DNA of 41,652 nucleotides from Geosiphon pyriformis uo1 (GCA_016748015.1 JAAOMT010000093.1:1-41652); one strand, 5' to 3'. Numbered from the stretch's first letter, positions 1 to 41,652 are shown. Made by a program: numbers and translations. The notes: generated from the letters alone by a model not told the origin.

Positions 1-1150
1 TTATTGAGCGTCCATTTTCAATTGGAAGAAAATGTGGGACGTAATCATTTTGACGAGTAACTCTTGTAACCTTTACCAAGTCATTCATCATTTTAGCAAA
101 CATTATATTTCCCGTTCTTGGTTGACCAAAAGTATAAATGGAAATATCAAGTGTTCCTTTGAATTTGATTCCGAGTGGTCGAAGTCCAATAAGATCCAAT
201 ATTGTAAATGATAAACCTGCTATTGCTGCATATGCTATTAATTTTTAAAAAGAAAAAAAAATCCAAATTACTGAAGAAAAAGTTTTTTCAAAAACCAAAC
301 AATGTAAATTACTCACCACCGCCTACACCATGTCCACAAAAAGTAATTTTTGTGAAATGGCTGTCTTCGATCAAATGATATATTCCTGATATTATTTCAT
401 CCATCATCATGATTACCTCAACAAACCATTCTTTATCAACTAGTACTAATGCGTTTGCCTTCATTCCTGGAACCCTAAATGGTTCCAACTCACTTTTTCT
501 ATTGAACCAGTCAGTTTTGCTTAAAATAGGTGCTCTAAAATGTACAACAATAGTTTCTATAGTTGTAGCTTCGAATACATTACCTGTTACAGGTGATTGA
601 ATATGGGGTAGTAAAAAAGTTATTTGAATTGAAATATATTTAAACTTCAAAATTGAAAAAATCTGAATTATTATAATATACCAAAAATGTCTTTCCCATT
701 TTTCACCAAGCTTCCAACAAAATTATACGATTTAAATGGCTCACAATAGGCCATATTTGCAAATGCAGCGTTCCATTTTAATAGTACAATCTCATTTCTT
801 TGACTGTCAAATAGTCGTTTTTTAGGGTACACTTCATTACCATTATCTGTTCTCTTAAAAAAGAAATAATCATTATCAATTTGTGATGTCTTTGATAAAA
901 ATGAGAATTGGGGTGATTTTAAAAGTTTCTTGATTGATTCTAAAATATTTTCAGATGGATAAAGTTTATTTTGTTTTGAATTTTGGAAATTCATCCAAAT
1001 ATCTTTGGATTTTAAACCATTCAAATGTGAAGAAATGGTAATTAAAATAAAGAATACGAATGTTAAAATTAATGAAAGGGAACGTAATAGGTTTGATTTT
1101 ACTGAAAACAATTGAGATTTTTTAGTAGAATTTCTTTGTATTTTATACAT
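1..1150 (-). CDS. Lipase class 3-like protein A, predicted secreted or membrane-anchored, lacking the catalytic Ser; 3' end runs off the window
   Basis: Exons 1150-682, 583-317, 234-<1 joined by GT-AG introns with the frame preserved. Spliced protein reads TFCGHGVGG|AYAAIAG..IYTFGQPRTGN..RVTRQNDYVPHFLP. N-terminal hydrophobic stretch LSLILTFVFFILITI and a KR dibasic site. Confidence 0.88.
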
Positions 1151-1226
1151 TGTCTCGCTATCTTGATTTTTGAAGAGTTTCCCAAATAATTGTGCTCAAT
1201 TCAATAAAAGATGAAAACTGGATTTT

Positions 1227-1433
1227 TAGCTCGATATTTAGCAAGGATTATAGATCACCAGCACCGGAATTATCCTCACAGGTAAAAGGATATTATAAAG
1301 TATTTGTTGTGTGAATATTTAAACTAACATTTCTGAATGATAGGAAAATTTTTTTTAAAATATTCGATTTTATATCCTTAAACAAAATACTAAGTATAAT
1401 AATAATAACAATAATAACAACAACTACAACAAC

Positions 1434-1472
<39 letters not shown>
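1227..1472 (+). repeat. Left arm of a diverged ~200-250 bp inverted repeat including an (AAT)n tract
   Basis: tagctcgatattta..ggaattatcctc.caggtaaaaggatattataaa..atatttaaactaacattt..aaacaaaatactaagtataataat matches the reverse complement of 3855-4058 with scattered mismatches and indels. Confidence 0.85.
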
Positions 1473-1893
1473 TCATTAAATAACCTGTTATTAAATACTA
1501 ACCAAGACATAGAATTATGCTAATTGTATTATCTTTTAACTTTCCCATTTTCTTTAAAAAGATCAGCAGCTGATTACATTAATTAAATTATTTACATATG
1601 TAATTTAGTTAGATTTATATTGCTCGTAGTTACTTTCCTCTTTATTATCTATTAATGTGCTATCTAACTTGTTACAACATAGTAATATAACAATCTGTTG
1701 TAATCATGAATCAAAATACTTGAATAATTTAAAAAAATTAGTTTAGTGTTGATGTTGTTTGACCATTATTTTCTATATAAAATACTTATTTAAAAATGAA
1801 CAATATACTGTATATACTGAATAAAAACACTTGTAATTTATAATACATCTTACACAAAATGTAAAAAATGCAATTTTATGCTGTGTGAGAAAA

Positions 1894-2643
1894 NNNNNNN
1901 NNNNNNNNNNNNNNNNNNNNNNNNNNNNNNNNNNNNNNNNNNNNNNNNNNNNNNNNNNNNNNNNNNNNNNNNNNNNNNNNNNNNNNNNNNNNNNNNNNNN
2001 NNNNNNNNNNNNNNNNNNNNNNNNNNNNNNNNNNNNNNNNNNNNNNNNNNNNNNNNNNNNNNNNNNNNNNNNNNNNNNNNNNNNNNNNNNNNNNNNNNNN
2101 NNNNNNNNNNNNNNNNNNNNNNNNNNNNNNNNNNNNNNNNNNNNNNNNNNNNNNNNNNNNNNNNNNNNNNNNNNNNNNNNNNNNNNNNNNNNNNNNNNNN
2201 NNNNNNNNNNNNNNNNNNNNNNNNNNNNNNNNNNNNNNNNNNNNNNNNNNNNNNNNNNNNNNNNNNNNNNNNNNNNNNNNNNNNNNNNNNNNNNNNNNNN
2301 NNNNNNNNNNNNNNNNNNNNNNNNNNNNNNNNNNNNNNNNNNNNNNNNNNNNNNNNNNNNNNNNNNNNNNNNNNNNNNNNNNNNNNNNNNNNNNNNNNNN
2401 NNNNNNNNNNNNNNNNNNNNNNNNNNNNNNNNNNNNNNNNNNNNNNNNNNNNNNNNNNNNNNNNNNNNNNNNNNNNNNNNNNNNNNNNNNNNNNNNNNNN
2501 NNNNNNNNNNNNNNNNNNNNNNNNNNNNNNNNNNNNNNNNNNNNNNNNNNNNNNNNNNNNNNNNNNNNNNNNNNNNNNNNNNNNNNNNNNNNNNNNNNNN
2601 NNNNNNNNNNNNNNNNNNNNNNNNNNNNNNNNNNNNNNNNNNN
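1894..2643. other. Assembly gap (N run)
   Basis: Continuous Ns; ORFs spanning it are artefacts. Confidence 0.99.
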
Positions 2644-3853
2644 TAATCGAGTTAGTAAAATCATGCAGCAGCAATGTGAGCTAGTTATTTATATTTACAC
2701 GTTAATTAAATTTACAAATATCAAAATATTAATTCTTAAACTTATACGTATTAACTTTAGTTTTTATGATATTGTTTATAAATTTTTGATTAAAATTTAA
2801 AATTTAAAAAAATGCTCATCTTAATTATTTTATAATTTTATTAAACACATCACAAAATTGATATAATTATTAATTCCAAGTTTTAAATAATATGAGAAAT
2901 TTTCACAACCTGCTTGTTATTTAATTTATTTTTGTTATCATTTTGAATATTTTTTTTAGCTTGTTTGAATATACAGCTTTAAATTTTTTAAAATAACAAA
3001 TAAAAATTGATTAAAATAAAAGAATATTTGAAAATAATAATAATTAATTAAACACAAATAAATAAATAAATTTTGTTTTTGCAATTATCAATTTAATTAT
3101 TCATCAATGATCTTCAATAAAAAAAATTATTTATCATGTAAACTTGAATATTTTTAAATACCTTAGTTCTAATTAAACAATTTGGTCTTAAATGCTCGCT
3201 ACTACTTTAGTATCTGTGCCAAGATTGCATTTCTGTCAATTTCATTTGAATAATTTAGGTGAGAATACAGATTTCCAATGAAATATTAGTCGGAATTGAT
3301 TCAAAAATTATTATTATACTTATAATTTATAAACATTATCATTATAACTCTTTTATATATTAACCGGACAATCACAATTTCTCGGAAGAATTCAGTAATT
3401 TATTCAATTGCTGAAAGATAAGATGCAAAATTTTTAATGTAGATGAACCTACAGATTATTATCTATTCTCTCTGAGACTCAAGTTTTTGCAAATTGGAAG
3501 CTTCCCACTCTGGTCATCCAAATATAAATGTCAAAACCATCTCCTAGGAATACCGTATCAAACATATATAAGTCTAACACTGAGGGTACTTGTATAAGTG
3601 GCACTTGTATGCATCGAATAGTTGGCAATAATGGGCGCCAAATGGCCTTTTTTGTTTCAATAGAGCTAGTAGACAAAGCATAATCGCCCATTAGTGATAA
3701 TGTACCTTTACCTTCTTTACACATTTTATATATTTCATTTTCTCACTTGATACAATCACGGGGTTTACAGGTTTTTACCCTATTGCAGGTTTTACTAATC
3801 CATGGCTGATCATCGCAGGTTTTACTATTTGTTATCTCAGATTTCACCCTGTC

Positions 3854-3854
<1 letters not shown>

Positions 3855-3915
<61 letters not shown>

Positions 3916-4058
3916 CTTAGTATTTTGTTTAATGATAAAAAATCGGAAGTTTTAAAAATGTTAGTTTAAATATCCACAATAAATCATTTATAATATCCTT
4001 TTACCTGCGAGGATAATTCCGATGTTAGTGATTTCTAATCCTTTTAAATATCGAGCTA
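3855..4058 (-). repeat. Right arm of the diverged inverted repeat including an (ATT)n tract
   Basis: Reverse complement aligns to 1227-1472. Confidence 0.85.
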
Positions 4059-4459
4059 CTTTTTATAAACTATTTTTTTTCTAATGAAATCTTAAAAAAA
4101 AAATGTTCTGATAATCAAAATAAAATTCATTGCTTGTTGTAATCAATTAGATAAATTTAGTATTATTATTGCTTTGATCCTTTTGTAAAACTTTAAACTA
4201 TCTAACTCTCTAACCTTTCCAAAAAAAATTATTTGTTGAATGGAAAATCTTTCCAAACTTTAAAGGCCAAAAAAGGGTGCTTGTGAAGATTAACTATTTT
4301 CATTTTCCTTTGGGTTTATATTAAATCCGAGATTCCGAAAAGTTTCCAAAAAAAACTAGATTTTCATTCAAACTATTATAGTTATGTGCTTGGGAAAATC
4401 AAAAATATATAAATTAAATTCATCTCCCACCAATTTCGTTTAGATTTTTATTGAAATAA

Positions 4460-6431
4460 ATGTTACAAGAATTTTTATTAGCAGGCTTCCTTGCAATCAT
4501 TATTTTAGCAATCATTTACCCTAATAGGGCTGTAGGAACTCGTTACCGACCAAATTTAAGAGGACCTAAAGGATGGCCAATAATTGGAAATTTATCATTA
4601 GTGCTTGAATATGGTCGCAGCCTACACGATAGTTATTATGAAAAACACCGCATATACGGGAAAAATTTGTAATTCTCCTAAATAACTTTTAAATGTTTTT
4701 TCTTCTTAGATTATAAATCATTTCATTGATTTTGAGAAATAATACTATTTTTAATAGCACATTTACTATTCCAGGAGTAGGCCGCTGTATATCTTGTAAC
4801 TATCCAGAAGGAGTCGAAAATGTCCTAAAGACAAATTCAACTAATTTTATCAAAGGCCCCGTAGTCCAAAAACTTTTATGGGATTTTATTGGTGACGGAA
4901 TCTTTAATAGCAATGGGTAAATTTCTATCAAAAAATATTAACAGTTCATAAATTTTTTTAAAATATAAATATGTTAAAATATAAATATTCTATTATTAGT
5001 ACATGCTAAATAGACCTCACTGGAAATTTCAAAGGAGAATTATAAGCAACTTGTTTCAAGGAAAAAATTTTCGTGATAATATTCAGGTGGTCTTTCAAGA
5101 TGAAACAAAAAATATTATTGAATTACTAAGGAAAGTTTCAGAAACTGGAGATAAAATTGATTTTATAAATTCACATTTGACTCTTTTGTCAAGTAAGTAA
5201 TTTTTATTTACTTATCCGTATATCAAACCTCTATTAGATGAACTTTTTCTTATTCAATCTATTTTAAATTTATTTAGGATTTGTTTCAGTGCTGATTTGA
5301 CACAAGTAAAAATTACCAATCTGCATCAGCGTTTTCTAACGCTTTTAATTACGCCTCACTTGTCTTAGGAGAATGAGAAATGCTTGTAAAACTGTGAGAG
5401 ATTTTGCTAATGACATAATCCAATCACGTCGCCTTGAAATTTCAAAAAATGAAAAAATTCCTAATGATTTACTGAGTCTATGTTTGAATGCTGTGGATGA
5501 AGACGAACGACAATTAAATGATAATGAACTAATAGATATGATTTTAAATTTAATACTGGCTGGTAAGTGAAATGTTGTTCATCTTCCCTTGAGGAAATTT
5601 TTTCCTAATGTTTTAAACGATCAATAATTTAATGTTTAGGCAGAGATTCAACCGCTCAAGTAAAGTAAGTTTATTGAGTGAGTCAGAATTTTTTTCTAAA
5701 GAGTAAAGCCAAACATATCTTAATCTTATACAGATAAGTACCTGGATGATATATGAAATAATCAAAAATCCAAGAGTCGAAGTAGCATCCTTTAAGAAAT
5801 AAACTCCCTTCTCAAAGAGAGTAACCAGGTACCTACTTACGATAGCCTCCACGAGTTTGTCAACATAACTGGCACATTTTATGAATCGCTTCGATTGCAT
5901 CCTAGCGTTCCAGCAAACGTCAAGGTATTTAAAATAAATTAATGTTTTTCACATGGCTTTTTTGCAATTTTTTCTTATAAGTGGAGATCCTAGACTTGTT
6001 TAAAAGATGATGTTTTACCGGGAGGAGTTCCAATATACGCCGGCGAGATGGTTGGATGGTCCTTATATACAATGGGTAGAGCCAAGGAAACATGGGGCGA
6101 AGATGCTCACGAGTTCAAACCTGAACGATTTTTTAAAGGAAAAGAAATATACAAACCAAATCCATATAAGTATCCAATGTTCAACGCTGGACCCCGAATC
6201 TGGTAGGTACATTTAAGAAAATCGAATCATTTGTAGAAATTATCAACAGTTTATTGCAAAAATTTATGTTTCTTGGCCTCGGTCAACAATTTGCCATTCT
6301 GGAAACAATAATTTTTGTTACATCTATTTTGAGAGAGTTTAAATTTGAAATTCTTCAGACCAAGAATCCTATCACTGCCTATGAAGTATCCATTTTGGGT
6401 GAGAGTTCAAAAGCGTAAAGATCTCAAATAA
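4460..6431 (+). pseudogene. Cytochrome P450 pseudogene (resembles CYP86/CYP704/CYP52-type fatty-acid hydroxylases)
   Basis: N-terminal anchor plus GPKGWPIIGN, I-helix LILAG|RDSTAQ, ExxR (ESLR), PERF and heme motif FNAGPRIC|LG across multiple exons. Frameshifts near 5160, 5780 and 6370, a stop near 5790, and the last splice acceptor reads GG instead of AG (~6275). Confidence 0.88.
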
Positions 6432-9196
6432 AGTAGCGATTCTAAGAGTTTCTAGTACTAATAAACAGTAAAACTTTAGGAAATGATTGATAAATATTCT
6501 TTAATGTTAAGTTATTAGATTTATTTAAATAATATTGCCAAGTAAATGGGCAATTATCATAAGTTACTGACTGATATAAATAAATTTTGAGTCTAAAAGT
6601 CAGCAACTTGCAGTAAATTTTGCGGCAAATCCTAAAAATATAATATTATAATTAATCTGAATTTTCTTACTTTTAATGCCAAAAGCTTTGTTTTTGTTCA
6701 TTTTTTTCAATTGTTTCAAAATTGGCACAATATCATTTAAATTAATAGCTTAATTCGATATAATAATTTATAGTTACGATAAAATCAAAAAGAAATATTA
6801 ATTATTCATGATGATATCATAATTAAAATATTTTGAGCCAAATTTGCAATACTCTTTAAAATATAATTTTGAATTTTTAATTAAGTAAAGTATTTATTAC
6901 ACACATAGTATATTATTATATATAATTTATTTTAATAAAATAATTGTTATATATAATATGGATAATATTCAAAATTAATAAAATAATACCAAAAACAATA
7001 TTTGATTATGTTTAATTTTTTAATTACAAAGATTAAAATACATAACAAAAATAACTTAAAAAGTTGTATACGAATATTGAAACTTTACTTGCAAAACAAA
7101 ATAAATATTAAAGAATAATTTAATTCTTACTAAAAGAAATCAGAAAAAAATATTTACTGAATAAAAATATAGAAAGAAATAATGGAAAATTTAGTGACAA
7201 AGAGATATTGTAGTATAAATTGTTTAACTAATATTTCATACAACAAAAGTTTCAAAAAGATTATATTAATATTGAAACACTTTGTCAAATATTATAGTAA
7301 TAGATAATTTAAAAATAAAATAGAATAGTTTGTTTTTTTATTATTAATTAAACATTTAACAATTCATGTTAACAAATAACAAAATTCATTTGAAAGCTAT
7401 TATTGAAAGAAAGCAAACATCGATAAAATATTTATAATAATTTTACAGGTCAAAAAATTATATATCAAAAATAAAATGATTCTTACTATTTAAAATTTTA
7501 AGAATTACCAAAAAGATAAATAAATTATTTTATAGTTGTGTAAATATAATAAAAATTATAAAATTTTGATTAAGAAAAAAATTTGAATTTATTGTCAAAA
7601 GTTCAAAAAGTCATAATGTGTCTAAATTTATTTTATTAATCTAATTACTAGTTGATTTAAAAAAATAAATAAATTTTATGTTGTATTTTGTTATTATTAT
7701 TATATAATTCAGATCTCACTTTTATTGGAAATATTTTATAAAAAAGAATTTTTGTTTTAGGATATTTCTATTAGGTTATTAAAAAAATGTTATTTTTTAA
7801 TATTCTAACATTTTTGTTTGTATTTAAGCTAAGATAAATCCAGATAAAAATTAAAGTATATATTAGTTTTATATATATTATAAAATTTGTATTAAAATAT
7901 TTTGAATAAAAAAACTTTATGCCTATATTACCCAGAGTATATTCAAAACTTACTAGTCAAAAAATTGTATAGTTTTCGTAGGTAATACACATGCATGGAG
8001 ATACTAAATATAGATATAATTTAATAGTATTAATACTATTGGAATTTATTTTCAACAACAAAGCAAAATAAATGATTCATCTGGCTAATAATTATGAAAA
8101 AGATTATAATATAAAAGATGATGATTGTAATATTGATGAAACTGATATTAATTGGGAAGACTAAATATTTAAAAATAATTATAAAATATATAATAAATAT
8201 ATAAAATACCAAGGTCATATTTAAAATAATATAGATTATAATTTAAAAATTACCCGGACACTTTACAATTTTTAAAAATTAATATCTTATAGTGTACCGG
8301 TCTTAATTATGGATATTTTAGAGAGATACTATAGGCAGTATTCTACGATAATATTATTTTTAGCCAGAACTATATAACTAAAACCTTTTAAATAGAATTT
8401 GAAATCCACAATTTTGATTTAGTATCATAAAATAAGTTGCCGTTTTAGAATTAATATGATTATGTAATATGATTAAACAAATGTAATGATTGCTAAATAA
8501 AAATAATTATTTTAATAAAAATTTATTGTTTAAAATAATTTAATATTAAGATTTTAATAAAAAAGTTTTTTTCATAAATAAAAACTTAATTGAATATAAA
8601 ACCATTATTATTTTAAAAAAATATGCAACTTATTTAAAATTATCAATATTAATTAAAAAAACGGCAAAATATTTAAAGTAAAATTCATTAAATGATTAAT
8701 TTTAGTTTTAATAAAATAATAAAAAACCACAAACTTCTAATATTTTTACCAATCTTTTCAAAACAAACGAAATTTAGTGCTAGAATGATTTGCTCAAACT
8801 TAAGCCTAAATACAATTGACGCAAATCAAATTACATTAATGTTTAGATTAAAGTGAAAAAAGCTTAGCAAAAATATTTTCGTCTGATTTATTATGATATA
8901 CATAAGTTATGTAGATATTTAGTTTGGCAATATATCCTAAATCAAACAAAATCCATTTTAAATTTAGAGAAATAATATCAACTGACAAAATCAAATTTCT
9001 TGTTAATTAATAATGAAAATAACGTGAAATTTTAATAAATTTTGGTTTTCTATTGTTATATTGTGAAGTTTTTATATGATGAATTCAAGTTTTAAAAATT
9101 TATTTTTATATTTCAATTATATATTTAATTTTGCATTGTTTATTTGTGATGATAGAGATTTTAAAAAAGAAAATTTATTATTCAAGTTAAAAAATA

Positions 9197-9248
9197 ACAG
9201 GTCACCTGTCGATCACATATTACTTGTAGTATAAAATCAGCGCTGATT
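9197..9248 (+). promoter_or_regulatory. Candidate promoter elements of BTB-TLDc copy 1: palindromes ACAGGT-C-ACCTGT and AATCAGCGCTGATT next to TATAAAA
   Basis: Two dyads 78-130 bp upstream of the ATG. Same in copy 2 (13906-13955); CAGGTCACATGT persists in the diverged copy-3 upstream region (40683-40694). Confidence 0.5.
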
Positions 9249-9325
9249 GGATTTTATGAAATCCTTTTCCCCTAAAGACTGCAGATTGAAATATCAATAT
9301 TTAAAGCTTTTTATATCTTTTACTA

Positions 9326-10510
9326 ATGGCACCTCAGCAATTCTTTCACGCTTTATCCAATGATTTCGGGAGTCTATTTAACAGTCAGAAGTTCTCTGAT
9401 GTTAAAATTATAGTTGGCGAAGCGCCCAATATCAGAACTTTTCAATCTCATTCACAAATTTTAGCAGCAAGATCACCATATTTTGCTACAGCACTCTCTA
9501 GTAATTGGGTTAAAAGGGAAAATAATACTATTATCTTCAATAAACCCAATATTTCACCTAATATTTTTGAAATAATTCTCAGGTAAGAGTTTTATTTGCT
9601 TTAAAGAATTTTAGCTAACATTAAATCATATGTTTCATTTTCCTGGTACAGATATATTTATAACGGCGAAATTTCTCTTGATAAGCATGCAGTACCTACC
9701 ATTTTAGAATTGCTTGTCACCGCTGACGAGCTTATTCTAGAAAAAATTATTGATCCCCTTGAAGATTATTTGATTGAACACCATGCAAAAGAGCTAGAAG
9801 AAAATTTTGCCACTTTGCAAAAAACTTCATTTATGCATGATTCTTTCAAAAAGTTACAAAATTTTTGCACCGAAATAATTGTTAATAATTCAGCTATAGT
9901 CTTCAACTCCCAAGATTTCAACTCCCTTAGTGAAAATGCTCTTTCCTCAATTTTAACTNNNNNNNNNNNNNNNNNNNNNNNNNNNNNNNNNNNNNNNNNN
10001 NNNNNNNNNNNNNNNNNNNNNNNNNNNNNNNNNNNNNNNNNNNNNNNNNNNNNNNNNNNNNNNNNNNNNNNNNTACTTCGAGGCAGTCGAGACGGATTCA
10101 CTCCAGCCGATTTTCATCGATTATGTGATGATAAAGGAGCAACAGTAAGCGTAATCAAAGTGAAAGGAACTGGTCAGCTAATTGGCGGCTATAACCCACA
10201 ATCATGGCATTCTAAAAACGCTTGGTTGCAGGGAGAAGGAAGTTTTATTTTTTCCCTTGGAGATGGCAATGCTGGAAATGCTAAACTTAGCAAATTTGTT
10301 GGCGCATATGGACCTTATGATGGACAACACTATGGACCCAATTTTGGAAATGGCCTTATTTGGTTGGTTGGAAATGACTATAAAAGTAGTCCAGGGTGCT
10401 ATTGTATAAAGACAACAGATTATGAGCATGCTATAATGCCTGGTTCAGAAAATCAACAGGTGAATTTCTTTGTCGAGGAATATGAAGTTTTTCAAATTAT
10501 AAAAAGATAA
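9326..10510 (+). CDS. BTB/POZ-BACK-TLDc protein, copy 1 (interrupted by an assembly gap)
   Basis: Exon 1 9326-9582, intron 9583-9651 (GT..GCTAAC..AG), exon 2 9652-10510. BTB motifs SDVKIIVG and HSQILAARSPYF; TLDc motifs LRGSRDGF..FHRLCD, LIGGYNP, SFIFSL, GPNFG, VEEYEVFQI. Confidence 0.92.
9959..10073. other. Assembly gap inside BTB copy 1
   Basis: 115 Ns; the equivalent span in copy 2 is about 436 bp. Confidence 0.97.
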
Positions 10511-12327
10511 ATTCGTTTTTATTTAACTTGATTATACATTTCTGAAGGTTGTGCGACCTATATTTGAAATTTTCACTAGCAGAGTATTCTATAGCCTTTT
10601 ATTTTAAGCTCCACAATAAAGTTAACATAATAACACTCTATTTAAATCAAAACTATTTAGAAATTATAAGTTTTATTAATAATAAATGATCTTTGAAGTT
10701 TAGGTTTTTATCACAGGCTAAAACCATAAAATGTTCTTTGGCAGAATAACATTAGAAATATAATTTCCAAATTCATATTTGTGTTTTCTCGCTCATTAAA
10801 TTATAAATTTCTGGTTTTTACTATGCACTTATGTATAAAAATACTTTGAAAAAAAGTAAAATTTTGAAATAAAATATAAACTCAGCTTCGAGAGATAGTA
10901 ACTCTTTAATGAACCAAATTCTTATTAACAATATTTTTTGATATGTAATTATTTTCTTCTTATATATTTCAACATTGCAAAACTTTCTTTTTTAATTAAT
11001 TAAAGAAAGGTTTAATAATTACAGATTATGATTTATTATCAATATTAATTTTTACTATCTAACTAAATATTTCATAAACTTAATGGTTATTATCACAAAA
11101 CATTTGCTCTTTTTACCTATTATTTATTAATTGAATTTTTGGGCAGTAATTTTGTTTAAAATTGGAACTCGTTATTAATGTAACACCAAATCTCAATCTT
11201 TATCTAAGGTAGTTCAATTGTCAATGATTTAAGTGTCAAATTATATTTATGAATTTTTATTATTCACATAAAAATAATTTAAAAATAAAAATTCTTAAAA
11301 TGAATAGGTAATAATTATATGTTTAAACATCAATAATCCTATGATTCCTTTCACAAATTTTTATCTGGTTTAGCTAATATCATTTAGATAAATGGAAATG
11401 TTTTATAAAATTGCGAATCACTTTTATTCCTTAAAAAAACAACAAAAATGATTAGAATAAAACTTTGACAGAAATATATTATTTTTTATAATAACCAATC
11501 GAATTTAAAAAGGTATCCTAACGACATACCATTACTCATAAAAAAACCAAATTTGGAAAAAAAAGGATTCCCAACTATCCCAATAGCCTGAACAAAAACG
11601 ACTTGGCCATTCAGTTCAAATATATATAACAATAACAAACTATATAATTGATACCACCAAAACATTAACCAGAATAGATTAAAGAATTATTTTTGAAATA
11701 CCTTCAGAAGCAAAAATTTAAACTGCTTTTAAATTTTTACTAGCCAGTAAAAATTAGCTGTTAGATAAAAATTATAAATGCTGAATACAATGAAAACACC
11801 AAAATAATGATTTAAAATAAACTAATAAGGTATTTACAATTGTACCAAACAAAAAATTGTTCGAGCTATTGATTTATTTTACTCTAAATTTGGGTCCATA
11901 ACTGGTTCGAGAACATAAATAGTTATGAGTGAATGTAAAACCCCAGAATTTGGCTCTATTGGCTGTTTTAATCTAGTAAATACGGTTTTCAATATTCAAA
12001 TAAAAAATATCAGCTTTTGAAACTACTCTAAAGAATTACAATTTAATTTTTAAATTTACCATAAAAGCATAAATTTGTTCTAAATCCACCACTACATAAT
12101 AAATCTTTGAATCAATAAACAAATTTAGAAACATTAATTACAAATTTGAAATAGTTTTATTTTTCAATTTTAAAAAATTTAAAATGTTTAAAATAAATCA
12201 AATGATATTCTTTTAACTTTATTGTAAAGCTCAAATAAATGGCTATAGAATATTCTGGCAGTAAGAAATTTATAAATTGGGTGGTAAGACTTCAGAAAAT
12301 GTATAATCAAGTTAAATAAAAACGAAT

Positions 12328-13828
12328 TTATCTTTTTATAATTTGAAAAACTTCATATTCCTCGACAAAGAAATTCACCTGTTGATTTTCTGAACCAGGC
12401 ATTATAGCATGCTCATAATCTGTTTTCTTTTGACAAAAGCACCCTGGACTATTTTTATAGTCATTGCCATACAACCTAATATGGCCATTTCCAAAATTGG
12501 GTCCATAGTGTTGTCCATCATAAGGTCCATATGCGCCAACAAATTTGCTAAGTTTAGCATTTCCAGCATTGCCATCTCCAAGGGAAAAAATAAAACTTCC
12601 TTCTCCCTGCAACCAAGCGTTTTTAGAATGCCATGATTGTGGGTTATAGCCGCCAATTAGCTGACCAGTTCCTTTCACTTTGATTACGCTTACTGTTGCT
12701 CCTTTATCATCACATAATCGATGAAAATCGGCTGAAGTGAATCCGTCTCGACTGCCTCGAAGTGACAACTTAAAATCATTTGCAAGTTGATTTTCAAAAG
12801 ATTTATTTTCATCTTTGCCTAGAATCCAATGATCAAGCTGTCTTATATTATGCGATTGAAGAAGCTCTGAATCAATATTTGATCCGGAAAAACGTAATGG
12901 CTGAGCGTCTAGAGACTTTTGATGACTACCCGGTACGAGATAATGATGTAAAAGATCTTCATATAAAGTTCCAGGTAAGATTCTCGCAAATGGTTTTACT
13001 TTGTGATAGAAGTCAACTGAAGATATGTTAAAGAAGCGGATTAAAGGTAGAATTCTTTCAATGGATTCCTTAAAAGCGTTAAAGTTTTCATCTGTCCAGG
13101 TAAGAACTTCTTTCATCTGAATATTTTTATCCAATTTAGCGACTCCCCATTCCACAATCTTTTCCCATATCTTAGATTCTTCTATATTTAGGTCATCCCG
13201 AGTTAAAATTGAGGAAAGAGCATTTTCACTAAGGGAGTTGAAATCTTGGGAGTTGAAGACTATAGCTGAATTATTAACAATTATTTCGGTGCAAAAATTT
13301 TGTAACTTTTTGAAAGAATCATGCATAAATGAAGTTTTTTGCAAAGTGGCAAAATTTTCTTCTAGCTCTTTTGCATGGTGTTCAATCAAATAATCTTCAA
13401 GGGGATCAATAATTTTTTCTGGAATAAGCTCGTCAGCGGTGACAAGCAATTCTAAAATGGTAGATACTCCATGCTTATCAAGAGAAATTTCGCCGTTATA
13501 AATCTGTACAGGAAAATGAAAGATATGATTTAATGTTAGCTAAAATTCTTTAAAGCAAATGAAACTCTTACCTGAGAATTATTTCAAAAATATTAGGTGA
13601 AATATTAGGTTTATTGAAGATAATAGTATTATTTTCCCTTTTAATCCAATTGCCAGAGAGTGCTACAGCAAAATATGGTGATCTTGCTGCTAAAATTTGT
13701 GAATGACCATGAAAAGTCCTAATATTGGGCGCTTCGCCAACTATAATTCTAACATCAGAGAACTTCTGACTGTTAAATAGACTCCCGAAATCATTGGATA
13801 AAGCGTGAAAGAATTGCTGAGGTGCCAT
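12328..13828 (-). pseudogene. BTB/POZ-BACK-TLDc copy 2, inverted duplicate carrying a 4-bp deletion after the splice acceptor
   Basis: Exon 1 13828-13572, intron 13571-13504. Exon 2 starts ATTTATAAC where copies 1 and 3 have ATATATTTATAA, giving a stop at 13454-13452 (102-aa product). The downstream 373-codon BACK-TLDc frame is open. Could be a consensus error in an intact gene. Confidence 0.75.
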
Positions 13829-16549
13829 TAGTAAAAGATATAAAAAGCTTTTAATATTGATATTTCAATCTGCAGTCTTTAGGGGAAAAGGATTTCATAA
13901 AATCCAATCAGCGCTGATTTTATACTACAAGTAATGTGACCGACAGGTGACCTGTTATTTTTTAACTTGAATAATAAATTTTCTTTTTTAAAATCTCTAT
14001 CATCACAAATAAACAATCCAAAATTAAATATATAATTGAAATATAAAAATAAAAATTTTTAAAAATTGAATTCATTTGATAAAAACTTCGCAGAATACTT
14101 TAGAAAACTTTCAAAAATATAACAATAGAAAATCAAAATTTTTAAGAAAAATTTTTTTTAATTAATAATATATTTTTAGTATAAATTGTTAAATTTTGGT
14201 TTTATTCGTTTTGTTTTGTTATTTATTTTAAAAATGTAAAATATAAATATATATAATTAAAATAACGACAATATTATTGATTCTGAATAAGATGTTGCCT
14301 TGATATCAAATTCAGAAAATAAATAATAAAGTTATTAGTTATTTTTTTAAATTTACATTTTCACATTGGAATTTTTTGTTTTCATAAATTTTTGCTAAAT
14401 TTTTAATATTAATGCTTTTTATAAAACAAGCTTTTTTAACCATTTTTTGAGATCCAGTTTTTTTGATTTGAAAAATTTAATTTTACACCAAATTTGAGTT
14501 TTTCATATTTAATTAAATTTCTCATTGAATATAGCGAAAAAAAATTTTATTTTAAAACTTGAAATTATTTTTGTTGGATTGTATTGTCAAATAATATTTA
14601 TGAAAAGTAATATAAAAGTATACTCATGGAATCAAAAATTAATATATGTTAATAAAATATATAGGTGACATGATTTTTTGTTTGGTTAATATTTTATGCA
14701 TTGAAATAGAATCAAACAGAGTTATGAAAAAGATAATTTTTGCATATAATTTAGTGCTTAATATAATATATTTGTTCGTTAAAGGTATACTAAGTTTTTC
14801 TAACAATATTTCCAAGTAATTAATCTGTTAAATTAACATTCAAACCGATAATTCATTTTTTGTCAGATCTAACTAACAAGACGAAACTAAATAAATCGTT
14901 TTAAAGCTTTAGCAGTGCAATTTAAATATTTTTGAAACAGTTTAACCGGTTTTTAGTTGTTTTTCCCTTACGAATAAACCATTTTTCTAAATTCAAGATG
15001 TATAATTCCAAAAAACTTTAATTCCTTGTAGTTGAATATTTCTCAAATAACATATTGTTTAAATGAACTTGAATTTCATTTATAATTAAAGGTAACAGTA
15101 ATTTTTTTATTCATAAGTATTGTACATCCAAAGATCTGCCGCTATTTTCTCCGGTAGATATTATTCCTTGTAAAGAGCATGCATACAAAATGGTTTTTTT
15201 GAATGAAATTCGAGGCATTTAGAATTTGTGGTAACATCTTTAACTTGGGGCATTTTGCGTTTATTAATCAAAAAACTCTATTATGAGATCAATTAATTTC
15301 ATAATAAAGCAATGTAATTCTTTGAAAAAAAATAGTATTGATTTTTTAAATCTATAAAATCTATATTAATATTGACAGAAAAGAAAATTTTAAAATTTTT
15401 TATGTAACTTGCATTCTGAAATATTTCAAAAATTTATTTTTATTTTTTTAAAAATCTATTCTAAAATTAGAAACAGAAATTTAGGTGTTACAGAATGTAG
15501 GGGAATTTCGGAGAAAGTCCATAAAATAAAATAAACTGAAAAGACAGAGAAATTAAAAAATCCCGAGTTTTATTTAAAACAACGACTATAAAATGGAATA
15601 AACTTTATGAAGTTTTTCTTGAAAGCACTGATTTTATTTAGTTGTTTAGATTTTGAATTTTTGAGCTGTTGGTTTTTGAGTGTTAAAGACTTGTACAGAT
15701 ATAATATCTAAAGTTTAATTGTAAATAGCAAAACTATTTTTACATTTCAAGCACTTTACTAATTATACAGAACATATAATTTACTGCCAATATGCATATC
15801 AGACAGTCTCATGGTACAAACGTTTTACTTTTAATGAATTTATTCAAGTAGCTAATCAAATTTATTATAGTATTATTAGTCACAAATTTAAAATATAATA
15901 AGCGTAAAAACTGTTGAATCGTGGAGTAAGGATTAATTAAAGCCATGTTTAATTTTGGCAAGTCTTCGATGACAACAGAATACTTATGGAATTCAATATT
16001 GGTATTAAATATTAATTTCGATAACTTTAAAGAGAAAATTAAAAAAACTGCTTATTTATTAAAAAATGAATGAATAATTCAGGTTAACTCAATAAAGTTA
16101 GTCAACTGAAAAAAGATTTTTTTCTTAACGTATGATTTAATAGATATTTATTCATGAATCAAGTTTCTTTGTGCACCATTTCAATTTAATACTGATGAAA
16201 CTAGATTTCAATCGTAGAGTAATTATCATAATTAAAAAATTATGCGACAAAAATTGCTTAATTATGCTACAAAAATTTGTAAATACGCGTGAAAATTAAT
16301 GACCATCTGTTTAATTCTAGCTTTTACTGAGCTTGGTGTTAATATTTATTACAATTAGTTATTAAGTAGCCAGAATAAGGTCCAGCATGATCTTTAGGGT
16401 CAAGTGAAGTTTGATTATTAATTCAACCTGTTTTCAAGCATTGAGAAAGTTAAAGATAGCAAATTTCTTTTTTAAAATAAATCTTTTTCGTTTATTTTAA
16501 TATTAATAATAATAGTAATAGTAATAATAATAATTTTTTTATCAAATTA

Positions 16550-17690
16550 GGTATATTGTATCTAGCTTTCTCTAAAAGTCTTTTCTGGATGATATCAAAG
16601 GGTCTCACCTTTCGGAGTCAACCAAATTTCTGTGCTACCATAGACAGATTTTACATTCTTATATTCGGTAGATAATTTTGCCCTTGAATATCTGAAAAAT
16701 TCAAATGCTGCAAGTTGGGCGTACACTTTCAATGAAAAAATTTATTTAAGAAATTCTAAACATTTTGAAGATTTTTTTTTCAGAATGATATGGAATTAAC
16801 ATCAATACTATATCCCAAGAAAATCGAATACTTTAGTGATTCTGAATCGATTTATTTAACAAGTTTGGTAAGAGCCTCTTGTTGAAATCTAAGGTACTGT
16901 TTATAAATATTTTTGAAAACTTTGGTATCAGTCACTTTTGAATAATCTATTAAGACTGCTCCATCTTCTTCAGGGTTTTTTTTAATGATTCCTCACTCTC
17001 AGTAAAATTGATTGTGATTGAAGTTTTCCCTCACAATATCTCGACTTTTGAATTAAATTATAAAATTTTCGTTGAATTATGTTTAAAAAATTTATTGATT
17101 AAATCTTTTTCGGAAAAAATTACCAAAAATTAATTCGTTTGAAATTTTAGTTTTTTTTTGATAACAAATAACTTTATAAGCTAATCTAACAATAAATTTG
17201 AATGCATCTTTTTCTTTTGCACTTACTGGTGATACTTGTGAATCCTGAGCCGTCGATTCATGTATTAATTTGAGGCAAAGGTATTGGCTGATTCAGCAGC
17301 AGAAAAGGAGAATTTCGGTTATGAAATCGGGTAACCTTGATTGCTTGTGATTTGTGAAAGGCTGGTTTCAAGTAAGGCATGCACAAGTGCGGTGTTATCA
17401 ATAAAGCTTTTTAAATTTGTTTAATGAGCATCCTCTCCATTCATTTTTGAATTCTTTTGGCTCCCAAACATTCGACGACGGCAGAGGTTTATTTGAGAAT
17501 GAACCTTCACTATCATTTTGAATGAAACCATTGGACAAATTTATATATGAAAATGTTGGTTCATTTAATAAAACTTTACCTCCATTTTCAAATGAAAAAA
17601 AACCAACTAAAACGATATTACCAATGTTATTTTTAAAGGTTTACTTTTTTCTCTTCTATCCACTTCTTCATTCGCCTTTCGTCCACATTA
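16550..17690 (-). pseudogene. Degraded lipase class 3-like gene
   Basis: Minus-strand remnants LIDYSKVTDTKVFKNIYKQY..LVK*IDSESLKYSIFLGYSID, then an acceptor in the family-conserved position ag|(G)TG TAC GCC = VYAQLAAF, and TEIWL (cf. TEYWI). Internal stops; TFGQPR segment missing; boundaries approximate. Confidence 0.7.
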
Positions 17691-20505
17691 GTTATGTTTT
17701 TCTATAATGGTCAAAAAAGTAGAAATTAATAATGCCTAGAAGCAAAAATCTACTATGAAAAAAGTTAATTCTTTACTTTAAAAATATTATATGAATAAGC
17801 CAATTGTTCAAAAGCTTTTATTTTATTATTCAATATATTTTTAAAATATTTAAAAGTTTGAAATTTCTTATACATACATACGTTACATAATAGTTTCAAA
17901 AATAAAATAAAATTTTACTCAATTATATTGTGTTAAGATTTGTTTTGACAATTTATAGAACTTACATAAAAGGAATGGGAATATTTTAAAGTTTTTAAAA
18001 CTTATAAACTAATTTCTGGGATTATTAAAATGAAGATTTTTGATATATTTATATTCATGGTTTTTTTTATAATCAAAACAATTTTATACATATAAAGTAA
18101 ATAAAAATTTTAATCTAGCTTCGTTGTGTAATTACTTAATAGACAACATGGCAATAGACAATATATATCTGAGGTTAAAACATTCAAATAAAAATATGAA
18201 GTACGACCAAAAAAGACTATGATTTTTTTCTGCTGCCTATTAAAAGTTTCAATTCAAAGTTAGTTTTTGAAATTTTTAATTCTTTTAAATCTTAAATTTT
18301 GATAAAAGACTCAATTAATTGTCTTCATATAATTCTAGATATAGAATTTTAAAAACAAATACATAACAAATTTCAAGCTTAATAAAATATTTTTAAATAG
18401 CTTATTTATCCACCTTAAAGAATTGTGTGTCTTTGTATTCGTCATTTAAATTTTTGTGACTCATCATTATGTTTCTGAAACCGAAGTCCAATCAAAAATG
18501 GGATAATTTGATTTTTAATATAAATTTTCTAATTTATCATGGGTTTTCATTATTTTTTCAAAGTATAAATTTATTTGCCCACATTCATACAATTTTTGGT
18601 TTTTATAATTAAAGCTTTGAGCTTAATTTTTTAAAAAAATTCAGAAATCAAAGATTTTCCTGTTTAAAACATAGTTAAGGTTTAAGAAAACATCGATTTG
18701 AGGAAATATTTCAAACAAAGTAACTCCAATATGACATTTCAAATTAAAATTGAATTTTCAATATCCCTTAAAAAATATTTAGGTAGTTTAGCTTCAATGT
18801 TAAATTAATGTTTTCATTCAAAATATTAAATATACTTGACACTTATTTTCGTAAACTGATTGCTAATCTGGCATAATGAGTACAATAAAGCTTTTCTTAT
18901 AAATTTTTTTGCGTTTTAGAAAAAGTTTAGTTTAAATAATTTGACAAGAATTGTGGAGTTTCTGGATTTCGTTTTTTCTCCAAGGGAGATGAAAAGTTAC
19001 GAATAAGCTATTTTAATATCTTAAAATTATAACTCAAAAAAAGATTACACCTTATATTTTTTGAAATACTATAATTAAAGTTGTGGAAATAATGATGAAA
19101 TTCTATTAAAAATAAAAGAATTGCTAGCATAATATTTAAGCTTAAATAATTTAAAATATTTGGGAGATGAATCTAAACATGAGAAAATGTCCAATTTCGA
19201 CAAATATCTGAATGATCAATTTGAAACAATGCTTTTTTAATTTAGGAATAAAGAAATATTCTAAATTTCATTAATGAAAAAAGTACATGTTAAAACAGCT
19301 CAACCACAAGAGTTTTATAGTTTAGATTAGAGGAATCTAATTTAAGAACTTGACTAGAAAATCTCATGATTTTTACAAGTAGGAAACATATTTGAAAAAT
19401 ATTTTTATATACAACAGAAACCATTTTTGTTTTATGGATTAGATTTTTTAAATTAAGAAAAATTAGTCTTCAATTGATAATATAAAGCTAAAAGGAATAA
19501 AACAGATGAAAATCAAGAATTTTTAGATTCGTCTTTAAGAGCTAAAGTTGAAAAACCAGCATGCATCTCTTTAACAAGAGGGATTATGTAAAACCCTAAT
19601 ACAATCGATTACAGGTGATTGATTGTAATGGAATTTTCGAAATATTTATTCTACCCGTTAGCCTGAAAATTTCAAATAGCATTTGGTATTGCATAGAGAC
19701 TAACTATAATTCATTCTAATAATTTGAAACTTTTTTAACTTGATAAAGCTCTATACCGCCATTTTTCATCTTACTTTCTATGAATAAATTGCATGTCATA
19801 AGTAAAAAAAATTTTAAAAATAACTTTTTTACCTTTTATAATATTGAAGTTAATAGAGGCAATGTGTCCAAAATACATATTATTTATAATGAATATTCAA
19901 TATTTTAAAATTTATTCATCGATCAATAGCTATAGCAAAAGTATATGTGTCAAAATAACCATTTCTCAAATTCCATTAACAAAAAAAAATATATAAGATA
20001 GTTTTTTATAGCCAGAAATATCATTAGAAAGAATCGATTTTTGAATCATTTATCAATAAACACAATTGAGGAGTATTTTAAACGAAATCACATAAAATTG
20101 GGATATTTTTCTCAAGATCATAAAGAATCTTAAAAATCGCAGCAATAATAGCCTTAAAATGGCATGTGAGTGCTTATTTATAATAAAAAGACATTTGTTT
20201 TTTTAATTTACTATTTAATCAAAAGCAACTTGACAATCTTAGTAAAAATAAATGTTATAAGGTAGAAATGTTCAAGAAAAAGGGGATATCTACTGCGCAT
20301 TATTAAATAGTCAGCTAACTGTATTAAGCTATTAGCATTAAAAAAATTGTGGTAGAAAATCTATTACTGATAAATGTTCTAGGTCAAATTCTCCAGGAAT
20401 TAAAAAAACCCAGTAATAAAATGCCAAAACATCATAATCTCATCTAAATCCAAACTCCATTTGTTGTGACTCCATAGCATTTAAATTGTTAAAATTTTTA
20501 CCTAT

Positions 20506-20850
20506 GCATTTCGTATAAAGACAATAGATTATGAGCATGATATAATGCCTGTATCAAACAATCAAAAGAGAGATTTCTTTGTCGAAGTTTTTCAAATCAT
20601 AAAAAGATGAATTTACTTTTATTTAATTTCATTATAAATTATCTGAAGGTTTTACAATCTATCTTGGAAATTTTCACTAGCAGAATATTCTATAGCATTT
20701 TATTTTAAGCCCCACAATAAAGTTAAGATAATAACACTCTATCTAATTTAAATCAGAAACACTTTAGAACTTATAAATTTAATTAATAAAAAATTATATT
20801 TGAAGTTTAAGTTTTTATCACAGGCTTAAACCATAAAATACTCTTTAGTT
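20506..20850 (+). pseudogene. 3' remnant of another BTB-TLDc copy (last ~35 codons plus 3' flank)
   Basis: gtataaagacaatagattatgagcatgatataatgcctg..tttctttgtcgaagtttttcaaatcataaaaagatga and the following ~240 bp align to about 10400-10745, with a 9-bp deletion in the EEYE segment. Confidence 0.88.
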
Positions 20851-21201
20851 AAATAATATTTAATTTAAAATTTTGAATATTATAAAAACAACAACATATT
20901 ACCTATAAACTTTATTTTATTGATTTAATTAATAATTTGAAATATTGTAAATATATAAAGAAATATTTTATATAAAAAAAATCTCAAATTTATTGATAAT
21001 GTATAAAAAAATTATAAATTTATATTAATAATAAATTAAAATATTTTAAAAAATACGAAATAAATTTAAAATAATCCAAGTTAAATATGTTAAGATTTCT
21101 TGATATATTTATAGTTATTGTAAAAATAAAAATTTATAATTTATAAATAACTGTCAAATTTATACAAGATAACAAGCATGGTTGATTTTGTATTATTATA
21201 G

Positions 21202-22765
21202 CTAATCATTTAAAGTTCTTTTACAATCATTAATCTCTACGGACCAATATGGACCTTTATGGGTTGCCGATCCCAAACTTCCTAGACCCAGAGAATTTGA
21301 ACATTGCTAAAATGATAAAATGATAAAACAATGAAACGGATTAATACTGATTTTTTAAATTAGTCATTGTCAAATTCTAAGATATGCAAATAAATATTTC
21401 CTCATTTGCTTAAAAACTCACCGGATTTTCGCGCAGATATTTTCCAGATTGATCTTTTATTGCTTCACATTTAAAAGTATAAAATTGACTAATTCCATGA
21501 GATTGAATCCAATACTCTGTATCAAAATGTATATATCCTTGATGTATTTGAGGACTATGTGGAATAGAGTCATTGTCCAGAACAACTCGTCGCACAATTA
21601 GATTTTCTGTTACAAGTTTGGCAAAAGCTTTATCTCCAATACGAGGTTGCCCAAATGTATACACGTTAATATCTTTGGATCTAAATGATTGGCTTTGAAA
21701 TTTTAAGGCTAATGCTGTAAATATTGCATATACTAAATAAGAAGTAAATTATAAAAAGAAATTAAAAAAAGTTATTTTAACTTCTACTCTTCAAAACAAA
21801 AAGCATTAAAATAAAAATATTTTCTCTTTCTTTGAGATATATTTACATACCACCACCAGAATCAAACCCAGTCATACTTAAAGAAAAGTTTATATTCTTA
21901 TTTATCTCTGTTAACACTCGATCAATCAATACTTTTCGATGGTTTTGAAAAATTTTAAAAAATCCTTGATGAACTTTTGAAGATTGATCAAAAAGGTATT
22001 GAATTAATGTCATATCTCTAATGATATGATCCGCTGGTTCGTAACCACGAAAACTGAAAATTATTTCCGATTTCACCACATCTTTTTTTGCTATTACTAA
22101 AAAAAATATTATCATTTCAATTAATAATAGTTAAAAGAGTTTAGAAAATTTTTATGATATTTAAACTGAGTACCTTGAATATCATCAGAAGAATATATAA
22201 CTCGTTCGGCTTGCAAAGGTATACCACAATAAATACGTTTTGCGGATTTTCCGTATAATTCGATTTTTCCACTAACATTCTGATCAATTTCTTCCTTAAT
22301 TCCTCGATCTGGGTCAGCTTCAGTAAATAGTGTTCCATCATTTTGAAGTAGAAAAGGATTTGTATTTTCGAAGGAATTTGAAGCTAGTTGAAAATTTATT
22401 CCATCTTGACTTGATGAATCGACTGAGGATCCTTGTAAATTATCAGTTACAGATAGTGAAAGCGCCAAGTCACCTATCTCTTGTGAACTAGATATTCCAG
22501 CTAATGTTTTAACTTCTTGGTCATTATTATCAAAAAAATTATTACTAGAAATAAAAATAGGATCCAAGTTTAAATTGATATTATCGTTCAAAGGAAATAA
22601 TTCAAATGAATTATCCCTTTTAGAAATACTTGTGGATATAGGTTTTGCATATGCAATTGAATTTATGAAAAATAAGATTAAAAATATTGTAATGTTTCGC
22701 CGATTAAAACTTTGAAAGTAATCTTTGGATTGATACTTTCTTTGAGAGATAATATAATTAAGCAT
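21202..22765 (-). CDS. Lipase class 3-like protein B (~417 aa), Asp at the nucleophile position
   Basis: Exons 22765-22174, 22096-21851, 21732-21422, 21306-21202, in frame. Motifs FSFRG, KVHQGF, TGFDSGG|VYA, YTFGQPRIG, DSIPHSP, YIHFDTEYWI, CSNS, HKGPY. Signal-like segment ITIFLILFFINSIAYA and a KR site. Confidence 0.92.
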
Positions 22766-25700
22766 AGAGAATAAATAATTAAAGAGATTTTTTCAATGGA
22801 TTTGTATTGTTGATTTTGAATTGAGAATGAAATAAACCTGCAAACAAAAAAAAATTTATCATATTTATAAGTTTCAGCTAAATAAAAATTTAAAAGCTCA
22901 TTTTGTTTTATTTAAAAAAGACTCACTTGAAAAAGAAAGTTTCTAATTTATCCTAAAATTTTAAGAGTTAATCCATTATCAGAAACACTTTGGTAGTTTT
23001 CTTTGAATTTTTTTGATATAGATATGGTTTTTGGTACTTTGAATTTTCCTAAACTATAGTCTATGATATTCAAACTCTTTCTTTTCCGAAATATTAGGAG
23101 GTTATTCGAGACTGTGAATGGAAAAACATTAAAATTATTAGTAAGTCGATTCGAACGCGGAATACGTCCCCGCTGGTGCGAAATTGATTTTAGAGTAAAA
23201 ATATATTTTAGACGACTAAAAGCCTATTATTTATTTTTAATAAAATGTCTTAATTTGATATTTTGAAATTTGAAATTATTTTGTCATCGGAAAAACTTTC
23301 TTTATCTTTGAGATATAAAATGTATATAAATTTAAAGTGCAAGAATAACTGTGTTAAAATTTTTTATCACTAGATAAAAGTCCGTGGTACACGTATATCC
23401 TTCTCATGTTTTAAGAAGCATTGGATATTTCATTTAACTATTATTCTTGGAAAAGAATTTGAAATAACTTAATTTTCTTCAAGATATTTCAATTCCATAA
23501 AAATTTAGAGATAATTTTGCTATTAAAAGATTTCTTGGTTTCCTATTAATGTGAGAGAAAGTTGCCATTGAGGCTTTAAGTTTCAATTAAATTTCTTTCT
23601 TTCTTCTGTAAAAAAAAGAGCTTAATTTTTCAAGTCTTTAATAGATGAAACTAATTTAAAAGATCAAGAGATAAAATAGCTAGCCAAGAATTTTTGAAAT
23701 TTTCAACCAAATATTTATTGAAGTTAGTCAGATTTTTTCCAAGACTTATTAGTCATGAAACTAAAAGAATAAACAATGGTATAATAGTATTTAAGTTGAA
23801 CTTCAAATCTTTTTTTGTGCAAGATCAATTCTGTTCTGTATTCTTATGATTAATGATTTTGAACACATTACCATGATAAGGAATATCAAAAGTTTCTATC
23901 TAAATGTAATATCTAGCAAGATAAAGGATTAAAAATAATTTTTTTGCGATGGAAGAAAGCTAATAAGAAAATAATTTAATAAAAAGAAAAAGATATAACA
24001 ACTATTATAAACGTTAAAAAGCCTATTAAACATGCTATCTTTCTTTCAAAAAATTACCAACTTTCCTGGTGTACAAAATATTAACAAAGGACATAATCTT
24101 TTATTTAGATATTCTAGTTATATATAACTACACTTTTATATTAGATCTCAATTCCTATGATTGCGGCTTTACCAATCAATGCGAGTAACTTTTCAAAAAG
24201 AAAAATTTCCTTGGAGACGGCAAATGAAACCTTTGGGCGAAAATTCCAGCCCCTCAATTTTCATAACTCGTCTTCTTTTGAAGATTCCTCTGAATTGATT
24301 TCATTTATTTCTGGACTAATATAATAATCTGTAAAATTCTAATTCAAACTTTATATTTTTATAAGAGATTGAATAAAACTAATGAGTAAAAAAGAATATT
24401 TTATTTTATGTCTTTTTTAATTCATTGAATTCAAATTTTTTGTTTCAAATTCAATTTATAAAAATACATTAAATCAAATTTTTGATAAATACAATTAGAT
24501 TTTGAAGGGAAATAAAAAAATCAACTAGTCTACCTTGTGTTTTAAATATATAGTGCATGCAAAATGAACAAAATAAAAATTATAATTTATTTGAATTAAG
24601 TGACATGCTTGTTATTACATTTATCTTATTTTATTTAGAAAGAGGACAAATTTGGATTATTTGCATTTTTAAATTTAAATTTGCCTTTTTTTTCAATCAT
24701 TCTTTATATAAATTTATATTGGATAAAACCAAATAATTTGAATTCATAATAATTTTTACATCGACGTAAACAATTAAAAAAAAGTTATAAAGAATTATAA
24801 AACGCCAACTTTAATTTATAATGAACAACCCGTGGAATTTTTCAGGTAAAAGAAAAAAGGAAAATATTGTTAAAGAGCTATTTTTATTGTCGTGAACAAC
24901 AAATTTTCCCGAAAAATTTTGCTAGCAAAATTCTCAAGATTTAAAACATTTCTCCATTTTTGAATAATAAAAGATTTAATTTTGAAATATCTAAAAAAAT
25001 CAAACCATTTTTAAAAAATACTATTACAACTAAATATTTTGCTTGAAAACACTATTTGGAACATTTTTTTAAATTTTGAACTTTATTATTCCAGTTTAAA
25101 TGATAAAAAAGTAGTGTTCAAACAAAAATCTGACCATCTTCAAATTTTTGTTCAGCATATATCACAATAGCAGTTTTAGTTTCACTTTCCTGAAAGTCGC
25201 AAAAAAAGGTATTTTCATAGGATATATTGCCAAACCATTAGTTCAAATCCTTTGATTACAAACTATTATCAAAAAAATTTTGACAATTACGTCTCGGCAT
25301 CTTTGAACCCAGGTTTAAAATGATAGTTCGATTACTTCTTTATGTGAGATAATTTTTTGTTAATTCAAATGTTGATATAGACGAAATGAGGTTATATCCC
25401 AGAATTTATAAGTAATTCCTGTATAAAAAAAATCCCAACTATTAAGAGCGGTTTTCAAATATTTTCATTTAAAAAACCAATAAATCATGTCTATCTTTTC
25501 TCATTTTTATAAAGTAATATTCAAATGAACCAAAAATTTTTATAATATTTTATTTAATTTTCTATATTGTTCAATTTTAGGAAGCTTGTAAATTTCTTTA
25601 TATTTAATTTTTATTGCAAAATGGCAAATTTTATGGAAAGAACCATAAAAAAAAAGTTTCCTTTAGTTATCAAATAAGAGTTTCTTTGTTTGAAATGTGA

Positions 25701-26534
25701 TATTATAATAAGTGCAAATTTGATTGTTTTAAATTTTAATTTCAATCAAAAAAAAAAGAAGAAAGTTTTCAATGTTTAAATAAAATAAGGAGGCAAAACT
25801 AGATTTTCCAAGTTTATTAGAAAATATTTCCATTTAAAAAGTAATTTTAAAAGAAATTATTTTATTAAAGAGTTAGTGTCTCGAATTTGAGATCAAAACT
25901 TTTACATCTTTCTTGAACCTCTCAAAGTTTTCTTTTTGAATATTTTTTAAAGTGTACCTTTTTTATTTCATTACCCCAGTAAAAAACCAAAATATCATTT
26001 AAATATTATAGTTTTAATGTCATTCAGCTATTAAGAATTTTATGGTTTTAGCGCTAATAAAAACTTTCACATCAAGGATTACTTTGTACATAAAATTTAA
26101 TGGTTTTACAAGCTTCAAGAAGCTTGTAAAAATCAATATGCTTTGCTCTGAATCCTTCAATACATCTCAGTCTTGCTAAATTTGCTTCGTATTGACTCTT
26201 TTGTAAATTTTTAATTCCCTCCCCCCCCCATCTTCTCTCATTCCGAGTTTGACTGACCAGAATCAATTTATTCTTAGATCCCTTAATAAGACAATAGGGC
26301 GAACAATTTTTTATTTAAATTGCTTTAAATCAAAGATTTTAGAACCTTTGAGTAAAAGACAAGAGCTTACAGAAGAGGTAGCAGAAATTTATTCGTTTAA
26401 AATAAATTTCAATAAAAATTGTCCATAATGTTGTGTCATTAGTGATTATGATGCAATTTGTAAACTTCAATGTTTAAAAAGCCGATAATTTTGATACGGT
26501 CTAGGTCTAGCAAACACCATCTGTAACCTTAGAA

Positions 26535-26594
26535 CTAGGGTTAGGGTTAGGGTTAGGGTTAGGGATAGGGATAGGGATAGGGATAGGGATAGGG
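26535..26594 (+). repeat. Interstitial telomere-like array CTAGGG(TTAGGG)4(ATAGGG)5
   Basis: Ten consecutive NTAGGG hexamers read directly. Confidence 0.95.
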
Positions 26595-26815
26595 ATTTTC
26601 GAAAGCATAGTTAACCTTTTTAAGCATTTAGAGTCATTTGAGTCCCTGAAGATCTGTACCCTTTTAAGCAAGCGTCTATTTTCAAAAATTTCTAGCGTTT
26701 CAAATTTCTTAAAGGCCAAGCCTTTTCAAGAACGTGATTATGGATTGAATTCTTATTTATTATTAAGACGAGCTCTTTTAAATCTCCTTCTTTACCCAAA
26801 CAAAATACTCAAAAC

Positions 26816-29216
26816 ATGTCCTCAACTTCATCCATTGAAAATGCAACTTCACCCCTCGACTGGCTTGAAGGAGCATTAATTGTCATCAAAGAAAACTTGT
26901 CTATTTTTCCAGCTAGTGAATATTCAAAAGTTGCTGAGTTGGTGAAAATATATCTTGAGCGCGATCAGAAAACACCTGAAAATTTATTCGATCGCTTGAA
27001 TAATAAAAGTTCAAAGCGTTCAATAGATTATATTGCCCTCGGCTTTTGTTTAGAACATGGGATTGGGACTATTCCCAATTTAAAAAAGGCGTTTTTAGAA
27101 TTTCAAAAAGCAGCGAATGCAAAAGATTCTTTTGGACAATTTTTTTTAGGTTATTGTTATGATAGCGGAATCGGTACTGTACAAGATCGAGAAAAAGCAT
27201 TTGATATCTATTCAAAAGCAGCCGAGGCGGGTAATACAAATGCACAAAACGTTCTTGCCCTTTGTTATGATAACGGATTAGGAACAACGAAGAATAGGGA
27301 AAAAGCATTTAAACTCTATTCGAAAGTAGCAGACGCGGGACATACAATTGCACAAACCAGGCTTAGAACATATTGTCTACACGGACTGCAAACAATGAAA
27401 GATCTGGAAAAAGTGGGAAATCCAAGTTCTCAAACTAATATTGAAATGTATTATCAAAACGGATGGGGAATAACGAAAAGTCTAGAAGAAACTTTTGAGT
27501 TTTATTTAAAAGCAGCAGAGGTGGGAAATCAAATTGCACAATACAACCTTGGATGGTGCTATCAAAATGGATGGGGAACCACAAAAAATTTAGAAAAAGC
27601 ATTTGAAATCTATTCAAAAGCAGCAGAGACAAATAACTCAAGTTATCGAAATAATTTTCCTGATTTGAATGTCCTAGACCTCATTTTAAAGGATCAAAAT
27701 AGTCTAGAACGTTTTATTTTACAATTTCAATATAGAGGATTAAAATCCCTGGGAAATTCTAAAGGAGAGTTTTTAGATTTTGAAGCTTTCTTTGACCTGC
27801 TTTCAGATGAATTCAAGTGTCTTAAATGTGGTAACTTGGGCATAATCATTACTGGATCTCCTATATGTCCATTTTGTGATACTGATAAAAGTGATAATAA
27901 TGTATTTGAGGCTGGCTTGCCGAAATGTCCAGGATGCAACAGTACATTAAAAGATCCACTTTGGTGTAACTCTTGTGAATCATCACGATTTTCAAAGATT
28001 TGGAGAACATGGGATAGTGGAGAAGATAATATTGATAAATATATAGAATATACACAGAATAATTCTGAAAACTCCAGGGAATGTCTAGAATGGATTTCTC
28101 CCAATGAGATTGAATTTTTAGATAAAGTGGGAGAGGGAGGATTTAGTATTGTTAAAAAAGGTAGTTGGGAGAGAGGCAAAATTCTATTTTGGGACGAGAA
28201 AAATCAAAAATATGAGCGGAGTGGTGTTACTAAAGTTGTTTTGAAATATTTTAAAGATAAACAAAATAAAAAATATATTAATTCAGATGAGGTATTTTCT
28301 TTTAAAAAACCTATGCTATTTTTATTATTCCAATTTCTTTTTCTAATAATAGAAAACGTATTCAAATAGTTGATTGCTTATCTTACCTGTGCCTCGTGCA
28401 AATACATCCTTGAATGCTATGGAATAACCAAAGATGTCATAACTGATGAATTTGTTATGGTTTTATCATTTGCGGAACATGGAGACCTTAGAGCTTTTCT
28501 CAAGATGAAGGAAACCACTCTTACTTGGGAAATGTTTCTTCGTATTCTATTTCAAATCGCTAGTGGGCTAAGATTCATTCATAATTCAAAATTGGTGCAT
28601 GGGAACTTACATCCTGGAAATATTCTTGTTTTGAAATCAAACCCCTTAAAAATTGTCATTGGTAGCCTAGGAGTCTGTCGTCCTGCCAATTACCCTCAAA
28701 AGTCTGGGGAAATTTTTGGTGTTATTCGATACCTAGCACCTGAAATTTGTAACTTGTCCCCTCATACGAAGTATAGCAATATTTATAGTTGTGCCATCAT
28801 TTCCTGGGAAATTATATCGGGAGAAAGACCGTGGAATCGTGTTATAGATCATATATCCATTCAATTATATACAATTCAGGGAAAGCGCCTCCCAATCCAA
28901 AAGCATATACCTCAATGTATTAAGGAAATAATTGAAAAAAATTGGGATGATAAACCGCACTGTCGTGATAGTGCAGAAGAACTTCAACAAAGAGTTATTG
29001 CTGCTCGTGATAACTGTGACTTGTATGGATTTATCCGTGAAAAAAAAATTAAAATCGAAAAGGTACAAGATACGATGCATTCTAGAAGTCGTAGTATCTC
29101 GAGCCCTGAACTTTCTGAAAATGGTAAGCCTTTTCACTTATTATTATTATTATTATTTAAAAGGTTTCTTTAATTTAAAAGGCCTTTTTTTAGAGTTGGA
29201 TTTGGCGTTTGGTTAA
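26816..29216 (+). CDS. Sel1-repeat / Cys-rich / tyrosine kinase-like protein (~750 aa), predicted pseudokinase
   Basis: Exons 26816-28291, 28370-29123, 29194-29216, in frame. Sel1 repeats (LGxCYxxGxGTxKxxEKAF), four CxxC pairs, WDSGEDNID..LEWI, GEGGFS, VVLK, HGNLHPGNIL, GSLG, YLAPE. Confidence 0.92.
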
Positions 29217-31864
29217 GTAAGCAATGATAAATTAATCCATGGTCGATGATTCATAGTCCATAGTATATTTTTCCTAATTGGGTACATACATTTCAAAATA
29301 ATTGTGGTTCTTTAAACCTAATCTGATTAGAATTTTTGAATATTTTTAAAAATTTATATGCGAGTGTCAAACTATTAAGGACGGTTTCCATTACATACTT
29401 TAGAGTTAGACATGCTTGGCGTGTCAATATTACATAACCAATAATTTTACCTCCATAAACTTTAATCTTATAAATAGCGTGGAATTTTATTCTTTAGCAG
29501 AGAGCGTTATGATGAATATGAAAAAATAGATATATTTATTCGTTCTTATGCTCCTAGAGAATTGAATTGGGAATAAGAGGTTTTGAATCTTTTTTGAGAA
29601 TCAAAAAACTTTCTCTCATTTTTAAAATATAAAATATTTTAATTTTCTATGAATATTTTGGATCACAAATTAGAAAATAGATTTTCAACAATAAGCGACT
29701 TTAATAATTGAATAAGATAAAGCTAAAATAAGCAAATAAAATAAATGAAAATTAATATTAATTTTTTAAAGTGAATTGATAAATTTTGATCTATTTTATT
29801 ATTTTAGAAAAATAGTTAGGCTATTAATAAAATTGTGAATTTCAGAAAAACTCTTATTCAGAATTAAGTAATCATATTTTGTTTTGCTTAAAAACAAAAA
29901 CAATAAAAAATGTTAATTTAGTTATTGAAATATTTTGTAGTTATATAAAAATTGGCATTTAAAGCTGTAAAATAGTAGTTTATAATTTTCTAATTTTAAA
30001 CGATGAGTTTATTTTTGACCAGTTATTAAAATATTTTCCTAATTTAAATGATATAGAGCACCTATTGAGCTTTTTTAAAAAGTTTTTTTTAACAAATATT
30101 AGTTTTACTTATTTTTTTATTAAGTTAATAATAATTTTGCAAAATGTAAAATTTAAAACTATAAATTTTAACTCATAGATACAACTTAGAAGTAAAAAAA
30201 AAAAAACTTTTATTAAAATGTGTTGATAATAGTTTGTTTTAAAATTGGTTTTGATAATGAAATCAATTAAATAAAAATTTTAATTAATTATTTGTATTGC
30301 TGATTTGTTAATTTCTATTATTATATGCTTTAAAAGTTTTCAACTTAAAAAACTATTTTAATTACAATTTTTCTCTTGAAAAATAATGTAAACAAAGATT
30401 AATTTAGTTTTTTAATCGAAACCTTTCCTCCATTAAAATTAGAATGAGAGTCAAATGCATCTGAAAATTTTATCAAATTTGAGTATTTTCTTACATGTTC
30501 GCATCTTATAATTGTGGTTTATCTATTTGCCACTTTATTACTGAACCTTTTAATGTGAGATTCACCCTTTAAGCCCTTGATCAACTTGGAATCTAAAATA
30601 TATTATATACAATTTTTATTAGATTTATTTTTACATTGTTATACTTTTATTAAATTATTTTAAAAAAGTATTATTCAAGTTTACAATAATAAAATTTTTT
30701 AAAAAAATAAAAAATAAAAAAAAAATTGATTAAAATCAAAAATCTTTAATAAAATTAAATATTAATTTTTAAATATACAAATTATAAAAGTATTAATTAC
30801 TTAATATTATTTAGCATTTTTTTATTATGTAAAATGTTGAAAAAAAAATTTAAAATAAACAAATTATTTTATTTAATTATTAAATAGTAAATGAAATAAA
30901 ATAAAATATTTTTAATTTTAGTTTAAAATTATTATATTATAAGTAAATTATATTAAATAAAAATTTAATTTAAAAAATTAATAAAATATTAAATATTTGA
31001 ATTAAATAATAATAACTATCGGAATAATTAAAATTTGTAATCATTTCAAAGTAAGTTTTAAGAAAATAAAATATAATTTTTAATTATTATCGTATTAATT
31101 ATAATTAAATATAATAGTTGTTTAATTCTTTTAATTATAATGATACTTTTATTAAAAAATTTTGAAACTATATTTTATTAAGAAAAAAAATTTATTTTTG
31201 AAAAACCGATTTCTCAATTTTTTTTATTCAAATTAATAATATTATTATTACATGTATTAAAATTTTTAAAAATATTTCAAATTTTCAATTTAAAAGTTAA
31301 AAATATATATTCATAAAATATATTTTAAAGTTTTTCTAATATATATATTCAAATACTTTGTAATTTTTAAGTTATTGCATCGTTTCTCAACATTTTTTTC
31401 ACATATTTCTTTGATTCTTTAAACTGTTCCATTTCAGTCGTCAGTTTCACGCAGTTCATACCTTTAGCGGTGGAATGAGAATATTTATTATAATTTTTAC
31501 GATCATAATAATGGAGGCTTTCTTATTGCTAATTCTATAATAAAATGGAAAACTTATAAATGTAAGCTTTTCTTCTCTAAAAAATAGTATTTTGTTTTAA
31601 AATATACAAATAATTAATTAATTGATTATAATGTTCATAAAATTTCTTTGTAAATTTGATTATCATATTATTATTTTAATTTATTATTCATATTTATAAT
31701 TTCATATTGTCATAAATTAAAATAATGTGTTGGAAAAATTTTAATTATAAAAATTTTGATTTTGATTTTGATTTTGATTTAATCTGATAGGAAATACAAA
31801 AATAAACTATAATTTGTGATTGTCAAATCAATTTAACAAATTCAATTAATAAATTTTAAAATTC

Positions 31865-31911
31865 AATAATAATAATAATAACAATAATAATAATAATAAT
31901 AATAATAATAA
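31865..31911. repeat. (AAT)n microsatellite
   Basis: Direct reading; a short (ATTTTG)n run also lies at ~31753-31780. Confidence 0.9.
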
Positions 31912-32732
31912 TTAAAAACCTTGAGAAAGCAGTTAAATGGTAGTTAAAGCTAAAAAAAAATCCAAGAATATAAACGAAAACGTCTACAAATTTTATCTTT
32001 TTTTTAAGTCTATGTATTAATCTCGATTTTATTTTATTTAAAATTCTTTTTAAGAGTTTAAAATAAATTGTAAATTATTGGCGGTTAAAATTCTTTGCGG
32101 TAAAAAAAGTATCTATTAGAATTAAAATATCTATCATATATGAGTTTTGCATTAAACCTTTAAATTATTATATTATTTGGAAAATTTATCTTTCGAGTGT
32201 GGTGCATTGAAATGCCTATTGGTTGAAATTTAAAGCCAAAGTGGAGTTGATTGTGATCTTAAATTGTTTAGATCTTATTAAGTTTTATTCAAATCCACGA
32301 CTTGTATAGCAATCATGTAGAGATTTAAGCTCTTTGTGCAAACTTTCTAATTTCCAAGTGAAAAATGCGAAAAATTTTTCAATGTCAATGTCATTGTTAT
32401 TATTATCATTTTATTAGATTTACCTTAATTAATTATTCAAATCCCGAAATGATACCGAGCAAAAGTAAGATATGACAAAAACGGTCAATTAATTTAAATA
32501 GTTAAAATAATCTCCAAGGACACTTGATTGACTAAAAAAGGATAATCTTTCGAATGATCATCTAATCAATTAACAACAACGTGACTTTCTTTTGATATAT
32601 CACATTAATTAAATTTAATGGAGCTTTTTAATTAATTGATCATCGATATATATAAGGATAATTGTTAATTGTTAAAAGGGTTATTACTATTTCTTTAAAC
32701 TGAAAAAAAGTCTTCAATATCAAAAAAAAATT

Positions 32733-34339
32733 TTAGTCAGTTCCAAAAAGAAGTTCTTTAAAGGTCATTTGTTTTTGTTTTTTTCTCACTTCCCCTTCAC
32801 GGGTTTTCTTTTCTTTTAGCTTTTCTTTGGGGATGAAAGGGCACATGGTGTGTCCAAAATATGGACCGAAATGTTCATCATCAGGGTGTGATTCTCTATA
32901 CTTTTTTAATGAATCTTCTTGGTTAATACCTGGATATATGGCTCTATTAAAATGATTTCGTGCATTACAATCCTGAAAGTTTTTCAAATAAGATTAAAAA
33001 AAAATTGAAAATTTGCTTGATAGAGATCAAATATTGAAATAAACAATTACCTCATTTTCATATAAAGTAGCCGTATGATAGCACAAAAATATTTTAGGAT
33101 CTGGACAATGACATGAGGATGGTTCTATCCAAAATTCTTCTGGGAAGTGTCTATATAAAATTCTGCGAGGTCTTGATAATTTACTTGGAGACGTCTTTTT
33201 TACACGATAAAAGCCATCATTCGGAAAATTAGGCATCCAATCATCACCATGAGTTACTCTCCAAACTTTAGACAAGATTTCTTTAGTATGATGAATGAAT
33301 AATTCAGTTCCAATTCGTGGTTGACCAAAAGTAATAAGATTTACTGAAGAATCTTTGCGCCTCATTTTATATTCAAGCGAGGCAAATACCGCAATCACTA
33401 AACATTTTAAAAAAAATTATATCAGTAATTTTTATTAAATTTTTTTCAATCAAATATATACTCGATTTACCAGCTCCGATACCGAAACCCGTAAATGTAT
33501 ATTTTTTCCTCATTTCTTGGTTTTCAAAAATTTCTAATTTTTCCCAAAACTCTTTTGCCACAGATTCCCAACGCTTATAAAAAATTTTAGCAACAAAACC
33601 ATTCTCTACGTGTGGGTAAGGAATTAAATCCCATTTAGTATTGTCCGTATTACTCACTGTATAATTAAAATCATTCTCAAAAGCCCCAAAAGAGATAATT
33701 TCTTTTGAAAATATTGCTGTTAAAATATGAATGTAAGAAATTGAGATTAATCTTTTTTTCACTATATATTTTTTTCCACCTTTAAAACTTAATCAACTAA
33801 AAATATATTTACTAACCTAAAATTTGGTCTTTCCCACGACCCGATAAATAATGTTGATGCTTAAGTTCAGAAACTGTTTGACAAGATGCTTCCCATGCCA
33901 AAGTCGCACTTGAAGATAATTTAAGCAAAATATCTTTGTCACTAACAAGCTCTTTTACAAAGGTTACATCTACGTTATCAGTTCTTCTCATTGCAACTAT
34001 CGTATCATCAAAGCTATTAGCTAGTATAGTAAGAGTCTGAATATTATTAGAAGATATATTATTTCTTTTTTGAATTGATTTAATTAAAATCTTTTTCTGT
34101 TTTGAGTAAGAAGAAGAAATTTGAAACTCATTTTCAGTTTTATTTTGGAATGATTCAAGAAAATTTCTCTCTTTTTGCGAAAATAAAAGGATATGATCAT
34201 TATTAACTGTAGTAAGTTCATTTTTAGAGTAAACATAAAAAAAAGAAGTTTGATTAAAATATGAAAAGAATAATAATATTTTAAGGAATATTTTTAACCA
34301 ATTGTGTTTAATTGAATAAAGCATTTTCAAAGTGCACAT
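32733..34339 (-). CDS. Lipase class 3-like protein C (~451 aa), lacking the catalytic Ser
   Basis: Exons 34339-33817, 33716-33471, 33397-33051, 32972-32733, in frame. TGFGIGA|VIA, ITFGQPRIG, RVTHGDDWMPNFP, YRHFPEEFWI, CNARNH, EHFGPYFG; hydrophobic N-terminus. Confidence 0.9.
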
Positions 34340-34371
34340 ATTTCTTCCCTGACTAGCATCCTATCTATAAT

Positions 34372-34374
34372 TTA

Positions 34375-34421
<47 letters not shown>

Positions 34422-34479
34422 TTATTATTATTATTATTATTATTATTGTTATTGTTATTATTATTGTTATTATTATTAT
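34372..34479. repeat. Compound (ATT)n/(GTT) microsatellite in the divergent intergenic region between lipase-like C and D
   Basis: Direct reading, starting ~30 bp upstream of the C start codon. Confidence 0.92.
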
Positions 34480-34688
34480 CGGATAAAATTTTTTAATCTT
34501 ATTTAGGAGTGAAAACAAAAGATGTAATTTTCAAAACAAATAAATCAATGTTCAACTATTATTCAACAACACATAAAGTTTTTTAAATTTGGGATATTCT
34601 TAACCAAAATTGTGGATATATTAACCGACTTTTTTCGATTTTATAAGCACAACATATACTGAAAAATTGATGGAAAGAAAAAACTTTA

Positions 34689-36236
34689 ATGGCTAATAAA
34701 TCTAAAAATATGATTAAAACATTTTTTTTTGCACAAATTATGGCAACCCTTTTTTTATCTCTCTTTAAATCCTTTTTATCGTCAGATGAATATTTTTCGT
34801 CAGATAATTTAATACGGAATAACATGAAAATTAATTATTCTCATCCTTCACAAAAGATATTACAAATTAAAAATAATTTAATAGACCAACATCAAGTTTC
34901 AATGATAAAAAATAACTTAAAAATTAAATCAGAAAATTTTATTTTTAAAAAAAGAAATAATTTTGGTCCTTTTTTCAGAAAAACTTTACTCAATGATAAA
35001 AACCTATTAAACCTACTTATTAAAAAAGCGGATTTAGCTTGGAAAGCACATTGTCTTTTGCAGCAACAAAATTTTTTGAATAAAGGTGAACATCTAGTTT
35101 TTTTTTCGTTAAAAAATTGAAAGAATACATATCCTAATCATCTCAAAATTTTACTAAAAAAATCAGATAACCGTAAAATTACGTTTTTTTTGTTCGCCCA
35201 TGATCAGTCAAAGATCACATTTAGCTTTGCTTATTATAAAATCAATGATATGCAACCGTTGTTGCAGAGTTCAGGGAGATTATTTAAAGTCGTTCAGTTC
35301 CCAGATGTATTCGGTGCCTGGGTTGCTACAACTTATTATCACAAATGGCGAAAATATCTTGAAAAAAAATTTTTACATCGTCTTCAAAAGGAATCCAATT
35401 TTGAGTTCACTGGATTTGGCGAGAGTAGTCGTAAATTTTTATTTAATAAATGAAATATATTGAATTTAAGAAAATGTAAAATTTTTAATTTCTACAATTA
35501 CATCATTCTTACAAATTAGCGTATGCAATCTTTGCTGCTCTTGCATTTTTAAAAAAGTATCAACCAGAAAAGAGACCAATAGTTGTTACTTTTGGTCAAC
35601 CAAGAATGGGAAATGAAATTTTTGTCGCTTATGCCCAATCCAAACTTGAGGTAAAAAATAAAAAAAAAAGATTTTTTTTTGTGCCTAATATTAAAAGAAG
35701 CTTTTTGAAAATTTTTAATTGAATTGAATTTAAAAAATCAAGATATATCGTGTTACTCTTGAAGATGATTGGCTACCTAACTTGCCCCTACGAGGGGTAA
35801 GAAAATTTTCTAAATGGAATGATAAAATCGAAAGATCGAGTGAACTTTCTCTAATTTATGAAGAATACAAACACTTTACACCTGAATTTTGGATTGAACT
35901 TCAAAAAGATTTAATTTCCAAAGAAATATATTGTGAATGCCCGGAAAGTGATTATTCACTTGTATATGAATGTTATAACACTCATTCATTGGAAGAACAT
36001 CCGGTATAAATCTCGAAAAATTTTTTTTTTTCAAAAAATGATAAATGTTTAATACTTAACATTTAACTAAAAAAATTTAGGAATGCAATGCTCGGAATCA
36101 CGACTTTGACTTTCCAAGACAGTTAAAGTATTTCGGAAAATCAAATGACTTTCGTTATGGTCCATATTTTGAAAAAAATATGAGAAATTGTGAGAACCTT
36201 GAAACCAATGATCTCTTAAAAGAGACAAACAATTGA
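34689..36236 (+). CDS. Lipase class 3-like protein D (~402 aa), lacking the catalytic Ser and His
   Basis: Exons 34689-35085, 35167-35430, 35520-35650, 35743-36003, 36081-36236, in frame. TGFGESS|PYA, VTFGQPRMGN, RVTLEDDWLPNLP, YKHFTPEFWI, CNARNH, FRYGPYF. Confidence 0.88.
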
Positions 36237-37185
36237 GATTAATGAAATCTGAAATGTAAAACAAACAATATAGTTATAAAAATTTTAAAATTCTTTGATT
36301 TAAACAAATTCAACTGGTAAAAAAAGAAATTCATTAATTATATCACTTACACATTTAATTGGCTTGTTTGTTATAATTTTATTTAATATAAGTTAATATT
36401 GAAAAATAAAAACTTAATTTTAATTAAATAAATTGTTTTTGTTTTATAATTTTTTATTAAACACTACTTCTCTTTAATTCTCTGAATTATTAAATTCATA
36501 TCTGAATAATTACTGACCAAATATTTGAAATATATTTCTAAAGCGAATCAAAATATGTAATCTTTTTTCAAAAACCATTACACTTGTATAGTAGTATCTT
36601 TAAAATAATAAAAATTTTGACTATTTTAAAAAAAAAAAGAATTTTTGTTTTTGTTCAAGCTATATATAGATTTAAACTAGGGAAATTTTAAGTTTATGCA
36701 GTAATGACATTCATAATATTAAAAGTAATTATTAATGTTTTATTTGTCATAATTAATGATAATCTTGTAATTAATTTGAAAAAATTGCAATTATTATGAT
36801 AAATAATATTATCAAATATTTATTTAGAAATAATTTATCAATTATAATTTTCCAGGTCATTTTATAAATTATAAATAATTTGAATATATTATATGATTGC
36901 AAATAAGTTATTGTATTTGAACAAAAAAAATATAATATATTTTTTAGCAGCTTTTTACATTTAAATAGTTTTTTTTTCAAATCGGTCACAATTCACTAAA
37001 CACAATAAAATTTTTATTTTTATTATTATTTAAATAATAGCAAAAGATAAAAACTAATTTAAATAATATTTGTCATTTTAAACGAATGTTTTTTATTTAC
37101 TTTTGGCGAGATATTCTAATTTCACCATTTTTTTTTCGTGTTCAGCTTCTTCTGTGAGTAATTGTACAGTTAATTGAACTTCTGA

Positions 37186-38067
37186 TTAACGAGAGTTACC
37201 TTTTGTAATTGTATATTTCCTTTGGGCCTGAGGATCATCACAAATTGCCGAGCTCAAATAAACTTTTCGTACATATTTCGCCCCCTTTTTGATGACCTGT
37301 TTTTTGTCGAGGTTAGCCAGCTTAACCTTGGCATTAAGATCACCACCCGTTGCAGCTTTCTTATACCAATACAATGCTCGTTTATCATCCTTTTTTGTAC
37401 CCTGTGCCTCTCGAAAGCACTCAGCCAAATTAAATTGAGCACAGGGAAGACCAGCCCTGGCTGCTATTTGATACCAATAGAAAGCTTTGAGAAGATCTCG
37501 CTGAGTACCTAATCCTGATTTGTAAAAGCATCCGACGTTATTTTGGCCACCTAATTGACCTAATTCAGCTGATCTAAGAAACCATTTATATGATTTTTTC
37601 ATATCAACGATGGTTCCTATTCCACGCTGATAACACCGTGCAAGCCGGTATTGGGAATGTCCATTACCATCAATCGCAGACATCCGGTACAATTCGAAAG
37701 CTTTTTCTAAATTTTTTTTCACGCCAAATTCAATCTCGTAACAGATTCCAAGGAATAAATGACCATACGAGTAACCATTTTCGGAGGCAACTTTGTAAGC
37801 TTTAAATGCTTTTTTCGGATCAAAACATTCATTCATATACTGATAACAAAATCCGAGAAGGCATCTAAACTGTCGAACATAATGTTTTCTACTCGTAATT
37901 TTTTCAATTAGATATTCCAGGGAAATGTCGTGACTTTCAAGGTTGTTTTGTATCTCGAGCGCAATATCTAAATAAGTTTCTCCACGATTGATTGACTCAA
38001 GAAAACTTTTTGCGATCTGGTTCAATGGACCATATGTATAATTTAATGGGTGGAGATTTGAAATCAT
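37186..38067 (-). CDS. Sel1-like repeat protein (293 aa, single ORF)
   Basis: About five tandem Sel1 repeats, e.g. YRLARCYQRGIGTIVDMKKSYKWFLRSA and FNLAECFREAQGTKKDDKRALYWYKKAA. Confidence 0.92.
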   Translation of the reverse strand: MISNLHPLNYTYGPLNQIAKSFLESINRGETYLDIALEIQNNLESHDISLEYLIEKITSRKHYVRQFRCLLGFCYQYMNECFDPKKAFKAYKVASENGYSYGHLFLGICYEIEFGVKKNLEKAFELYRMSAIDGNGHSQYRLARCYQRGIGTIVDMKKSYKWFLRSAELGQLGGQNNVGCFYKSGLGTQRDLLKAFYWYQIAARAGLPCAQFNLAECFREAQGTKKDDKRALYWYKKAATGGDLNAKVKLANLDKKQVIKKGAKYVRKVYLSSAICDDPQAQRKYTITKGNSR

Positions 38068-38068
38068 T

Positions 38069-38215
38069 TTGAAATTTAATGAATTCTTGTTATTATTGAA
38101 TTTGATGGATTTTTGTTATTATTGAAATTTGATGGAATTTTTATTATTATAAAGATTTTTTGTTGTTATTTATAATTTTATGGATTTTGTTATTATTCAG
38201 ATTTGAAGAGTTTTT
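38069..38215. repeat. Degenerate ~25-27 bp minisatellite directly upstream of the Sel1 start codon
   Basis: About five units resembling ttgaaatttgatggatttttgttatta. Confidence 0.75.
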
Positions 38216-38610
38216 TAGTTTATTATTGATTTTCGATTGATTATGGTTTTTTGGTATTTTTTGAATCTAAAAAATTTACTATATTTATAGAAAATTTCTC
38301 ATTGATTCCTAAATAGGCGCAAAACAAAGAAAAGTGGTACATGATTCGAGTTGTGCCAATTTATTAGTATTACCCCGCATTTTGTGCTGAAATGACAGTG
38401 AGAAAAAGGTTTATTTTTGGTAAGAGTGAGACAAAGATATTGTACCTTGGTTTTTTGTAACGTTGTTGCGGCCAAATTGAGATAAAGCTTTTATTTTTTC
38501 AAACACAGTTTTACATGAGTAAAATGAGAATCATAATAACAAGTATGTTTCAAGATTTTATTATTATCATTATTCTTCTTCTTTAAAGTGAGAACTAAAT
38601 AAAAAATTAT

Positions 38611-38766
38611 TCAAAAAATGCCTCTAAAAATTGTCATTGCTGATCTTAGACTTTGTCGTCCTGCCAATTATTCAATAAATTACATCGTTGGTTATTCACT
38701 ACTTACAGCCCGAAATTAGGAAATCGTTGCGTCTTATCATATGCAGGGATATTTACAGTTTTGCCT
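38611..38766 (+). pseudogene. Remnant of a kinase paralogue (subdomains VII-IX)
   Basis: cctctaaaaattgtcattgctgatcttagactttgtcgtcctgccaatta..cagcccgaaatt..gatatttacagttttgcc aligns to about 28640-28796; reads PLKIVIADLRLCRPANY..PEI..DIYSFA with indels. Confidence 0.85.
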
Positions 38767-39938
38767 TTAAATTATTAGTTAAATATAGATAAATATTTAG
38801 TTATTTGCAATAATTTTTTATTTAACATTTAATAAATGACTACTTTGATTCCTCCAAGTTTGAAAGTTATTTAAATTGCAAAGAGTTTCCTTATTTTAAT
38901 GTTATTTTGGATGCTTTTTTTTTTTGACTTTCCCTTTCTCCAGAGAATCAATCTTTAATTTCTTTTATTTTAGGCTATAGTTGTAACTATTAGGATATAT
39001 ATTTTACCATTTAGATTTTTCAGCGCGTTAATATTAAATAAATCGTCATTATTGTCATTATTATATTATAAAAAACAAAGATTTTATATTTCAAATTATT
39101 TACAACCTGCTTTTTTCTTATATGTCTAATTTCCCAATGTTAGATCAAACTTAAAAAGAAAAACCCTTAAAAAAGCATGATTTTTTGTTTAACAAATAAA
39201 AAACACCTGGTAATACAATTCAAGTGATATTTAGACATTTGATGATGGTCTAGCACTGGTAATTAAAATTTTAATTAATTTGTCATCCACTGAAAATTTA
39301 CCTTTGTATCTTCAGATTATTAGGACATTACTCGATAGTTTAAAGGGTAAATTCTTTGCAACCGTTTTTGCGTCCACTACAATAGACATATTCTCCGTAG
39401 GGATCATCAATTAGGTCATCAGTTTGTTGAAAAAATAGTTGTTGCTGCTATAATTAGATTTCTAATTTAAATAGGAATTTTGCTATTACCTTAAATCATT
39501 TTTCATTAGACTAATTCTTTTTTTTAGTTAATTAATTTTAAAAAAATTAATTATTAACTTTAATAATTGAATTGATCAATAAAAATTGCAAACTTAATAT
39601 TCAATTATTATATAGGTTATAACTAAAAATAATAATATTTTAATAAGTTAAAACCAGTATGCTTAATTATTATATTATTACAACTTGGAATCATATAGCT
39701 AGTTGCCAATTAATGTAATGTTTATTTATTATTTTCAATTTATTATTCTAAATTATATAAATATAATTAATTATAGTTAATATAATGCTTATTTATCAAA
39801 TTTTCTAATTTAATTTTTATTATTATAATTTAAATTATAATAATTAATAAAAAAAGTTCAAAAATTATAAGATAACAAGATAACATTAATTTTTTTTAGT
39901 AATTTCAATATATATTTGTGAAAAATTTGTTTTATAAA

Positions 39939-39941
<3 letters not shown>

Positions 39942-39980
<39 letters not shown>
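39942..39980. repeat. (ATT)n microsatellite
   Basis: Direct reading. Confidence 0.9.
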
Positions 39981-40769
39981 CATTAATAATAAATATAATA
40001 TTGTTTTAATTAAACAAATATAGTATTAAAAAAACTAAATTAAAAAAATTTAAAATATAAAAAGCCAATTAAAAAATGGTTTATTGAAACCAAATTTTTT
40101 TTTGAATATTGTTCAGAATATTTTTTTCGTAATATAAATATGATCTTTTCAGATTAAAACTTTAGAACTTTTGTACAGCTTTATAAAACAAAGATTTTAA
40201 ATTGTTAAAATAAATAAATAATAATAAATTTAAAATTTCTAAATATCAAATAATAAGAGTGAAAGATTTGAAAATGTGAACATTGAAAGATGATTAATTC
40301 AACATTCATTGATTTAGCTAAGAATTAATTAAATTCTAATGCTTAAAAATCAGGCATTTAGAAATAAAATTTGCAATGATAATTTTGTTTTTAACATGCT
40401 AATATATTGTAATATTAAAGAACCAAAATTTACAGCCAACTTTTATAAGTTTTTGAGACCAAAAGTTTCATCTTAGCTAGTAATAAAAAATATGTTCATA
40501 TATAACTAAAATTTAGCTTTAATGTTATACCTGATCGAAAAAACGGAAAATTTTAATGCTTAAAAGTTTCATGCTTTTCAAATATAGGCCTTGATTTTCG
40601 AAGGCGAATTTAAAGACTCAGAATTAGTTAATAAATTAATAAAGTGCGGATTAAAAATGTTACTTCAGCTCCGGATAAATATCAGGTCACATGTCAATAA
40701 CATACTAATATGCGGGCAGTCATCTCACTCCCAAGATACAATAGATACCTTGAAACTTCTGTTTTACCG

Positions 40770-41652
40770 ATGTTACCCCAACAACACCTTCTCGCGTTAT
40801 CTAATGATTTTTGCGAATTTATTTAACACTCAGAAGTTCTCTGATGTTAAAATTATAGTTGGCGAAGCGCCCAATATCAGAACTTTTCAATCTCATTCCC
40901 AAATTTTAGCAGCAAGATCACCATATTTTGCTACAGCACTCTCTAGTAATTGGGTTAAAAGGGAAAATAATACTATTATCTTCAATAAACCTAATATTTC
41001 ACCTAATATTTTTGAAATAATTCTCAGGTAAGAGTTTCATTTGCTTTAAAGAATTTTAGCTAACATTAAATCATATGTTTCATTTTCCTGTACAGATATA
41101 TTTATAATGGCGAGATTTCTCTTGATAAGCATGGAATACCTACCATCTTAGAATTGCTTGTTACCGCAGACGAGCTTATTTTAGAGAATCTTATTGATCT
41201 CCTTGAAGACTATTTGATTGAACACCGTGCAGAAGAGCTAGAGAAAAGTTTCGTTACTTTGCATAAAACTTCATTTATGCATGATTCTTTCAAAAAGTTA
41301 CAAAATTTCTGCACAGAAATAATTGTTAATAATTCAGCTATAGTCTTCAACTCCCAAGATTTCACCTCCCTTAGTGAAAATTCTCTTTCCTCAATTTTAA
41401 CCCGGAATGACCTAAATATAGAAGAATCAAAGATATGGGAAAAGATTGTGGAATGGGGGGTTGATAAATTGGATAAAAATATTCAGATGAAGAAAGTTCG
41501 TTGCTGGACAGATGAAAACTTTAACGCCTTTAAGGAATCTATTGAAAGGCTTCTATCTTTAATCCGCTTCTTTAACATATCTTCAGTTGACTTCTATCAC
41601 AAAGTAAAACCATTTGCGAGAATCTTACCTGGAACTTTATATGAAGATCTTT
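40770..41652 (+). CDS. BTB/POZ-BACK(-TLDc) copy 3, partial, with a +1 frameshift near codon 14
   Basis: ATG 40770 gives MLPQQHLLALSNDF (cf. MAPQQFFHALSNDF); an extra T at 40808-40812 leads to a stop at 40824-40826. ATG 40804 is in frame with the rest. Intron 41028-41095; exon 2 is open to the window end. Confidence 0.82.

What the first reader, a model, noticed from the sequence alone, without database searches (positions are those of the whole stretch)
10355..10414. Hypervariable alternating-residue patch in the TLDc domain of otherwise near-identical paralogues
Seen: copy 1 LIWLVGNDYKSSPGCYCIKT versus copy 2 HIRLYGNDYKNSPGCFCQKK gives 7 amino-acid changes and 1 silent change in 20 codons, while the flanking TLDc sequence is almost identical. 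Six changes fall at i, i+2, i+4 positions (L/H, W/R, V/Y and Y/F, I/Q, T/K). The remnant at 20506 gives a third variant (FRIKTIDY). Known: alternating residues of a beta-strand share one face, and BTB-BACK proteins are Cullin3 substrate adaptors. Inference: TLDc may act here as a diversifying substrate-recognition surface, like an immune-type ubiquitin-ligase repertoire, rather than only its usual V-ATPase-binding role.
Basis: partly seen in the sequence, partly recalled or inferred. Interest (0 to 1): 0.8.

Follow-up and report, generated by a model that had tools for sequence, protein, structure and literature searches.

The report
Variable patch in gene-converted TLDc paralogues
Two neighbouring fungal genes kept almost identical by copying from one another still differ at one small exposed strip of the protein, and that strip changes unusually fast across a family of 150 or more such genes, so it may be where the proteins recognise their targets.

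Summary
Copy 1 (+, patch 10355-10414) and copy 2 (-, patch 12424-12483) differ at 10 bases within 58 bp: 9 change an amino acid, 1 is silent. They differ at only 1 other base in 431 compared.

By the names of the database hits, the genome is Geosiphon pyriformis. The genes belong to a BTB-BACK-TLDc family with at least 150 copies.

The near-identical flanks do not reflect recent duplication. The 3' flanks pair copy 1 with one gene on contig C706 and copy 2 with the other (100 informative sites against 0). Upstream of 10547 all four genes are identical or nearly so. This is gene conversion, and the patch is an island that was not homogenised.

For this pair alone, positive selection is not needed. 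The patch differs by 17%, no more than the unconverted flank (18-25%).

Across the family, silent divergence is the same inside and outside the variable region. Outward-facing strand positions give omega of about 2, inward ones about 0.6.

A diversifying binding surface is therefore moderately supported. A role as a Cullin-3 substrate adaptor remains inference.

Caveats:
- The assembly is Illumina-based, with a gap 282 bp upstream of the patch.
- Copy 2 carries a 5-bp frame-breaking deletion in its BTB region.

The parts
10355..10414 (+). The 20-codon patch in copy 1 (TLDc strand-loop-strand; alignment columns 124-143)
   Evidence: Ten of the 11 copy 1/copy 2 differences fall here. NG86 counts: sd=1, nd=9.
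12424..12483 (-). The same patch in copy 2 (residues 323-342 of the exon-2 ORF). The model has strands at 324-327 and 337-339 and a loop at 328-336.
10307..10413 (+). The wider variable island among the four closest genes (copy 1, copy 2 and the C706 pair)
   Evidence: All 11 sites that group copy 1 with copy 2 against L005 with L028 lie at 10307-10394. Six singletons of copy 1 or copy 2 lie at 10356-10413.
10104..10306 (+). A stretch identical in all four genes, silent sites included; read as a homogenised (converted) tract
10414..10546 (+). A stretch identical between copy 1 and copy 2, running 36 nt past the stop codon. The similarity pattern switches at 10547.
10547..10840 (+). Unconverted 3' flank of copy 1, orthologous to the 3' flank of L028 (C706, - strand gene)
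   Evidence: 88-91% identity to the L028 flank over about 620 nt, against 82% to the copy 2 flank over only 122 nt. 100 informative sites support copy 1 with L028 and copy 2 with L005; 0 support the third grouping.
9326..10510 (+). Copy 1, a BTB-BACK-TLDc gene. Exon 1 is about 9326-9582, the intron about 9583-9651, and exon 2 about 9652-10510, with an N gap at 9959-10073.
   Evidence: ORFs, homology. Splice sites are inferred from the family consensus.
12328..13828 (-). Copy 2, a BTB-BACK-TLDc gene. Exon 1 is 13828 to about 13572 and exon 2 about 13502-12328. A 5-nt deletion just after the splice acceptor breaks the canonical reading frame.
   Evidence: Pfam BTB, BACK and TLD. Deletion and annotated model P0001, which lacks 32 BTB residues.
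20506..20607 (+). Remnant of the C-terminal end of a TLDc domain (a pseudogene fragment)
   Evidence: tblastn: 62% identity over 37 residues.
40810..41651 (+). A third family member (BTB exon 40810-41028, BACK exon 41154-41651) that runs off the end of the window
   Evidence: tblastn: 88% identity.

Best explanation
Copy 1 and copy 2 are a convergent (tail-to-tail) inverted pair from a very large, clustered BTB-BACK-TLDc gene family of Geosiphon pyriformis. The organism is named from the database hits. The two genes are old paralogues. Their coding sequence, from at least the start of exon 2 to 36 nt past the stop codon, has been homogenised by gene conversion. The same holds between this locus and a second copy of the pair on contig C706. 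The 58-bp patch is the core of a roughly 100-bp island that was not homogenised. The island coincides with the segment that is hypervariable in the whole family: the stretch after the conserved GP-x-FG motif, made of a strand, a 9-residue loop and a second strand. There, residues pointing one way are conserved (Ile, Leu, two Cys). Residues pointing the other way change faster than silent sites. The most likely reading is that this face, together with two neighbouring loops (columns 73-81 and 102-123) and columns 157-158, is a ligand-binding surface under diversifying selection. On this reading the TLDc domain takes the place that Kelch or MATH domains hold in Cullin-3 adaptors. Shown: the clustering, the conversion, the family-wide hypervariability with unchanged silent divergence, the fold and the domain architecture. 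Inferred: that the variable residues form one exposed surface, that selection rather than chance kept this island unconverted, and the Cullin-3 adaptor function.
For: Clustering: (0 of 200,000 permutations). Family: at least 150 matches from 324 candidates, 44 of them with stop codons, arranged in arrays such as 12 on the 220-kb contig C483. Hits are named Geosiphon pyriformis, and the same architecture occurs in Rhizophagus, Diversispora, Acaulospora and Ambispora. Conversion: the 3' flanks pair copy 1 with L028 (88-91%) and copy 2 with L005 (96%). Copy 1 against copy 2 aligns for only 122 nt at 82%. Outside the patch the copy 1/copy 2 TLDc has 0 silent differences in 80 silent sites. The grouping switches sharply at 10547: 11 sites against 100 sites. 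Family-wide selection: 33 sister pairs give overall pN/pS 0.70. Columns 100-145 give pN 0.166 and pS 0.125; outside, pN 0.070 and pS 0.136. In the codon likelihood with the window pair masked, outward positions give omega 2.0 (p=0.005), inward 0.59, and the rest of the domain 0.50. A mixture over a grid of synonymous (alpha) and nonsynonymous (beta) rates gains 2dlnL=66.6 when beta>alpha is allowed. Posterior exceeds 0.9 at columns 137, 141 and 142 in the patch and at 78, 81, 103, 112, 114, 122, 123, 158 and 160. No donor: no other place in the assembly matches either 80-nt patch above 89%. States L124, H124, V128 and I141 occur in none of 64 other intact copies. Structure: AlphaFold2 pLDDT 87.7, with strands at 324-327 and 337-339. 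Foldseek TM is about 0.8 to the Oxr2 and NCOA7 TLDc domains, and the BACK part resembles KLHL11 and KBTBD2. The BTB-BACK profile hits KBTBD2, gigaxonin, KEAP1, KLHL3 and SPOP.
Against: For this pair alone nothing requires positive selection. Nine nonsynonymous to 1 synonymous is about what neutral change would give. Patch divergence (17%) is no higher than that of the unconverted flank (18-25%). Single-site FEL-style (per-site likelihood-ratio) tests survive multiple-test correction at only about 4 sites. Gene conversion within the family violates the single-tree assumption and can inflate site tests. The sister pairs were chosen greedily and are not strictly independent. No model coordinates were available, so surface exposure and 3D clustering were not measured. 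Copy 2 has a frame-breaking 5-nt deletion in the BTB region and may be a pseudogene. Copy 1 has an assembly gap. Expression is unknown, since no RNA run was found. The phi-x-E Cul3 contact motif is only partly kept.
Confidence: 0.55

Rival explanations
1. Neutral relic. The patch is simply old paralogue divergence left behind by a discontinuous conversion tract, for example patchy mismatch repair or two tracts that both stopped at a mismatch-dense segment. It lies in a loosely constrained surface loop and has no adaptive meaning.
For: Patch divergence (17%) equals or is below that of the unconverted flank. Nine to 1 is compatible with omega = 1. The whole patch has family-wide omega 1.0. In the C706 pair the same patch was homogenised, with only 1 difference.
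Against: Across the family, silent divergence is no higher inside the variable region than outside (0.125 against 0.136). As a rule, then, the region is not an old island. Outward positions exceed the silent rate. Codons 124, 128 and 141 each carry three different states among four genes that are otherwise identical.
Confidence: 0.25
2. Mosaic import. After homogenisation, a short conversion tract from a third, divergent family member (possibly a pseudogene) overwrote the patch in one copy.
For: Half-patch matches exist. C696:8241-8283 is 98% identical to the second half of the copy 2 patch, and C705:498509-498550 is 95% identical to that of copy 1. Copy 2 carries the commonest family states at columns 128, 134 and 141. 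The family has many pseudogene copies.
Against: No place in the assembly matches either whole patch above 89%. No intact copy shares more than 4 of the 7 codons. L124, H124, V128 and I141 are absent from 64 other intact copies, and K143 is seen in one. With more than 300 copies and few states per site, half-patch matches are expected by chance.
Confidence: 0.1
3. Assembly effect. Low-divergence parts of the four genes were collapsed to one consensus by the Illumina assembler and reused in each scaffold. Only the densely different patch stayed resolved, which exaggerates the contrast.
For: The N gaps in copy 1 and in L005 end at exactly the same base, where the 4-way identical stretch begins. 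The published assembly is Illumina-based with 795 scaffolds (PMC9453076).
Against: Isolated single differences are kept elsewhere: 10103, 10307, 10330, and the L028 singletons at 10457-10474. Each patch version is contiguous with its own distinct 3' flank within about 135-190 nt.
Confidence: 0.1

Closest known systems
Expanded, positively selected Cullin-3 adaptor families (MATH-BTB in nematodes and grasses; BTB-BACK-Kelch as the architectural model)
   Same: N-terminal BTB (plus BACK) followed by a C-terminal protein-binding domain. Large lineage-specific expansion in clusters. Many pseudogenes. Amino-acid change concentrated in the C-terminal domain while BTB and the domain core are conserved. 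The comparison with MATH-BTB evolution rests on my own knowledge of that literature; PMC4091423 was seen only as a listed title and abstract start.
   Different: The variable domain is TLDc, not MATH or Kelch. Cullin-3 binding is untested, and the phi-x-E motif is only partly kept. The selection signal is moderate (omega about 2 at a subset of sites).
Canonical TLDc proteins (Oxr1, NCOA7, mEAK-7/TLDC1, TBC1D24), which bind V-ATPase
   Same: Pfam TLD hit above the curated cut-off. Fold match with TM about 0.8 to 4acj and 7obp. The conserved RDGF-type motif aligns with mEAK-7 Gly276/His277, and variable loop columns 74/75 align with mEAK-7 Pro316/Gln317. Both are reported V-ATPase contacts (alignment; contacts in PMC9263379).
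   Different: Here the domain is fused to BTB-BACK, present in hundreds of copies, and variable where canonical TLDc is conserved (the segment aligned to LWLD...G.S...TF of NCOA7). V-ATPase binding was not tested.
The known TLD (PF07534) and BTB expansions in Glomeromycotina
   Same: It is the same expansion. Up to 400 TLD copies are reported (PMC10079182), and BTB expansion is noted in PMC9453076.
   Different: Those papers count domains and suggest protection from reactive oxygen. In the library searched I found no description of the localised hypervariable patch, its omega, or concerted evolution of the pairs.
Concerted evolution of inverted or tandem paralogues, with variable segments spared from homogenisation
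   Same: The coding sequence groups by locus while the flanks group by position. An internal segment stays different.
   Different: Whether selection or tract mechanics spares the segment is unresolved. In the C706 pair the segment was not spared.

Membership tests
TLDc domain (PF07534) | Sequence match to the family profile above the curated cut-off | tested here: met
   44.7 bits against a cut-off of 24.5, E=1.8e-11, covering profile positions 4-169 of 170.
TLDc domain (PF07534) | TLDc fold | tested here: met
   The AlphaFold2 model matches 4acj, 7obp and 8ar9 with target TM 0.78-0.82 and Foldseek probability 1.00.
TLDc domain (PF07534) | Binding to V-ATPase V1 subunits | not testable with these tools
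   Only a sequence register to mEAK-7 contact residues could be drawn.
BTB-BACK Cullin-3 substrate adaptor | BTB domain followed by a BACK domain | tested here: met
   Pfam BTB E=3.4e-11 and BACK E=1.4e-9. The family profile hits KBTBD2 at 3e-14, plus gigaxonin, KEAP1 and KLHL3.
BTB-BACK Cullin-3 substrate adaptor | phi-x-E Cul3 contact motif in the BTB domain | tested here: inconclusive
   In the KBTBD2 alignment the Glu is kept, but the hydrophobic position is Lys in the family consensus. The position of the motif comes from my own knowledge.
BTB-BACK Cullin-3 substrate adaptor | Physical binding to Cullin-3 and ubiquitylation of a bound substrate | not testable with these tools
   Needs pull-down or yeast two-hybrid experiments.
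Diversifying adaptor or receptor repertoire | Large, clustered, lineage-specific expansion with gene birth and death | tested here: met
   At least 150 matches from 324 candidates. 44 carry stops. There are 12 copies on C483 and 5 within 70 kb on C702.
Diversifying adaptor or receptor repertoire | omega above 1 confined to the presumed binding surface, with normal silent divergence | tested here: met
   pN/pS 2.3 at sites chosen beforehand (p=0.0016), and pS equal inside and outside the region. Outward positions omega 2.0, p=0.005. Mixture gain 2dlnL=66.6. The signal is moderate in strength, and recombination was not modelled.
Diversifying adaptor or receptor repertoire | Variable residues form one exposed patch in 3D | tested here: inconclusive
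   The alternation on two modelled strands fits, but no coordinates were available to measure exposure or clustering.
Concerted evolution by gene conversion | Discordant relationships between the converted tract and its flanks, with a sharp boundary | tested here: met
   100 informative sites against 0 beyond 10547, and 11 against 0 for the other grouping inside the coding region.

The most novel reading that the evidence does not exclude
The BTB-BACK-TLDc genes of Glomeromycotina are an immune-like repertoire of ubiquitin-ligase adaptors. Their TLDc face is kept diverse by selection against the homogenising pull of gene conversion. It could be further shuffled by short conversions from the large pool of pseudogene copies. 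The targets would be proteins of symbionts, endobacteria, viruses or foreign nuclei. TLDc would then be a general, evolvable protein-recognition module rather than only a V-ATPase binder.
Probability: 0.2. Interest if true: 0.8.

Novelty: new variant of a known kind. Interest (0 to 1): 0.55.

Why it matters
The TLD and BTB expansions of arbuscular-mycorrhizal fungi are among their largest gene-family expansions, and they have no known function. The published suggestion is protection from reactive oxygen. A conserved scaffold with one fast-changing face, in a Cullin-3-adaptor-like architecture, points instead to recognition of many different partners. It also gives a concrete set of residues to swap or mutate. 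The locus is also a clean example of concerted evolution sparing a functional segment. Finally, it warns that near-identical paralogues with a variable patch need not be young.

Tried and rejected
I did not reconstruct ancestors by any other route. I used sister-pair counts, and a pruning likelihood that sums over internal states without printing them.
Reads and expression could therefore not be examined. Those places were sent to no search tool afterwards. They were masked in the local tblastn, and the flank analyses used 10511-11160 and 11678-12327 only.
- Single-sequence phmmer of the TLDc domain against the PDB gave only chance hits to ATP sulfurylases. A family profile was needed.
- The profile of the whole exon-2 alignment returned only BTB-BACK hits among the 60 listed.
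- The spliced gene model was never joined. Exons were searched by reference one at a time. P0001 is the database's own model.
- Two script calls did nothing useful.
- Rejected: recent duplication as the cause of the flank identity (the flanks say otherwise).
- Rejected: a single distant donor for the whole patch.
- Rejected: a mutation hot spot (silent divergence is not raised in the region).

Full report
**What is at the coordinates.** The window is AT-rich eukaryotic DNA, about 25% G+C, with introns. It is contig C361 of a 128-Mb assembly in 792 pieces. Nearly all close protein hits are named Geosiphon pyriformis. The published assembly of that fungus is 129 Mb in 795 scaffolds, 29% G+C, and Illumina-based (PMC9453076).

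Copy 1 lies on the + strand (first ORF 9326-9586, second 9710-10510). Copy 2 lies on the - strand (13828-13568 and 13449-12328). The two genes converge, with about 1.8 kb between their stop codons. Pfam finds BTB, BACK and TLD in copy 2. A third copy starts at 40810 and runs off the window. A 37-residue TLDc remnant lies at 20506-20607.

**The observation.** It is correct. Over 10080-10510 the two copies differ at 11 bases. Ten of them lie at 10356-10413. By Nei-Gojobori counting the patch has 9 nonsynonymous and 1 synonymous difference. The rest of the aligned TLDc has 1 and 0, over 292 nonsynonymous and 80 synonymous sites. None of 200,000 random placements reached 10 differences in 58 nt. 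The changes sit at columns 124/126/128 and 139/141/143 of my family alignment, plus 134.

**Why the flanks are identical.** The nearest relatives are another convergent pair on contig C706 (L005 and L028). The evidence has four parts.

- The 3' flank of copy 2 is 96% identical to that of L005 over 650 nt.
- The 3' flank of copy 1 is 88-91% identical to that of L028 over about 620 nt.
- The flanks of copy 1 and copy 2 align for only 122 nt at 82%, and that stretch includes the 36 identical bases after the stop.
- In a four-way alignment, 100 informative sites beyond 10547 group copy 1 with L028 and copy 2 with L005. None support the third grouping. Inside the coding region the only informative sites (11, all at 10307-10394) group copy 1 with copy 2. 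Positions 10104-10306 are identical in all four.

The inverted pair is therefore older than the duplication that made the two loci. The coding sequences have since been homogenised by gene conversion. Between old paralogues, about 14 or more silent differences would be expected in 80 silent sites; none are seen.

An earlier first-stage note of this scan (s1-516024) describes a head-to-head pair of the same family elsewhere in this genome, with mosaic identity. That fits, but I did not test it.

**What this means for the pair.** The patch differs by 17% at the DNA level. This is no more than the unconverted flank (18% over the aligned 122 nt, about 25% once the 36 identical bases are removed). 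Nine nonsynonymous to 1 synonymous is close to the neutral expectation of about 5 to 1 in sites. The pair alone therefore does not demonstrate positive selection.

Three points keep it interesting.
- Codons 124, 128 and 141 each carry three different states among four genes that are otherwise identical.
- Several states occur in none of 64 other intact copies: Leu and His at 124, Val at 128, Ile at 141.
- No place in the assembly matches either 80-nt patch above 89%, so a simple import from a donor is unlikely.

**The family.** A six-frame search of the genome gave 150 scored matches from 324 candidates. Of these, 44 carry stop codons, and they lie in arrays: 12 on the 220-kb contig C483, and 5 within 70 kb on C702. 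I aligned 66 TLDc exons, 63 of them complete and open, by codon.

The entropy profile shows a conserved scaffold with four variable stretches: columns 73-81, 102-123, the patch, and 157-158.

*Sister-pair counts.* For 33 greedily chosen sister pairs, overall pN/pS is 0.70.

| Region | pN | pS |
|---|---|---|
| Columns 100-145 | 0.166 | 0.125 |
| Outside 100-145 | 0.070 | 0.136 |

Silent divergence is the same in both. The region is therefore neither a mutation hot spot nor, in general, an old unconverted island.

Tested in the 31 pairs that exclude this quartet, they give pN/pS 2.31 (Fisher p=0.0016). Outward-facing positions 126, 128, 130, 137, 139 and 141 give 2.24 (p=0.0004). In all 33 pairs, inward positions 125, 127, 129, 138 and 140 give 0.27.

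*Codon likelihood.* I used my own model on an IQ-TREE codon tree (kappa 2.5, global omega 0.575). With the window pair masked it gave:

| Sites | omega | p |
|---|---|---|
| Outward positions | 2.0 | 0.005 |
| Inward positions | 0.59 | 0.051 |
| Whole 20-codon patch | 1.0 | 1 |
| Outside columns 100-145 | 0.40 | below 1e-40 |

*Single-site tests.* FEL-style (per-site likelihood-ratio) tests reach p<0.05 with beta>alpha at 13 columns. By my Benjamini-Hochberg reckoning on those p-values, about 4 hold at a 10% false-discovery rate: columns 122, 123, 137 and 158.

*Mixture.* A mixture over a grid of synonymous (alpha) and nonsynonymous (beta) rates gains 2dlnL=66.6 when beta>alpha is allowed. It puts 13% of its weight there. 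Posterior exceeds 0.9 at 78, 81, 103, 112, 114, 122, 123, 137, 141, 142, 158 and 160.

Positions 124, 134 and 143 are not.

Caveats: gene conversion violates the single-tree assumption, the pairs are not strictly independent, and NG86 is crude. The direction of all tests agrees, but the strength is moderate.

**Structure.** AlphaFold2 on a 62-sequence alignment gave pLDDT 87.7 for the 373-residue exon-2 product of copy 2. The patch is residues 323-342: a strand at 324-327, a loop at 328-336, and a strand at 337-339. Conserved Ile, Leu, Cys and Cys alternate with variable residues, as expected for strands with one buried face.

Foldseek matches the TLDc domains of zebrafish Oxr2 and human NCOA7 (target TM about 0.8). 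It matches the BACK part to KLHL11 and KBTBD2. The family profile hits Cullin-3 adaptors: KBTBD2 at 3e-14, plus gigaxonin, KEAP1, KLHL3 and SPOP.

In profile alignments the patch corresponds to the NCOA7 segment that follows its G-R-F-G motif. The conserved RDGF motif aligns with mEAK-7 Gly276/His277, and variable columns 74/75 align with Pro316/Gln317. Both pairs are reported V-ATPase contacts (PMC9263379). This hints that the variable surface overlaps the canonical binding face. It rests on sequence register only. No coordinates were available, so exposure and 3D clustering are inferred, not measured.

**State of the two genes.** Copy 1 has a 115-N scaffold gap where copy 2 has about 438 bp. 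L005 has a gap ending at the same base. This is a sign of repeat collapse in the assembly and a reason to verify the flank identity with reads.

Copy 2 has a 5-nt deletion just after the splice acceptor of exon 2, and this breaks the canonical frame. The database model P0001 avoids it by dropping 32 BTB residues. Copy 2 may therefore be a pseudogene or a sequencing error. Its TLDc is intact.

Those places were not sent to any search tool afterwards.

**What is known.** The TLD expansion in Glomeromycotina, up to 400 copies, is published and interpreted as protection from reactive oxygen (PMC10079182). The BTB expansion is also published (PMC9453076). Searches for TLDc together with Rhizophagus, BTB or arbuscular mycorrhizal fungi found no paper describing a hypervariable TLDc patch or its evolution. 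The closest concept is the positively selected Cullin-3 adaptor families such as MATH-BTB; that comparison rests on my own knowledge.

**Verdict.** The near-identical background is due to gene conversion (confidence about 0.9). Family-wide diversifying selection on the outward face of the patch and neighbouring loops is moderately supported (about 0.65). The Cullin-3 adaptor and recognition-repertoire function is a reasonable inference (about 0.4).

Noticed in passing
window 26816-29173 (+): A Sel1-repeat ORF (Pfam Sel1 E=1e-40) is followed directly by a protein tyrosine/serine-threonine kinase ORF (E=1.5e-32). Sel1 and kinase domains are reported as expanded in Glomeromycotina.
   Followed up: partly
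window 13450-13570 (-) against 9584-9709 (+): Copy 2 lacks 5 nt present in copy 1 just after the exon-2 splice acceptor. This breaks the canonical reading frame. The database gene model P0001 compensates by skipping 32 residues of the BTB domain.
   Followed up: partly
window 9959-10073; L005 1352-1501; window 1894-2643: There are N runs of 115, 150 and 750 bases. The first two end at exactly the same base of the gene, where the sequence becomes identical among four paralogues. This looks like scaffold gaps at a collapsed repeat.
   Followed up: partly
G000 contig C706, about 955769-962794 (L005, L028): A second convergent pair of the same genes, 6 kb apart. It is positionally orthologous to the window pair in the opposite order. 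Here the patch was homogenised, with 1 difference. L028 carries a cluster of 7 private changes corresponding to window 10457-10474.
   Followed up: partly
window 21410-22765 (-): Three consecutive ORFs on the minus strand. One contains a G-Q-P-R-I-G-D motif that recalls class-3 lipases. This is from memory and was not tested. It is possibly one gene with introns.
   Followed up: no
window 26507-26719 (-): A short microsatellite that reads as Pro-Ile and Pro-Asn dipeptide repeats in one frame, just upstream of the Sel1-kinase gene.
   Followed up: no
alignment A2 (Rhizophagus, Diversispora, Acaulospora, Ambispora homologues): In other Glomeromycotina genera the same post-GP-x-FG segment is the most variable part of the TLDc domain and also carries insertions and deletions. 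A four-residue stretch before the last strand is present only in the Geosiphon-like sequences.
   Followed up: no
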